NCBI GenBank assembly: GCA_965249725.1
Contig: CBDFMQ010000002.1
Span: 2,304,001 to 2,368,000, forward strand
Source: Longimicrobiales bacterium
Lineage (GTDB): Bacteria; Gemmatimonadota; Gemmatimonadetes; Longimicrobiales; Gaopeijiaceae
Reading direction: 5' to 3'
Length of the DNA: 64,000 nucleotides
Positions 1 through 64,000 of the stretch are shown here, piece after piece. The notes below the pieces were generated by a model. It saw only the letters and a program-made list of their open reading frames with translations, made no database searches and was not told the origin of the DNA. Numbering within the stretch: position 1 is the first letter of the stretch; each line of letters opens with the position of its first letter. The translations under genes and the position numbers were made by a program.

Positions 1-84
1 AACGGTTTGGGCCCCGACGGTTGTGGCCGTCGTGAGGAGGAGCGCCGACAACCATCCGGCCGACAAGCTGGCCGTACCTCGCAT
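1..84 (-). CDS. 5' end of a secreted protein gene running off the window (partial)
   Basis: ATG at 84 preceded by GGAGG; MRGTASLSAGWLSALLLTTATTVGAQTV is a signal-peptide-like sequence, open to position 1. Confidence 0.6.
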   Translation of the reverse strand, partial: MRGTASLSAGWLSALLLTTATTVGAQTV

Positions 85-293
85 GCTTGCCTCCTTCCCT
101 TCTGAAGCGGTCGATTCCATTACGGACGACTACAGTTGGTCACCAGTGACCTCAACGCCTCTTTGAATCCCACAGTCCCCGACGGCAGGCTGAGTTCTTT
201 CCCCTTCCCTTTTCCCTGAGCATTTCGGCAGTAGGGTCCGGTTCACCCACAGAAGGCACAGGCCGTTCAGGTGCGATCCAAATCGCATGCCCA

Positions 294-1562
294 CTACCGT
301 ACCCATTCCGGTGTGAGCCCAGCTATCCCCAACTCAACGACATCGGCACCGTCTGCTCGCATCACGTATATGCTGTGGGGTCCAAGAATGGACATTCGCT
401 GGCCTCTCGCGTCCCACACTAAGCCCCCGGGACAGGCTACATGGAACACGATCCAGCCGCCGTCGGGGGACCACTTCGGGGTCAAGGCATCGCACCCGGC
501 GAGCGCCGTCAATTGCTCGATGCCGGTGCCATCGGGGTTCATGACGAAGATCGTCTTGCCCTGATCCAGCTCTCTCACGAACGCAATCCGGGCTCCGTCA
601 GGCGACCAACTCGCCTCCCCGTCTCCACCCCACGTACCGTCCGTGAGTTGCTCCACATCGCTGCCATCGGGATTCATGACGAAGATGCTCCCCAGGACGA
701 AAGGCCCTTGGAAGTCGGGTCCTCCGGCGCGATGAAAAGCGATTCGGGTACCATCGGGGGACCAGTCCGGTCTGTCGTGTGTTGGCCCGTTCCCGGAAAT
801 CTGCGTGAGCCCGGTGCCATCGGGATTGATGACGAAAACCCTCTTCGCTGTGCTATATGCACCTGCGGAGTACGCGATCCTGAAGCCATCCGGGGACCAT
901 GTAGGGGAAATGTCATCCCAGTTGTTGGTATCCGAACCAATCCCGGCAGAGCCGGTCAGCTGAACCTGGCCCGAGCCGTCCGCGCGCATAATGAAGATGT
1001 GGGGGAATCCATCATCATCGCCCTGGAATAAGGGGATGTCTTGTTCGTAGGCGATCTGCTCTCCGTCGGGACTGACCGAAAAGCTCAGGACGTCACGGGG
1101 TCCGAACGTTCTGCTTTCGCCTCCGATCGCATTCATCGACGAGAACCTCCGAAAAGCCCCGATGCCGCCCAATGTATAGTAGATCGTCCCTGAATTCGGC
1201 GGCAGGCAGAACACGGTTAGCGTGTACGTGTTCGATCCGGCCGGGTGATCAACTGTCGTCTGGCGACAGTTCGACGCCACACCGGTCAGCTGGAGAGTGT
1301 GCAATGCGACCGCCAGGTCGCGAACGGTCAACTGTTCGCTTGGGCCGATCGAGACTCCAGGCCGTCCGTCGACGACCAGCGAGTAGCCGTCTAGATCCTG
1401 CTCGTCACCCACCGTTCTGGTCGTGACGAGGATCTCTTCGCCCTGCGACCCCGGTGGTGGCTGAACCGGTGGTTGAACCGGACCGTCCGAGCCGCCGCAT
1501 CCCCAGAGCACGAGGCAGGTCGCTAACCCGGGCAAAGAAAGCCTAGAGGTAGTCATTGTCAC
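294..1562 (-). CDS. TolB-like/PD40-repeat beta-propeller lipoprotein
   Basis: Lipobox LWGC; repeated WSPDG-x-RIAF and IFVMNPDG motifs. Confidence 0.85.
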   Translation of the reverse strand: MTMTTSRLSLPGLATCLVLWGCGGSDGPVQPPVQPPPGSQGEEILVTTRTVGDEQDLDGYSLVVDGRPGVSIGPSEQLTVRDLAVALHTLQLTGVASNCRQTTVDHPAGSNTYTLTVFCLPPNSGTIYYTLGGIGAFRRFSSMNAIGGESRTFGPRDVLSFSVSPDGEQIAYEQDIPLFQGDDDGFPHIFIMRADGSGQVQLTGSAGIGSDTNNWDDISPTWSPDGFRIAYSAGAYSTAKRVFVINPDGTGLTQISGNGPTHDRPDWSPDGTRIAFHRAGGPDFQGPFVLGSIFVMNPDGSDVEQLTDGTWGGDGEASWSPDGARIAFVRELDQGKTIFVMNPDGTGIEQLTALAGCDALTPKWSPDGGWIVFHVACPGGLVWDARGQRMSILGPHSIYVMRADGADVVELGIAGLTPEWVR

Positions 1563-1828
1563 CCTAGTTCTATTGTAGGTCGGGGTCTGTGTCGTAGCCC
1601 GTTAGCTCTATGACTGAGGCACTAGCCAGAATGAGGTCGTCGCCACTGCAGCAATTCTTGCGCTCGCTCTTCGACTGAGCCTCCATGGAGGCATTGTTGA
1701 AGGTCACGGTCATAGTCTCCTCGGGCTCGGGCGGAAAGATGCTGCCCGGCGAACCGGAGGCGTTGTTGCCGAGTGTGGAGGCGCCGTGGATAACGGCAAC
1801 CGAACGAAGATGTCTTGGTCGGCTCACT

Positions 1829-4021
1829 TCAGTTCCTCCCAGTCTGACCAAGGTGTGCCTTCGTCCAGATCACCACGGCTCCGCAACCCCCGGATCCAGC
1901 CAGCCATTCCGGTAGGCCTGCCGCACTAGGATAGACCTCCATCGCCGCGACGCTGAGGGGGCTTAAGGACTCATTCCATGAGCTCGGCCTGCCCGAACCA
2001 CCCACCTGCACCACCACACCATCAACGCTGACGCTTGGTCGACACGACCGTCCCCTGGTAAACAGGTCCCAGCGCCCCGAACCCGCTGGATTGCCTTGGG
2101 TGCCATTCATGCCCCTAAGCAGGTCCCTCGAACTCGGTCGTTCAGGAAGTGCGACCACCCCAGGGATGTCCCTGAACAGATCCTGCAGGGAGGTCAAACC
2201 CGGCTTGGTTTCAAAATCCTGTGGGGTGAGAAAGTGCCCGAATCCCATCCTCTGGCGATCATAGAAGCCGTCGCGAACCAAGGCCAGCGACTGTGCGTCA
2301 ACGACCGCTTCGACCTCATCCAGCAGGAGCGGGTCGACCTGCAGCCGAAGCTCAGCCATGGCGGCTTGCCCCGGCCCCATCACAAACGCATCCGAAACAG
2401 AGGGCTCGTATCCAATGCGTCTTGCTCGAAGGCGGTACGAGCCAACGGTCGGCAGTCGAGCAATAAAGCGTCCATCCCCGTCGGTGACGTATCGGCCTAC
2501 CACCGCATCGCTGGTGTCCAACAGGGTTACTTCAGCCGTCAGGATTGGTACCCCCGATTCGTCTTCGACGACGATGCCTCGGATGGAGTGCGCGGAGGAC
2601 ATTGGGGCACGCCCGGGGGTTGGGGCTGCAACGCCCCCGCCAGACGTCGAGATCAGGCCCAGGGTCGGAGCCGCCGGGCCCAGGGGGGCGACTAGATGAG
2701 GGTAGGACACCAAGGACATCCCGGCGCTTGGCTCAAAGTACTCCGGAAGGGATTCGAGGACGGTTCGGAGTTCATTACCGATCAATGGCACATCATCGGG
2801 AGGGTTAGACACAGGCGATGAGTCGACGAGGTCTAGGCGTGTCATGTCGGGTTGGTCGGCACTAGTCCAGCGCGCTCCTTCGGCCTTCGCGGAAGCGATC
2901 TCGGCGGGAGGAAGAGCCGGAGCAGCGGCCACGGTTCCTACACCGACGCCGAGCCCGATGATGAGCGTCGAGACCCGCCGGCACAAACTCACGCCACCTC
3001 GGTGACGCCCAGGGTCGAGCACAGCCAGCAGGCGCTCGCCCAATTGTGACGGTCGAGCCATCCTGATCGCACCCGGCGTGAAACCCGAAGTCCTCAAGCT
3101 GGTCACCACCTCAAGGAGATCACGCGCGTACTGGGCTGGACTAGAGCCCCCAGCTAAGACGAGGTCGTCGCACGCGTGCTCCCGCTCCATGCGCATGCGG
3201 GATGCCGCGAGCCATACGATCGGATTGAACCAGTGGATCGCACATGCCACCTCGCAGATCAATAGAGCGACGGGGTCTCCGCGCTTAAGGTGGGCCATCT
3301 CGTGAAGCAGGACGTTCCGGAGCCGACTCTTGGTCCAAACCTCGGCCTGAATCGGTAGGAGGACTCGCGGGCGGGCGATCCCCCACGTTAGAGGCATCGG
3401 TGCTTCGTCGCTTACGAGGAGAGTCGGTGCAGATCGTAGACCGAGCTGTCGGGCGACCTCATCACGCAGTTCGATCCAATCACCGCCGCGAACCCTTCGC
3501 GCCCTCCTCCCCAACACACTAACACGTAGTAATCCTGCGACCAGAAAGAGGAGGATCGCGGCTGAGATCAACGCCCAGAGCCCCAATAGGGCGCGCCAGG
3601 GAGACTGCAACCGGCGTGTGGAAGGAGGTCGAACGGCGGGTAGGACCGAGCCGACGTCATTAAGGTTTCGGACCTCACTCAGGTCCGTAGCAGTTGTGGT
3701 CGGGTCGGACGGAGTCGTCTTTGGTGTCTCAACGAACTGCGGAGGCGACAGGCGCGGGTATATCGGAGCCTCAGTTAGGGTCGCGAGCCAACTGGGAAGG
3801 ATCGCCCACGACGGAGCGAAGCGCCCCGCCACCGGGAGCAGCAAGAGGCAACAGAACGACGTGGTCCAAACCATGTGACGAGTTGCGGCACCCGCCGTCC
3901 GAAATAGCAATGTCGTGCACCAGGCAAGCATCATGAGGAAACTGGCTCGGGCAAAGAAGAGGAGTAGGTTCGCCCCTGCCATATCGCGGCCAAGCTCGAA
4001 TAAGAAGTCTGCAGTCATCAT
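1829..4021 (-). CDS. M56 (BlaR1/MecR1-type) peptidase fused to a carboxypeptidase-regulatory-like domain and a TonB-plug-like C-terminal domain
   Basis: N-terminal TM helices; LLHEMAHLKRGD (HExxH); WFNP...EHACDD; later GIVVEDESGVPI...ARRIGY and terminal CGAVVIWTK. Start moved to ATG 4021 because the longer ORF begins inside the IS. Confidence 0.85.
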   Translation of the reverse strand: MMTADFLFELGRDMAGANLLLFFARASFLMMLAWCTTLLFRTAGAATRHMVWTTSFCCLLLLPVAGRFAPSWAILPSWLATLTEAPIYPRLSPPQFVETPKTTPSDPTTTATDLSEVRNLNDVGSVLPAVRPPSTRRLQSPWRALLGLWALISAAILLFLVAGLLRVSVLGRRARRVRGGDWIELRDEVARQLGLRSAPTLLVSDEAPMPLTWGIARPRVLLPIQAEVWTKSRLRNVLLHEMAHLKRGDPVALLICEVACAIHWFNPIVWLAASRMRMEREHACDDLVLAGGSSPAQYARDLLEVVTSLRTSGFTPGAIRMARPSQLGERLLAVLDPGRHRGGVSLCRRVSTLIIGLGVGVGTVAAAPALPPAEIASAKAEGARWTSADQPDMTRLDLVDSSPVSNPPDDVPLIGNELRTVLESLPEYFEPSAGMSLVSYPHLVAPLGPAAPTLGLISTSGGGVAAPTPGRAPMSSAHSIRGIVVEDESGVPILTAEVTLLDTSDAVVGRYVTDGDGRFIARLPTVGSYRLRARRIGYEPSVSDAFVMGPGQAAMAELRLQVDPLLLDEVEAVVDAQSLALVRDGFYDRQRMGFGHFLTPQDFETKPGLTSLQDLFRDIPGVVALPERPSSRDLLRGMNGTQGNPAGSGRWDLFTRGRSCRPSVSVDGVVVQVGGSGRPSSWNESLSPLSVAAMEVYPSAAGLPEWLAGSGGCGAVVIWTKAHLGQTGRN

Positions 4022-4108
4022 GTCTCGCCGCGTTGCCCTCTCTGCCAACTTAGGTGAGACACGGAACGAGTAAAGAATTAGAGTAGGGCGAAGGCAGAGA
4101 AACCGAGG

Positions 4109-4561
4109 ATGCTGAGACACCGAGAGAGAATGGAAGAGAATGGAATCGCCCCACTAACCTGGGAGGGTAAGCGAAGCGCGGCAGCTGCTCCGGACGCGGA
4201 GGTGGTAGATAAGCCGACGCGCCGACGGTTTAGTCCGTCGTACAAGCTGCGGGTCGTCGAAGAAGCGGACCGGTGCACGGAGCCGGGAGAGGTAGGGCGA
4301 CTCCTGCGACGGGAGGGCTTGTACTCGTCGCACCTGACGACATGGCGCAAGGCGGTGCGGAGTGGGTCGCTGAGAGCGCTGTCGAAGAGACGAGGTCGAA
4401 AGCCGAGCGAACGGAATCCGCTGGAGGGGAAAGTGCGCAAGCTGGAGCGCGAGAACACTCGCCTGGAGAAGGAACTCGAGAAGGCGCGCCTGATCCTCGA
4501 CGTCCAGGGAAAAGTTGCAGGGCTGCTGGGATTGAGCCTCAAGGACGGGACGAACTCGTGA
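4109..4561 (+). CDS. IS3-family transposase OrfA (HTH)
   Basis: RRRFSPSYKLRVVEEA...LLRREGLYSSHLTTWR then a coiled coil; start may be ATG 4130. Confidence 0.85.
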   Translation: MLRHRERMEENGIAPLTWEGKRSAAAAPDAEVVDKPTRRRFSPSYKLRVVEEADRCTEPGEVGRLLRREGLYSSHLTTWRKAVRSGSLRALSKRRGRKPSERNPLEGKVRKLERENTRLEKELEKARLILDVQGKVAGLLGLSLKDGTNS

Positions 4562-5565
4562 AGGCGGCCGAGGCGCTGGCCACGTACGTAGGGGTAAAGC
4601 CCGCGTGCGATGCGCTCAGGGTCGCCCGAGCCACGTTCTATCGTCGTCGGAGGCCATCGACCGGGCATCAGCAGCCCCGCCCGACCCCAGCCCGTGCCTT
4701 GAGCGAGAAGGAACGAGACAAGGTCTTCGACACGCTGTGTTCGGAGCGATTCGTGGACCGGTCCCCGGCCGAGGTTGTGGCGACCCTGCTCGACGAAGAC
4801 GTCTACCTGTGCAGCGAACGTACGATGTATCGCGTTCTGGCCTCCCAAGTGCCAGTTCGAGAGCGCCGAGCGCAGCGGAGTCATCCCGAATACCAGAAAC
4901 CCGAGTTGATGGCGACGGGCCCGGGCCAGGTCTGGTCCTGGGATATCACACGGCTGCTGGGGCCGAGGAAGTGGAGCTACTTCTACCTCTACGTTATCAT
5001 GGACATCTTCAGCCGCTACATCGTGGGATGGATGGTGGCGGATCGGGAGAGCTCGGCCTTGGCCGGGCGCCTGATCCAGCAGAGTTGCCTGAAGCATGGC
5101 GTCCAGCCCCAGGTCCTGACCTTGCACTCGGATCGAGGAGCTCCGATGACGAGCCAATGCACGGCTCAGCTCCTCGCCGATCTCGGGGTGACCCGCTCGC
5201 TGAGCCGACCTCAGGTGTCGGATGACAATCCGTTCTCCGAAGCCCAGTTCAAGACCTTGAAGTACCATCCCTCGTTTCCTGGACGGTTCGAGGATCAGGG
5301 CCAGGCCAAAACCTTCTGTCGCTCGTTCTTCCGCTGGTACAACGCCGAGCACCGCCATGGTGGTATCTCGATGCTGACCCCCGAACAGGTCCACTTCGGG
5401 AATGCAGATCAGGTCATCGCCGGCAGGCAGGCCGTGCTACGCGAGGCCTGGGCCGCTCATCCCGACCGCTTCGTCTCCGGTGAGCCGAAGCCCAAACCGC
5501 TCCCGGAGGCCGTCTGGATCAATCCTCCAACCCCCTCCCTCACGACACAGGAGATTGCTCTCTAA
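4558..5565 (+). CDS. IS3-family transposase OrfB (rve/DDE integrase core)
   Basis: WSWDIT, DIFSRYIVGW, LHSDRG, DNPFSEAQFKTLK; GTG overlaps the orfA stop (GTGA). Confidence 0.9.
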   Translation: MKAAEALATYVGVKPACDALRVARATFYRRRRPSTGHQQPRPTPARALSEKERDKVFDTLCSERFVDRSPAEVVATLLDEDVYLCSERTMYRVLASQVPVRERRAQRSHPEYQKPELMATGPGQVWSWDITRLLGPRKWSYFYLYVIMDIFSRYIVGWMVADRESSALAGRLIQQSCLKHGVQPQVLTLHSDRGAPMTSQCTAQLLADLGVTRSLSRPQVSDDNPFSEAQFKTLKYHPSFPGRFEDQGQAKTFCRSFFRWYNAEHRHGGISMLTPEQVHFGNADQVIAGRQAVLREAWAAHPDRFVSGEPKPKPLPEAVWINPPTPSLTTQEIAL

Positions 5566-5682
5566 TTAATTCCCAAGAGTGTCTCACTGGCGTTGACAGG
5601 CTCCGAACCCCCTCCCTCACGACACAGGAGATTGCTCTCTAATTAATTCCCAAGAGTGTCTCACTGGCGTTGACAGGCTCCG
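5529..5682. repeat. Exact 77-bp tandem duplication of the IS right end
   Basis: 5529-5605 equals 5606-5682 (aaccccctccctcacg...gttgacaggctccg). Confidence 0.95.
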
Positions 5683-6045
5683 TTGCGCCCTGTCGATCAT
5701 GTCCCGGAGTCGTTGCAGTTCGTCTTCAGACATGTCTCTGGAAGAGAGATCGAGCAGTGCGGCCACTGCCCTCTCCGTCGAATTGTCGAAGAACGTGGTG
5801 AGGACCCGCTTCAGGGCCGATTCGGTAGCCACGTCCCGGGATCTCACAGGGGCATATATGTAGCGTGTGCCCTCTCGGTGATGGGTGAGGTGTCCCTTCT
5901 TCTCCAACGTGCCCAACATCGCGCGGACCGAGGAATAGCCGGGAGGGTCGGAGATGGCCTCGCGCACTTCGCCCACCCCGGCTTCACCGAGCCGATAGAT
6001 CGCATCCATGATCTGCCGCTCTCGGCGCGTTAGTGTCTCGTCCAT
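5617..6045 (-). CDS. BlaI/MecI/CopY-family repressor; last codons replaced by IS sequence
   Basis: LTRRERQIMDAIY...YSSVRAMLGTLEKKG...RYIY...FFDNS; reads into the IS after DRAQR. Confidence 0.9.
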   Translation of the reverse strand: MDETLTRRERQIMDAIYRLGEAGVGEVREAISDPPGYSSVRAMLGTLEKKGHLTHHREGTRYIYAPVRSRDVATESALKRVLTTFFDNSTERAVAALLDLSSRDMSEDELQRLRDMIDRAQRSLSTPVRHSWELIREQSPVS

Positions 6046-6333
6046 CGGCTCCACTCTCTGCGAGTTAAGTAGCACCTGCGAGATAACTCGCAGAATGCGA
6101 GGCGTCAAGCGCTAACGCCAAGGGCGCTGGCGAGACGGTTTCTTCAGCCGGGAATCAGCGTCAGGAGATTGAGGAGGAGCTGGCTGGGGTCTCGTAGGCC
6201 GACTCTGCGTGACATCAAGTTTGAAGTGCAACGCCACCTATCTCGAGACGCCGAATAGGCGTCGCCAACAACACTCGATTGTGCCCTCCAGTAGTCATGA
6301 AGTCCCCCGAGTCCCCTCCCCTACCGCCGAGTT

Positions 6334-6443
6334 CCCGCCAGGTAACCGGAGTTTTTGGGGCCCCACGTGGGGTCCCGTAGCCCCAAGTCCACCCCTCACT
6401 CACCGACACAAAAAAGCCGGAAGCCTAGATCCCTCCTGATCTT
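6334..6443. repeat. Diverged copy of the 110-bp block next to the tRNA-Lys 3' end (att-arm-like)
   Basis: Ungapped hand alignment to 15561-15670 gives about 14 mismatches in 110 bp. Confidence 0.85.
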
Positions 6444-6851
6444 GAGCGCGACAAGCACGCCCAGTGGTTCTACGGCAAGCTGACTTGCCCCTATATCGAC
6501 GGGCGTAGGGGTGAACGACTCGAACTGCTCGAGGATCCGGAGGCGCTCCTCCTCACGGTCGAACCCCTTCCGTGGGTCGCAGTCGACGTGGTAGAAGGCG
6601 AGGCACGCGACATCCTCTTTCTTGGCTTTCTTCCTCACCACCGCACGGAGAGGGTTTACGGAAAAGTAGAGATTGTGGGTGCCGCTGTAGTTCTTCAAGA
6701 ACGCTCGTATCTCTTCGGGCCGATCGCTCGGGAAGGTGCGAGTAATCGTTCGGCCGCCTCTGGGCGGGATCGCCGATAAGGTGATGAGCCCCCCCTGCGC
6801 ATGATCCAAGAGGAAGCGTACCGCGAGGTCGAGGTCGGATCGGAGGGTCAT
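6396..6851 (-). pseudogene. Truncated phage/plasmid-type primase (RepB-like N-terminus)
   Basis: NLYFSVNP...KAKKEDV...HVDCD motif; ATGA-coupled to the upstream HTH gene; C-terminus runs into the att-arm-like repeat. Confidence 0.55.
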
Positions 6852-7072
6852 AAGATCGCCTCCTCCTTTCGCCATCCGTGGGCGAGTGATTTCCCCCCGT
6901 TTCCAACAAACTCCTCAATCTGGTGGGCGTCGAAACGCACAGTGCGACCCAAACGCACGCAGGGGATTACTCTCTCTCTAGCGAGCTCGTAGACCCTAGC
7001 CGTTGAAATGCTGAAGGCGTCGGCCACCTGCTCCGCGGTGAGAAAACACATCCACTTCCTGTCAGTATCCAT
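6848..7072 (-). CDS. Excisionase-like HTH DNA-binding protein
   Basis: LTAEQVADAFSISTARVYELARERVIPCVRLGRTVRF. Confidence 0.8.
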   Translation of the reverse strand: MDTDRKWMCFLTAEQVADAFSISTARVYELARERVIPCVRLGRTVRFDAHQIEEFVGNGGKSLAHGWRKEEAIL

Positions 7073-7187
7073 AACGACTCCGTCGGTTTGGCCTCCCCCG
7101 AGACTGACCCCAACAGGGAGGGCGGTAACTGGGTAGACGTGCCATCTACGAGTCGCAATTGTATGCTATCGCTCTAAGGAGTCTTAT

Positions 7188-7835
7188 ATGGATATTACGG
7201 AATGGCGCACCTGGGCTACTGATAGCCTCCGAGTAGAGGCTATCCCGGACGAGGTTTGGGACTTCGTAGAGAAGAGGCGGTTCGTCGCCGAGAATATGGA
7301 CGACCAAGAAAAGAAGTCGCTGCTCGAGGTCATCCGTGATTTACGCACCCTGTACGGAGGCAGAAGTCAAGCTGCGAGGCAGCCGCCATCGAGATTCGAA
7401 TTCGTCGAAGATGCGTTGTCGCCTTATGTGCAGAAGCGCGTTCAGGCGACCACCCTGCTCGGGGACGTGCCAGAGGATCATCTCCCCGTGGCGATTACCG
7501 GCACCATAGAGGACGGGTGGATCTCGGTAAGCGCCGAGCCGTGGGTACCGGCAAGGGACTTCCAGCGGTACTACCGGGTGCTACAGAATCTCGTCTTCGA
7601 TGGAAGACGCGTTCGACCTATGAAGACTGAGACGCTCAAGATGTTTCGGTGGACCACCCAACGTCGTCATGAGAACGCTGACGAGACCTGGGACGCAACG
7701 AGGCGAGCCTGGAACAGAAGTCACTCGAGGCACTATTCGGAAACATCAAATCTTCATCGTGACTACCATCGAACGAAGAAGTCCATCGATGAAGTGAAGC
7801 GGAAGACGAGGAAGTTGACTTCCGCTTCTGAGTAG
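7188..7835 (+). CDS. Hypothetical protein, divergent from the xis-primase genes
   Basis: 215-aa ORF with AAGGAG RBS; no motif recognised. Confidence 0.6.
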   Translation: MDITEWRTWATDSLRVEAIPDEVWDFVEKRRFVAENMDDQEKKSLLEVIRDLRTLYGGRSQAARQPPSRFEFVEDALSPYVQKRVQATTLLGDVPEDHLPVAITGTIEDGWISVSAEPWVPARDFQRYYRVLQNLVFDGRRVRPMKTETLKMFRWTTQRRHENADETWDATRRAWNRSHSRHYSETSNLHRDYHRTKKSIDEVKRKTRKLTSASE

Positions 7836-8272
7836 GAGGCACGGGCCGAACAGCCACAGCCGAGATGCCCGAAACCCCACCCTTAGTCCCACCGCTATGA
7901 GGTACCCTTTTCGGGGGGCACCTCCACCCGAAGATCTCCTACCTACAGCGATCCGCCGGCGGGTGCCGGTAAACCCAAGATACCCGACCCCCTACCCTAG
8001 TCTCCCGCTCGGGCACCGCCCCAGGGCATCTTCGAGTTCGATCAGACCGACGGGTTCGACCCCACTGACCCGGAACCCATTCCCGAATTCGAGTTCGATC
8101 AGTCGCTGCCTGACTGAAAGCACACCGACCGGCCATGGACCCTACGTCCCCGACTCGGGGCCGGCGCCGTGCGGCATCTCTTGCCCATCCACGCATCCCT
8201 TCGTCTCGTCTTTGCACGGCCGGACCGCGAGCATTCACCTGAACCTGTGGTCAGCATTGTAAAGGGACGATC

Positions 8273-8390
8273 TCGCCTCGCTCAGGAAGGGTGCCGGACT
8301 CGAAAGGGTCTTTGAAATGCCTATCCTTGGATGTCGCCTCGCTCAGGAAGGGTGCCGGACTCGCATAGGGTCTTTGGAATGCCTATCCTT
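8273..8390. repeat. Two-copy tandem repeat, 61-bp period
   Basis: tcgcctcgctcaggaagggtgccggactcg...gcctatcctt at 8273-8328 and 8334-8390. Confidence 0.9.
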
Positions 8391-8499
8391 CTCGTTCGGG
8401 GCCACGCATTCGGCGGGCGGATCCGTCGCGGCGTGGGCTCGTGGGCCCATCACCCGCCTGAACGCATCCTTTGACGGTTTCAAGTACCGAGGAGTGATC

Positions 8500-9921
8500 A
8501 TGCGCCAGCGAACATTGCCGGTTCTGTATACGCTCACCCTGTTGGCGATCGCCGGTGGCCTCACGGTCCCCAGGGCCGTAGCGCAAGTGACGTGCTTCGG
8601 CGACCCGACCTGCATTCAGCCGGAGACGGGATACCCTGTGGGCCAGCGCGGTACGCCCAACATCGAGGTGGTCTCGCACATTCCTCTGCCCGGGGAGCGC
8701 TTCAGCCACGCCGACATCGAGATCGAGCAGGAGATGGATCGGCCTTTCGTCTACATCGCACAGCGATTAGGTGCGGCGGGCTTCTATGCGATCAGCCTTG
8801 AGGACGAGGAGCATCCCCGGGTCCTGTACCGTTACATCGTGGACGACCCGGATCTGCATCTCGGTTCCGGATGTCTCGATCCGAAGTACGCCAAGGCAGA
8901 GGGACGGTACTACCTGATCGTGTCCTGCCAGTTCGGGCAGGGTGGGCCGGACTCCGACTTGGGGGCGATGGTCTTCGACGTGACCGGACTTCCGGATGCA
9001 TCGACGGTGCGGAAGGTGGCGGACCTCCGGGCTCCGGATCTGCCGGGCGGCTTCCACAACATCTTCACCTACAAACACTCGAACGGCCGCTCACTCCTGG
9101 TCGCGACCACGCAGTCGAAGGACGCGTTCGTTTACGACATCGCGCAGGTCGCGGCGGGCTCCACGGATCCGGTCTCCGCGATCGCCATCCCCGACCCGAC
9201 GGCGACGGACTACCAGCAATGGCACGACATGTACCTCGGGTTCCTCCCTGACGTCGAGCAGGACCGATTCTACGGCGCCGGGGGAGGGGGCTACCACGTT
9301 CTCGACGTTACGGACGTGGAGAACCCGCGGCTCCTCACGTCCGTCACCGGCATCCCGGGGGTCCAGGACGGACACACCTTCACACCCACCCCCGACGGAC
9401 GCTACGGACTCGGGATGTCTGCGCCCACCTACCAGCACGCGCCGATCCGCTTCTTCGACCTGCGCCCTCCCGGGTCGGAGGGTCAGACTCCCAACATCGT
9501 GCGGGGATCCGGTATCGGGGCCTGGATCGCCAAGTTCGGGGGTGCGACCCACAACCATGAGATGCGGTGGCCCTACGTCTTCATCTCGGCGCAGGACGAC
9601 GGGCTCCAGATCGTCAACATGACCGATCCCACGCATCCCTTTACCGAGGCCTACTACCACACGCGGCAGGGCCCCAGCCTTCACGGTGACGCCATGTTCG
9701 GGGGAGCATACGGCACGACGGGTAACATCTACGATGGCGCATGGGGCGTGGACATCCGGAACGCGGACGGGCTCATCGTGGTGAGCGACTTCAACACCGG
9801 ATTCTGGGCGTTCAGGCTCGACGGATTCCTGGGCTGGAACGGAAACGACTGGAACATGCCGAACATCTCGAGCGCGCAGATGTGGGACGAGAGCCCGGAC
9901 CAGCCGCAGCAGATCCGGTAG
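8500..9921 (+). CDS. Secreted LVIVD-repeat beta-propeller protein
   Basis: GAGGAG RBS; signal peptide; repeats VFDVT, VLDVTD, LQIVNMTDP, AWGVD...IVVSD; conserved-looking His residues (FHN, WHD, GHT, THN). Confidence 0.75.
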   Translation: MRQRTLPVLYTLTLLAIAGGLTVPRAVAQVTCFGDPTCIQPETGYPVGQRGTPNIEVVSHIPLPGERFSHADIEIEQEMDRPFVYIAQRLGAAGFYAISLEDEEHPRVLYRYIVDDPDLHLGSGCLDPKYAKAEGRYYLIVSCQFGQGGPDSDLGAMVFDVTGLPDASTVRKVADLRAPDLPGGFHNIFTYKHSNGRSLLVATTQSKDAFVYDIAQVAAGSTDPVSAIAIPDPTATDYQQWHDMYLGFLPDVEQDRFYGAGGGGYHVLDVTDVENPRLLTSVTGIPGVQDGHTFTPTPDGRYGLGMSAPTYQHAPIRFFDLRPPGSEGQTPNIVRGSGIGAWIAKFGGATHNHEMRWPYVFISAQDDGLQIVNMTDPTHPFTEAYYHTRQGPSLHGDAMFGGAYGTTGNIYDGAWGVDIRNADGLIVVSDFNTGFWAFRLDGFLGWNGNDWNMPNISSAQMWDESPDQPQQIR

Positions 9922-9968
9922 GCTGCGGCAAGTCGCGTAGGTAAGAGTCGATCAACCGGGAGGTCCTC

Positions 9969-10215
9969 ATGGTAGGCCGATCCTCGATCCTCGTTGTGGC
10001 TGCGTGGCGTTGGCCGCGTGCGAATCGTCGACGCCCCAGCCGGACACCATCTTCACCGGCCGCTTCGTCACGTTGGACGAGGCCCAGCCCGAGGTCGAGG
10101 CGCTGGCGGTAGCCGGCGGACGGATCGTGGCGGCGGGCTCCCGGGCGGAGGTCGAGGCACTGGTCGGCGAAGGCACCCAGACCGTGGCGATCGGCGGCGT
10201 GGCCGTGCCCGGCTT
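9969..10215 (+). pseudogene. N-terminal fragment of an amidohydrolase-3 (YtcJ-like) lipoprotein
   Basis: DTIFTGRFVTLD...EALAVAGGRIVAAGS...VAVPGF then similarity ends; frameshift in the signal peptide. Confidence 0.7.
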
Positions 10216-10279
10216 CGCTGCGTCGACCCCGGAAGTTGAACCGCGCCATCTAACCAGCGTATGTGCTGCGACAGCTCAT

Positions 10280-10434
10280 GTCCGATAACGGGCTCACGAA
10301 CTCACGACGCGGAGTGAGCGCAGCGAACGCAGTGCCCCGGAGGGGCCGGGCCCGTTGATCTTCACGATAGTGTTACAGCAGCGAATTCGCGAAGGCGCAA
10401 CGCGGGGTCTGGCGGGAGAGCGGCGTCAGGCGTC
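10280..10434. repeat. attC-like site B
   Basis: GTCCGATAAC ... GTCAGGCGTC; closely similar over its length to 14475-14626; includes the stop codon of the adjacent gene. Confidence 0.55.
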
Positions 10435-11190
10435 GTCAGCCTGTTCGAGCAGTTCGCCCACCAGATGTGGACGCCAAACCCTGCCCACCTCAACCTCGTC
10501 ATGGATCCGCCCCGAGTAGATTCCCAGAAACGCTGTGGCTCCTCCTCCGATGTTGAGAGCCCCGCTCTTAGAAGGGTAAGACCCCATCGATCGATAAACT
10601 ACCGGTGACCCGGACATCCCCCCACGAGTGGTCGCGTCGATCAGAAAAGCGGGTTTGCCGTCATAGTCAATGTCCGGATCGGACGCGATGTGTCCCGTCT
10701 TCCAGATCGGAAAGGCCACTCCGGTCGCAAGGCCATAGGGGTATCCGATGATCGAAACGGACATCGCCGGTTGTAGCCGCACATCGTGCTCGGCAGACCC
10801 GAGGTCAAGGGGGTGGAGCTGAATATCGGAGTCAGATAGGTCCAATTCGAGCCCTGCAAGATCAACCGCTGCGCCTTCCGGATGCTCGACCCACAGGGCC
10901 TCACCCTCACTATCCACGAGGGGCTGCGTGATGTGCTTCCACGACCCGAGCCTCTTCGCGTGATGAACAATCATGATCTCGTCAGGAGTCGCGCCGGTCG
11001 GTGAAAGCGGTTGGTTGTCCTCAGGGTTCCTGCCGGAGAGAACGTGCCAATTCGTAATCAGATGCGACCCACTCTCAGTTTGAACGACGAAAGCAGTTGC
11101 GGTGCCGAGTTGCTTGCCTCGTGCGCGGAGTTCAACTCTCAGACTCGTGCAACTAAGAGGATCGATGACAATCGTCTTCGGGTCTGCCAT
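10426..11190 (-). CDS. Trypsin-like serine protease (cassette-like gene)
   Basis: LITNWHV (His), VDLA (Asp), GGMSGSPV (Ser). Confidence 0.85.
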   Translation of the reverse strand: MADPKTIVIDPLSCTSLRVELRARGKQLGTATAFVVQTESGSHLITNWHVLSGRNPEDNQPLSPTGATPDEIMIVHHAKRLGSWKHITQPLVDSEGEALWVEHPEGAAVDLAGLELDLSDSDIQLHPLDLGSAEHDVRLQPAMSVSIIGYPYGLATGVAFPIWKTGHIASDPDIDYDGKPAFLIDATTRGGMSGSPVVYRSMGSYPSKSGALNIGGGATAFLGIYSGRIHDEVEVGRVWRPHLVGELLEQADDA

Positions 11191-11219
11191 TTCTTGGTCA
11201 ATTCAGATTTCGAGGCGAT

Positions 11220-11442
11220 GACGTATAAAGGGCTCACGGACTCACGACGCGCAGTGTCCGCGAAGCGGCCGGCCCGTTGCTCATCGTAAGATCAGGGCTG
11301 CCGGAGCGCGACAGCGTGGAGGGACGAGTGCCCACCTGATAGCGGACCGACCCCTAAGGTCGGCGATTGCGAGCCGTGTGACTGAGCCACGCGCGGGAGC
11401 ACTCGTTATCGAGGGCCGCGCTTGAGTCCGGCGTTATAGGAC
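11220..11442. repeat. attC-like site C (long)
   Basis: Left arm TATAAAGGGCTCACGGACTCACGACGCG matches sites B and F; right arm CGCGCTTGAGTCCGGCGTTATAGGAC pairs with it (GGACTCA/TGAGTCC, TATAA/TTATA). Confidence 0.55.
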
Positions 11443-11587
11443 GTGAGTGGGGGGGCAACCGCATATCGTGGTGCGGCGTCCATCTGCGGATTGGAGATCA
11501 ATCGGACACCGGCGCGGCTGCGTTCCGCGCCGGTCATGGCCCGGATAGGGCTTGTTGTCGGGCCCGGACGTCTCCGCCGCCTTCGGG

Positions 11588-12922
11588 TCAGAAGCGATCC
11601 CTATTCCCTACTCCACCGAAGCGCGTGTTGACGACGTTGTTGAAGATCGAGCCGAATCGGTAGCGGAACCCGAAGCTGAGACCCGCCTGGTAGTTCGTCT
11701 CGAGCTGTCTCCGCCGTAGGAGAACCTCCTCCAAGTCGGCATCGCCCTTCCGCAGGTTGAGCTGATTGTGGATGAGCTCGAGCGAGCCGCCGATCTCGAT
11801 CGAAAGCCCCTGCGCGATGCGGACGTCGACAGCTCCGTTGAACTGAACGCTGTGGCGTGAGAGATCGTGCAGATACTGCGATGCGTTGATGCCGACGTCG
11901 ATCTCGCCCCACGGCTGGATCACTTCGTAGCCCGCGTTGAGGATCTGCTCTGGAAGCAGCTGCTCGGTCTCCTCGTAGATCGTCGTGTCCCGATAGGTGA
12001 TGTGTGACGCGCCGACGCGGTAGGTGATGGTCAGTTGTCGCCGAGTCGCCTCCCGGTACGGGTACAGGCTCCACTCGATGGCGGGCATCAGACGGTACCG
12101 CCATTCGACGTTGGCGAACGTCGATGTGAAGACATCTCCGAAAGCCCCCATCGACCAGTGTGGCGAGACGCTTCGGACGACGTAGCTGGTGAAGCCGTCC
12201 CGTCGCGCAGAGCTCTCGATCGTCTCGTCCTCTCGGTCGAAACGGTCGTAGTTGTAGTTGAAGAATGGCCGGAACTGGAGCTTCCAGTCCTCCGTCACAC
12301 GGTCGATGTACACACCGTACCGCGTGTCGAAGGATCGCTGCTTGGACTCGAAGTCTGCGCCGCCGTCCCAGTACATCTCGAAGATCCAGTGATCCCACGG
12401 ATCATCCTGCAGCTGCGCTTGTCCGCTGGCCTCGTCCTCCGCCGGGGCGATGTCGACCCGCAGGCGGTCTCCCATGGCCATTCGCAGGAGGTATGGCACG
12501 AGGACCGCTCTGAGCGTGCGGAGGAATCCCTCGCGCTCTTCGGCCTCGGTTGCATCCACGTTCGTCGTGTAGACCGTGGAGAAGTCCATCCCCTCGAACG
12601 GGCCCAAGCCGATGAGGTCGAACGTCTGCGCCTGGCCGCCTGCACCTGTCTCCTCCTGGGTCACGAGGACGTGGATTCCGGCGACCTCGCGGTCGCGAAC
12701 GTGATCCAAGTACGTGATCTCCGGGCGGATGAAGGTCTCGTCGCAGAAACCGCAGTCCAGGAAGATGGCAAGTCGCGCGGGCATCTCCGTCTCGACGTCC
12801 TGGGACGCGGCTGATTGGGCCGAAGCCCCGAACCATGCGAGGACCGTCAGACAGAACGCCGCAGCGCGCACTCGGCGCCACGCGAAGATGTTCACCCGGG
12901 GTGTTGCGGAGGCTCGAAGCAT
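11588..12922 (-). CDS. Hypothetical outer-membrane beta-barrel protein
   Basis: Signal peptide, FLDCGFCD motif, amphipathic strands, C-terminal FGSIFNNVVNTRF. Confidence 0.75.
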   Translation of the reverse strand: MLRASATPRVNIFAWRRVRAAAFCLTVLAWFGASAQSAASQDVETEMPARLAIFLDCGFCDETFIRPEITYLDHVRDREVAGIHVLVTQEETGAGGQAQTFDLIGLGPFEGMDFSTVYTTNVDATEAEEREGFLRTLRAVLVPYLLRMAMGDRLRVDIAPAEDEASGQAQLQDDPWDHWIFEMYWDGGADFESKQRSFDTRYGVYIDRVTEDWKLQFRPFFNYNYDRFDREDETIESSARRDGFTSYVVRSVSPHWSMGAFGDVFTSTFANVEWRYRLMPAIEWSLYPYREATRRQLTITYRVGASHITYRDTTIYEETEQLLPEQILNAGYEVIQPWGEIDVGINASQYLHDLSRHSVQFNGAVDVRIAQGLSIEIGGSLELIHNQLNLRKGDADLEEVLLRRRQLETNYQAGLSFGFRYRFGSIFNNVVNTRFGGVGNRDRF

Positions 12923-13089
12923 GGGGCTTGCCTGGGCAGAAGTTCAGACGGGCGTGCGTCCCGGAAGGGACGCGATCCGCCCTAATGACCACTGACGCGC
13001 CCTGGGTGTTGAACCCGCTTGGGGGATCCGATCTCCGGGATTCCGTGCCAGAAGGGAGGGGAGATCTCCGCACCATCCCGAGAATCCAT

Positions 13090-13271
13090 GTCCGATAACG
13101 GGCTATGTGCGACGTACGTCACTCCGCAAGTAGGCCTGTCGACTCGCCGCGGGCGGGTGCCCGCAGATAATCGCCAAGCGATTCCTGCAGTCCCGGTAGA
13201 CGTCTAGCTCGCGCGCTTCGCTTGCGGTCCACATCTTGATCGCGCAGCAGAATCGCAATCCGTTAGATGGC
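13090..13271. repeat. attC-like site D (possibly chimeric)
   Basis: GTCCGATAACGGGCT ... CGCAGCAGAATCGCAATCCGTTAGATGGC. Confidence 0.5.
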
Positions 13272-13286
13272 GAACTCGAGGAGACA

Positions 13287-13646
13287 ATGAACGAGCAAGG
13301 TGGCTACATCCTGACCGAGATCTGGAACGCGAGGCCCTCTTGGGCAGCCCTCCCTCCGGACGAGCGCCTTCGTTTCTTCGAGGAGAAGGTCGGACCTCTG
13401 CTCATGGGCCTCATCGATGAGGGGGCTGAGATTCTCGCCTGCGCAATCAATGACAATACGGGCAGCGAGCGCATAGACTATCGGTACATGGCCGTTTGGC
13501 GGGTTCCGGACAAGGCATTCGGCGATCGCCTCGAGGCAGCGGCCAAGGCTGCCGGCTTTCTGGACTATTTCGAGCAGGTGAACTTCAGTGGCAATGCGAT
13601 CACACCCGATGCGTTGAACGGCGATATGCTGCAGTTCGCTCTCTGA
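13287..13646 (+). CDS. Small conserved-looking hypothetical protein (cassette-like)
   Basis: GAGGAG RBS just after GTTAGATGGC; EIWNARPSWAAL...YMAVW...YFEQVN. Confidence 0.7.
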   Translation: MNEQGGYILTEIWNARPSWAALPPDERLRFFEEKVGPLLMGLIDEGAEILACAINDNTGSERIDYRYMAVWRVPDKAFGDRLEAAAKAAGFLDYFEQVNFSGNAITPDALNGDMLQFAL

Positions 13647-13812
13647 TGCACGGGGCGTGCGCCGTTCGGGCCTACATGTCCCGGCCCACCCCCGTCACCT
13701 AACGCGTGGTTGTACCGGCCAAAGCACGTTACGTGATGCAGCGTGGCCGACATCCGCAGTGCGACGTCGCTCATCTAAGGCGGTCTAGTGGAGGCACGCG
13801 ACTCGCTCAGTG

Positions 13813-14427
13813 TCAACAGGGTTCAAGTCGCTGGTTCAGGAGGATCGGTTCGGCTAGTTGGAACAGGATGCAGCCGCCTTGGGGGCGGGGTGGACCGATG
13901 GGGTTCAAGGCGTCGGACTCAAGCGAGGCACTGCCCAGATCGCCAGCGACCTGGCTCGTACCGTCCAGGAGGTCGAAGGACCGGGCCGAAAGCCGGTAGA
14001 TTCCGCCTCCGCCCTCCACCCCGACGTAGAAGATGACTGACTCCCGGACCAAGGGCTTCGAGAGGAGGGGGTGGAGGGCTGGTGCGACTTCGGACAGAAC
14101 TGTCACGACCTCACGATTCCAGAAGGACCACGGGCCAAGGGTCCAGCAAACGGAGTCCCTTCCGCACTCTTCCCAGCGAGATCCGCTGTCCATGACCGGC
14201 TGATAAAGGAATCCGACTGAGCTGACCAGGACTCCGGAAAACAGGTCGACCACATCTACCGGATCGCCGTCAACCACGAGTGTGGCCATCGATCCTTCGC
14301 CGACACCATCCGACCAGGTCGCGGTATCCGTGAGCAAGTAGTCTTGGCCTACAAGTCCGTCGGGGAGAAGGGCAGCGAGGGCGATGCTCACGACGAGCAC
14401 ACGGCATAGAGTTCTGGTCGGAATCAT
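13813..14427 (-). CDS. Hypothetical secreted protein (cassette-like)
   Basis: Signal-peptide-like N-terminus MIPTRTLCRVLVVSIALAA. Confidence 0.5.
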   Translation of the reverse strand: MIPTRTLCRVLVVSIALAALLPDGLVGQDYLLTDTATWSDGVGEGSMATLVVDGDPVDVVDLFSGVLVSSVGFLYQPVMDSGSRWEECGRDSVCWTLGPWSFWNREVVTVLSEVAPALHPLLSKPLVRESVIFYVGVEGGGGIYRLSARSFDLLDGTSQVAGDLGSASLESDALNPIGPPRPQGGCILFQLAEPILLNQRLEPC

Positions 14428-14474
14428 GGCGTTAGATAGCGACGCGTAGAGAGATGTGTCCGTCGACAAGCTTT

Positions 14475-14626
14475 GTCCCATAACGGGCTCACGAACTCAC
14501 GACGCGGAGTGAGCGCAGCGAACGCAGTGCCCCGAAACGACGGGCCCGTTGGTCTTCACGATAGTGTTACAGCAGCTAATGCGAAGGCGCACCGGAGGGC
14601 CCAGCGGGAGAGCAGCGTTACAGGAC
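14475..14626. repeat. attC-like site F
   Basis: GTCCCATAAC ... GTTACAGGAC; paralogous to 10280-10434. Confidence 0.55.
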
Positions 14627-14713
14627 CTGCGTCAGCACCCTGATCGCCTCTGGGGCTGGTGGTCGATAGCCCAGGGAACTGTGGGGCCGGATGGTGTTGA
14701 ACTCTCGGCGCCA
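14618..14713 (-). pseudogene. C-terminal remnant of an IS3-family transposase
   Basis: Hand translation WRREFNTIRPHSSLGYRPPAPEAIRVLTQVL*, typical of IS3 OrfB C-termini. Confidence 0.75.
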
Positions 14714-15403
14714 TTATCCGGCGAGCTTCTCGAACAGTAGGTTGAGCACCCGTCCGTTGGAGACACGCATACCGGTCGGCTCACCGGAAGAGTCCATCTC
14801 GAATCGAGCAGTTCCGAAGAATGGCGCGCCCGAGTAAGTGTCCTCTTCTGTCGGCGTCAACTCGAAGTCTGGGTGCAGACGATGTTTCGCCATGAGCTTC
14901 CCGCCTTCCACCACCAGGGTATAGACGGTCTCCAACTCCGGGCTGAAGTAGTGTCCGGCTAGTGCGGCTAGATCCCGCAAGCTCGGCATCCACGGCTCTA
15001 CGCGCGGTGCTGGGAAGTCAGTTTCATGCTGGTGGACGGTCAGCCCTGATATGGTGCCATCAACTCCTCGGTTGAAGGTGACTACCGCCTCGACGTTGGT
15101 GAGATAAAACGTAGAGTCGGACAACGTGATCGCGGCGTTCCGCGTCGGTCCCTCACCCCGAACAAAGAGGGTAGAGCCGTCGTGGGAGATATTGAGGGCG
15201 AAGGTCGGGTAGAGCTGGTAGGCCCCTACGTACTCCGCGAGGATCGCCTCATCGACTTCGATCTCTGCGGGCGCTCCGGTCACCATGGGCTCGGCTCGAG
15301 CTGCGGGCTCGGTAGGCTGCTGTGCAGCGGCGAGGAGCGAGGTGCCAAGCATCGAAATGACGAGCGATCCCACGGTTGCTACGGCATTGATGCGACGGAT
15401 CAT
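14714..15403 (-). CDS. Secreted protein with DUF3471-like domains (serine-hydrolase C-terminal type), no catalytic domain
   Basis: Signal peptide; LAEYVGAYQL... and LAALAGHYFSPELE...RVLNLLFEK. Confidence 0.7.
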   Translation of the reverse strand: MIRRINAVATVGSLVISMLGTSLLAAAQQPTEPAARAEPMVTGAPAEIEVDEAILAEYVGAYQLYPTFALNISHDGSTLFVRGEGPTRNAAITLSDSTFYLTNVEAVVTFNRGVDGTISGLTVHQHETDFPAPRVEPWMPSLRDLAALAGHYFSPELETVYTLVVEGGKLMAKHRLHPDFELTPTEEDTYSGAPFFGTARFEMDSSGEPTGMRVSNGRVLNLLFEKLAG

Positions 15404-15560
15404 GAGCCTGCCTCAAGCTGTGGACGTTCGGCGCCGGCGGACGGATTGAGAATGCGCCCGGGCTGCAGATATCGCTAGCGAACCGATTCCATCCATTGTG
15501 CTACTCGCCCCATCTGACTGTGTAGTGCATAGGTGCAGTTCCGTCCTGTGCCGACCAGTG

Positions 15561-15677
15561 CCCGCCAGGTAACCGGAGGTTTTGGGGCCCCATGTGGGGT
15601 CCCGTAGCCCCATTTCCGCCCCTAACTCACCAACACCCAAAAGCCGGAAGCCCAGATCCTTCCTAGACTTCCGGCGA
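15561..15677 (-). other. tRNA-adjacent block: terminator hairpin plus integrase arm-like direct repeats
   Basis: GCCGGAAG...CTTCCGGC stem followed by TTTT on the minus strand; TGGGGCCCC/TGGGGTCCC direct repeats. Confidence 0.55.
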
Positions 15678-15678
15678 A

Positions 15679-15751
<73 letters not shown>

Positions 15752-16017
15752 TGGGCGTAAAACTAGCCGCTAGCCGGTAGAAGCTCCACGGTCTGGTGGT
15801 TCGTCTGCAGAGGGGGCGGACCAGCGCCGTGAACTCCTCGGCGGACTCACGTATTCAGCCTGAGACCAGAGTTACCGGCCGACCCGCCCTTTCGAGCGCG
15901 GTTGCGGAGCCACTTCAGTCCCTCCATTTCAATGCGTATCGAGACCTACCGCGCTTGCCCCGTCCTCGAGAGGGACCCTGCACCCGTTGGGCCTCATCGC
16001 CCGCGAGGAGAGAACTA

Positions 16018-17205
16018 GTGATCGAGACCGACGACCAAAGGCGAGCTCCAGGTGCCGGTACCCAGGAGACGGCGGTCCAGGACCGATATGCCTCTGCGGC
16101 CCAGGCCCAGGCGCCCGCCCTGTGTTGTCCCGTGGACTACGATCCTCAGTACCTGGAGATCATCCCGGAAGAGGTTATCGAACGGGACTACGGTTGTGGT
16201 GACCCGAGCCGTTACCTCAAGACGGGAGAGACGGTTCTCGACCTGGGCAGCGGTACGGGCAAAATCTGCTTCATCGCGTCGCAGGTCGTTGGAGAGACGG
16301 GCAAGGTCATCGGTGTCGACATGACACCGGAGATGCTCGAGGTGGCCCGCCGAAACGCCCCGGTCGTCGCCGAGCGAACCGGCTACGCCAACGTGGAGTT
16401 TCGACGCGGCCGCATCCAGGATCTGTCGCTCGATCTGGATCTCCTGGAGGAGCGCCTCAGTGATCATCCCGTGTCGACCACTGAAGGTTGGCTAGAGCTC
16501 GAACGGACGACCTCGGATCTTCGGCTCCTGGAGCCGCTGGTTCACGACGAATCGGTGGACGTCGTCGTCTCGAATTGCGTTCTGAACCTCGTCGAGACGG
16601 AGCAGAAGCAGAATCTCTTCCGTGAGATCTACCGTGTCCTCAAGAACGGCGGACGGGCGATCATCTCGGACATCGTCTCGGACGAAGCGGTGCCCGAGGA
16701 GCTCCAGATGGACTCCGAGTTGTGGAGCGGATGTGTTTCGGGAGCCCTCACCGAGGAAGGCTTCCTCGCGGCGTTCGAAGAGGTCGGGTTCCATGGAGTC
16801 CGTGTGCTTGAGCGCCAGGCCGAGCCTTGGCAGACCGTGAACGGGATCGAGTTTCGCTCGGTGACGGTCGAGGCCTTCAAGGGCAAGGAAGGGCCCTGTT
16901 GGGAGCGCGGGCAGGCCGTGATCTATAGAGGCCCGTTCAAAGAAGTACTCGACGACGACGGTCACCGTATGGAGCGCGGTAAGCGCTACGCGGTGTGCGA
17001 CAAGACGTTTCGTATCTACGAACAGGAGCCGTATGGGGAGCTCTTCGACTTCGTGGAGCCTCTCGTGGAGATTCCCCTGGAGGAGGCGGAGCCCTTCGAT
17101 TGCACCCGGACCACGACCCGACATCCCAGGGAGTCCAAGGGCTTGGACTACGATGTGACCACGGACCCTCAGGGAGTGTGCTGTGAACCGGGCGACTGCT
17201 GCTGA
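16018..17205 (+). CDS. arsM: ArsM/AS3MT-like As(III) S-adenosylmethionine methyltransferase
   Basis: GAGGAG RBS with GTG; VLDLGSGTG; Cys motifs ALCCP, YGCG, SNCVLN, WSGCVSGA; C-terminal CC...CC. Confidence 0.75.
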   Translation: MIETDDQRRAPGAGTQETAVQDRYASAAQAQAPALCCPVDYDPQYLEIIPEEVIERDYGCGDPSRYLKTGETVLDLGSGTGKICFIASQVVGETGKVIGVDMTPEMLEVARRNAPVVAERTGYANVEFRRGRIQDLSLDLDLLEERLSDHPVSTTEGWLELERTTSDLRLLEPLVHDESVDVVVSNCVLNLVETEQKQNLFREIYRVLKNGGRAIISDIVSDEAVPEELQMDSELWSGCVSGALTEEGFLAAFEEVGFHGVRVLERQAEPWQTVNGIEFRSVTVEAFKGKEGPCWERGQAVIYRGPFKEVLDDDGHRMERGKRYAVCDKTFRIYEQEPYGELFDFVEPLVEIPLEEAEPFDCTRTTTRHPRESKGLDYDVTTDPQGVCCEPGDCC

Positions 17206-18130
17206 CCCGCCGCCTGGTGGTCGCGTGAGCCCGGGCACGGACGGCGGGGTGACCCCGACTCCGACCGCTAGTGAGTCCCCGGCGGTCGCCCTTCGATCGC
17301 TCGACACGCTGTGGTTCCAGGTGGGTGGTACGCTCTGCAACCTGACGTGCACGCACTGCTTCATCTCCTGCTCGCCTACGAACCACACCCATGAATTCCT
17401 GAGCCTGGAGACTGTCCGATCCTACCTCGACGAGGCGGTGCCGCTGGGTGTGAAGGAGTACTACTTCACGGGTGGAGAGCCCTTCATCAACCGCGATATG
17501 GAGGCCATCCTCGCCGAGACGCTCAAGGTCGGACCGGCCACGGTGCTGACGAACGGCCTACTCCTCGATCGTGACCGATGCGCTCGGTTGGCGAGGCTGG
17601 CCGAGGAGTCCGACTACTCGCTCGACCTTCGCATCTCGCTGGATGGGTACACCGCCGAGACCAACGACCCCATCCGGGGAGAAGGCACGTTCGAGCGGAT
17701 CCTCGACGGAGCACGCCGCGCGGCCGAGGCGGGGCTGAACCCGGTTCTCACCGTGACGGAGGTCCACGAGGGCAACGGGACCGACCAAGGTCGCACGAGG
17801 TTCCTGGAGCTGTTGACCGCGAGAGGGATTACTCCCCCGCGGTTGAAGGTTCTGCCGGTCTTCCAACTCGGTGCCGAAGCCGAGCGCTCGGGCTGCTACG
17901 AGAGTTGGCAGAGGCTCTCGGCAACGGACGCCCCCGAGGACGGATGGGATCACCTGCAATGTTCTTCTTCCCGCATGGTCACCGACCAGGGCGTCTGGGT
18001 GTGTCCGATCCTGGTCAACGAGCCAACAGGGCGCATGGGGGAGCGGCTCGCCGACACCTTTGGCGACTACCCACTCAGCCACCAGGCGTGCTGGACCTGC
18101 CATGTGTACGAGGTCAGCTGCAGGACATGA
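17183..18130 (+). CDS. Radical SAM protein
   Basis: CNLTCTHC, FTGGEPF, VLTNG, ISLDG; extra C-terminal Cys (LQC, VCP, CWTC, SC). Confidence 0.9.
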   Translation: MNRATAADPPPGGRVSPGTDGGVTPTPTASESPAVALRSLDTLWFQVGGTLCNLTCTHCFISCSPTNHTHEFLSLETVRSYLDEAVPLGVKEYYFTGGEPFINRDMEAILAETLKVGPATVLTNGLLLDRDRCARLARLAEESDYSLDLRISLDGYTAETNDPIRGEGTFERILDGARRAAEAGLNPVLTVTEVHEGNGTDQGRTRFLELLTARGITPPRLKVLPVFQLGAEAERSGCYESWQRLSATDAPEDGWDHLQCSSSRMVTDQGVWVCPILVNEPTGRMGERLADTFGDYPLSHQACWTCHVYEVSCRT

Positions 18131-19080
18131 GCAATCGTCACAAGGGCATGGCTACCTGGGGGGAGCGCCTGGTACCCCTCCCGGAGTTCCGAGCGGCGGC
18201 GGCCCAGTCGGGTCGACCTCTCTCCGAGATGGATCGACAGTCTGCGGTCGAGAAGTACTTGAGGCCGTTGAATGATGCGACTCCCGTCGAGGGTCCCTAC
18301 GACCGGATTGCCGTATTCGGAGGCGTCTACAACAACCGGTTCGGCCTCGAGGCCGTTCTCGACGACGCTCGCCGACGCGGGGCGGAGGAGTTGTACTGCC
18401 TTGGAGATCTGGGGGGGTTCGGTCCGAATCCGGAGGCGGTGTGGCCGCTCCTGGAGAGTGCCGGCGTCCGGGGGATCCAGGGGAACTACGAGCAGTCCTT
18501 GGCCTCGGACCGTGGGGACTGCAACTGCGGATACACGGACCCACGGGACAACCACTTTGCGGCTCTCTCGTATGGCTACACCGAGCGTCACTGCTCGTCG
18601 GGATATAGGGAGTACATGGACGGCCTCCCCTCCCGGCGCCGCGTCCGCGTCGGCGATCGGGAATTGCTCCTGGTCCACGGATCTCCGAGACGGGTCAACG
18701 AGTTCCTGTTCTCGTCCACCTCGTCCACGCCGTTCCTTGAGGTGTTGTGCGACGAAAACCGTTGCGACGGGATTCTGTGCACGCACACCGGTCTGCACTG
18801 GCACCGTCGTCTCCCGTCCGGTCGCGACGTGGTCAACGTTGGTGTCATCGGACGGCCGGCCAACGACGGCAAGACCAACGTGTGGTACACGATCATCTCG
18901 GCGACCGACAACGGGATCGACGTCGAATTGGTTCCGCTCGTATACGACCACGAGTCCTTGGCCGCCGAGATGCGCAGAGAAGACCTTCCCGAGGAGTTCG
19001 TCGAGACGATCCTCACCGGATGGTGGACGACGTGCCTGGAGATCCTCCCCGCCAAGGAGCGGGCGGCCTCGCGGTTCTAG
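18127..19080 (+). CDS. Calcineurin-like metallophosphoesterase family protein, Cys-rich
   Basis: LGDLGG, GNYE, VHGSP, THTG; DCNCGY and WWTTCLE; ATGA coupling to the radical SAM gene. Confidence 0.8.
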   Translation: MSNRHKGMATWGERLVPLPEFRAAAAQSGRPLSEMDRQSAVEKYLRPLNDATPVEGPYDRIAVFGGVYNNRFGLEAVLDDARRRGAEELYCLGDLGGFGPNPEAVWPLLESAGVRGIQGNYEQSLASDRGDCNCGYTDPRDNHFAALSYGYTERHCSSGYREYMDGLPSRRRVRVGDRELLLVHGSPRRVNEFLFSSTSSTPFLEVLCDENRCDGILCTHTGLHWHRRLPSGRDVVNVGVIGRPANDGKTNVWYTIISATDNGIDVELVPLVYDHESLAAEMRREDLPEEFVETILTGWWTTCLEILPAKERAASRF

Positions 19081-19091
19081 GGCACACAACG

Positions 19092-20321
19092 ATGACGAAG
19101 CCCCAACCTCGCATCGCTATTGTCGGCGCCGGCCCCGTAGGGCTCGAAGCTGCGCTCGCCGCGGCGGAAGCGGGCTACCCGTTCAATGTGTACGAAGCGG
19201 CACCCGGAGCTGCGGGACATGTCCGCGAATGGGGCCACGTAAGGCTCTTCACTCCCTGGGAACTCAACGTCTCCGCGCGGATGAGGCGGGCTCTCGAACA
19301 AGCCGGCACAGAGGTGCCCGCGGGAGCTGCGTGCCCCTCTGGGACCGAACTGGTGGAGAACGTGCTCGCGCCGGTCAGTGCCCTTCCCTTGTTGGCCGAA
19401 CACATCCACTACGGGGTTCGAGTTCACCGCCTCGGGCGCACCGGACTTCTCAAGCACGAGGAGATCGGCACAGGTCGACGAGCCCAGCACGCCTTCCGAC
19501 TTCTGCTCCGGGACGATTCAGGTCGTGAGTGGACCGAGGAAGCCGATGTGGTTCTCGACTGCAGCGGAAACCCCGAGCCGAACGCTCTGGGCGACGGCGG
19601 CATTCCCGCGCCAGGAGAGGCGCTAGCATCTCAGATCATCAGCCACGACATGCCGGATGTGTCGGATGCCCCAGAGGCTTGGGCCGACCGCACCACGCTA
19701 GTTGTGGGCGGAGGACACTCCGCGACCACGGCCGTGGCGGAGCTCGTCGAGCTCGCCGGCGAACGGACGGGGATCGAGGTCATCTGGGCTCTGCGGGACG
19801 CGACCCCGTCTTCGGATCCTGACGATCCGCTGACCCAACGCGCTGCCCTCTTGGACAAGGCCGCTGAGCTATCCGCCGATCCACCATCCTCCCTCCGCGT
19901 GCTCGTGGGGGTCGTTGTGGACGCCCTGACGCTCCAAGGCGGCGACAACGCGGAATCGGCGACCCCTCATCGAGCCCGGGTCGATCTCCGTCACAAGGAC
20001 GGAACGGTGGAGGCCGTGGAAGCCGACCGTATCTTGGCACTCACCGGGAAGGTCGGGGACCACATGCTCTACCGGCAGCTCCAGGTGCACGAGTGCTGGG
20101 CGACGCAGGGTCCCATGAAGCTCGCTGCGGCACTACTCGCGCAGAGTGGCGATAGCGGTGACTGCCTCGACCAGACCGGTCTCGGTGCGGCGACACTCGT
20201 CAACCCAGAGCCGGGCCTGTTCATTCTGGGAATCAAGTCCTACGGACGACGGAGCGACTTCCTCATGCGGGTAGGTTGGGAGCAGGTGGACGAGGTCTTC
20301 GGATTGCTGGCCGAGGGCTAG
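19092..20321 (+). CDS. FAD/NAD(P)-dependent oxidoreductase (flavin monooxygenase-like, of the type seen in ars clusters)
   Basis: IVGAGPVG, WGHVRLFTPW, VGGGHSA, PEPGLFILGIKSYGR..DFL. Confidence 0.8.
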   Translation: MTKPQPRIAIVGAGPVGLEAALAAAEAGYPFNVYEAAPGAAGHVREWGHVRLFTPWELNVSARMRRALEQAGTEVPAGAACPSGTELVENVLAPVSALPLLAEHIHYGVRVHRLGRTGLLKHEEIGTGRRAQHAFRLLLRDDSGREWTEEADVVLDCSGNPEPNALGDGGIPAPGEALASQIISHDMPDVSDAPEAWADRTTLVVGGGHSATTAVAELVELAGERTGIEVIWALRDATPSSDPDDPLTQRAALLDKAAELSADPPSSLRVLVGVVVDALTLQGGDNAESATPHRARVDLRHKDGTVEAVEADRILALTGKVGDHMLYRQLQVHECWATQGPMKLAAALLAQSGDSGDCLDQTGLGAATLVNPEPGLFILGIKSYGRRSDFLMRVGWEQVDEVFGLLAEG

Positions 20322-20330
20322 TAGCACAAA

Positions 20331-20360
20331 ACGGCCCGCCCCACCAAAGGGACGGGCCGT
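20331..20360. terminator. Hairpin between convergent genes
   Basis: ACGGCCCG...CGGGCCGT preceded by AAAA. Confidence 0.6.
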
Positions 20361-20379
20361 CTGCATTCCCAGGCTGAGA

Positions 20380-23300
20380 TCAGCTTCCCGTCTGGATGAC
20401 CAGTCGAGGGGCGAAGCTGAAGTCGCCCACGGCGCCTGCACCTTCCTTCGAGAAGAACACGATGCTTCCGTCCTTCTGACCGGCCACCTCGAGCACCCAC
20501 CGGGTGCGACCCTTCTTCAGGTCCTTGGTGACGTCGAAGCTCACCGTACCCGTCAGGTCGTTCATGATCTTCACACGATCGGTCCTCTTACCGCGCTTCT
20601 TGGCACCTTGCCATCTGTCCTTCTTGGCGCAGTCGCCCTTGTTGTTCGAGATGTCCTGGTCGGCAGAGCATCGCCACGTGGCGCCCGCATCGGTGCCCCT
20701 GAACTGCTCTGCTTCGGGGCCCGTGTTGATGCCATTGCCCTCGACGAAGTCGCTCTTCAGGTGATGGATGTCCGCTTTGACACCCTTGTTCTTCCAGCCA
20801 GTCGATCCATAGGTGGGATCGATCGTGAAGACGACCTGGGCTCCGGTCACCGTCGAGAAGTCGAGGTCAGCGACATCGAAGGCCACCAATACGTCCTGGT
20901 CCTTCTGAAGCTCCAGGCGTGGGTTGGCACCCTCGTTGGTGTGGCGATTGTCTGGGGCCTGAACCGTCTTCCCCTTCTTGTTGCTCTTTTTGCTCTTGTT
21001 GCTCTTCTTGCTGCCCCCGCTCTTCGCGCTCTTCCCGCTCTTTCCACTCTTCCCGCTCTTCCCGCTCTTGGCGCTCTTGTCGCTCTTTCCGCTCTTGTCC
21101 TTGCGCAGGAAGGTGTCCTTTACGCCGATGTCCACGGGCGGCGGTGGGTCGTCACTCGGCTCGACGAAGGTGTCGAGGCCGTTGAGTCCACCCGTGATGC
21201 TCGCGTCGAGAGTGAGGTTCTGAATGCGCACCTCACCGCTGGACGGGTTGATGCGGTATACCTCTTGGAGGCCGCGCCCACGAGTGGCATAGAACCGCCC
21301 GTCCGGGAGAATGCCCAACCCGTCGAAACCGAAGTCGAGAACCTGCCCATTCAAGCGGAGTTGGACGTGGGCAGACCCCGCCCCGGTCACCGGGTCGATC
21401 TTGAAGATCCGCGGGAACTGATCGTTGCTCTCGATCCCCCAGAGCTGGCCCGTCTCCGGGTCCAAGGAGAGTCCACCGTTGCCGACCACCAGGTTGTCGA
21501 AGGTCCCGAACGTGCCCTTCCGAGCGGCCAAGCCCGTAGCCAGATCGATCTTGACCAAACCACCATCTCTGATCACACGCTCGTTGATGAACTCGCTGCC
21601 CAGCAGCAAGCCGTCGGTGCCGAACTGCAGATCGGACAGATACTGGATGCCCGTGTTGCCGATGTGAGCGGTGATCTGGCCTGTGCCGGAATCCAGCTGG
21701 TACACGTGGGCACACTTGCCCTTGTTCGCTCCGTAGTTCGGCTCACTCGGATCTGGGAAGACCCCGTCGTCACATCCATCGGTCAGGTTCCCGTCCCGGT
21801 ACCGGGCGCTCGCGAACAGCCGTCCGTCCGCCGAAAATGCGAGCCCGGTCCAACCTATGCCCGTCCCACTGCCGCCCCCTGCACCACCGCCGGCCCCGCC
21901 ACTACCGTCACCGCCGCCACCGCCGCCACCGCCGCCACCGCCGACGGTAGCCGTCCCGATGAACGTACCGGTCCCGGCGCCCAGGTCGATCACCAGCAGC
22001 TCGCCGGCATTCGTTACCGCATAGAATTCGCCACCGGCCTGGGCGGGAACACCGCTCGGTACGCTGAAGGTCGCCGCACTCTCACCGACGTCGTCGCCCA
22101 TCTGGAGATTCACCGCGACGGGGGCGCCGATCAGGTTGTTGAGCGTGAGCCCCATCCCTTCTAGATGGAGGGTGCCGCCATCCTCGTCGACGGCCACTAC
22201 CGTGAGGCCGGGTCCTGGCGAGGTGTACTCGAATCCCCCAGCCACTGTGATGAAGGACCCCCCCGGGAGGGTGAAGACGAGGTCGCCCATGTTCATGACG
22301 AAGGCCTCGTTGGGGAGGTCCAGTCCGTTGTTGCCGGCTCCCATCGCGAAGGTCGCGTCCATCACGAAGTCGTCACCGCCCGGATCGCCGGTCGGATCGA
22401 AGTTCACGGTGGCGCTGGTCACCGAAAGCGTCAGGGCCCTCGGAGCCGTTGTTGTTTCGAGCCCGTTGGGGATCCCCTGGAGACCAGCCGGAATCGTGAG
22501 GCTGACCTGCGTCGCCTCACCCGTCGACGGGTTGATCTCGAAGAGCTGGAACGGGGTCCCCCCTCCACCTTGATTCGGTCCGCGGCTAGCGAACATCCGA
22601 CCGTCGGGCATGATCTCGAGCCCGTCGAACCCGTGAACAGCATTCGCACCGCCGATGGTCACCACGATCGCGGGCGAGTTTATGGCTCCCGTACTACCGT
22701 CAATCGTAAACAGCCGCGGTCCCTGCGGTCCGGTGGTGTCCCAGTGGAAGTTGTTCTCGATGCCCCAGATGACACCCGTGTTGGGATCCACGGACAAACC
22801 ACCGTTGATCAGTTCGAAGCCACCGTCGTAAGCGCCCGTCGTACCGGTGCTGAAATAGCCGATGGGGACGGCGGGCGATGTCGGTACTAAGGTGGCGTCG
22901 ACGGCGACGAGCAGCCCTACTGAGTTCTGCACATCGAGCATGCTACCATACACGGTTCCCGGAAGCGGGCCGGGGCCATCGATGTCCGAGACGTTCGCCT
23001 GCCCCACCGACCCTCGATCGGCGGTGACCAGGCCTGTGCTCGGATCGACGTTATAGAGGTGCGTGCAAGCTGCCCCTGAACCGCTCGCCGGGAAGCAACC
23101 GTCGAGACGAGGGTCATCCTTGGTTCGGCTGGTAGTGAAGACCGTCCCCGAGGCGTCCTTGGTGATCCCGGTCCATCCTGGCTTGATTGACGGAGTGCCG
23201 AACGCCTGGGATTGGCCGATCTGCCGGACAGATCCCGCATCGACGTCGATCTCGAGGAGCTTACCGGAATTGGTCGTCGCTAGCAGGACATATGCGTCAC

Positions 23301-23448
23301 CCACTGCGAACGCGGTGCCGTCGAACATCTGATATGGAAGCTCGGCCTTCGCGGGCCGTAGATCGGTCGGTGTCTCAGTTGGGGAGTCGTAACAGCCGGT
23401 GAGGGTCACCGCCGTCAGCGACAACAGAATGAGTCTCTTCACGGTCAT
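20380..23448 (-). CDS. Large lipoprotein: two beta-propeller-like repeat regions, Gly-rich insert, C-terminal DNRLRE-like domain with Lys-Ser-X insert
   Basis: Lipobox LTGC; repeated GWTG/LSVDP.TG.IWGIE/FDGL.I.PDGR blocks; DTFLRK-[KS tract]-NEGANPRLEL. Confidence 0.8.
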   Translation of the reverse strand: MTVKRLILLSLTAVTLTGCYDSPTETPTDLRPAKAELPYQMFDGTAFAVGDAYVLLATTNSGKLLEIDVDAGSVRQIGQSQAFGTPSIKPGWTGITKDASGTVFTTSRTKDDPRLDGCFPASGSGAACTHLYNVDPSTGLVTADRGSVGQANVSDIDGPGPLPGTVYGSMLDVQNSVGLLVAVDATLVPTSPAVPIGYFSTGTTGAYDGGFELINGGLSVDPNTGVIWGIENNFHWDTTGPQGPRLFTIDGSTGAINSPAIVVTIGGANAVHGFDGLEIMPDGRMFASRGPNQGGGGTPFQLFEINPSTGEATQVSLTIPAGLQGIPNGLETTTAPRALTLSVTSATVNFDPTGDPGGDDFVMDATFAMGAGNNGLDLPNEAFVMNMGDLVFTLPGGSFITVAGGFEYTSPGPGLTVVAVDEDGGTLHLEGMGLTLNNLIGAPVAVNLQMGDDVGESAATFSVPSGVPAQAGGEFYAVTNAGELLVIDLGAGTGTFIGTATVGGGGGGGGGGGDGSGGAGGGAGGGSGTGIGWTGLAFSADGRLFASARYRDGNLTDGCDDGVFPDPSEPNYGANKGKCAHVYQLDSGTGQITAHIGNTGIQYLSDLQFGTDGLLLGSEFINERVIRDGGLVKIDLATGLAARKGTFGTFDNLVVGNGGLSLDPETGQLWGIESNDQFPRIFKIDPVTGAGSAHVQLRLNGQVLDFGFDGLGILPDGRFYATRGRGLQEVYRINPSSGEVRIQNLTLDASITGGLNGLDTFVEPSDDPPPPVDIGVKDTFLRKDKSGKSDKSAKSGKSGKSGKSGKSAKSGGSKKSNKSKKSNKKGKTVQAPDNRHTNEGANPRLELQKDQDVLVAFDVADLDFSTVTGAQVVFTIDPTYGSTGWKNKGVKADIHHLKSDFVEGNGINTGPEAEQFRGTDAGATWRCSADQDISNNKGDCAKKDRWQGAKKRGKRTDRVKIMNDLTGTVSFDVTKDLKKGRTRWVLEVAGQKDGSIVFFSKEGAGAVGDFSFAPRLVIQTGS

Positions 23449-23724
23449 GCATTTCGCATCCCAAACGTACAGCGGGTAGATCCTCGGACACCGATCGAGG
23501 AGGAGTCCTGGGGGGACTAAAGGTTACATATCAACGTTGGGCACAAATAGGGTCAAAAGGCAACAGGGAGATATCGCCCGATAACACCGACAAATGCGGC
23601 TATTGCGGGTCGGCCCCTACGACTGGTAGCGTTAGAATCGGGAGTGTGCCTCCGCTCCCTTGGTTGGCGACGTGCGTCGACCCATGAAGATGAGCTTCAC
23701 CCTCTGACCTCCGAAGGAGGCGAC

Positions 23725-25144
23725 ATGCCCCGGAAGTATCGTCTGCAAGCCGTTTCTGCTTTGTTCGCACTGGCTGTATTGGGATGTGAGCAGGGCGTTA
23801 CTGATGTCGTCGGTCCGCCGACGAAGGATATAGCGAGTAGTCCGGCCGCCGTGCCGTTCAGTGGGACCGCCGAGATCGTTTCCGCAGTCACGGTGACGGC
23901 CGCGCCGACATTCTCGCGTGCCTGGAGTTGGACCATCGACAAAACGGTGGACCCGACCAGCACGACGATCTCGGCCGGGGAGAGCGTGTCCCTTGCCTAT
24001 GCGGTCGACCTCGACGCCGCATCGGTGGATAGCGATTGGGCCGTGAGCGGAGACATTTCTTTCGTAGTCCTGCCCCCCGCTTCGATCACGGATATCACCG
24101 TGTCGGTTGGTGGTACGCCTGTGGTGCCGACATGCAGTACGCCTGTGTTCACCCCCGGTGGCCCCCCCTTCCTCGTGTTGCCTCCGAGTCCTCCGGTGCT
24201 GTTCACGTGCTCGTACGCCGCTAGCCTCGGCAGCGGCTCCCCACTGTCGGTGGATGTGGTAGTGGTGGACGGCTTTGGACCACCTGGATTGGGGTCGGTG
24301 GGCGTCGACTTCGACGTGGCCACCACCGAAGTCGATGCCTGCGTCGACGTCACCGACAGCGAGACGGGCTCTCTCGGCACCTCTTGTGCCGCCGACCCGC
24401 TTTCGCAGGTCTTCGGATACGGCGTGACCATGGGTCCCTTCGTGGAGTGCGGCGACCATGTGATCGACAACACTACCGTCGTTCGCGGCTCCGGCTCCGA
24501 GCACCGCCTCGGGCTCCGCCACGGCATCCGCGACCGTAACCGTCGATTGCACAACCGGCCCGATCGACGTCATCGTCGACATCAAGCCGGGCAGCGATCG
24601 AAACCCGATCAACCTCGGCCGCGGCGACAAGAGCGCCAAGTCCGACAAGAGTGAGAAGTCGGAGAAGAGCGCCAAGAGCAAGAAGTCGAAGAAGAGCAAG
24701 AAGGCCAAGGCGACCCGAGGCAGGGGACCGAAGAGTGGCAAGAGCGCTAAGAGCGGCAAGAGCGCCAAGAGTGGCAAGAGCGCCAAGAGTGGGAAGAGCG
24801 CCAAGCGCGGTCGTCGCAACGCCAACCTCCCGGTCGCCATTCTCACGGCCGACGGCTTCGATGCGGCTGACATCGACGTTGGCTCCGTGACCTTGGGTGA
24901 GAGCATGACGGTCGGCGTTACGGTCAAGAAGAACGGCACTCTGCGGGCCGCCCTCAAAGACGTAGACAACGACGGGGATCTCGACCTGGTGATGCACTTC
25001 CGCATCCCCGCCCTCGTCGCCAGCGGAGATCACGACGAATTCACCACCGAGCTCTGCGTAAACGGGTCGACCACTGGCGGTGACGAGATCACAGGCTGCG
25101 ACTTCGTGACGATCGTCGGTGGCGGCGGCGGCGGGCCAGTGTAG
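23725..25144 (+). pseudogene. Lipoprotein with C-terminal DIKPG domain and Lys-Ser-X insert; one frameshift near 24495 (pseudogene or sequencing error)
   Basis: AAGGAGG RBS; lipobox VLGC; the alternative frame from about 24500 reads STASGSATASATVTVDC...VDIKPGSDRNPINL...DVDNDGDLDLVMHF and is continuous with ORF 24887-25144. Confidence 0.75.
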
Positions 25145-25174
25145 TCCCCGACCGCTCAAGCCCCCCCCAGATCG

Positions 25175-25211
25175 GGGCGGTCTCCCCACCGGGAGGCCGC
25201 CCCGTTTTCTT
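25175..25211 (+). terminator. Rho-independent terminator
   Basis: GGGCGGTCTCC...GGAGGCCGCCC followed by GTTTTCTT. Confidence 0.65.
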
Positions 25212-25405
25212 GTACCGCCACCCGGGGCGCTCGGTGACGGTTCAGTTTTCCACAATGCCCTCCCATTCAGGACACTCTTTGCCAGCGGACCGCACATTCT
25301 GCTAGCGGAAGCCGGCTTTCCACAGTGGGACATCAAGCCCCAAATCATCTCGGAAGGCATGCGCTGCAACGGTTTTCAGCCCCGAAGACCGCTTCTGCAC
25401 GCCGT

Positions 25406-25421
25406 CGGCACCCCGTTTGCA
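25406..25421 (+). promoter_or_regulatory. Putative sigma-54 -24/-12 promoter
   Basis: CGGCAC-N5-TTGCA about 135 bp upstream of ATG 25558. Confidence 0.45.
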
Positions 25422-25557
25422 CCAATCGGTGCCCTAGACGGCGCAAAACCCCAGGCAAATGACCCGGGAGTCTGCCTCTACTCCCCTCACAGTCGGCCCG
25501 AACCCAGATAGCGCGCCCCATGGACCGACCCTCGAAGAAAGCTCCAGGAGACATCAG

Positions 25558-27045
25558 ATGCTCCGAAAGCAGACTCTCTTAGTCGTGACGCTCGTACTGG
25601 CATTGACCCCGCTCGGTTGCGAGCTGTCCCTCACGGCTCCCGACATCGTGCCTGATCTACCCGACGCCAGAGACGCCAAGGACGCGTTGGCCATCGAGCA
25701 GATGGCACCTCTGGCGGCCGCCACAGTGCAGGGTCCGACCTGCGTAGCACCGGGATCGGCCATCTCGTGGTGGCCGGGGGAGGACACATACGACGACGTA
25801 GCCGGCACGAACCCGATCGTTCGCAATAGCGGCGTCGTGTTCGAGCCCGGCGTGGTGGGCCAGGGGTTCCGGTTCAACCAGGGCCTCGGTCAGCCGTTCC
25901 TGGAGATCGACGACTCGCCTAGCCTGCGGCCCGCGACCTTCACGATCGACTTCTGGGCGCAGCGTCTCAGCGCAGGCCAGAACAACGATGCGTTCGGCAA
26001 CATTCTCGTCGAGAAGGCGATCGATGATGCCAGCCTAGCCGGACTCGGGCTGTCGTACTTCGTCTCGTGGACCCAGGACGACCGAATCCAGGCGGGGGTG
26101 TTCTTCGAGGACGACGTTGCCGTCGACGTGCGGCTGGTCGGAACCTCGGTCCACCCGTTCGGCTCGGTCGTCCACATCGCCCTCTCGTTCGACGGCACGA
26201 CGGCGACGCTTTACGTGAACGGCACCGCAGAGGACACGTACGACGCCTCCGGGCGTCCGCCGGTGGCCTACGGTGCAGGGTCACTCGTGGTCGGAGCGAC
26301 CTACCTGGCCGCACGTAACGCGGGCTTCCCCAGATCACCCGACGGCATCGTCGACGAGTTGGAGATCTTCAACTTAGCGCTGGCGGCGCAGCAGATCCTG
26401 GACATCTACCAGACGAGCGGCGCGTGCAAGGTCGCGACGGAGCCCGAGCCGGAGCCCGAGCCTGAACCCGAGCCCGAGCCAGAGCCTGAACCCGAGCCCC
26501 CCTCGGACCTCGAGGTCGACGTAGACATCAAGCCGGGGCGCGACCGTAACGTGATCCGGGTCAAGTTCCCTCGGAAGTGGGGACACGACAAGAGCGCTAA
26601 GAGCGGCAAGAGTGATAAGAGCGGCAAGAGCGGCAAGAGTGATAAGAGCAGCAAGAGCGAGAAGAGCGTCCGCGGTCGCTGGCCCGGGCTCAATGTCACC
26701 GCAGCACTGCTCAGCAGCGACGGGTTCGACGCAGCAGGCGTAGACGTGGGGACCATCACACTGGGCGACGAAGTCGATCTCGACGTGGGCGTGACCATCA
26801 AGCCACGCAAGAAATGGCGCCGGAAGAAGAAGGACGATCGGCCGCCTCGCTTCCACGCGTCCCTCCGGGACGTGGACCGCGACGGCGATCGTGACCTGAT
26901 CGTACACTTCGGCCTGAACGCTCTGGTCCGCACCGGCGACCTGACCCCCGAAACGACGCAGCTCTGCCTCAATGGCGTGACGTCAGAGGGGGCTCAATTC
27001 CGTGGGTGTGACGAGGTCATCGTGAAGGCCAAGAGGCGGCGGTAG
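25558..27045 (+). CDS. Lipoprotein: LamG/concanavalin-like domain, (EP)n linker, DIKPG domain with Lys-Ser-X insert
   Basis: AGGAG RBS; lipobox PLGC; SWWPGE...FTIDFW...HIALSFDG...LYVNG...GIVDELEIFN.AL. Confidence 0.85.
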   Translation: MLRKQTLLVVTLVLALTPLGCELSLTAPDIVPDLPDARDAKDALAIEQMAPLAAATVQGPTCVAPGSAISWWPGEDTYDDVAGTNPIVRNSGVVFEPGVVGQGFRFNQGLGQPFLEIDDSPSLRPATFTIDFWAQRLSAGQNNDAFGNILVEKAIDDASLAGLGLSYFVSWTQDDRIQAGVFFEDDVAVDVRLVGTSVHPFGSVVHIALSFDGTTATLYVNGTAEDTYDASGRPPVAYGAGSLVVGATYLAARNAGFPRSPDGIVDELEIFNLALAAQQILDIYQTSGACKVATEPEPEPEPEPEPEPEPEPEPPSDLEVDVDIKPGRDRNVIRVKFPRKWGHDKSAKSGKSDKSGKSGKSDKSSKSEKSVRGRWPGLNVTAALLSSDGFDAAGVDVGTITLGDEVDLDVGVTIKPRKKWRRKKKDDRPPRFHASLRDVDRDGDRDLIVHFGLNALVRTGDLTPETTQLCLNGVTSEGAQFRGCDEVIVKAKRRR

Positions 27046-27046
27046 A

Positions 27047-27078
27047 ACGGGGTGGTCTCCTACAGGGGGCCGCCCCGT
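27047..27078. terminator. Hairpin between convergent genes
   Basis: ACGGGGTGGTCTCC...GGGGGCCGCCCCGT. Confidence 0.55.
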
Positions 27079-27734
27079 TACAGCTCCAGACCGTACTGGA
27101 GTCCCAGGAACGTCTGGCGGTGGTGCGGCGTGGAGCCCAGGCGATCCAATGCATCGCGATGTTCCTGGGTACCGTAGCCCGCGTTGTGCTCCCATCCATA
27201 TCCAGGGTACCGCTTGGCCAGGTTGGACATGAGGCGATCGCGGCAGACCTTGGCCACGATGGACGCGCAGGAAACGGAGTGCACCAACCCATCCCCACCG
27301 ACCACGGCGTCGTGCTTCCATCGCAATGACTTCATGGGAAGCCCGTCGACGACCACGTGATCGGGCGCTACGGCGAGCCGACGCAGGGCTCGGTTCATGG
27401 CCCAGGCCGTCGCCACAAGGATGTTCGCCCGATCGATCTCGCGAACGGAGGCGGCCCCCAGGGCGACCGCCTGAGCGCGCTCGAGGATCACTTCTACCAG
27501 CTCCTCGCGGGCCTTGGCGTCGAGTTCCTTGGAGTCCGTCGCACCCTCGACGACGGTGCCTTCCGACAAGATCACGGCGGCCGCGACGACGGGCCCGGCG
27601 AGCGGGCCCCGCCCGACCTCATCTACTCCCGCCACCCCGGAAAGACCGCGGCTCCAGAACCGCCTCTCGTAATCGAGGGGGTCCTGGAGCCGCTCGGTTC
27701 CAGAATCATCCGGCGACGTCGCCGGCGAGTCCAT
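27078..27734 (-). CDS. rnhB: Ribonuclease HII
   Basis: GVDEVGRGPLAGPV, DSK, ASIVAKV.RD, GYGT..H. Confidence 0.97.
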   Translation of the reverse strand: MDSPATSPDDSGTERLQDPLDYERRFWSRGLSGVAGVDEVGRGPLAGPVVAAAVILSEGTVVEGATDSKELDAKAREELVEVILERAQAVALGAASVREIDRANILVATAWAMNRALRRLAVAPDHVVVDGLPMKSLRWKHDAVVGGDGLVHSVSCASIVAKVCRDRLMSNLAKRYPGYGWEHNAGYGTQEHRDALDRLGSTPHHRQTFLGLQYGLEL

Positions 27735-27735
27735 T

Positions 27736-28086
27736 CTAGTTGGTCCGCTTCTCCCGGATCCGGGCCGCCTTGCCGCGTAGACCTCTCAGGTAGTAGAGCT
27801 TCGCCCGCCGCACTCTTCCGCGTCGGACGACCTCGACACCCGTGACGGTCGGGGCATGAAGCGGGAATACCCGCTCGACGCCAACGCCGCTGGAGATCTT
27901 ACGGACGGTGAAGGTCGCGCCGGTTCCGCCGCCACGGCGGCCGATGCAGACTCCCTCAAAGGCCTGGATGCGCTCCTTGACCCCTTCCCGGACATTGTAC
28001 AACACGCGGACCGTGTCACCGGGAGCGAAATCGGGATTGTCGTCCCGCAGCTCCGCCTTTTCGATTTCTTGTATCAGATCAGACAT
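27736..28086 (-). CDS. rplS: 50S ribosomal protein L19
   Basis: [34 protein letters not shown]. Confidence 0.98.
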
Positions 28087-28204
28087 TGTGGTCCTCGTGG
28101 GTCGGGCGGAACGCCCTGTTCGTCAGAAACCTGTAAAATAATGCCGGGCCGGGCAGGGGTGAAGAGGTGGGAGTTATTAGTTTCACCGACCCGCCCGAGA
28201 ACCG

Positions 28205-28900
28205 CTATTCCTCTTCCTGCTGCCGAGAAAGACGAGCCGACAGGCGGGCCGCCTCGGCCCGCCGCCACTCTTCGATCTTGGCGTGGTCCCCCGTGCGAAG
28301 CACCTCGGGTACCTCATGTCCCCGATACTCGGCCGGCCGCGTATAGGAGGGCGCACTGAGAAAGCCCTCGTCGTAGAACGAATCGGTGGAAGCGGAGTCG
28401 TGATCACTCATCGCCCCAGGAAGGAGCCGCACCACCGCATCCGTCACGGCCAGAGCGCCGATCTCTCCCCCGGAAAGGACGAATCGCCCCAGGGAGACCT
28501 CCTCGGTTGCGAGATGGTCCGCCACACGCTGGTCTACGTCCTTGTAGTGGCCGCACAGTAGCGTCACCTCGGGTTGGACTGAGTAGCGGACGGCATCCGT
28601 GTGCTCGAACACCTTCCCGCGAGCCGAGAGCAGCACGACCGGTCCCGAAGGCTCAATGCTGTCCACCGCCTCGAAGAAGGGCTCGGGTTTCATCACCATG
28701 CCGGCCCCACCCCCGTAGGGAGTGTCGTCCACGGTGCGATGCCGATCGTGCGTGAAGTCCCTGAGGTCCACGATGCGATAGCGCACCAGTCCGGCCTGCT
28801 CAGCACGAGCGGGAATGCTCGTCGCCAACGGTTCGCGGAAGAAATCGGGGAAGATCGTGACGATGTTGATCGTCAGGGGCGGCCGCCCGGCGTCAGTCAT
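28205..28900 (-). CDS. trmD: tRNA (guanine-N1)-methyltransferase
   Basis: VDDTPYGGGAGM, VLSGGE, YTRP. Confidence 0.97.
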   Translation of the reverse strand: MTDAGRPPLTINIVTIFPDFFREPLATSIPARAEQAGLVRYRIVDLRDFTHDRHRTVDDTPYGGGAGMVMKPEPFFEAVDSIEPSGPVVLLSARGKVFEHTDAVRYSVQPEVTLLCGHYKDVDQRVADHLATEEVSLGRFVLSGGEIGALAVTDAVVRLLPGAMSDHDSASTDSFYDEGFLSAPSYTRPAEYRGHEVPEVLRTGDHAKIEEWRRAEAARLSARLSRQQEEE

Positions 28901-29435
28901 CGAGCAGCCCCTCCGGAGGATCGAGAACGATCCGGTTCTCCTCCACGCTCACCGACTCGACCATCTGTGAGATGTAGGGAATCAAGATGCTCTTCTCGGG
29001 GCCCCGGATCTCCAGGAGATCCGCCGGCCGCAACTCGTATACCTCGGTAACCTCGCCGAGCTCGCGACCGTCCACCGTCACGACCTCCATGCCCAGCAGA
29101 TCATGATAGAAGACCTCACCTTCCTCCAAGTCGGGCACGTCTCCGATATCACGCAAGACGTACCGGTCGCACAGAGCCTCCGAGCCACTTCGGTCGTACA
29201 CGCCCTCGAAGCCGACGAGAAAGCCTCGCCGGTACGGGCGGCTCGTCTCGATACGACGGGTTGGGCGATCGGGTGACAAGACGCCCTCGGCATCCGCCAG
29301 GTACAGAACCACCCCGGGAGCGAACGTGCTCTCGGGGTGGCTCGTGAGAGGCCAGATGAAGACCTCGCCCTTCGTGCCATGCGCCTTATTGAGGTGCCCC
29401 ACTACCAGGTGCTTCGGGGCGTCCGTCTTACCCAT
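28893..29435 (-). CDS. rimM: Ribosome maturation factor RimM
   Basis: AHGTKGEV, FYHDLLG, LIPY, DPPEGLL; operon position. Confidence 0.95.
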   Translation of the reverse strand: MGKTDAPKHLVVGHLNKAHGTKGEVFIWPLTSHPESTFAPGVVLYLADAEGVLSPDRPTRRIETSRPYRRGFLVGFEGVYDRSGSEALCDRYVLRDIGDVPDLEEGEVFYHDLLGMEVVTVDGRELGEVTEVYELRPADLLEIRGPEKSILIPYISQMVESVSVEENRIVLDPPEGLLDD

Positions 29436-29462
29436 GGTCCAGGGGCCTCCAGTCTCGGAGCG

Positions 29463-30347
29463 TTACTCCGACTCCTTCTCCTCATCCTCTTCGGCATCGG
29501 CCTCTTCAGCTGCTTCGGCTTCAGGCTCAGCTTCCGCCTCGGCGCTGGGCTCTTCGGCAGCCTCGGCCTCCGGGGCCTCCTCTTCAGCTGCTTCAGCCTC
29601 GGGCTCAGCTTCTGCTTCGACCTCTGGTTCTTCGGCTGCCTCAGCCTCGACGGCCTCCTCCTCGGCAGCTTCAGCCTCGGGCTCTTCGGTGGCTTCGGCC
29701 TCCGGGGCCTCCTCTTCAGCTGCCTCAGCCTCGGGCTCTTCGGCAGCCTCGGCCTCCGGGGCCTCCTCTTCAGCTGCTTCAGCCTCGGGCTCGGCTTCTG
29801 CTTCGGCCTCTGGTTCTTCGGCTGCCTCAGCCTCGACGGCCTCCTCCTCGGCAGCTTCAGCCTCGGGCTCTTCGGTGGCTTCAGCCACAGGCTCCGCTTC
29901 CTCTTCAGCCTCGACGGCTTCGGCCGCGGCGGCTTCCGCAGCTTCGACCTCGGCAGCCGCGGCGGCGGCAGTGGCCTGAGCCGCTTCAGCCGTAGCGGCG
30001 GCTTCGCGGGCTTTGGTCTCGGCCTTGCGACGGTCCTCCAGAGCGGCGGCCTTGAGAGCCTTCGCCTCCTCGGGATCGAGCTCGCCCAAAGCGACCGAAG
30101 CGTCTCCACCCTTGCGGGCCTTGTTGAGCAAGGTGCGCACGGTGTCGGAGGGCTCGGCGCCCTTGGCGATCCACTCATCGGCCTTTTCGAGGTCCACGAT
30201 GAGACGGGCCGGCTCAGTCAGAGGCTTGTAGTACCCGAGCGTCTCGACGAATCGGCCATCGCGCGGAGCTTTGGAGTCGGCTACCACGATGCGATAGTGG
30301 GCCTGCTTCTTACGGCCCATGCGGCGAAGTCTGATTTTTGCTGACAT
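29463..30347 (-). CDS. rpsP: 30S ribosomal protein S16 with long acidic Glu/Ala/Pro C-terminal extension
   Basis: KIRLRRMGRKK..YRIVVADS..PRDGRFVE.LGYY. Confidence 0.96.
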   Translation of the reverse strand: MSAKIRLRRMGRKKQAHYRIVVADSKAPRDGRFVETLGYYKPLTEPARLIVDLEKADEWIAKGAEPSDTVRTLLNKARKGGDASVALGELDPEEAKALKAAALEDRRKAETKAREAAATAEAAQATAAAAAAEVEAAEAAAAEAVEAEEEAEPVAEATEEPEAEAAEEEAVEAEAAEEPEAEAEAEPEAEAAEEEAPEAEAAEEPEAEAAEEEAPEAEATEEPEAEAAEEEAVEAEAAEEPEVEAEAEPEAEAAEEEAPEAEAAEEPSAEAEAEPEAEAAEEADAEEDEEKESE

Positions 30348-30402
30348 ATGTGCTTTCCAGTCGGTCCCTATAGGCCGGTAGTCCCGGCGTCTGCCTCAAT
30401 CA

Positions 30403-31725
30403 TCAGAAGGGCATCATGCCCTTCATCTGCTTCATGAACTTCTGTGTTTCCTTGAACTGCTTCATCAGCCGGTTCACTTCCGCCACCGACCGTCCACTTC
30501 CTTTGGCGATCCTCGCCCGCCTCGATCCGTCCAGGATCTCCGGCCTACGTCGCTCACCCGGCGTCATCGAGAGGATGATGGCTTCAACATGCTTCATCCT
30601 CTTCGGGTCAACCCCTCCTGCGGGCATCGCCTTCGCCGCCCCGGGTATCATTTTCAACACCTGTTCCAAGGGCCCCATCTTCTGGACCTGCCTCATGGCG
30701 GTCAAGAAGTCCTCGAGCGTGAAGCGACCCCGGAGCATCTGCTCCTGGAGCTTCTCCTGGGTCTCGGTGTCCATGGCCTGTTCGGCCCGTTCCACCAAAC
30801 CCACCACGTCGCCCATCTGGAGGATCCGTCCGGCCAACCGCTCCGGATCGGCCAATTCCAAATCGTCGACCGTCTCGCCTACGCCCACGAACTTGATGGG
30901 CTTTCCGACGACGCCACGAATGGAGAGCGCCGCTCCCCCTCGTGCATCACCGTCCATCTTGGTGAGGATCACCCCCGTCAGGCCCAACGCCTCGTCGAAC
31001 CCTTCGGCGATCTTCACCGCCTCCTGACCGGTCATGGCGTCGGCCACCAGGAGAATCTCCTGGGGCTCGAGGTCCCCCTTCAACCGGCGCAACTCGTCCA
31101 TCATCGGCTCGTCGATCTGCAGCCTTCCGGCCGTATCGACGATGAGGACCGACCTGTGGTCCCGCCTGGCGACCTCGACGGCCGCCTTCGCCACTTCTAC
31201 CGGGTCGCTGCCCGGCTCGCCCGCCGCGTTGCCCGCCGAGCTCCCCTGGTGGACCGGCACGCCGATCTGTTCTCCCAGCGTGACCAGCTGGTCCACCGCA
31301 GCGGGCCGATACAAATCGCAAGCCGCCAACAGCGGCTCCCGGCCCTCCTTGGCCAAACGCTTCGCGAGCTTCGCCACAGTGGTCGTCTTACCCGACCCCT
31401 GCAGACCCACCACCATGAAGATGGTCGGCACCGACGAAGCCCAATGCAGCGTGGGCTTACCCTCACCCAGCAGGTTCGCGAGCTCGTCATGGACGATCTT
31501 CACGATCTGCTGTCCCGGAGACACGGCCTTTACGACCTGCTCCCCCAGCGCGCGCTCCTGCACCTGCTGGAGGAATTCCCGCGTCACCTTGTAGTTGACG
31601 TCGGCCTCGAGCAGCACCCGCCGGACCTCACGGAGCCCATCCTTGATCATGGGCTCAGTCAGGATACCCCGCTGTCGGAACTTCCCGAGAGCGCTATCAA
31701 GCTTCTTGCCGAGTTCATCGAACAT
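30403..31725 (-). CDS. ffh: Signal recognition particle protein
   Basis: GLQGSGKTT, DTAGR, TKMDGDARGG, M domain. Confidence 0.98.
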   Translation of the reverse strand: MFDELGKKLDSALGKFRQRGILTEPMIKDGLREVRRVLLEADVNYKVTREFLQQVQERALGEQVVKAVSPGQQIVKIVHDELANLLGEGKPTLHWASSVPTIFMVVGLQGSGKTTTVAKLAKRLAKEGREPLLAACDLYRPAAVDQLVTLGEQIGVPVHQGSSAGNAAGEPGSDPVEVAKAAVEVARRDHRSVLIVDTAGRLQIDEPMMDELRRLKGDLEPQEILLVADAMTGQEAVKIAEGFDEALGLTGVILTKMDGDARGGAALSIRGVVGKPIKFVGVGETVDDLELADPERLAGRILQMGDVVGLVERAEQAMDTETQEKLQEQMLRGRFTLEDFLTAMRQVQKMGPLEQVLKMIPGAAKAMPAGGVDPKRMKHVEAIILSMTPGERRRPEILDGSRRARIAKGSGRSVAEVNRLMKQFKETQKFMKQMKGMMPF

Positions 31726-31874
31726 CGGCGACCGATCCTCCTCGTTGACGACCCAACCCGCTCACCTCACGACCAGGTACGTACGAGGTGGATGCGACAA
31801 AGCTTTGAAAGATAAGAGTTCCGCGGGATGGCCTCAACGGGTGTACGGAAGCGGAGCCGCTGGGCCCCGGCAAC

Positions 31875-33227
31875 CTACACCCGGATGATCTGGCTCCGTC
31901 GTGTTCCTACAGAAACCATCTGCACCGGGGTGCCGGTTACCTCTTCGATCCGATCCAGGTATCGACGAGCCGCCGCAGGCAGGTCCGTCAGAGAGCGGGC
32001 GCCCTCCGTGGACTCCTGCCAACCGGGAAGGGTCTCGTACACCGGTTCCACGCCGTCGAGCAGCCATGTGTCCGCCGGAAACTCCTCTACGACTCCGTCC
32101 GGCGTGCGATAACCGGTCGCGATGGACACCTCGGGCAGGGTGTCCAGCACGTCGAGTTTGGTCACGGCCAGACCGGTCAGTCCATTCACCCGCGCAGCGA
32201 GCCGTGCCAGCACCGCGTCGAACCAACCGCATCGGCGAGGCCGACCCGTCGTCGCACCGAATTCACCGCCGAGCGCTCTGACCTTTTCGTCCATGGCCTC
32301 GTCGAATGCGGTCGGTAGGGGTCCGTTGCCCACCCGGGTGGTGTAGGCCTTCACGACCCCGATCACGGTGTCGATCGCTGTGGGTCCGATGCCCGACCCG
32401 GTGGCGGCCCCTCCGGCGGTCGTGTTCGAGGACGTGACGAAGGGATAAGTGCCGTGGTCCAGATCAAGGGCCGTACCCTGGGCGCCCTCCAAGAGGACCG
32501 TCTTCCCTGCTCCGAGCGCCTGCACGATCTCCAGGCCGGTGTCCGTGGCCAACTCCTTCAAGCGCTCACCGGCGGCGAGGACGGATTCGACCGTTGCATC
32601 GAGGGCATCGTCGCACTCGCCTCCCATGGCGGCGATGCGGGCCCGAGCCCGCTCGACACCCTCTTCGACAAGCGCCTGAGCACGCCCGGCATTCGCCAAG
32701 TCGGCGACCCGCAAACCGCGTCGGCCGGCCTTCTCCTCGTATGCAGGCCCGATGCCGCGACCCGTGGTGCCGATCTTCTGCTTGGCCTGACCCTCCAAGG
32801 CATGATCGAGAGATTTGTGGTACGGCATGAGCAGGTGAGCACGTTGGCTCACGCCCACCCGGCCATCGAGATCGATGCCCCGCTCGGCCAGCTCGTCATA
32901 CTCCTCGAAGAAGTCGAGCACGTCGAGGACCACGCCGTTGCCGAGCAGGCACCTCTTGTCGGCATGCAGGACGCCGGACGGGATCTGGTGCAGGACGTAT
33001 TTGTCTTCGCCCACGTAGACCGTGTGGCCGGCATTCGCACCACCCTGGTAGCGCGCCACAACGTGCGCTTCCTCTGCCAGGACATCGACGATCTTACCCT
33101 TGCCTTCGTCGCCCCACTGGCAGCCGACCACCACCAGGCATCGACCGTCTATACCACCTTGAGACACATCAGGACTTTCTGTGTTGAGGAGGCCATCAGG
33201 GCCCCAACGAAGGGCCCTGATGGACAC
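31875..33227 (-). CDS. purA: Adenylosuccinate synthase (true start may be somewhat downstream)
   Basis: QWGDEGKGK, GGANAGHT, EGAQG, GATTGRPRRCGW. Confidence 0.97.
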   Translation of the reverse strand: MSIRALRWGPDGLLNTESPDVSQGGIDGRCLVVVGCQWGDEGKGKIVDVLAEEAHVVARYQGGANAGHTVYVGEDKYVLHQIPSGVLHADKRCLLGNGVVLDVLDFFEEYDELAERGIDLDGRVGVSQRAHLLMPYHKSLDHALEGQAKQKIGTTGRGIGPAYEEKAGRRGLRVADLANAGRAQALVEEGVERARARIAAMGGECDDALDATVESVLAAGERLKELATDTGLEIVQALGAGKTVLLEGAQGTALDLDHGTYPFVTSSNTTAGGAATGSGIGPTAIDTVIGVVKAYTTRVGNGPLPTAFDEAMDEKVRALGGEFGATTGRPRRCGWFDAVLARLAARVNGLTGLAVTKLDVLDTLPEVSIATGYRTPDGVVEEFPADTWLLDGVEPVYETLPGWQESTEGARSLTDLPAAARRYLDRIEEVTGTPVQMVSVGTRRSQIIRV

Positions 33228-33228
33228 G

Positions 33229-33260
33229 AAAAAAGCCCATTCTTCGGGGAATGGGCTCTG
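33229..33260 (-). terminator. Terminator-like hairpin upstream of purA
   Basis: AGCCCATTC-loop-GAATGGGCT followed by TTTTT on the minus strand. Confidence 0.55.
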
Positions 33261-33388
33261 GGCGGTGCTTCCTTTGGTAAAAGCTAGATCGACGGAAGAG
33301 TCGGGTCAACGCGTGGCCCCACGCCTGGCCCCACCCGAGGGAAATCGGAGGGCGGCTCGAGGGAAGTCGGAGAGTGGCGTTCGACCGG

Positions 33389-35644
33389 TCAGAAGGAGCG
33401 ACCGACGAAAAGATAGAAGGTGTCGGAGCCCGAAGATGCCCGCCCATGCGCCAAGAACAGCGGGCCCAGAATCGTCTCTAATCCGACGAAAAGGCTCGCC
33501 CCGCCCCTCAGCTCACCGAGTCCACCGACGTCCGGATCGGACCAGGCATTGCCGGCCTCGAGTGAAAACCCGAGGTGCAGATCTCCCCCCTCCGGCGTCG
33601 TGTTGAACGTGGCGACGTTGCGTCGAAACGTGGCCTGAGCCAGAGCATAGCGGCTACCGACGAGTTGCCGAGGCCGTAGCCCCGAGAGCTGCTGGAAGCC
33701 TCCCAAGCCGAAGTCATGGTGCACGGGCAGATCGGAACCGAACGCCGTTCCGAAGCGACCCTCCAGGACGGTGGTATTCCGCCCCTTGGAGAGGGTCGTG
33801 AGGAGGGCGGCGTCCAGGCGGGTGTAAATCGGGTCGGCGCCCAACGACCGAGCGGAGCGGAACGCCTCGACGCGACCCCACGTTCCGCTCGTCGGGAACG
33901 ACGCGTCGTCGAGAAGGTCCACTGAGAGTCGCGCCAGGACCGCACCGACGTCGGCGTTGAGATCCTGCTCCGTCGTCTCGTCGACGCCCCTCTGCTCCAC
34001 TCGTCCGCGCACGAGTTCGACCCGGAACTCACCCCAGTCCGGCCACTGCACTCCGACAGCGATGGCGGCGTTGGTCTCCCGGACTCCTCGACTCACCTCA
34101 CCCGCGCCGAGAACGGCCACCTTCAACGACTCCTCCTGGTAATCCAAGCGGGGCGCGATGAAGAACCGTGCCCCCACGTCGATCGGCTGAAAGAGCTCGA
34201 TCTCGGCTCCCTGACCCTCTCCGAGCCTAACCTCGGCCAGAAGCTCACCCCCGCGACCGTTGAGTTGGGTCTGACGGTGAGTGGCGAGAATCGTGAAGCT
34301 ACTTCGGCCCCGTTCCAGGTCGTTCCCGAAAGCCAACCCGAAGTTCATCAGCCCCGGACCCCAAGGCTTTTCGCTCACCTCTACCAACAGCCCGCTGGCC
34401 CCGTTTTCCTCGACAAGACTGTAATCCACTCCCTGATAGAGGCCCATAGCGAAGATCTTATTGAGAGCCCGCTCCAGCGTTTCCGCCTGCAACGGCCCAC
34501 CCGGCACGAGCCCCAGGCGCCCCCTCAAGGCGTCCGGGCTCATCCGTACGGCCCCCTCGATGCGCACGAAATCGAGCGTCTCGGGCGGCTCCTCGGTCCG
34601 TCGGCGACTCTCCCGGAACGTCCGGTAGGCTTCCGGGCTCATGCTCCACTGGGCGAGGTCCTCTCCGGCAGCCCGAGCCACATCGGCCCCCGCCGCGAAG
34701 GTCGCGGTCAGCGAACGGAATTCGGTAATTGGTACATCGGCGACGTCGGGGCGCAGCAATACATCTCGGCCGGAGACCAGTGCCTCGCGTTGCGGCACCG
34801 TATTCTGGAGCGTGGAAATGCGGAAGGTCTGGGTCGAGACCTCGATGGCGCTTTCGAGTTCCTCCGCGTCATAGAGGGGCGGCGTCAGATCCACGGCGAT
34901 CACTACGTCTGCACCCATGGCTCGGACCACGTCCACGGGCAGATTGCGGACCAGTCCGCCGTCGACCAGGACCGATCCGGCGACTTCCACCGGAGAAAAC
35001 GCACCGGGGATCGACATGCTGGCCCGCATCGCCGTCGATAGATCCCCCCGGTCGAGCACAACCATGCCGCCGGTCACCAGGTCGGTCGCCACGGCAACGT
35101 AAGGCGTCGGCAACTCCTCGAACGACCGTATATGGGCCACGGGTAGCGTGGCCGACCGAAGGGTCAGTTCCACGTTATGCCCGGTGACGATCCCTGTGGG
35201 GAGCCGGAACTTGCCTCGGTTGAATCCGACCTCGAGCCGCGACGGAACTCGCCGGTCGGTGCTCTTGAGACGGAACGGTTCATGTCGCCGCGGCGGTCGG
35301 TCAGAGAGCAGATCCTGCCAATCCAGCGACTCCAGAAGCACCTTCAACTGTGGAACGCTCATGCCGGAGGCATACAGGCCTCCTATTGCCGCACCGATGC
35401 TGGTGCCCGCAATGAAATCCACGGGAATCCGGAGCTCTTCCAGAACCTCGAGAACTCCGACGTGTGCCCCGCCCTTCGCTCCACCACCACCCAACACCAG
35501 ACCGATCTTCGGACGCGAATCCTGGGAAGCACGCGCGGATTGGGACCCGGGGGCCTGGGCGATAACAGCCACCGGGGACGCCACCGCCAGAGCCAATAAG
35601 GCTCCAGCGCTGAGGCACGAGGCCCGCGATGTGAGGAACGCCAA
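33389..35644 (-). CDS. Patatin-like phospholipase with POTRA and Omp85-type barrel (PlpD-like)
   Basis: GGGAKG, GTSIG, DGG; C-terminal barrel ending YLFVGRSF. Confidence 0.88.
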   Translation of the reverse strand: MAFLTSRASCLSAGALLALAVASPVAVIAQAPGSQSARASQDSRPKIGLVLGGGGAKGGAHVGVLEVLEELRIPVDFIAGTSIGAAIGGLYASGMSVPQLKVLLESLDWQDLLSDRPPRRHEPFRLKSTDRRVPSRLEVGFNRGKFRLPTGIVTGHNVELTLRSATLPVAHIRSFEELPTPYVAVATDLVTGGMVVLDRGDLSTAMRASMSIPGAFSPVEVAGSVLVDGGLVRNLPVDVVRAMGADVVIAVDLTPPLYDAEELESAIEVSTQTFRISTLQNTVPQREALVSGRDVLLRPDVADVPITEFRSLTATFAAGADVARAAGEDLAQWSMSPEAYRTFRESRRRTEEPPETLDFVRIEGAVRMSPDALRGRLGLVPGGPLQAETLERALNKIFAMGLYQGVDYSLVEENGASGLLVEVSEKPWGPGLMNFGLAFGNDLERGRSSFTILATHRQTQLNGRGGELLAEVRLGEGQGAEIELFQPIDVGARFFIAPRLDYQEESLKVAVLGAGEVSRGVRETNAAIAVGVQWPDWGEFRVELVRGRVEQRGVDETTEQDLNADVGAVLARLSVDLLDDASFPTSGTWGRVEAFRSARSLGADPIYTRLDAALLTTLSKGRNTTVLEGRFGTAFGSDLPVHHDFGLGGFQQLSGLRPRQLVGSRYALAQATFRRNVATFNTTPEGGDLHLGFSLEAGNAWSDPDVGGLGELRGGASLFVGLETILGPLFLAHGRASSGSDTFYLFVGRSF

Positions 35645-35654
35645 TCCGGGTGAC

Positions 35655-36572
35655 CTACGTAGCGGAGCCCGCCGTTGCGGTCAGTCCGGCACGATCCAAC
35701 ACCTTGACGACGTCGTCATGGCAATGATCCGGCAGCGGCTGCAGCGGAGGCCGGGGGTCGCCACCACGGAGTCCGAGATGGTCCATGGCCACCTTCACTC
35801 CCGGCACACCCATGCCTCCAACGATCTCCTCATGCACCGGTCCGATGACCTCCTGAATACGCCCGGCCTCGGCTGAATCACCCGCCACGAACGACTCATG
35901 CACCGCCGCCGAACCGCCCGGCGCCAGACAGGCCACCGCCAAGATGCCGCCCACCGCGCCCAACTCGAGTCCACCGTAGAAGGCAGCACCACTGCCGACG
36001 AGTACTTGGAAGTCATCGTGGGCCCGGGACACCACTTCACCGACCAGCTCGAGGCTACCCCTGCTGTCCTTCATTCCGATGATGTTGTCCACCTTGGACA
36101 GATCGGCCAGGAGGTTGGTGGAGAACTCGATGGTGCTCAGCCGAAGCGGTACCTGATAGACGATGACGGGAATGGAAGAAGCCTTGGCCACCGCTCGGTA
36201 GTGAGTCAGGAGGGCCGTATCGGACATCGCTCCTCGATAGAACGCCGGGGGTTGGACCAACACTGCATCGGCCCCTGCTTCGGCGGCGACGTGACAACGG
36301 CGGATCGTGGCCCGCGTGGACTCGGCCCCGGTGCCCGCCAGCAACAGTCGATCGGCCGGGATGACGTCCCGGGCACCCTCCAGACAGGCGGCACGCTCGT
36401 CTTCGTCGAGCAGGAGCGCCTCGCCCGTAGAGCCTCCGACCAAGATCCCTCGGATGGGGTGGGCCAACCAACTCCTGAAGTTCGCCCGGAGTCCGACGAG
36501 ATCGACCTCGCCTGTGACCGGATCGAACGGGGTCGTGCAGGGGATGAGTACTCCGGCTAGATCCACGCTCAT
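35655..36572 (-). CDS. Dihydrodipicolinate synthase family aldolase (DapA paralogue)
   Basis: TTPF, GSTGE, YQVP, GMKDS. Confidence 0.88.
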   Translation of the reverse strand: MSVDLAGVLIPCTTPFDPVTGEVDLVGLRANFRSWLAHPIRGILVGGSTGEALLLDEDERAACLEGARDVIPADRLLLAGTGAESTRATIRRCHVAAEAGADAVLVQPPAFYRGAMSDTALLTHYRAVAKASSIPVIVYQVPLRLSTIEFSTNLLADLSKVDNIIGMKDSRGSLELVGEVVSRAHDDFQVLVGSGAAFYGGLELGAVGGILAVACLAPGGSAAVHESFVAGDSAEAGRIQEVIGPVHEEIVGGMGVPGVKVAMDHLGLRGGDPRPPLQPLPDHCHDDVVKVLDRAGLTATAGSAT

Positions 36573-37717
36573 TCTCCGAACATCCCTGCGCCGCTCGGAT
36601 CGCCGTCCGGTGCTCCGCCGCTCGGTACCCCGCCTGCATGGCCGCTCCCCGGCCCGCCGAGGATGTTCATCTTGAGGTCGAAGTCGCTGGGGCTGTTCGC
36701 CGCCGCCTTCCCGACCTCGAACGTGATTTGCTTCGTATTCACGAGTTCCATGAGATGCTGATCGAAGGTCTGGGACCCGTACTGTTCCTTCCCGTCCGCG
36801 ATCAGGTCGTGGATCTCCTCCATGCGCTCCACATCCATGATGCAGTCGCGAATGGTCCCCGTGACCCTCATGACCTCGGCCGCCACCACGCGGCCCAATC
36901 CATCGACCGTGGGGACCAGCCTCTGGCTGACGACGGCCTGAATCGAGTCGGCCATACGCACGCGAATCATCTCCTGCTCTTCCGGCGAGAAGACGGCGAT
37001 CATACGAGACAGGGTTTGTACCGCGTTCTTCGTGTGGACCGTGGAGATGACCAGGTGACCGGTCTCGGCGGCCTTCAGACCCGTGTCGATCGTCTCCTTG
37101 TCTCGCATCTCACCGATCAGGAGAACGTCGGGGTCCTGCCGGAGGGCGGCCCTCAGTCCTGTTGAGAACGACTCAGTATCGGTGCCCACGTCCCGCTGGG
37201 TTACCGAAGAATTGAGATCCCGGTGCAGGAACTCGATGGGGTTCTCCAACGTGACGATGTGTTTCTTCATGTTGCGATTGATGTAGCCGATCATCGCCGC
37301 CATGGTGGAGCTCTTTCCGCTCCCGGTCACCCCCGTCACCAGAACCAGCCCACGCTCCGTCTGGGAGATCGTCTCGAGAACGTCGGGCAGATTGAGATCG
37401 GCGAAGCTCGGAATCTCGATCGGGATAATCCGCATGACGATGCCGAAGACTCCCCGCTGCCTCATGATGTTTACGCGGAAGCGCCCCAGCCCGGGAAGGC
37501 CCCAGGAGCAGTCGTAGTCCGTAAGCTCGTCGATACGTTCCCGGTCGTGTTCGTGCGGGATCAGCTTGACGGCAAGCTCCCTCACCTGGGCATGGGAGAT
37601 CTTCTGATCCGTCAGCGGGAGCAACTCTCCGTGGAGGCGGGCCCGGACGTAGTCACCAGCCTTGATGTGGATGTCGCTGGCCCCATCCTCGATCGCCTTC
37701 TTGAACATCTCATTCAT
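36569..37717 (-). CDS. pilT: PilT/PilU-family pilus ATPase
   Basis: ASDIH, GVTGSGKSST, LRQDPDV, GEMRD, AETGHLV. Confidence 0.88.
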   Translation of the reverse strand: MNEMFKKAIEDGASDIHIKAGDYVRARLHGELLPLTDQKISHAQVRELAVKLIPHEHDRERIDELTDYDCSWGLPGLGRFRVNIMRQRGVFGIVMRIIPIEIPSFADLNLPDVLETISQTERGLVLVTGVTGSGKSSTMAAMIGYINRNMKKHIVTLENPIEFLHRDLNSSVTQRDVGTDTESFSTGLRAALRQDPDVLLIGEMRDKETIDTGLKAAETGHLVISTVHTKNAVQTLSRMIAVFSPEEQEMIRVRMADSIQAVVSQRLVPTVDGLGRVVAAEVMRVTGTIRDCIMDVERMEEIHDLIADGKEQYGSQTFDQHLMELVNTKQITFEVGKAAANSPSDFDLKMNILGGPGSGHAGGVPSGGAPDGDPSGAGMFGE

Positions 37718-37836
37718 GGGCGCATCACCTTCGACAACTCCTGTTGCAGGGTCCTATCGCAAGGTACGGACGTTCCGCCACGGGCGAAATCGCCTTGGGG
37801 CGCCCTGCCGGGAAGACCACCCCGGGGAGCGCGAGC

Positions 37837-38850
37837 TCAAATAGCAGAGGGCCAATCGATCCCCATGCTGTGACGGGCGTGGGCCAGCGTCTCCTGCGCA
37901 ATCGATCGCGCATGCGCGGCGCCGGCCACGAGAACGTCTCTCACCTCGTCCTTGTGCTCATGGTAGTAGAGGGACTTCTCTCGAATCGGAGCAAACGCCT
38001 TCGCAATGCTGTCGGCGAGGATGCGCTTGCAGTCCACACATCCTCGTTGAGCAGTCCGGCACTGCTCTTCGATGTCGGGGATCATCTCGGCGTCGGTGAG
38101 CATCTTGTGCAGAGAGAACACGTTGCAGACCTCCGGACGGCCCGGATCGTCCCTGCGAATGCGCTGAGGATCTGTCACGGCGGTCCGGACCCGGGCCCAG
38201 ATCTCTTCCTCATCGGCCAGAATCGGCACGGTGTTGTCCAGCGACTTGCTCATCTTCGCTTGACCATCGAGGCCGATGATCTTCCCCACTCGAGGGATGA
38301 TCGCGTCGGGCTCGGGAAAGTAATCTCCGTAGCGCGCGTTCCATTTTCGGGCGATGTCGCGGGTCAGCTCCAGATGTTGGCGCTGATCTTCACCGACCGG
38401 CACCGCGTCGGCTCGATAGATGAGGATGTCGGCCGCCTGCAGGACCGGGTAGTTGAGCAGCCCGGCCGGGATGGACTCGTACATGGCCGACTTGTCCTTG
38501 TACTGGGTCATCCGCTCCAGGTCGCCGACGGGCGCTACCGTGTTGAAGAGCCACTGGAGCTCCAGGTGCTCGGGCACGTCGGATTGGACGAAAATGGTAC
38601 ACCGCTCCGGATCGAGGCCGACCGCGAGCAGGTTGATGGCCGCGTCGACTGTGCGGGCCGGCAGGTCCGCGGGATCCCCGTCTCCGAGGATGGCGTGTTG
38701 GTCCACGATCGCGTAGAAGGCCTCGTACTCGTCCTGCATATCGACCCACTGCCGGAGGGCCCCGAGGTAGTTCCCGAGGTGTACCTCACCCGTGGGCTGA
38801 ATGCCGCTGAGTACCCGCTTACGCCGCGTCGCCGTGTTGGGATCGTTCAT
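37837..38850 (-). CDS. trpS: Tryptophan-tRNA ligase
   Basis: SGIQPTG.VHLGNY, VPVGEDQ, KMSKS. Confidence 0.98.
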   Translation of the reverse strand: MNDPNTATRRKRVLSGIQPTGEVHLGNYLGALRQWVDMQDEYEAFYAIVDQHAILGDGDPADLPARTVDAAINLLAVGLDPERCTIFVQSDVPEHLELQWLFNTVAPVGDLERMTQYKDKSAMYESIPAGLLNYPVLQAADILIYRADAVPVGEDQRQHLELTRDIARKWNARYGDYFPEPDAIIPRVGKIIGLDGQAKMSKSLDNTVPILADEEEIWARVRTAVTDPQRIRRDDPGRPEVCNVFSLHKMLTDAEMIPDIEEQCRTAQRGCVDCKRILADSIAKAFAPIREKSLYYHEHKDEVRDVLVAGAAHARSIAQETLAHARHSMGIDWPSAI

Positions 38851-38955
38851 CGCGTAACTTACGTACCGCCCGAGAATATGTGAATCTTACGACGTACCCG
38901 CCGATCCTCAGGACCGATCCTCCGCGCCGACCCTCCGTTCCGATCCTTCCACCCG

Positions 38956-39804
38956 ATGCTCATGACCGACCTTCTCGAGACCGCTCTGGAGACCGCCCGC
39001 CTCGCTGCCGATGCCGCCGCGGACGTACACCAAGCCCACGGCACCTCGGTCACGGTGGCTGATGCAACCGAGAAGGGCCGCGCCGACTACGTGTCCACGA
39101 CCGATCTCGCGGCCCAAGAGGCGTGTCTGGCCATCATCCGCGACCGCCACCCCGAGCATGGGATCATGGCCGAAGAGGACGCGGAGGACGGCGCCGCGAC
39201 CCGGCCACTCGACGGTCCTGTTTGGGTGGTGGACCCGTTGGACGGCACCGCGAACTTCCTGCACAACCATCCGATGCACGCGTCCTCGGTGGCTCTCGCC
39301 ATCGACGGGCAACCCATGGTGGGAGCCGTATCGTGCGCGCCCACCGACGAGCGCTGGTGGGCCGCACGCAGCAAGGGAGCCTGGAAGAACGGCGCAGCGA
39401 TCGAAGTCTCGGCGGTCTCCGACAGCGACCACGCCCTGGTCGGGACGGGCTTTCCGTTCAAGAGTGAGGCGCTCCTCGAGGAGTACGCCGCCCAACTGGT
39501 CCGGGTGCTGGCGGCCACCGGAGGGGTCCGTCGCGGGGGTGCGGCCGCTTTGGACCTCTGCTACCTGGCAGAAGGGCGATTCGACGCCTTTTGGGAGCTC
39601 TTCCTCAATCCGTGGGACTTCGCAGCCGGGTGGGTGATCGTCGAGGAGGCCGGTGGGGTCATGAACAGAGTGGGTGGGGTCATCGGCGGTGTGGGTGAGG
39701 TCTCGAGCGGCGCCGGTGTCGAGGTCCTCACCTTGGCTCCGGGGAGCGTAATGGGTGCCAACTCCTCGGCCATGCGCGAAGCGATCTCGAAACTCCTGGC
39801 ATAG
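38956..39804 (+). CDS. Inositol monophosphatase family protein (SuhB-like)
   Basis: WVVDPLDGTANF, RRGGAAALDL, WDFAAG. Confidence 0.93.
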   Translation: MLMTDLLETALETARLAADAAADVHQAHGTSVTVADATEKGRADYVSTTDLAAQEACLAIIRDRHPEHGIMAEEDAEDGAATRPLDGPVWVVDPLDGTANFLHNHPMHASSVALAIDGQPMVGAVSCAPTDERWWAARSKGAWKNGAAIEVSAVSDSDHALVGTGFPFKSEALLEEYAAQLVRVLAATGGVRRGGAAALDLCYLAEGRFDAFWELFLNPWDFAAGWVIVEEAGGVMNRVGGVIGGVGEVSSGAGVEVLTLAPGSVMGANSSAMREAISKLLA

Positions 39805-39872
39805 GAAGAGCGGGCCCGGATGTCTCCGGACCCGCGTCCGCCTCCCTCTCCGTTCGCAATAGGGGAGACATC

Positions 39873-40172
39873 CTATCCCGCACCTCGTGTCTTGTCGTCT
39901 CCCTCCTCACGCTCCTCCCGCTTCTCACCGCGGATGGTTAGGATATTGTTCTCGATTTTCAGAGTGACATCCTCTTCGGCCATGCCCGGAAGCTCGGCGG
40001 TGAGGATGAGTACTTCCACTCCCTCTTCCACGTTCACGGCAGGGAACCACGATCCGGTTGGCTCGGGGGTGTCCCAGGGCTCGTCGAAGAGTCTCGGTAG
40101 GCGATTCGCGAAACCCGTGAACTCAGGCCAGGGAGATCGGACTCGCCGTGGGGTGTATCTCATGATTGCCAT
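39873..40172 (-). pseudogene. C-terminally truncated Hsp20/alpha-crystallin protein
   Basis: WFPAVNVEE...AELPGM...LTIRGEK then stop; the ER.YG.F.R...LP half is absent. Confidence 0.7.
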
Positions 40173-40276
40173 CGGAGTACTCCTTTGATCGGATTGGTGC
40201 GACATAAGGCGGATGGCGGCCCGGAACGTCTCGAAACGAGTCAGCGGGACCTCCGAATTCGCAAAGACGACACGCC

Positions 40277-40292
40277 TGCAATCTGTGTGCCA
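40277..40292 (-). promoter_or_regulatory. Sigma-54 -24/-12 promoter for hsp20
   Basis: TGGCAC-ACAGA-TTGCA on the minus strand, about 105 bp upstream of the ATG. Confidence 0.65.
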
Positions 40293-40513
40293 GCACACAC
40301 AGGATAGAATCTGCCAAATGTGTATGTACCAAGGACTTGCGGCGGTTCGACAATGCCGAATTGGCGCCTTGTCAGGCCTCGAGGCTGTCGGTTTGGCAGC
40401 GCAGGAAAACCGCAACGGAGGATTCGGCCTACTCCTTGCATTTGAGATAGGTCGAGGCGACGCCGTCGGAGGCGACGGCGCTGCCCATCAGACGAACGAA
40501 TGGAGACCAGCAG

Positions 40514-41578
40514 GTGGATGATCGGATCACGGTTCGGACCCCGGTTAGGACCGGGGTAGGAGTCCTCGGTGCGACGGGTACGGTCGGCCAGAGCCTCATT
40601 CGGCTCCTGGACGGCCATCCGTGGTTCCGCGTAGCAGAGGTGAGCGCCTCGGCCTCGTCTGCCGGGCAGAGTCTGGGCGAGCGGGTGCCCGGAGGGACTC
40701 TTCCGGAAGAAGCGGCCGCCCTCACCCTGCGCGCACCCGACTCGATGTGGGACTCTCCGCTTCTCCTGTCGGCCCTACCGTCTGAAGCAGCCCGCGAGGT
40801 AGAGATCCGCCTGGCCGAGGCCGGACACGTGGTCGTGAGCAACGCCTCGGCGCACCGGATGCGCCCTGACGTGCCGCTCCTCATCCCGGAGGTCAACGCC
40901 GATCATCTCGGCATGCTGGAGAGTCAGACGTGGGACGGGGCCCTGGTCACGAACCCGAACTGTGCCGTGGCGGGCTTGGCGCTGGCTCTGACGCCCCTGA
41001 ACGACGCGTTCGGCGTCGAGCGCGTAGTCACCACGTCGTTCCAAGCGATCTCGGGCGCCGGCACGCCCGGGCCTCCGGCGGGCAGTCTCCTCGACAACGT
41101 GCTGCCCTTCATCAAGGGAGAAGAAGAGAAGCTGGCCGAGGAGCCGCAGAAGATCCTCGGATCCGTGGACGCGGGCGTGCTGTCCGAGGCCGACTTCGCA
41201 GTGAGCGCGTCGTGCACTCGCGTGTCGGTCTCCGACGGGCATCTCCTGTCGGTGTCGGTGGCGCTCAGGGGCGACCCCTCGCCCCAGCAGGTGACCGAAG
41301 CCATCCAGGGGTTTCAGGCTCCTGATGCGGCCAGGAACCTACCGACCTCACCGGATCAGGTTCTTCACGTGACGGCCGAGGAGGATCGGCCCCAGCCGAG
41401 GCTCGACCGGGACCTCGGGCACGGGATGACCGTGACCGTCGGCCGGGTCCGGACGTGTGAGGTGCTCGACGTGAAGTTCTTCGTTCTGGCCCACAATCTG
41501 GTGCGTGGTGCGGCGGGTGCGGCTCTTCTGAACGCCGAGCTGTGCAAGGCGGAAGGCATCCTGGAGGGCATTCGATGA
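40514..41578 (+). CDS. asd: Aspartate-semialdehyde dehydrogenase
   Basis: GATGTVG, PEVN, NPNC, QAISGAG, HNLVRGAAG. Confidence 0.95.
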   Translation: MDDRITVRTPVRTGVGVLGATGTVGQSLIRLLDGHPWFRVAEVSASASSAGQSLGERVPGGTLPEEAAALTLRAPDSMWDSPLLLSALPSEAAREVEIRLAEAGHVVVSNASAHRMRPDVPLLIPEVNADHLGMLESQTWDGALVTNPNCAVAGLALALTPLNDAFGVERVVTTSFQAISGAGTPGPPAGSLLDNVLPFIKGEEEKLAEEPQKILGSVDAGVLSEADFAVSASCTRVSVSDGHLLSVSVALRGDPSPQQVTEAIQGFQAPDAARNLPTSPDQVLHVTAEEDRPQPRLDRDLGHGMTVTVGRVRTCEVLDVKFFVLAHNLVRGAAGAALLNAELCKAEGILEGIR

Positions 41579-43044
41579 CGGACCGGCCCGCTCTCACGGA
41601 TACCGATTTCTGCGCCGATCCTTCGGCACGCCTCGGTGCCGCCCAGGAGATGACCGACAACCCCACGGCCGGTGTGCTTCGCGTGCACAAGTTCGGCGGG
41701 ACGTCGGTCGACGGAGCCGAGTGCCTCAAGGCGCTGGCCTGCATCATTCGGGACGAGGAGGGACCGGCCGTGGTCGTCGTCTCCGCCATGGCCGGCGTCA
41801 GCAACAAGCTGAGCGGGCTGCTCGTCGGCACGGACGATGGGCAGGCCCCGCTCGATCCGTCCGACGTGGTGGCGGGTCTCCGGCGCCGGCATCACGACGC
41901 CCTGATGGAGCTGACCGAGGAGGGTCCCGAGCGAACGGCGGCGGCCGACCGAATCGACCAGATCCTGGACAGGGTGGGAGAGCTGGTCCCCCTCGCCCCC
42001 GGAGCGGACACACGGCAGGACCGAGACCAACTGATGGCGGCGGGCGAAGATCTCACGGTCGAGCTGACGGTGGCGGCGCTCGAGGCCGAGGGGGTCACGG
42101 CCGCCGCGATGGACGCTCGGAGTGTGGTATGGACCGACGCCGGGTTCGGTGCCGCCATCCCGGACGTCGACGCGATCGGCCGGCTGGCTCCCGAACGCAT
42201 CGGGCCCCTGCTGGACGCCGGCACGGTCCCGGTGCTGCAGGGGTTCATCGGCAGTGAGGCCGGGGGCAGTACGACGACCTTGGGCCGGGGAGGATCCGAT
42301 TTCACAGCGGCGCTTCTCGGAGCGGCTCTGGACGCCACCGAGGTGGTCATCTGGACCGACGTGGACGGTATGTTCTCCGGAGATCCCAACCTGGTGCGGG
42401 CTGCCGAGGCCCTGCCAGAAGTGGGATTCGGCGAGGCGGTGGAACTCGCCTACTTCGGGGCGCGGGTGGTCCACCCTGCGGCCGTGAAGCACGCCGTCGC
42501 CAGAGGCATGTTTCTCAGGATCAAGAACGCGTTCAAACCGGACGGACCAGGGACGCTCATCCACTTCGATCGACGGGATACGGCCGCCTTTGCCGCGGTC
42601 GCTCACAAGACCGACGTCGCGTTGATCGAGGTGCGAGCATTCCCGACCGCCATGGCCTACGGATTCCTGGCACGGGTGTTCGCCGTACTGGCACGCCACA
42701 AGGTGCCCGTCGATCTGGTGGCGACCTCGCACAGCAGCACGGCCTTCACGGTGGATCGTGACCAGGAACTGACAGAGGTCCGGCGCGCCCTCTCGGTGTT
42801 CTCCGAAGTCGAGGTGACCGAGGACGTCTCGACGGTCACCGTCGTGGGCCGTGGGCTACTTCGGGAGCCGGGACTGGACGCTCTCGTGTTCTGGGCCGTA
42901 GAGAAGACGCCCGTCTACCTGATCTCACAGGCGTCCGATGTCAGCATCAGCTTCGTGGTCGACGAGGTCGAGGCTCCAGCGCTGGTCCGCAAGCTCCACC
43001 TTTCGCTGATCGAGCTGAGGAGGACCCAGGAGGGCGGAGCTTAG
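41575..43044 (+). CDS. lysC: Aspartate kinase
   Basis: KFGGTSV, VVSAM, TLGRGGSD, ACT domains. Confidence 0.95.
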   Translation: MTDRPALTDTDFCADPSARLGAAQEMTDNPTAGVLRVHKFGGTSVDGAECLKALACIIRDEEGPAVVVVSAMAGVSNKLSGLLVGTDDGQAPLDPSDVVAGLRRRHHDALMELTEEGPERTAAADRIDQILDRVGELVPLAPGADTRQDRDQLMAAGEDLTVELTVAALEAEGVTAAAMDARSVVWTDAGFGAAIPDVDAIGRLAPERIGPLLDAGTVPVLQGFIGSEAGGSTTTLGRGGSDFTAALLGAALDATEVVIWTDVDGMFSGDPNLVRAAEALPEVGFGEAVELAYFGARVVHPAAVKHAVARGMFLRIKNAFKPDGPGTLIHFDRRDTAAFAAVAHKTDVALIEVRAFPTAMAYGFLARVFAVLARHKVPVDLVATSHSSTAFTVDRDQELTEVRRALSVFSEVEVTEDVSTVTVVGRGLLREPGLDALVFWAVEKTPVYLISQASDVSISFVVDEVEAPALVRKLHLSLIELRRTQEGGA

Positions 43045-43088
43045 ACGAGGACGACGAAGATTACGAGGACGAAGAAGAGGAGGGAAAC

Positions 43089-44006
43089 ATGAACGCTAGT
43101 CGATTCAGGGGCGTCGGTGTGGCGCTGGTCACACCCTTCCGCGAGAACGGATCCGTGGACACGGAGGCCCTTCGCCGGCACGTGGACTACCAGATCGACC
43201 ACGGTGTCCAGGTCCTGGTGCCGTGTGGCACGACAGGAGAGAGTGCCACCCTTTCGGCGGATGAGCAGGCCCTCGTGGTGCGCAGCACCGTCCGTGCGGC
43301 CGACGGACGGTTTCCGGTCCTGGCGGGGGCAGGCGGCAGCGACACCGCCGACGTGGTGCGACGGGCTAGAGCGGCTAGAGAAGCCGGTGCCGATGGCATC
43401 CTCTCTGTTAGCCCCGCATACAACAAGCCCAGCCAACGGGGGCTCATCGAGCATTTCCGCGCGGTCGCCGATGCGGTGGACTGCCCGGTCGTGGCGTACA
43501 ACGTTCCCGGTCGCACCGCCTCCAACGTGCTCCCGGAGACGCTGCTGACTCTCGCGGAGGTGGACAACATCGTGGGTGTCAAAGAAGCCTCGGGCGACGT
43601 GAACCAGATCATGACGATCCTCAGTATGCGGCCCGAGGGCTTCCTGGTGCTTTCCGGGGACGACAGCCTGGCGATGCCGCTCATCGCGGCCGGGGCCGAC
43701 GGAGTGATCTCCGTGGTGGCCAACCAAGCGCCGGGCCTCATGTCCCGCTTGGTGGGCGCGGCTCTTCGAGGTGACTTCGACGAGGCGCGGACGCTCCACT
43801 ACCGCCTGCTGCCTCTCATGCAGGCGAACTTCGTGGAGACCAATCCAGTGCCGGTGAAGGCAGCCCTGCAGATGATGGGGCGATTGGAGGCCCGGTATCG
43901 GCTCCCGCTGGTCCCCCTCGATTCCGAAAACGAGCCGCGCATTCGTAGGGCGTTGGAGGAAGCCGGTCTGCTCCAGGCCGAGTTGGTCCCGGGACTGGTG
44001 CCCTGA
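43089..44006 (+). CDS. dapA: 4-hydroxy-tetrahydrodipicolinate synthase
   Basis: GTTGES, YNVPGRT, GVKEASG, ETNP.PVK. Confidence 0.96.
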
Positions 44007-44008
44007 TC

Positions 44009-44857
44009 GTGGATACGGCGGCACTCGAAGCGACCATCACCCGCCTGGCCGGGTCGGACGTCAGCCAGAGCACCGAGAGCACGGAGGAAGCCCGGGCTGC
44101 GGTCGAGCAGCTTCTCGTCGCCCTGACCCGCGGCGAGGTCCGCTCGGCTCGGTGCGTGGGAGGTGAGTGGCAGGCCGTGGAGTGGGTGAAGACCGGAATC
44201 CTGCTGACGTTCCGCGTCGGCCAGACCCGGGAATTCCCCGCTGATCCCTCCCCCTTCTACGACAAGGACACGCTACCACTCCGCGATACACGAGGCCTCG
44301 AGGAGAACATCCGGATCGTACCGGGCGGGAGTTCGGTGCGCTCCGGGGCGTTCCTCGGAGAGAACGTGATCATCATGCCACCGGCCTTCGTGAACATCGG
44401 AGCCTACGTAGGCCGCGACACCATGATCGACTCCCACGCGCTGGTCGGTTCATGTGCTCAAGTCGGCGAGCGGGTGCACTTGAGCGCCGGCGCACAGCTC
44501 GGCGGCGTTCTGGAGCCCGTCGGGCTGAGGCCGGTCGTGGTGGAGGACGACGCCATGATCGGTGGCAACGTCGGCGTCTTCGAGGGCACCCTGGTGGGAG
44601 AACGAGCCGTGCTGGCACCCGGGGTTCAGCTCACCTCTTCGACCTGTGTGTACGACCTGGTAAAGGAGACTACCTACCGAGGTGCCCCGGGTCGGCCTCT
44701 GACCATTCCGGCCGGTGCCGTGGTCGTGCCCGGCTCGCGGCATGTGCAAGGCGATTTCGCACGGGAACACGGGGTCCAGCTCTACGCACCCGTCATCGTG
44801 AAGTACAGAGATGCGTCTACGGACGCCGCCACGGCTCTGGAGGACGCGCTCCGCTAG
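44009..44857 (+). CDS. dapD: Tetrahydrodipicolinate N-succinyltransferase
   Basis: [29 protein letters not shown]. Confidence 0.95.
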
Positions 44858-45804
44858 TCGGGCCCCTCATCGGGCCCCTCATCGGACACCTCCGACACGG
44901 ATGAACCGGATTCGCGGGCGAGATCGGCCGCCCCTCGGGCCGCATCGACCACACGGTCACGCGCCTGACAGAGCATTCCTCCAATCGCGACCGAAACACG
45001 CTGCCGGAGCGGCCCATCCTCATCGATGAGCCCGCCAACGAGCGCGACCGCAGGACGGCCAGGCCAGGGGCCGAGACGCTTCACCACGGTGAGGACGTGG
45101 GCTGCCAGGTCTTCCACCGCGTTCTCGACGATGGTCGTGGCAACTGCGTCTCCCGCCTCCGCCTCGCGGCATACGATGGGGACCAGAGCCGCCACCTCCG
45201 CCTTGTTCGAGGTGGCGATCCAGGCGATCAAGTCCTCCGGACGATCCACCTCCAATGCAGTCAGAATCGGATCGCGGAGTCGTGTCTCCATGCTTCGGCC
45301 GTCCTCCCCCCGGACCAGCGCGCGCAGGGCGGCCATGCCCATCGCGTAGCCGCTTCCCTCGTCGCCCACCAGGTCGCCCCAACCACCGACACGCACCCAG
45401 GTACCATCGGTCCCTCGGCCCAACGCGCTAGAGCCGGTCCCCGAGATGAGCAGGATCCCGGCCTCCGCTCCGAAGGCGTCGTGGAACGCACACTTTGCGT
45501 CCGTGCCCACGTGGACGGCTCGGGCGATCCCAGCTTCCTGGAGTGCGTTCCGGACCAAGCTCTGGGCGGGGTCATTTCCGGCGCCTGCGATTCCGGCCCA
45601 GAGCACGTCCGCCGGGGGAGTCGCTCCCGCATTCCCCATGGCCTGACGGCACACGTGAGTGAGCACGCCGATGGTGGCACGCGGATCGGCTTGATCGATC
45701 AGCGTGGCCGGCCCCTCGGCGCGGGCCAGCTCCTGACCCTCTGCATCGGTCAACAAAGCGCGGGTCTGCGTGCCTCCTCCGTCTACGCCGAGAAAGAGGT
45801 TCAT
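44854..45804 (-). CDS. BadF/BadG/BcrA/BcrD-type N-acetylhexosamine (GlcNAc/MurNAc) kinase
   Basis: GVDGGGT.T, ISGTGS, GGWG...GDEGSG. Confidence 0.88.
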
Positions 45805-47267
45805 GTGGCCTCCTCTGGCTGGAGGTCGGCCGGACGCGCCGCACCCAGCGTCCAGCCCACCGCAACCGTGACCGCCGTGCCGATGGGCACGAACCAGGGC
45901 CAGGCGACCGAGGAGCGGGCGAAAAGCCAGATGGACGTGACCACCGCGATGCCGGCGATCATACCCAGGATGACGCTACGCTGGTCGGCGCGGTGCGATC
46001 GCACGGCCAACACGAATGCCCCGAGTAGGCCTCCGTACACCATGGAGGCGATGGCCAAGGCCACCTCGACCGCGGTCGTCCCCTCACTGAGAGGGATGAA
46101 GACCACGGCTCCGCCGATCAGCAGCACGGCCCATACGAGCGTAAAGAGCCTCCCGGCCCGGAGCACCCGGACCTCATCGCCGTCTGCTCCTACCAAGGGC
46201 GCCCAGAAGTCGTAAGCCGTGGCCGACGCCAGAGAGTTGATGGATGAGGACAGTGACGACATGGCTGCGGCGAACACTCCGGCGATGAGCAGTCCGGTGA
46301 TACCCGGAGGAAGGACGTTCACCACGAAGCTGGCGAAGATCTCGTCTCCCCGACTGAACTCCTGCCCTCCGTAGAACTCCCACAGGCCGAGTCCCACGAG
46401 GAGGAACAGGGCGAATTGAACCATCACGGCCACACCGCTCCCCACCAGGGCCTTTCGGCTGGAGTCCAGGTCGCGGCAGGTGAGAAGGCGCTGGACGATG
46501 AGCTGGTCGGTGCCGTGCGACGCCATGGTCAAGAAGCCCCCGCCGAGAACGCCGGCCCACAGCGTATACGGAACGGCGAAATCGAGGGACAGGTTCAAGA
46601 CGGACATCTTCCCGGCCTCGCCGGCACTGGCGAGAATCGTGGCCCATCCACCCGGGACCAGAGTCTGCAAGGCGACGATGGCCACGAGCGCCCCGAGCAG
46701 ATAGAGACCCATCTGTACGGCGTCGACCCAGATGACGGCTTTGATGCCTCCGAAGTAGGTGTAGACCACGGTCATGAGGCCGATAACTGCGATGGACACG
46801 GGATAGTCCCAGCCCGTCACCAGGGCCAGGGGAATCGCCGTGGCGAATAAACGCACCGAGTCGGCGAGGAGCCGGGTCACCATGAAGACGGCCGAAGCGA
46901 AGCGACGGGCGCCTTGTCCGAATCGACCCTCAAGCAGCTCGTACGCCGTGCTCAGCTCGCCCCGGTAGTAGGAGGGCAAGAGGAACGCCGACACCACCAC
47001 CCTTCCCGCCAAGTACCCGAAGGTGAGCTGCAGGAAGCCCAGGGTTCCCAGATAGGACACTCCGGGCACGCTCAAGAAGGTCAGGGTGCTCGTCTCCGTG
47101 GCGACCACGGACAGCATGACGGCCACCCACGGCAGTTCCCTGTTTCCGAGAAAGTAGTCGCGACCGCTGGTCTGCCCCCGTCCCAGCCAGGCGCCCCATG
47201 CGGTGATTCCCACCAGGTACAACAGCAGAACGGAGAGATCGAGAGACGTGAACGCGCTCATCGACAA
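45801..47267 (-). CDS. Sodium:solute symporter
   Basis: Multiple TM helices; SVVATETS, DQLIVQR, AAAMSSLSS. Confidence 0.92.
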   Translation of the reverse strand: MSMSAFTSLDLSVLLLYLVGITAWGAWLGRGQTSGRDYFLGNRELPWVAVMLSVVATETSTLTFLSVPGVSYLGTLGFLQLTFGYLAGRVVVSAFLLPSYYRGELSTAYELLEGRFGQGARRFASAVFMVTRLLADSVRLFATAIPLALVTGWDYPVSIAVIGLMTVVYTYFGGIKAVIWVDAVQMGLYLLGALVAIVALQTLVPGGWATILASAGEAGKMSVLNLSLDFAVPYTLWAGVLGGGFLTMASHGTDQLIVQRLLTCRDLDSSRKALVGSGVAVMVQFALFLLVGLGLWEFYGGQEFSRGDEIFASFVVNVLPPGITGLLIAGVFAAAMSSLSSSINSLASATAYDFWAPLVGADGDEVRVLRAGRLFTLVWAVLLIGGAVVFIPLSEGTTAVEVALAIASMVYGGLLGAFVLAVRSHRADQRSVILGMIAGIAVVTSIWLFARSSVAWPWFVPIGTAVTVAVGWTLGAARPADLQPEEAT

Positions 47268-47291
47268 GCGCTCGGATGAAATCCGGTGGAG

Positions 47292-50200
47292 CTAGGGTTC
47301 ACGCCGTCTCACATCCCGGTCCGTGATCGCCAGAGCCGCCGCATCATGAACCGCCCTTCGGAGAGGCACGTGCCTCGAGTTCTCCCGGGTGGGATTGACC
47401 CTGTTCGTCAGCAAGACGACGAACAGGTCGAGCTCCGCGTCGATCCAGATGGACGTCCCCGTGTACCCGGTGTGCCCGAAGGCATACGAGGTGAAATAGT
47501 CGCCGGCCGAAGACCGTCCACTGGGGGTGTCCCAACCCAGCCCCCGACTGGCCGAGGCGTCGTAGGGCCGCGTGAAGCTCCCCACGGTCTCCTCGGAGAC
47601 GATGCGAACGTCGTCCGCAGCGCCACTGATGCAGATGGTTCCGTCTGACGATCCTCCGACCGTACATCCGCCGACACGGCCCCCGTTGAGCAGCATCTGG
47701 GCCACGACGGCCAGGTCGGACGCCGTGGAGAAGAGCCCCGCATGGCCGGCCACTCCCCCGATGGCATAGGCATTCTCATCGTGGACGACACCGTGCACGT
47801 GCACGCCCCGGAAGACCGTGTCCATCTCGGTAGGCGCGATGCGCCGCTGAAGCTCCGGGGCGGGCCGGAATCCCGTGTCCGTCATTCCCAGGCGATCCCA
47901 GACGCGATCCTCGAGGAGAGCGTCGAGGGGCTGGCCGGTGATCTCCTCGATGATGAATGCGACGGTCATGACCCCGATGTCGGAGTAGACGGTGCGCGAG
48001 CCGGGCACGTAATCGAGCTGCAGATCCCCGATCGCCGTCTCGTAGGCGTTGCGGCCCTCCATCTCGAGGTAGAAGCGACGGAAGGGTGGAAGTCCGGCGC
48101 GATGGAGGAGGAGGTGACGCACGGTGACGTCGGCCTTGGCCGGATCTCCCCTGCCCCACCAAGGGAGATAGTCGACCACGGATGCGTCCAGGTCGAGGCG
48201 GCCCTCGTCCACCAACATCATGGCCGCCGTCGTCGTGCCCACGACCTTCGTGAGGGACGCCAAATCGTAGATCGAGTTCTCATCGGCAGGCTCGGCGGAC
48301 GGATCCCAATCGAGGCGGCCGTAACCCCTGAGTCGCACCAGCTTGCCACCCCGGCCCACGGCCACGACCGCACCCGGCGTCCCCCCGGCCATGATGGCCT
48401 CGGTCACGAGGTAGTCCAGCGCCTGGAGACGACGGGCACTCATACCGACCGATGCCGGATCGGCTTCGCGCTCGGAGATCGACACGCCGACGGCGGTGGC
48501 AGCAGCACCCGCCGCCGCACCCGTCACCGCGCCGGTCGATTCCGTACCAGCGGGCACCGGATCGGCTCCCCCAGATGCGGTGCCCATCGACCGGGTGATC
48601 CCATCTCCTATGGCGTGGAACGGAGGAATGGAAATGGGCAGACGTCCCTCGATCGCCGTCTCCCCGAACAGGGCTCGGACCGCGGCCGTCTGCGACACCT
48701 CTCGGTCCCCCCAGGCGATCAGATAGGCGGGCGCATCCGGCAGGGCGCCCAGCAAGTAGGGGTTCCCGAACGACGTGACGAGCAGCGGGCGTTCACTCCC
48801 GACCTCACGGACGAAGTCGGCGAGGGCGTCGGGGGCGGCGACCTCTCCCGCCCCCGCCCTCGGCGGCACATAGGCGCTGACCAGCACCAAGTCGGCATCT
48901 CGCGCTCGGACGCGCAGTGAGTCGTACGCCTCCTCCGGGGTGTCGGGATCGACCCGTGCGCGCCGCACCGAGGCGACCCTACCGGACAGGGCCGGGTCGA
49001 ACGCAGTGCCCGCCACCAGATTGTCGGCCCGCGCATAGGTCACGCTGAGGATCCGGCGCGTGACGGTGGAGTCCACCGGCACCGCCCCCGGGCGGTCCCG
49101 AAGGAGGGTCATGGACCTCGCCGCAGCAGTGTCGGCGAACGCGAGGTGCGCAGCGCTCCCTACGACGTCGTCCACGGCGTCCAGGTCTACCATGCGCCCC
49201 CTATGGAGTCCGGCCCGGGCCTTGGTCTCCAGCACACGGCGGGCGGAGGCCTCGATGCGTCCTTGAGGTACACGCCCCGAGTTGACGGCCGCGACCACAG
49301 CGTCGATGGCCTCGGTCACGTCGGTGGGCATGAGCAGGACGTCGCTCCCGGCCTCCAGGGCCAGAACGACCAACTCCCCTGTTCCATACCGATCGGCGAG
49401 GGCCCCCATGACCAGAGCATCGGTGAGGAGCAGACCCTCGAAGTCCATCTCCTCGCGCAGGAGTTCGGTCATGAATCGTGGATCGAGGGTCGCGGGTGGC
49501 CCTGATGTGCCCTGCACGCCGGACACCAACACGTGGGCGGTCATGACCGCGTCGACCCCCGATGTCACGGCTTCACGGAAGGGCACCAACTCGACGGTGT
49601 TGAGACGGTCCCAGTCCGCAGGGACCACCGGCAGATCGAGATGAGAGTCCGTCCGTGTGTCTCCGTGCCCCGGGAAGTGCTTCGCTGTGGCCAGCACCCC
49701 GCCCTGGTGGGCGCCCTGGATGTAGGCGGCACCCAAGCGCGCGACCGTCGCCGGGTCCTCACCGAACGAGCGCGTGTTGATGATCGGGTTGTCCGGGTTC
49801 GAATTGACGTCCAGCACCGGAGCGAAGTTCAGGTGGACACCGACCGCTTTCGCCTCCACCGCCGTGATGCGTCCGTATTCCCGGACGAAGCGCTCGTCGC
49901 CGATGGCCCCGAACGCCATGGTGGGCGGGAAGCTGGTGCCGCCGCCCTGCGGCAGCATGGAGGGCAGCGCGTAGGAGTGGTTGATCCGCATTCCCGGCCC
50001 GCCGTTCTCGAAGTCGGAAGTGACCAGGAGTGGGACGTCGGACCGTGACTGCAGCTCGTTGATCTTCGCCGCGTAGGAGTGCGGCAGCCCGATGGACAGG
50101 TAGATGCCCCCGATCTGGTCGTCCTCTACCCACCCGGCCCACTCCAGAAACTCGGGACTGGTGGTCGACGCATATGACCCCGGCAGCCACTGGATGACGA

Positions 50201-50414
50201 GTTGGCCCACCTGTTGGCGCAGCGTGAGAGAGGCCAGCGTCTCGTCCACCCACGCCAGCGCCTCACTACTGAGCGCCCTCTGGCCGGGCGTGAACTCTCC
50301 GGGGGCGGAGCCGGCCATCGGGCCGACCACCCACTCGCCCGGTCCCACCGATGTGCAGCCGACGACCCACAGAACGGCCAGGACGGCCGCGAGAAGACGT
50401 GGCCTACCGCCCAC
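47292..50414 (-). CDS. GH3 beta-N-acetylglucosaminidase fused to a beta-lactamase-family serine hydrolase
   Basis: KHFPGHGDT..DSH; C-terminal DLASLTK, YSD, GHAGLFS, HTGYTG. Confidence 0.9.
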   Translation of the reverse strand: MGGRPRLLAAVLAVLWVVGCTSVGPGEWVVGPMAGSAPGEFTPGQRALSSEALAWVDETLASLTLRQQVGQLVIQWLPGSYASTTSPEFLEWAGWVEDDQIGGIYLSIGLPHSYAAKINELQSRSDVPLLVTSDFENGGPGMRINHSYALPSMLPQGGGTSFPPTMAFGAIGDERFVREYGRITAVEAKAVGVHLNFAPVLDVNSNPDNPIINTRSFGEDPATVARLGAAYIQGAHQGGVLATAKHFPGHGDTRTDSHLDLPVVPADWDRLNTVELVPFREAVTSGVDAVMTAHVLVSGVQGTSGPPATLDPRFMTELLREEMDFEGLLLTDALVMGALADRYGTGELVVLALEAGSDVLLMPTDVTEAIDAVVAAVNSGRVPQGRIEASARRVLETKARAGLHRGRMVDLDAVDDVVGSAAHLAFADTAAARSMTLLRDRPGAVPVDSTVTRRILSVTYARADNLVAGTAFDPALSGRVASVRRARVDPDTPEEAYDSLRVRARDADLVLVSAYVPPRAGAGEVAAPDALADFVREVGSERPLLVTSFGNPYLLGALPDAPAYLIAWGDREVSQTAAVRALFGETAIEGRLPISIPPFHAIGDGITRSMGTASGGADPVPAGTESTGAVTGAAAGAAATAVGVSISEREADPASVGMSARRLQALDYLVTEAIMAGGTPGAVVAVGRGGKLVRLRGYGRLDWDPSAEPADENSIYDLASLTKVVGTTTAAMMLVDEGRLDLDASVVDYLPWWGRGDPAKADVTVRHLLLHRAGLPPFRRFYLEMEGRNAYETAIGDLQLDYVPGSRTVYSDIGVMTVAFIIEEITGQPLDALLEDRVWDRLGMTDTGFRPAPELQRRIAPTEMDTVFRGVHVHGVVHDENAYAIGGVAGHAGLFSTASDLAVVAQMLLNGGRVGGCTVGGSSDGTICISGAADDVRIVSEETVGSFTRPYDASASRGLGWDTPSGRSSAGDYFTSYAFGHTGYTGTSIWIDAELDLFVVLLTNRVNPTRENSRHVPLRRAVHDAAALAITDRDVRRREP

Positions 50415-52350
50415 TGGCAGAGACCTTCAGCGGAATGTGGAGTCCGTCACCCAACTCGAAGTAGGGAGGCATGCCCGTGGGAGCCCTGCCCGCGACCTCG
50501 ATACCACCGAACAGGGCCTCGGCCGCGGCCCGTTGGCTGGCCGGAGCGGAACTCCACGCCACGATGTACGACTGAGCATCGGGGAACTCGGAGATCAGGT
50601 AGGGATTGCCGAACGAGATCACGACGTGCGTGATCCTCTCTCGCGCCAGCAGGTTGATGAACTCGACGGTCTCCTCGGGCAACTCCACCCGCCCGGCGAA
50701 GTTCGAGTAGACGGAGACCACGACCAGATTCGAGGAGCGCGCCCGCCGCCTCAGATCCTGGTAGACCTCGCCGTTGGTGTCCTCGTCCACCCTGGTCGTA
50801 ACCAGGCGAGGATACGTCTCGCGGAGGCGCGCGTCGAAATAGCGGCTCGCCAAAACATCCGTCCGAGACCGGTACGTCACCGAACTGACGCGAGCGGTTC
50901 GGGTGCCCAGCAGAGGCAGTAGGTCTCGCTGGTTTCGGAGAAGTGTGATCGAGCGCTCGGCGACCTCTTGAGCGACAGCGGTGTGTTCGGGAATGCCCAC
51001 CACCTGCGGGACCCCCTCGAGCGGCACCTCACGCTGCTCGTGGAGCCCCATCTCCTCCTTGAGCCGAAGCAATCGCATGACCGATCGGTCGATACGGAAT
51101 TCTGGAATCCGACCGTCTCGAACCGCGCCGAGAATCGCGTCGATCGCCTGTTTCACGTTGGGAGGCATGAGGATCACATCGGCGCCGGCCAGCACGGCCA
51201 TCACCGACGCCTCGCCCCGAGGGTAGAGCCGGTTGACCGCGCTCATATCCATGGCGTCGGTAAACACGATGCCGTCGAAGCCCATGTCCGAGCGCAGGAG
51301 ATCCTCGAGCACGTGACCGGACAAGGTGGACGGAAGGAAACCCCCGCCGAGCCCCGGGACGGCGATGTGGGCCGACATCATGCCCCGCATGCCCGCGTCG
51401 ATGGCGGCCTGGAACGGCACCAGCTCGAGCGAGTCCATGCGTGCACGAGGTGCACGGATGATCGGCAACGCGAGATGAGAGTCCACCTCGGTGTCCCCGT
51501 GGCCCGGGAAATGCTTGCCGGTAGCCACCACGCCATTGTCCTGGAGCCCACGCACGAACGACACGCCCATCGCCGCGACCGCATCCGGATCCTCGCCGAA
51601 CGAGCGGATGTTGATGATCGGGTTGTCCGGGTTGTTGTTGACGTCCAGTACGGGCGCGAACGGTAAGTGGACGCCCATCGCCCGGGCCTCCAGTGCCGTG
51701 ATGCGGCCCATCTTGTACGCGAAGGTGGGATCTCCGGTGGCTCCGAACGCCATCAGCGACGGGAAGATCGTCGCTCCGCCAAGGGCGATGTTCGTGGGCA
51801 CGTGCACCGCCCCCCAGAACCGGAACCCGGCTCCGGTCTCGAGATCGGCCCCGACGAGCAACGGGTACTTCGAGTGGCGTTGCAGATCGTTGAGTTTCAC
51901 CGCCACGTCCGTAGGAGCGCCCACCGACATGATCACCCCACCGATGCCCTCCTCCCGGATGACGTCGACGATTCGGTCGTGAGTCTCCGACCCCTCGGGA
52001 GCGAAGTTGCCCAGGACGAACGGCATGATCATCTGGGCGATCTTCTCGCGCAGCGTCATCTCGTCCAGCATGCGCTCCGGCCAGGCGAGAGCCGGTCCCA
52101 CGGGCATGGCGGCCTGTCGTGCGGTCGGTCTCGTAGGCGATTCGGTGCTCGTCCCACTCTCCGCCGACGTAGGGGGCTGGTTCGGGAGGGGGGCCGCGGT
52201 CTGAGCGGGTCCGACGCTCGTACCTGCGCTGGCACCCGCGCTGGCACCTGCGCTGGCACCCGAGCAGGCAGCCATGAGAAGCGTCAGGATCCAGAGGCTT
52301 CCCGCCGGGTTACTCAGGGTGGGTCGGGGCTTGCTCCGGATTGGCATCAA
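50404..52350 (-). CDS. GH3 beta-N-acetylglucosaminidase lipoprotein (NagZ-like)
   Basis: Lipobox MAAC; RSFGEDP, KHFPGHGDT.VDSH, TDAMDM. Confidence 0.9.
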   Translation of the reverse strand: MMPIRSKPRPTLSNPAGSLWILTLLMAACSGASAGASAGASAGTSVGPAQTAAPLPNQPPTSAESGTSTESPTRPTARQAAMPVGPALAWPERMLDEMTLREKIAQMIMPFVLGNFAPEGSETHDRIVDVIREEGIGGVIMSVGAPTDVAVKLNDLQRHSKYPLLVGADLETGAGFRFWGAVHVPTNIALGGATIFPSLMAFGATGDPTFAYKMGRITALEARAMGVHLPFAPVLDVNNNPDNPIINIRSFGEDPDAVAAMGVSFVRGLQDNGVVATGKHFPGHGDTEVDSHLALPIIRAPRARMDSLELVPFQAAIDAGMRGMMSAHIAVPGLGGGFLPSTLSGHVLEDLLRSDMGFDGIVFTDAMDMSAVNRLYPRGEASVMAVLAGADVILMPPNVKQAIDAILGAVRDGRIPEFRIDRSVMRLLRLKEEMGLHEQREVPLEGVPQVVGIPEHTAVAQEVAERSITLLRNQRDLLPLLGTRTARVSSVTYRSRTDVLASRYFDARLRETYPRLVTTRVDEDTNGEVYQDLRRRARSSNLVVVSVYSNFAGRVELPEETVEFINLLARERITHVVISFGNPYLISEFPDAQSYIVAWSSAPASQRAAAEALFGGIEVAGRAPTGMPPYFELGDGLHIPLKVSASGR

Positions 52351-52420
52351 ATGAGCTCAGCGACCTCTATATTGGGCAAAGGGAGCAGCCGAAGTGCAGA
52401 TCGGAGAGCAAGTTACGGAG

Positions 52421-53701
52421 ATGTCCAGAGTGCCACAATCCTGGCTCATAACAGCCCTCTTCGCGTGCGCGGCCTGCGGTTCGGATGTCGACGCCGGAAG
52501 CCTTGAGGGGCCTGGTGCCGCCGATTCCTTATACCGGACTACCGCTGATGAGTTCGGTCCCGTGCGGCCGGGCATCGAAGTGCTGCTCGAGGACTCGATT
52601 CATCTGGTAGTCGGAAAACGCGTCGGGCTCATCACCAACCAGACCGGCGTGGACGCAACAGGGCGCTCCTCCATCGATCGTCTCTTCGAGCACCCGGACG
52701 TGAATCTGGTCGCGCTCTTCGCGCCGGAACACGGCATCCGGGGGGACGCGGACCCCGGCGAGGCGGTCGACGACGGGGTCGATGCCAGGACCGGTCTCCC
52801 GATTCACTCGCTCTACGGGGCCACGCGAACGCCGACCCCCGAGATGCTCGAGGGACTCGACGTCATCCTGACCGACTACCAGGACATCGGGGCCCGATAT
52901 TGGACGTACGTGTCCACGATGACCCTCGCGATGGAGGCCGCTGCCACTCAGGGCATTCCGTTCGTCGTGCTCGACCGACCCAACCCGATCGGGGGGGCCA
53001 CACAGGGCAACGTCCTGCTCCCCGCGTATGCGACCTTCGTAGGACGTCATCCGGTACCGATGCGGCACGGGATGACCCCCGCCGAGCTGGCGCGCTACGC
53101 TCGGGGTGAGCACGACATCGATGTGGAGCTGCATGTGGCACCCGCCGAAGGTTGGGAGCGCGACATGTCCTTCGAGGAGACCGGACTCCCTTGGGTCCAA
53201 CCGTCCCCGAACATGCCCAGCGTGGCAAGCGCGACCCACTATCCGGGAACGTGCCTGTTCGAAGGGACCAATCTGTCGGTCGGCCGAGGGACGGAAATCG
53301 CCTTCCAGCACGTCGGAGCTCCCTGGCTGGACGGAGAGGCTCTGGCCCGGACGATGAACGGTTACGGCCTGGAAGGCATCAGGTTCGAGGCAACCCGATT
53401 CACACCGCGGTCACCCGGGGACGGCAAGTTCGACGGAGTCGAGCTCTCAGGCGTGCGCCTGATCGCGACGTCGGTCGCCTACGACCCCACCGAGGCGGCC
53501 GCGGCTCTCCTGGTGGAGACCCGAAGGATGGCGGGCGACGATTGGCAATGGCTGGTGTCCCACTTCGATCGCCTGGCCGGAACCGATCAGCTCAGGAAGG
53601 CCGTCGAGGCAGGTGCCGGAGCAGAGGAGATCACGGAGGGGTGGGATGACGCCCTCGCCGAGTTCGTACGGATGAGGGAGCCGTATCTGATCTACCCTTG
53701 A
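52421..53701 (+). CDS. namZ: Exo-beta-N-acetylmuramidase NamZ (DUF1343) lipoprotein
   Basis: GLITNQTG, APEHG, SLYG, QDIGAR, DRPNP, PSPN, SVGRGT. Confidence 0.9.
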   Translation: MSRVPQSWLITALFACAACGSDVDAGSLEGPGAADSLYRTTADEFGPVRPGIEVLLEDSIHLVVGKRVGLITNQTGVDATGRSSIDRLFEHPDVNLVALFAPEHGIRGDADPGEAVDDGVDARTGLPIHSLYGATRTPTPEMLEGLDVILTDYQDIGARYWTYVSTMTLAMEAAATQGIPFVVLDRPNPIGGATQGNVLLPAYATFVGRHPVPMRHGMTPAELARYARGEHDIDVELHVAPAEGWERDMSFEETGLPWVQPSPNMPSVASATHYPGTCLFEGTNLSVGRGTEIAFQHVGAPWLDGEALARTMNGYGLEGIRFEATRFTPRSPGDGKFDGVELSGVRLIATSVAYDPTEAAAALLVETRRMAGDDWQWLVSHFDRLAGTDQLRKAVEAGAGAEEITEGWDDALAEFVRMREPYLIYP

Positions 53702-54552
53702 GACACTTCCTCTATGGCACCGGCCTTGAACGCCTCATAGAGCGCTTTGGCCACCGGGCCCACGTTCCCGTCGCCCACCGGTCTCCCATCCAGCTCCACC
53801 GTCGGCCGCACCTCTGTCGTCGTTCCCGTGAAGAAGATCTCGTCCGCCTCTCGCATCTCCTCCAACGGGATGGCCCGCTCGACCACGGTCATGCCCAGGC
53901 CCTTCGCCAATTTCATCACGAAGCCGCGCCCCACGCCATGTAGGATCTCGTGGGTGGGTGGATGCGTGGTGACCACTCCGTCGAAGACGCCGAACACGTT
54001 GTTGTGAGAGCCCTCGATGGCCACGCCGTCCTTCACCTGAAGCGCGTCGGCGGCACCGGCCTCAACGGCCGCCTGCTGGGAAAGCACGTTGGGAAGAAGT
54101 CCGATGGTCTTGAGATCGGCCCGTGCCCACCGCCGATCGGGCACCGTGATAGCCGAATACCCCTGCTCCCATCGTGCCTGATCGGGCCGATTATAGGCAT
54201 TTGCGAACGCGTAAACCGTCGGCACCGTGCCCTCGGGCGGGAAGTAGTGAGTGCGGGGAGCCACTCCCCTTGTGATCTGCATGTAGACGATCGAGACCTC
54301 CTCGCCCTCGAGGCCGTTCTCGGCAAGTAGGCGGAGGTGCATCTCCTTCAGCCCCGTCGTGTCGTAGCTGATCCGCAGGGCATCGAGGCCATGCCTCAAA
54401 CGTCCCATATGCTCATCGAAGCGAAACAGGCGACCCTCATACGCCGGAGTCACTTCATATAGGCCGTCCGAGAGCAGAAAGCCCCGGTCGTCGACCGACA
54501 CCTTGGCCTGCTCTTTGGGGAGGTACTCGCCGTTCAGATATACGGTGCTCAT
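53692..54552 (-). CDS. dat: D-amino-acid transaminase (class IV aminotransferase)
   Basis: DRGFLLSDGLYEV, YMQITRG, DLKTIGLL, EGSHNN. Confidence 0.88.
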   Translation of the reverse strand: MSTVYLNGEYLPKEQAKVSVDDRGFLLSDGLYEVTPAYEGRLFRFDEHMGRLRHGLDALRISYDTTGLKEMHLRLLAENGLEGEEVSIVYMQITRGVAPRTHYFPPEGTVPTVYAFANAYNRPDQARWEQGYSAITVPDRRWARADLKTIGLLPNVLSQQAAVEAGAADALQVKDGVAIEGSHNNVFGVFDGVVTTHPPTHEILHGVGRGFVMKLAKGLGMTVVERAIPLEEMREADEIFFTGTTTEVRPTVELDGRPVGDGNVGPVAKALYEAFKAGAIEEVSQG

Positions 54553-54747
54553 GACGCTCCGAAGTGTTGGAGACAACCAGCTATTGCATGGGAAGATGGC
54601 GGCTGGCCTCGCCCCCGCTAGTCCCTCACGGACCAAAAGATTGCACTGCAACTCGCACAGTGCTTCCTTTAAGGAGTAGGTCACCCCGGCGCGGGGTCTG
54701 ACCCGGCGTCCTGATCGTCAGAACACCAAAGAAGGAGCCCATATCCC

Positions 54748-55416
54748 ATGAGAAAGCTCGTTGCCGCCGCTGTAGCGGCCCTCCTTCTGGCCCCGGCACC
54801 CGCCTTGGCACAGGGATTCGCAATCTCCGGCCACGTCGGCTCCATCGGCGTCGGAGGTGGGGTAGTCATTGGTGTCGCCCCCAAGCTCAATCTCAGGGGC
54901 ATGTTCGGGTTCATTCCCGGAGACCCGAGCATTACGGCGGAAGACATCGACTTCGCGCTGGACCTGCCGACGTTCATTTTCTCGACCGTGGATTTCTATC
55001 CCATCAGCGGCTTCCATCTCAGCGCCGGCGGACTATTTGTCTCCAAGGGTGGCGACCTGAGCGTGACCGGAACCTTCGAGGGCCAGTCGGTTGAATTCGG
55101 AGGCCAGACCTACACTGGCTCGGCGGCTGACGAACTGGTAGGGACGTTCTCGCTGAAGAGTTTCCAGCCCTACGCCGGCATCGGGTTCGGCAATGCCATC
55201 GCCAAAGCCGTCGGCCTCAACCTCGACGTCGGGGTCGGGTTCGGTCAGAAGCCCACCGTGGCCATCACCCCGCGGGGACCACTCGCAGACGATGCGATCA
55301 CGGGACCCACCTTCCGGAATGACGTCCAGGCAGAGGTGCAGGACATCGAGAACGACATCCCGGAGTTCCTGCGCTTCTTCCCGGTCATAGCGCTCTCTAT
55401 CTCCATCGGCCTCTAG
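54748..55416 (+). CDS. Hypothetical small outer-membrane beta-barrel protein
   Basis: AAGGAG RBS; signal peptide; PYAGIGFG; amphipathic strands. Confidence 0.75.
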   Translation: MRKLVAAAVAALLLAPAPALAQGFAISGHVGSIGVGGGVVIGVAPKLNLRGMFGFIPGDPSITAEDIDFALDLPTFIFSTVDFYPISGFHLSAGGLFVSKGGDLSVTGTFEGQSVEFGGQTYTGSAADELVGTFSLKSFQPYAGIGFGNAIAKAVGLNLDVGVGFGQKPTVAITPRGPLADDAITGPTFRNDVQAEVQDIENDIPEFLRFFPVIALSISIGL

Positions 55417-55444
55417 AGGGCCCGGTTAGACAGGAGAGCGGTAC

Positions 55445-55690
55445 ATGCACGCAGTTTTCGTGATGGTCAAATGTGAGCTCGGGAAGTCCTACGAGGTCGC
55501 TGACTACATCGTCGACAACATCGAGGAGACGGCCGAGGTCTTTTCGGTCTCGGGGCAGTACGACCTACTGGTCAAGTTCCACATCCAAGATGGTGACGAC
55601 GTAGGTCACTTCGTCTGTGATCGGCTGCAGGTAACACCCGATATTCGCGACACGTTCACGATCGACACGTTCAACGCGTTTACGAGATAG
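55445..55690 (+). CDS. Lrp/AsnC ligand-binding domain protein
   Basis: FVMVKCELG...SVSGQYDLLVK...DTFT. Confidence 0.85.
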   Translation: MHAVFVMVKCELGKSYEVADYIVDNIEETAEVFSVSGQYDLLVKFHIQDGDDVGHFVCDRLQVTPDIRDTFTIDTFNAFTR

Positions 55691-55733
55691 GCGACAGGGC
55701 CCTGCGGGGTCTGTCCGGTGGGAGTCTGAATAC

Positions 55734-55772
55734 AGAGAGGGGGGTGGGCTGCTTCGGCCCACCCCCCTCTCT
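55734..55772. terminator. Strong hairpin between convergent genes
   Basis: AGAGAGGGGGGTGGGC-loop-GCCCACCCCCCTCTCT. Confidence 0.75.
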
Positions 55773-55845
55773 CTTGTCTCAACCCCGCTTCATCAACCCC
55801 AAATCGGCAGCGCCGGCGGGGCCCGGGGTCGTCGGAGCTTGCTTC

Positions 55846-56742
55846 CTAGTTCTCCTGCTCCAGCTTGTCGAACTCCTCGATGAGCTGGGCCTCGTGAATC
55901 TGAGGCTCGGCGTCGGCGGCCTGTGGTTCCGCGCCTCCGTCCGCCTCATCGCCGTCCGCAGACGCATCACCCTCGGCATCCCCGCCGGATGAAGCCTCCG
56001 CAGAGGCCTCATCTTCGTCGCCCGACTCGAGCTGCTTGGGAGCCTCGGACTCGGGGGCAGCGATCAACCCCATCTCGTGCTTGAGGGCCAGTAGTCGGTC
56101 CTCTACGTCGCCGGTATCGCCGCCGGACTCGAGCACCTTGAACTCGTCCTCGAGCGTGCCGGGGCCGAGCGCCTCGGTCACCTCGGCGTGCGCAATGCTC
56201 TGGCGCTCCTGCTCTTCGATCTTCTCGGCCATCCGGTTGAACGCATCGAACGCCGATGTGTTCGAGAGACCCGACATGGTCTCGTGGATCCGCTTCTGCG
56301 CCTGGGCCCGCCGCTGCTTGGCGACGAGCAGGTTCCGCTTCCGCTTGGCCTCTTCGATCTTGTCGTTGAGCTGCCGGAGCGAGCCCTTGAGCTTGTCGGT
56401 CTCCGCAGCTTGTGCCCGCCAGGTGCCCTCTAGGGTCGCTGCCCGCTCGGCGTGCTCCTGCTGCCTCAGAAGAGCCTGCTTGGCCAGGTCGTCCCGGCCC
56501 TCCTTCACGGCCAGCATGGCACGGTGCTCCCACTGCCGGGCTTGCTTCACCTCATCATCGAGCTGAGCACGAAGCTTGCGCTCATCCGCGATGGCGGCCG
56601 CGACTTCCCGCTTGGCCTTCGCGAGCTGGTCGCGCATGTCCAGGATGATTTGGTTCAGCATCTTCTCGGGATCTTCCGCCCGGGAGATGAGGTCGTTGAT
56701 ATTCGACTTGATGACGGTCGAAAGCTTGGTAAAGATGCTCAT
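55846..56742 (-). CDS. pspA: PspA/IM30 family protein with acidic tail
   Basis: MSIFTKL...KSNIN...AEDPEKML.Q; coiled coil. Confidence 0.92.
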   Translation of the reverse strand: MSIFTKLSTVIKSNINDLISRAEDPEKMLNQIILDMRDQLAKAKREVAAAIADERKLRAQLDDEVKQARQWEHRAMLAVKEGRDDLAKQALLRQQEHAERAATLEGTWRAQAAETDKLKGSLRQLNDKIEEAKRKRNLLVAKQRRAQAQKRIHETMSGLSNTSAFDAFNRMAEKIEEQERQSIAHAEVTEALGPGTLEDEFKVLESGGDTGDVEDRLLALKHEMGLIAAPESEAPKQLESGDEDEASAEASSGGDAEGDASADGDEADGGAEPQAADAEPQIHEAQLIEEFDKLEQEN

Positions 56743-56746
56743 TGAC

Positions 56747-57181
56747 TCAGCCCTCTCCTTCCGAACCGCTGTCGTCGGGCGCTGAAGCGTCACCGTTGAG
56801 TCCCGCCAAAGCCTTGATCTGGCCCAGGTGACTCGATGCGGCGAATTGGAGGCTCTCCACAGACGCCTGCAATTCCTCGTAGTCCAGGGTCTGAAGCTCC
56901 AGCGTATCGCTGAGGATGATCTCGCCTTCCTCTATGCCATAAGCCCCATGGACGATGTCGTTGGCGTTCCACTCGAGCAACGCACGATACAGGTCCGACA
57001 GGTCTCCTTCACCCGGAAGGTCCATGACGTTGAGCCGAAGCAGCAGGACAGGCTCCGAATGGTGGACTACTACCGCCCCGTTCCCGCCTCGCACCAGGAA
57101 CATCCCCTCTCCAACCTCTTCGTAATCCAGATCCATCCGAATGAGGAAGCTCTCGAGATCCTCTCGGGTTACCATGGCCAA
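56747..57181 (-). CDS. YbjN/CesT-like (type III chaperone fold) protein
   Basis: LYRALLEWNA.DIVHGAYG...ILSDTL; directly upstream of pspA. Confidence 0.65.
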   Translation of the reverse strand: MAMVTREDLESFLIRMDLDYEEVGEGMFLVRGGNGAVVVHHSEPVLLLRLNVMDLPGEGDLSDLYRALLEWNANDIVHGAYGIEEGEIILSDTLELQTLDYEELQASVESLQFAASSHLGQIKALAGLNGDASAPDDSGSEGEG

Positions 57182-57406
57182 CTCCGTGGTTCAGGGCGAC
57201 CGACATACCGGCCGCCGACAAATTATCGCAGGCCCCCTCGGTCGAGGGGTGATTGTCCCTACGGTCAATCGAATGACGCTGTTTCTTAGACGCCCGAAGC
57301 GATCAAACAGGTCGCATGGGTCAAGATTCTTAGTCTAACACGAACCGCTGTCCTGCCGCGACTCCCCGGGGCACCGCGTGCCTTCAACCCACAGTCCCTA
57401 CTCATG

Positions 57407-60292
57407 TTAGCCGGGCTCCGACCCTGCGCCGTTCATGAGCGGCCGGAGATAGTGCCCCGTGTACGAATCCGGCTCCTCGGCGACCCGCTCCGGTGGGCCC
57501 TCCACAACGATACGGCCCCCGCCCCCGCCGCCTTCAGGTCCCAGGTCGATGATCCAGTCCGCAGTCTTGATGACCTCGAGATTGTGCTCGATGACGACCA
57601 CGGTGTTTCCCCGCTCCACGAGTTGATGAAGCACGTCGAGCAGCACCCGAACATCCTCGAAGTGGAGCCCGGTCGTGGGCTCGTCCAGAATGTACAGCGT
57701 GCTCCCCGTGGCTCTCTTCGAGAGTTCGGTGGCGAGTTTGACTCTTTGGGCCTCTCCGCCCGACAGAGTCGTGGCGGACTGGCCGAGGTGGATGTAGCCG
57801 AGGCCCACGTCGTCGAGAGTTCGCAACTTCTCCCTCAAGCGAGGGACCGCCTGGAAGAAGTCGAGCGCCTCGGTCACCATCATGTCCAGGACGTCCGCGA
57901 TGTTCTTGCCCTTGTAGTAGACGTCCAGCGTCTCGCGATTGTAACGCCGGCCCCGGCACACGTCGCACGGCACGTAGACGTCCGGCAAGAAGTGCATCTC
58001 GATCTTCACGAGCCCATCACCCGAGCAAGCCTCGCAGCGCCCCCCCTTCACATTGAAGGAGAAACGGCCGGGAGCGTAGCCCCTGATCTGAGACTCGGGC
58101 AGGTTGGAGAAGAGCTCCCGCATCGGCGTGAACAGCCCCGTGTAGGTAGCCGGATTCGACCGGGGCGTACGGCCGATCGGCGACTGATCCACCTCGATCA
58201 CCTTGTCGATGCTCTCCAGGCCGTCGAGCCCGTCGTGCCCACCGGGCACGACCTTGCTCCGGTAGAGATGCCTCGCCAGAACCCGGTACAGGGTCTGGTT
58301 GATCAGGGTCGACTTGCCCGATCCGCTCACCCCGGTCACTGCTACGAAACACCCCAGTGGGATGCTCACGTCCAGATCCTGCAGATTGTGCTCACGGGCT
58401 CCCCTCAGACGGAGTACCCGGTCCTGATCCACCTCTCGGCGCGTCTCGGGGACCGGAATCTGACGTTCGCGCGACAGGTAGGCCCCCGTGAGGGACCCCT
58501 TCACCTTCAGCACGTCCTTCAACGATCCCTCGGCAACCACGTACCCGCCGGCTCTCCCGGCTCCCGGTCCAAGGTCGACGATGTAGTCGGCCGCGCGGAT
58601 GGTCTCCTCGTCGTGCTCTACGACGATCACCGTGTTCCCCAGATCGCGCAGCGCCTGGAGCGTGCCCAAGAGGCGCTGGTTGTCTCTCTGGTGGAGACCC
58701 ACGGAGGGCTCGTCGAGTATGTAAAGCACTCCCACCAGGCGGCTCCCAATCTGCGTGGCCAGACGAATACGTTGCGACTCCCCGCCGGAAAGGGAGTCGG
58801 CGGAGCGCCCCAACGTCAGGTAGGTCAGGCCCACGTTGACGAGAAAGCCCAGCCGCTCGGTGACTTCTTTCAGAATGGGCCCGGCGATGTCTCCGTTGAG
58901 AACGTGCTGATCCGGACCGCTGCCCACCGGCTCGTCGACCGGCAATCCCTCGAAAAACTCCAAGGCCTCGGAGATCGACAGGCCGACGATGTCGCGCAGC
59001 GACTTTCCCGCCACGGTGACGGCACGCGACTCGACCCGCAGCCTGCTCCCGGCACACGCGGTGCAGGGCAGCGTCGACATGTACTCGTCGAGCTGTCCCC
59101 TGACGGCCTCGGAGCGAGTCTCCTTGAAGCGCTTCTCGACGTTGGCCACCACCCCGGTCCATGCGTCCTCGTAGTAGCCCTTCGACTTTCCGGTGCCGGT
59201 CTGGTAGGGGAAGCGGATCTTCATGCGGCCCGAACCGTGCAGGATCGCTTCACGAGCCTCTTCGGGCAGATCGTGCCATGCCGTCTTGGGATCGAACTCA
59301 TAGGCCTCGGAGAGCCCCGCGATCACCGATTTGCGGAGATGGCCCGAGGGTTCACCCCACGGAAGCACCACACCCTCGAGAAGAGAGAGGCTCCCGTCCG
59401 CCAAAAGCAGGTCGGGGTTCACGTCCTTGCAGGTCCCGAGCCCTCCGCATGCCTCACAAGCCCCGTAGGGTGAGTTGAAGGAGAACTGCCGCGGCTCCAT
59501 CTCGGGCAGGCTCGTGTGGCAATGGGCACAGGAGTAGTGCTCGCTGAAGAGATGTGGGACCCTCTTGCGGCCCTTCCGCTCTACGACTTCCAATATCCCG
59601 TCTGCTGCCCGCAGAGCTGTTTCTACGGAGTCCGAGAGTCGATCCCGGTCCTCTTCCTTGATGACCAGACGGTCTACGACGATCGCGATGTCATGGTTCT
59701 CGTAGCGACTCAGCCTGGGCGGCTCCCCCAGATCGATGGTCTGGCCGTCGACCACGGCTCGAACGAACCCTTCCTTGCGAGCCTTCTCGAACAGCTCGCG
59801 GAACTCGCCCTTTCGCCCGCGCACCAGCGGGGCCAGAACCTCGATCTTCGTCCCCTCCCCCAAGGTCAGCAGTCGCTGAACGATCTGGGATGCGGACTGG
59901 CGAATCACCGGCCGACCGCACTCGGGACAGTGTGGCACGCCCACGCGGGCCCAAAGAAGCCTCAGGTAGTCGTAGACCTCCGTGACGGTCCCTACGGTCG
60001 ATCGGGGATTCCGGCTTACCGTCTTCTGCTCGATCGAGATGGCCGGGGAGAGGCCCTCGATGGCGTCCACGTCCGGCTTCTCCATAAGGCCCAGGAACTG
60101 TCGGGCGTAGGCAGAAAGCGACTCCACATAGCGTCGCTGGCCCTCCGCGTAGATGGTGTCGAACGCTAAGGAGGACTTACCCGACCCGGAGAGCCCGGTG
60201 ATGACCACGAGTCCCCCGCGCGGGAGCTCCACTGAGATGTTTCGGAGGTTGTGCTCGCGGGCACCGCGGACGATCAGAGATTCTCGAGCCAT
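57407..60292 (-). CDS. uvrA: Excinuclease ABC subunit A
   Basis: GAREHNL, GLSGSGKSS, two ABC domains, zinc fingers. Confidence 0.98.
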   Translation of the reverse strand: MARESLIVRGAREHNLRNISVELPRGGLVVITGLSGSGKSSLAFDTIYAEGQRRYVESLSAYARQFLGLMEKPDVDAIEGLSPAISIEQKTVSRNPRSTVGTVTEVYDYLRLLWARVGVPHCPECGRPVIRQSASQIVQRLLTLGEGTKIEVLAPLVRGRKGEFRELFEKARKEGFVRAVVDGQTIDLGEPPRLSRYENHDIAIVVDRLVIKEEDRDRLSDSVETALRAADGILEVVERKGRKRVPHLFSEHYSCAHCHTSLPEMEPRQFSFNSPYGACEACGGLGTCKDVNPDLLLADGSLSLLEGVVLPWGEPSGHLRKSVIAGLSEAYEFDPKTAWHDLPEEAREAILHGSGRMKIRFPYQTGTGKSKGYYEDAWTGVVANVEKRFKETRSEAVRGQLDEYMSTLPCTACAGSRLRVESRAVTVAGKSLRDIVGLSISEALEFFEGLPVDEPVGSGPDQHVLNGDIAGPILKEVTERLGFLVNVGLTYLTLGRSADSLSGGESQRIRLATQIGSRLVGVLYILDEPSVGLHQRDNQRLLGTLQALRDLGNTVIVVEHDEETIRAADYIVDLGPGAGRAGGYVVAEGSLKDVLKVKGSLTGAYLSRERQIPVPETRREVDQDRVLRLRGAREHNLQDLDVSIPLGCFVAVTGVSGSGKSTLINQTLYRVLARHLYRSKVVPGGHDGLDGLESIDKVIEVDQSPIGRTPRSNPATYTGLFTPMRELFSNLPESQIRGYAPGRFSFNVKGGRCEACSGDGLVKIEMHFLPDVYVPCDVCRGRRYNRETLDVYYKGKNIADVLDMMVTEALDFFQAVPRLREKLRTLDDVGLGYIHLGQSATTLSGGEAQRVKLATELSKRATGSTLYILDEPTTGLHFEDVRVLLDVLHQLVERGNTVVVIEHNLEVIKTADWIIDLGPEGGGGGGRIVVEGPPERVAEEPDSYTGHYLRPLMNGAGSEPG

Positions 60293-60346
60293 AGCCTTGA
60301 AGGATACCAAAGACGCGGCTTCGGCTCAAAGGGGGGGTACTCAGCG

Positions 60347-60733
60347 CTACTCGCGATCCGAAAAATGAGCGAAGGTGACGGCGTTGCCGCCGGGCTCGCG
60401 CACGCTGATCTCGTCGGCGCCGTAAAACGTCGTGCGCCTCGGAACGATCACCTCGGCACCCTCTACCGCGGCGGCCACAGCCTCCAGATCACCCACCTGG
60501 ATGAAGAGGAAGGCCCCACCCATGGGAGTATCGGCCAAGGCGGGCACATCGTTCTCGACGCTGGTCCGGGTCTGGTACATGACCTCGACCGCCTCCTTCC
60601 GGAGTATCACGAATCCCAGTCGATCACCCTCGGGGACCTCGGCCATCACCTCGAATCCGAGGCGTGTCCAAAAGTCCAGCGCAGGCTCGATCTCCTCCAC
60701 ATACAACACCGGGGTCACACTCTTCATCTGCAT
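60347..60733 (-). CDS. VOC/glyoxalase family protein
   Basis: GGAGG RBS; TPVLYV...ALDFW..LGF...TFYGA.E...EPGGN. Confidence 0.85.
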   Translation of the reverse strand: MQMKSVTPVLYVEEIEPALDFWTRLGFEVMAEVPEGDRLGFVILRKEAVEVMYQTRTSVENDVPALADTPMGGAFLFIQVGDLEAVAAAVEGAEVIVPRRTTFYGADEISVREPGGNAVTFAHFSDRE

Positions 60734-60816
60734 CGACGTTCCTCCTGTTCTATGCCGCAGTTCAGTTCTGTGGAATGGGAAGCTAACGCGCGGGTGGAAG
60801 ACGGCGCTCGAACGGC

Positions 60817-63800
60817 CTAGTACGCCCACTCCCGGAAAATGAACAGTCCGAGACCCTTCTCGTTCTGAATCCCCAACTCCCCGAATCCAACGACGCGGCC
60901 CCGGAAGAAGCGATCCTCGAAGAATGACTCGACCGTAAAGGCGTTCGAGGCCACCCACTCGAAACGGATGCCAGCGAATTGGCTCCCGGTGCCCTGACTG
61001 GAGAGCGGCCTGAGAAGCAGCGTCACGAAGAAGTCCTCGGCGAGGTAGAAGCCCGTCTCCACGACGGTGGTGCCCAATGTGCCGCGCAGGCTCGCGTCTC
61101 CGAGGGCCCCCAGGTCCTGTTGCGTGATCGTCAGGTAGTCCACGCCCAGTTCCTGGGCCACGGCCGATCCGAGTCGATTGCTGAACGTGCTGAGACCGAG
61201 CGTCACGCCCGAGCCCAGCAGGGCGCCGGCGGCCCCCAGCGCCTGAGTCTGCCCGGACGTCAACGCATATGTGGGCCGCCCGAAGTAGAGATAGCTGAGC
61301 AGGTCGTCTTCGGTGACACCCGCCTGATCACTCGTGAGCCCGATCCTGGGTGAGACCAGAGTACCCGTCACGGCCGCGGTGATGGTAAAGCGATCTCCTT
61401 GGGCTGAGCGGACGCGATTGCTCGCCTGGATATTCAGATCGGGGTTGATTCCCGGCGTTCCAAGGAACCGCATGGTACCGCCGTCCACCTGGAACTGACG
61501 GCCGAAGGCCCCGTACGATCCACGTACGGCCTCCAGCGTCCCCACCATGGCCAGGTCCTGCGTGAGCCGGTCATAGAGCACCTGGAGCTCACCGTCGAGC
61601 TCGACGTCCATGCGGTCGCTACGGATCCAGCTGTTCCGCTGCACCGTCAGGGTCATGTTCTCCATGCGGATGTTCCGCAGGAACGGGTTCTGCCCGGCCA
61701 ACAGCGGACGGAGGTCGACAACCGTGGTGTCCACAACCTCGTAGAAAGCGGGGTCGGAGAGGTCCACGATCTCGGCGGCGCGCTGGAATTCCTCTACGAA
61801 GAGCGTGCCCTCGTCCACCAGGAGATTCCCGGAAACCACGGGGCGTCGATAAGAACCCTCGACGCGGAAATCACCACTCAACCGGCCGGTGACATCCTGC
61901 CGATCCATGCCCTGGAAGGCATCGAGGCTCACCGCCAAGTCGAATCCCGGGTCGGACGCGGGAGCCAGGGTCACAGTCCCCAGCACGTTCGCCGTCCCCA
62001 GAGCGCTGACGCTACCATCGACCTCCACTCGACCGTCGGGGAACCAGTCCAGCGTACCGTTCATGTCTCGGTGACGGACCCCGAGTCCGCGAAGGAACGC
62101 ACCGCCGCCAGAGATGACGAGTTGCCCGCTGGGGGCCAGGCTCTCCGTTGTGCCTCCGAGTTCCACTCGCCCGGAAAGTGTTCCCTCGACCTCCTGGTAG
62201 CTCTCGAACGGGGCCATCAGCAGGGAGAGGGGTAGTTCCTGAGACCCGACCACGAGATCGATCGGCTCGTCGGGGATCCGGTCGGGCACCGTATGGAAGG
62301 CCAGATCCAGGGGAAGCTCGCCGCTCACCGTCAGGACCTGGATCGAGTCCTTCCAGAGCTCGATCCCACCCACGGCGGCGCGGTCCTCATAGTCCCAGGC
62401 CCCAACCAGTCGCTCGAAGTCATAGTCCCGGAAACGGAAGTCCGCGGCTGAGAGCGTTCCCGCCATGATCGGCTCTTGGTCACTACCGGCGACCTCGAGC
62501 TCCACGTTCACCATACCTTCAAGGCGCTCGTTCATCTGGAGCACGTGGGCGATACGGCCGACATCGAGACCCTGAACGCTGAGATCGAAGTCCGCCTCAC
62601 CCCGGAACGGCAGGCGGCCCTGGGCCCGAAGGCGCATCCCGCCGACCCCTGGGCGGATCAACCGCAGGTCCCGGAAGGTGAGCCCGTCCGGATCCCACGC
62701 GATGGTAGCGGGCCCCCCGAGATTCCAGCGCTCGTCGGGAAAGCGCAGCACCAGTTCGTCGAGGTGGAGGGTCCGCACAGCGTCTTCTTGCTCGAACGCC
62801 ACCCGGGCTTGGTAGCTCTCCTCTTCCGAATGAACTACGAAGAGGTTCATCCGACCTCGAGGCTCCTGGTACTCCAAGCGGACGGAGACGGAGTCGAAGA
62901 CCCGATCGAAGACACGAATCTCGTCCGCGTCGATATCCGCCTCGAAGGCTCGCTCGGGCGATAGCAAGCCACTGGCCGAGAAGGACACCGCGGCATCTCC
63001 CAATCGGCTGTCGCCGTAGCGTCCGTCCTCCAGTCGAGCCTGTCCTCTGACGTCGAGGTCCTCCAGGGAGCCTCCGATCGTCAGGCCCCCATCCATACGC
63101 CCCGACACGAATACCTGGGCCAGCGTCGGCAAGGTGTCGGGATCGATGTCCTCAAGCGCCAAGATGCTGAGCTCGAGTGCGGAGAGCGTGTCGCGGGCGA
63201 TGACGTCGGGGCCCAAGACGAGCGGACGGAGTCCCTCCAGATTCTCCGTTTCGAACTGGATCTGGAGCTCTTCGGTGGATCCGCTGCCAGCCATCGCGAG
63301 GCGGCCCGCTCCCTGCACCTCCACGCCGCCGATGACGCTCTGGAGGGTGTCCACCGTGAGTATCCCCTCAGAGATCCGGAGTCGGACCGCGGCCGTGTCC
63401 ACATCCAGATGGGCGAAGCGAGACGCCCTCAGCTGCACGTCACCCGACAGTTCCGCTGTCCGCAGAGAGCCGCCCTCCCCCCTTAGGTCCAGGGAACCCG
63501 AGAAGACGGTGCCCTCCGGGAGTGCGGGAAGGACCTCGGGTAGATCGAAGTCACGGGACTCGCCAAGGAGACGATACGAGGTCAGCGGCGACCGAACGTC
63601 GAAGCGACTCTCCAAAGTGAGCGCGCCACCGCCCGTGGTCAGATCCGTCTTCAACGCCATGGCCGACAGGGGCCCTTCGGCCTCGACGGTCCCGCGAGCG
63701 ACCCCCAGTCGGGACAGGGGCGACTCCTCGCCAAAGAGACCCGCGATGGATAGCGGCTCGAGATCACCTTCGAGGGACACGAACACGTCGCCTTCCACGT

Positions 63801-63999
63801 CGGTCAGGCTACCCTCAACCGTGATGTGGGACTCCTCCGACTGGGGGTCCGGATAGGTCGCGTCCAGGGCCACCTGGACGCCTTGATCCATGCGCCCGTC
63901 CGCTCTGATGTCGAGGCGCATCGCGCCGTCCAATTGAAGGCCTTCCGCGAACCGGTTGGCCAGACCCAGATCGATCGGCGTGAACCGCGCATGCAGGTC
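60817..63999 (-). CDS. tamB: TamB/AsmA-like translocation and assembly module protein (5' partial)
   Basis: Long beta-taco-like ORF open to the window edge; C-terminal DUF490-like G.Y...GR.F...G...F.G...NP.L...VTGT...P. Confidence 0.85.
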   Translation of the reverse strand, partial: DLHARFTPIDLGLANRFAEGLQLDGAMRLDIRADGRMDQGVQVALDATYPDPQSEESHITVEGSLTDVEGDVFVSLEGDLEPLSIAGLFGEESPLSRLGVARGTVEAEGPLSAMALKTDLTTGGGALTLESRFDVRSPLTSYRLLGESRDFDLPEVLPALPEGTVFSGSLDLRGEGGSLRTAELSGDVQLRASRFAHLDVDTAAVRLRISEGILTVDTLQSVIGGVEVQGAGRLAMAGSGSTEELQIQFETENLEGLRPLVLGPDVIARDTLSALELSILALEDIDPDTLPTLAQVFVSGRMDGGLTIGGSLEDLDVRGQARLEDGRYGDSRLGDAAVSFSASGLLSPERAFEADIDADEIRVFDRVFDSVSVRLEYQEPRGRMNLFVVHSEEESYQARVAFEQEDAVRTLHLDELVLRFPDERWNLGGPATIAWDPDGLTFRDLRLIRPGVGGMRLRAQGRLPFRGEADFDLSVQGLDVGRIAHVLQMNERLEGMVNVELEVAGSDQEPIMAGTLSAADFRFRDYDFERLVGAWDYEDRAAVGGIELWKDSIQVLTVSGELPLDLAFHTVPDRIPDEPIDLVVGSQELPLSLLMAPFESYQEVEGTLSGRVELGGTTESLAPSGQLVISGGGAFLRGLGVRHRDMNGTLDWFPDGRVEVDGSVSALGTANVLGTVTLAPASDPGFDLAVSLDAFQGMDRQDVTGRLSGDFRVEGSYRRPVVSGNLLVDEGTLFVEEFQRAAEIVDLSDPAFYEVVDTTVVDLRPLLAGQNPFLRNIRMENMTLTVQRNSWIRSDRMDVELDGELQVLYDRLTQDLAMVGTLEAVRGSYGAFGRQFQVDGGTMRFLGTPGINPDLNIQASNRVRSAQGDRFTITAAVTGTLVSPRIGLTSDQAGVTEDDLLSYLYFGRPTYALTSGQTQALGAAGALLGSGVTLGLSTFSNRLGSAVAQELGVDYLTITQQDLGALGDASLRGTLGTTVVETGFYLAEDFFVTLLLRPLSSQGTGSQFAGIRFEWVASNAFTVESFFEDRFFRGRVVGFGELGIQNEKGLGLFIFREWAY

Positions 64000-64000
64000 A

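Follow-up and report, generated by a model that had tools for sequence, protein, structure and literature searches.

The four co-oriented genes at positions 16018-20321 (+ strand) of the window, by which we mean the whole 64-kb stretch of DNA that was analysed, form a widely conserved arsenic-handling unit, and the operon is probably the sign of a bacterial pathway to arsenic-containing sugars that has gone unnoticed. They encode an ArsM-type methyltransferase, a radical SAM protein referred to here as X, a metallophosphoesterase-like protein (MPE) and a FAD/NAD(P)H flavoprotein. X appears to represent an unnamed radical SAM family that occupies the slot of ArsS. In the literature searched, only two characterised radical SAM enzymes make C-As bonds, ArsS and ArsL, and no paper on the four-gene module was found.

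Organisation and conservation of the operon

The methyltransferase gene (16018-17205, +; 395 aa) begins with a GTG start after an AGGAGAG site. It is followed by X (17225-18130, +; 301 aa, PF04055 match), which has the same length as the identical database protein P0001, by the MPE gene (18127-19080, +; 317 aa, PF12850 match) and by the flavoprotein gene (19092-20321, +; 409 aa). The preliminary description had the four co-oriented genes joined by overlaps or an 11-bp gap. The orientation, the ATGA overlap between X and MPE and the 11-bp gap between MPE and the flavoprotein gene all hold, but the first junction is a 19-bp gap with the 17225 start and becomes an overlap only with an upstream GTG at 17183. 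The operon was also described as ending in a hairpin. A GC-rich hairpin does lie at 20331-20360, between the operon and a convergent gene (-24.3 kcal/mol, z -3.5; 2 of 200 shuffles equally good). However, its T-run is on the minus strand, so it suits the convergent gene better, and it is not among the terminators that the scan predicted. Divergent from the operon is a tRNA-Lys(TTT) gene (15679-15751, - strand; ARAGORN), which is outside the pathway; it is also found upstream of the operon at loci L001-L005, is absent at five other loci scanned, and is a possible integration landmark.

Among the 80 closest loci, X is linked to MPE in all 80, to the flavoprotein in 67 and to ArsM in 36, with all four genes together in 34, a linkage far beyond chance. 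X is also found fused to each partner. The 41 long X homologues comprise 24 fusions to ArsM, in both orders and with the ArsM cysteines retained, 14 to the flavoprotein, two to MPE and one that is apparently artefactual. Synteny and fusions are both strong, and the reading of the operon as a conserved, arsenic-linked unit is supported. A DUF2064-type gene occurs in 28 of the 80 close loci, and a PstSCAB-like importer is inserted within the operon in 13; Pst- and Phn-type importers are both found in X clusters. In two genomes (G099 and G183), X and MPE sit directly among genes for TIGR04283, TIGR04282, a MerA-like reductase and a VTT protein. No recurrent ArsR/MarR or efflux gene was found among the neighbour families listed for the 80 loci.

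As the preliminary description stated, the window holds no match to arsR, arsC, acr3, arsB or arsH. The host genome has its HTH_5, LMWPc and ArsC matches, and two weak matches to the ArsB family, outside the window. Acr3/SBF, ArsP and ArsH were not found in this genome (G000, 95.8% complete), nor was ArsS. It does carry a separate marR-arsM pair and a TIGR04283-DUF2064 fusion; its TIGR04283/TIGR04282 proteins are encoded at a second locus (C3:570560-571852).

The radical SAM protein and its distribution

All the motifs first noted in X are present, including the C-terminal cysteine tail. The cluster cysteines C38/C42/C45 (CxxxCxxC) and the tail cysteines C246, C260, C289, C292 and C299 are each conserved in 79/79 or 80/80 homologues. 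X reaches no family cut-off in NCBIfam. It scores 52.7 bits on the ArsS model TIGR04167 (cut-off 300), which nine other radical SAM models outscore, and gives no match to DUF3641 (PF12345) at E<=0.01, whereas an ArsS control scores 181.7 bits. An ArsL model is not among the 23 families matching at E<=1e-9 in a profile comparison of X. In the available text on ArsL, the cluster motif is placed at about residue 209-216 (10.64898/2026.04.29.721666) and a C-terminal CCxxC (RCCLKC) is described as the site that binds As(III) (PMC13598754; 10.64898/2026.04.29.721666). In X, by contrast, which is 301 residues long, the cluster motif lies at 38-45, and there is no CC pair and no CCxxC. Canonical ArsS and ArsL were both rejected as identities for X, and the earlier impression that it resembles neither was correct. 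The best-scoring model is the Rv1681 family (NF049973, with Rv1680/Rv1679), at 107.6 bits against a cut-off of 380, with a best E among 39 family members of 4.9e-34. Membership was rejected on this score. An Rv1681-type cluster in G167 adjoins TIGR04282/TIGR04283, but the Rv1681-type protein lacks the five-Cys tail and has other partners.

Resemblance to the ArsM-ArsS arsenosugar pathway is found in the pairing of ArsM with a radical SAM protein of about 300 residues that ends in a five-Cys tail, and in the presence of TIGR04283, TIGR04282/DUF2064, DUF547, VTT and MerA-like reductase genes in the genome or cluster. All five C-terminal cysteines of X pair with ArsS cysteines (MAFFT; global hhalign, probability 98.8, 22% identity), but alignment of the isolated tails is not significant (E 0.18). 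The spacing is not specific to ArsS, because a truncated SPASM-type motif has it too. X has GGEP/LTN where ArsS has GGAP/RCN. The AlphaFold model (pLDDT 88) is a radical SAM partial barrel with generic SPASM/twitch-type matches. A sister grouping of X and ArsS received an SH-aLRT of 90 in a quick 51-row tree, but when a 26-row tree was built with more care it appeared in 24% of the bootstrap trees; ArsS lies on a long branch, and the relation is unstable across trees.

The system largely excludes ArsS. Across 201 genomes of the host phylum, X occurs in 29, ArsS in 18 and weaker relatives in 15, and no genome has two of these groups. TIGR04283 is present in 29/29 X genomes compared with 62/201 overall, and ArsS in 0/29; one of the three groups is found in 59 of the 62 TIGR04283 genomes but in only 3 of the 139 that lack it. 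Such genomes are kin and the counts overstate independence; the X genomes belong to 10 genera. In 166 Acidobacteriota genomes, TIGR04283 accompanies the X family in 25/27 genomes compared with 59/166 overall. X and ArsS occur together in four (G299, G339, G373 and G385), compared with 10.6 expected among TIGR04283 genomes; mutual exclusion is not absolute. TIGR04282 was followed in the clusters and in G000 only, and the arsenosugar names that NCBI gives TIGR04283/04282 may rest on gene context.

Many X carriers have no ArsM. In 18 of the 29 host-phylum X genomes there is no NF008823 match at E<=1e-45 and no close ArsM, compared with a match in 157/201 genomes overall. Four single-contig genomes among them still show no ArsM when the threshold is loosened, in a search for which G000 served as positive control. 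The 18 come from four genera; 15 retain both MPE and flavoprotein, and the other three (G122, G129 and G178) have neither. The lack of ArsM in these genomes points to salvage or to an unmethylated product.

The partner proteins

The methyltransferase is predicted to be an As(III) S-adenosylmethionine methyltransferase of the long, AS3MT-like ArsM type, with a C-terminal CC..CC. Its cysteines at all four ArsM/AS3MT-type positions, C36-C37 (CC), C60 (YGCG), C187 (SNCV) and C239 (GCVSG), are as first described, and each is invariant in 34/34 aligned close homologues. The closest solved structures are arsenic methyltransferases (4kw7, 8xt7 and 5evj; E 1e-31 to 1e-35), with which the YGCG, SNC and xC motifs align; the N-terminal CC falls outside the printed structure alignment. 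None of the curated ArsM cut-offs is reached: the protein scores 364 bits on NF040538 methyl_ArsM (cut-off 500), 213 on PRK11873 (NF008823; cut-off 263) and 139 on AsSugarArsM (NF038099; cut-off 400), and an insertion of about 35 residues splits the ArsM model match. The best of these models is that of arsinothricin ArsM, and the arsinothricin pathway likewise pairs a radical SAM protein (ArsL) with ArsM. In the available text, that ArsM acts after C-As bond formation (10.64898/2026.04.29.721666). The same long ArsM clade also adjoins a true ArsS in G124.

The third gene product had been called a hydrolase, which its residues do not support. The dimetal calcineurin-like ligand set (DxH, GDxxxxG, GN, HG, GHxH) is incomplete in MPE. 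GxY stands in place of DxH (65-68) and THTG in place of GHxH (219-222), while D94, N120, H184 and H220 are retained; two of these changes, GxY for DxH and Gly for the second His of GHxH, are shared by all aligned members. The three replaced ligands presumably belong to one metal site, which MPE would then have lost. It has a CxC at C132/C134, invariant in 79/79, and an added WWTTC at 299-303 with an extra invariant Cys303. MPE shares 32% identity with a counterpart that has its CxC at 74/76 and is encoded in an arsR-arsN2-arsM-MPE-acr3 operon, and C132/C134 align with C74/C76 at loci L192, L147 and L151. The available source describes Car1 of Rufibacter tibetensis as an arsenate reductase with a metallophosphoesterase fold (Shen et al. 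2024, via PMC12124457) in which Cys74 and Cys76 are essential (PMC12124457). The equivalence was drawn through a Hymenobacteraceae ars-operon homologue, not Car1 itself. Because three metal ligands are replaced and the Car1-type CxC is kept, MPE is probably not a hydrolase but a likely relative of Car1-type arsenate reductases. Unlike it, the ars-operon MPEs keep DxH and GHTH.

The flavoprotein was thought to be a tailoring oxidoreductase; it looks instead like an ArsV-type flavin enzyme of ars operons, judged by homology and gene context. It is 33% identical over its full length (E 5e-52) to a flavoprotein whose gene is flanked by arsR and arsK on a plasmid of Ensifer. The same context recurs in Rhizobium, and a marR-arsN1-FAD-MFS arrangement is found in G241. 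The Ensifer and Rhizobium genes are probably arsV, judged from their context and not from a named sequence. The ArsO model gives 16.5 bits only. ArsV is reported, in the text available, as a flavin monooxygenase that oxidises MAs(III) (10.1101/2021.08.12.456183). The window protein carries the KSYGR tail of this type, but it is shorter, lacks a Cys-rich tail and an adjoining regulator or ArsK, and is fused to X in 14 of the long homologues noted above.

Proposed role and alternatives

On balance we favour the reading that X takes the place of ArsS and produces a 5'-arsenic-adenosine, with DDMAA the probable one, while its partners supply and balance trivalent arsenic; the available text has ArsS act on DMAs(III) to give DDMAA (PMC13598754; 10.64898/2026.04.29.721666). 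The operon would activate arsenic at the start of an arsenosugar-type pathway, with MPE related to an arsenate reductase and the flavoprotein to a methylarsenic oxidase, both remodelled, and the TIGR04283/TIGR04282 proteins would act downstream, from the second locus of G000. We place X in this slot because every X genome of the host phylum and 25 of 27 in Acidobacteriota have TIGR04283 and the distributions of X and ArsS are complementary. The clusters that join X to TIGR04283 and TIGR04282, the fusions, the alignment of the five tail cysteines with ArsS, the Car1-type CxC and the PstSCAB-like importer also speak for this reading. What the data show is gene content, conservation, fusions, family placement and the complementary distribution; every catalytic step and the product itself we infer. 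The preliminary description suggested that the operon may form a different As-C product or tailor arsenosugar, arsenolipid or arsenobetaine-type compounds. The genome profile makes it likelier that X is a new enzyme family whose product is known, or closely related to a known one, than that it makes a new product class, but the many X genomes without ArsM leave room for a different product. A single linear flux fits poorly with a reductase and an oxidase side by side, and the frequent lack of ArsM, the 22-26% identity of X to ArsS, the missing DUF3641, the unstable sister relation and the genomes with both X and ArsS also count against the favoured reading.

A distinctly less probable alternative keeps the slot but changes the chemistry: X would add an adenosyl or other SAM-derived radical to inorganic As(III) or monomethyl-As(III), held on its own cysteines or handed over by MPE, and ArsM, where present, would methylate afterwards, with the flavoprotein oxidising the arsine to As(V). 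The product of genomes that lack ArsM would in that case be an unmethylated or monomethyl arsenoribose, new from such a route. Those genomes mostly keep MPE and flavoprotein, the window ArsM scores best on the model of an enzyme acting after C-As bond formation, and MPE, with its extra Cys303, is always adjacent in the close loci. Yet the true ArsS neighbour of the same ArsM clade and the missing CCxxC argue the other way, and the ArsM-less genomes, from four genera only, could take up dimethylarsinate from their surroundings and, after reducing it, likewise make DDMAA. It is rather unlikely that the operon serves to transform or detoxify organoarsenicals by reduction, methylation, oxidation or salvage, with X forming no new As-C bond, for example by modifying or breaking down an imported compound. 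Ordinary ars operons for detoxification contain relatives of three of the four genes, importers are often adjacent and G000 has no recognisable Acr3, ArsP or ArsH, but no regulator or efflux gene recurs among the neighbour families listed for the close loci, G000 has its separate marR-arsM pair, and detoxification fails to predict complementarity with ArsS or dependence on TIGR04283. Least probable to us is a core of X, MPE and TIGR04283 that acts on phosphorus or another oxyanion, for example in C-P bond formation, with ArsM an occasional passenger. The Pst- and Phn-type importers, the phosphoesterase fold and the three genomes with X alone of the four would fit, but phosphate transporters take up arsenate, MPE and the flavoprotein both derive from ars-operon families, and ArsM fusions in both orders with their cysteines kept are hard to explain for a passenger.

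We tentatively extend the favoured reading to a possibility of lower probability: X may be a second, large family of radical SAM enzymes that form C-As bonds, independent of ArsM and working with a remodelled Car1-type reductase, which salvages environmental methylarsenates or directly adenosylates inorganic As(III) to unmethylated 5'-arsono-adenosine or arsenoribose, elaborated by TIGR04283/TIGR04282. Carriers without ArsM suggest either salvage or an arsenic metabolite that is new. On the complementary distribution, a likely role falls to the one-metal MPE and to a biosynthetic flavoprotein of ArsV type, both orphan families, and the uncharacterised TIGR04283/TIGR04282 proteins are tied to whichever radical SAM protein is present. 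If X is a third such enzyme beside ArsS and ArsL, surveys based on ArsS overlook over half of the host-phylum genomes that could make arsenosugars and about 40% of those in Acidobacteriota, which bears on where the arsenosugars and arsenolipids of soils and seawater come from. Were X independent of ArsM, arsenosugar-type biosynthesis in bacteria, including undescribed compounds, would be far more widespread than one would judge from ArsS alone: 18 host-phylum genomes have ArsS, compared with 29 that have X and 15 that have other relatives.

The operon and the identity of X

The operon consists of four genes, encoding an ArsM-type methyltransferase (16018-17205), the radical SAM protein X (17225-18130), a metallophosphoesterase-like protein, MPE (18127-19080), and a flavoprotein (19092-20321). 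All four reading frames, their junctions and the motifs quoted in the preliminary description were located in the window sequence. The hairpin said to end the operon is real and lies at 20331-20360, but its T-run sits on the minus strand. A promoter scan found none, and a search of sequencing runs listed no RNA holder. The operon has a GC content of 64.5% versus 64.1% for the host genome, G000 (completeness 95.8%), giving no compositional sign of recent transfer. Large secreted-looking proteins are encoded at 20380-23448 (minus strand), at 25459-27045 (plus strand) and in the region between, which have in common a KSDKSGKSGK stretch of low complexity and resemble one another in their C-terminal domain. 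Two adjoining reading frames at 4130-5562 (plus strand) look by eye like an IS3-family transposase pair.

Among solved structures, the best matches of the window methyltransferase are arsenic methyltransferases. It keeps the ArsM cysteines claimed for it and scores below the curated ArsM cut-offs. X reaches no NCBIfam cut-off; the model for ArsS, the known arsenosugar radical SAM enzyme, gives 52.7 of 300 bits, and the ArsL model is absent among the families matching X, in agreement with the earlier impression that the protein is unlike canonical ArsS or ArsL. Unlike ArsS, X has no DUF3641, and it is without the CCxxC that the accessible text of two sources gives as an ArsL feature (PMC13598754; 10.64898/2026.04.29.721666). 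A full-length global profile alignment of X to twelve ArsS proteins nevertheless shows 22% identity with all five C-terminal cysteines paired. This five-Cys tail is missing from the Y-type proteins, which are radical SAM-ArsM fusions of about 830 aa, and from the Rv1681-type protein. Its spacing is also compatible with a truncated SPASM motif. Assignment of X to the Rv1681 family or to the SPASM peptide maturases was rejected, as scores fell below all model cut-offs. A sister relation of X and ArsS is unstable across the trees; with a Y-like row left among the outgroup sequences, the AU test (p 0.02) carries no information on it. Fold searches with X and ArsS models returned generic radical SAM matches, sharing SkfB and BlsE as the top two, and found no ArsS structure; an ESM Atlas search returned generic names only. 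No publication dealing with the X family turned up in the literature searched, subscription journals lying mostly outside the search, and the primary papers on ArsS, ArsV and Car1 may show it in sequence networks.

Conservation of the module

The closest named relatives of X are in Longimicrobiales genomes (83-88% identity), followed by many in Thermoanaerobaculia, from which we infer that the host belongs to the Longimicrobiales (Gemmatimonadota). When 8,000 candidates of about the length of X were scored, at least 6,857 matched it at E<=1e-30, and the family profile picks up 327 clusters, made at 50% identity, at E<=1e-30. Neighbourhoods were counted in the best 80 of 424 stretches encoding X relatives, where MPE occurs in all 80, with the flavoprotein in 67 and ArsM in 36. 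All four genes occur in 34, of which 19 have the identical tight four-gene order. The subset with full flanks (46 of the 80) gives MPE 46, flavoprotein 42, ArsM 22 and all four 22. Longer homologues of X (n=41) comprise 24 fusions with ArsM (22 with one domain order and 2 with the other), 14 flavoprotein-X fusions, 2 X-MPE fusions and 1 probable frameshift artefact; a small number of fusions (P0130, P0151, P0160) also contain frameshift-like stretches. Neighbourhood and fusions with each partner thus tie all three partners to X both ways, and the joint conservation of the four genes, which the preliminary description proposed to check, is found in other loci. A DUF2064-type gene lies close by in 28 of the best 80 loci, and a PstSCAB-like importer lies within the operon in 13.

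A divergent type III polyketide synthase cluster adjoins the module in about 49 of the 80 loci, including many from Thermoanaerobaculia (e.g. L049, L026, L174); we treat it as a lineage neighbour outside the pathway. One genome, G007, has two near-identical copies of X (L124 and L125), one with its MPE and the other, without it, lying among transposase-like and conjugation-like genes. In the X tree (L001-L080), the subgroup of the window's X nests among Thermoanaerobaculia and most Longimicrobiales carry another subgroup, a nesting that suggests an old transfer of X next to tRNA-Lys, in either direction.

Distribution of X, ArsS and TIGR04283

The profile covers a single fixed set of 201 host-phylum genomes. 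X is found in 29 at E<1e-70, well separated from 15 weaker matches (1e-23 to 1e-30), namely 12 Y-type fusions, 1 distant full-length relative, 1 Rv1681-type protein and G212. ArsS exceeds its cut-off in 18 genomes, and TIGR04283, a family associated with the ArsS arsenosugar system, is present in 62 at E<=1e-40, 59 of them over cut-off. In none of the 201 do any two of the radical SAM groups (X, ArsS, weaker relatives) coincide. All 29 X genomes have TIGR04283, and one radical SAM group is present in 59 of the 62 TIGR04283 genomes versus 3 of the 139 others; of the three exceptions, one (G128) carries a Y-type fusion that scored under the threshold. Of 166 genomes of Acidobacteriota, 27 have a member of the X family (E<1e-60), 36 have ArsS and 59 have TIGR04283, with TIGR04283 in 25 of the 27 X genomes. 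X and ArsS are together in 4, versus 10.6 expected among TIGR04283 genomes; TIGR04283 is unmatched in 11 ArsS genomes, and 9 genomes with TIGR04283 have none of the groups. In two overlaps, G373 and G385, X lies within the full four-gene operon and ArsS is without ars neighbours. In a third, G299, the X contig (L172, contig C3) comes from an Acidobacteriota bin but is probably contamination: its gene order follows that of Longimicrobiales loci L126 and L135, with nucleotide identity of 67-90%. The genomes are kin and the X genomes represent 10 genera, so nominal p-values of both profiles overstate the significance. G212 and G279 are unpublished genomes, contribute one row each to the tallies and alter no conclusion.

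ArsM is an inconstant partner. NF008823 is matched (E<=1e-45) in 157 of the 201 genomes but in only 10 of the 29 with X; a close long ArsM is present in one further X genome, which leaves 18 with neither. Searching five single-contig X genomes with the window ArsM gave no match at E<=1e-4, and in four of those the ArsM model yielded generic methyltransferase scores or nothing, against 4e-94 in the G000 control. The 18 ArsM-less genomes belong to four genera; 15 retain both MPE and flavoprotein, and 3 retain neither. A close MPE is present in 20 of the 201 genomes, every one with X, and the flavoprotein in 21, 18 of them with X. This distribution indicates that TIGR04283 is the fixed partner of X, with its three neighbours in the operon as suppliers that vary.

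ArsS was not found in G000. Outside the window, its contig C3 has at 570.5-574.7 kb (L104, C3:570560-574764) a TIGR04283-DUF2064 fusion next to a VTT-DUF547 fusion and a MerA-like reductase. The latter is split over two reading frames (574126-574764 and 573356-574189), possibly by a frameshift or assembly error. In G099 and G183, X and MPE lie directly amid TIGR04283, TIGR04282, a MerA-like reductase and a VTT protein. G000 also encodes, at C1:138135-139514, a MarR bearing a CC motif, and the next gene downstream is for a short ArsM that scores over the NF008823 cut-off; the two are a separate detoxification pair, whose MarR resembles the MarR(ars) subfamily.

Proposed roles and related systems

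In X-linked MPEs, GxY stands in place of DxH, and Gly in place of the final His in GHxH; D94, N120, H184 and H220 are retained, and an invariant WWTTC is gained. In this fold, the three residues lost serve as ligands of one of the two metals. By this loss the X-linked MPE should be a one-metal, three-cysteine protein and no phosphoesterase, and the earlier view of it as a hydrolase is rejected. It is 30-36% identical to MPEs adjoining arsM and arsR in ordinary ars operons. Such an MPE, Car1 of Rufibacter tibetensis, is described in the accessible text as an As(V) reductase with Cys74 and Cys76 essential (PMC12124457). The ars-operon MPEs compared have CxC at 74/76 or 75/77, where C132 and C134 of the window protein align. 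An ATPase role for ars-cluster MPases is, in the portion available, a modelling suggestion (PMC9807832). Over its full length, the flavoprotein shares 33% identity with proteins whose genes lie between those for ArsR and ArsK; a weaker homologue sits in a marR-arsN1-FAD-MFS cluster (G241), and no sequence relative is among solved structures. Both are settings in which the accessible text places arsV, the gene for a protein that oxidises MAs(III) (10.1101/2021.08.12.456183).

The data establish gene content, conservation, fusions and distribution, and we infer each catalytic step. MPE would reduce As(V) species, ArsM would methylate arsenic, and X would add the 5'-deoxyadenosyl radical to dimethyl-As(III), giving DDMAA, as the available text describes for ArsS (PMC13598754; 10.64898/2026.04.29.721666). 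We lean modestly towards X performing this ArsS reaction. The flavoprotein would oxidise trivalent arsenic, stray or product-bound, and TIGR04283 and TIGR04282 would work downstream of X. Carriers without ArsM would rely on uptake and reduction of methylated arsenic. The system would work like ArsM-ArsS, yet X is outside ArsS by two tested defining features. The main rival, that X is in the ArsS slot with another substrate or order and yields unmethylated or monomethyl arsenoribosides, is unlikely but deserves the most weight after the ArsS reaction. Detoxification with no As-C formation seems distinctly improbable, and phosphorus chemistry more improbable still. New here are a profile of two phyla with controls, the finding of X carriers that show no ArsM, and the residue-level link between MPE and Car1.

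Five of the Y-type fusions (L136, L137, L140, L141 and L188, in G233, G066, G197, G128 and G275) adjoin TIGR04283/TIGR04282 and sometimes a PHO4 transporter; Y-type fusions also appear to take the place of ArsS, in 12 of the 201 genomes and additionally in G128. In G167, a genome without ArsS or X, an Rv1681/Rv1680/Rv1679-type cassette lies between TIGR04282 and TIGR04283 (L139:5386-9967), and these flanks link the cassette to the same system. A plasmid of the cultured Roseomonas haemaphysalidis 546 (NZ_CP061178; L166:5547-10949), with no arsM seen in the cluster, carries a distant X-family member overlapped by a second radical SAM gene (459 aa; best model TrsS, 100 of 490 bits); after the pair come a Phn-type (PhnDE) importer and then a GGxY-type MPE, and TIGR04282 is also present. 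A membrane protein in L129 and L130 was considered as a sodium:solute symporter and rejected, with no Pfam or NCBIfam match at the thresholds used. Around the X cluster of G099, three pairs of reading frames each have a single in-frame TGA (L129:655-1152, 2142-2639 and 3370-4077). By eye we take them to be AhpD-like, OsmC-like and GrdB-like, and they are possible selenoproteins.
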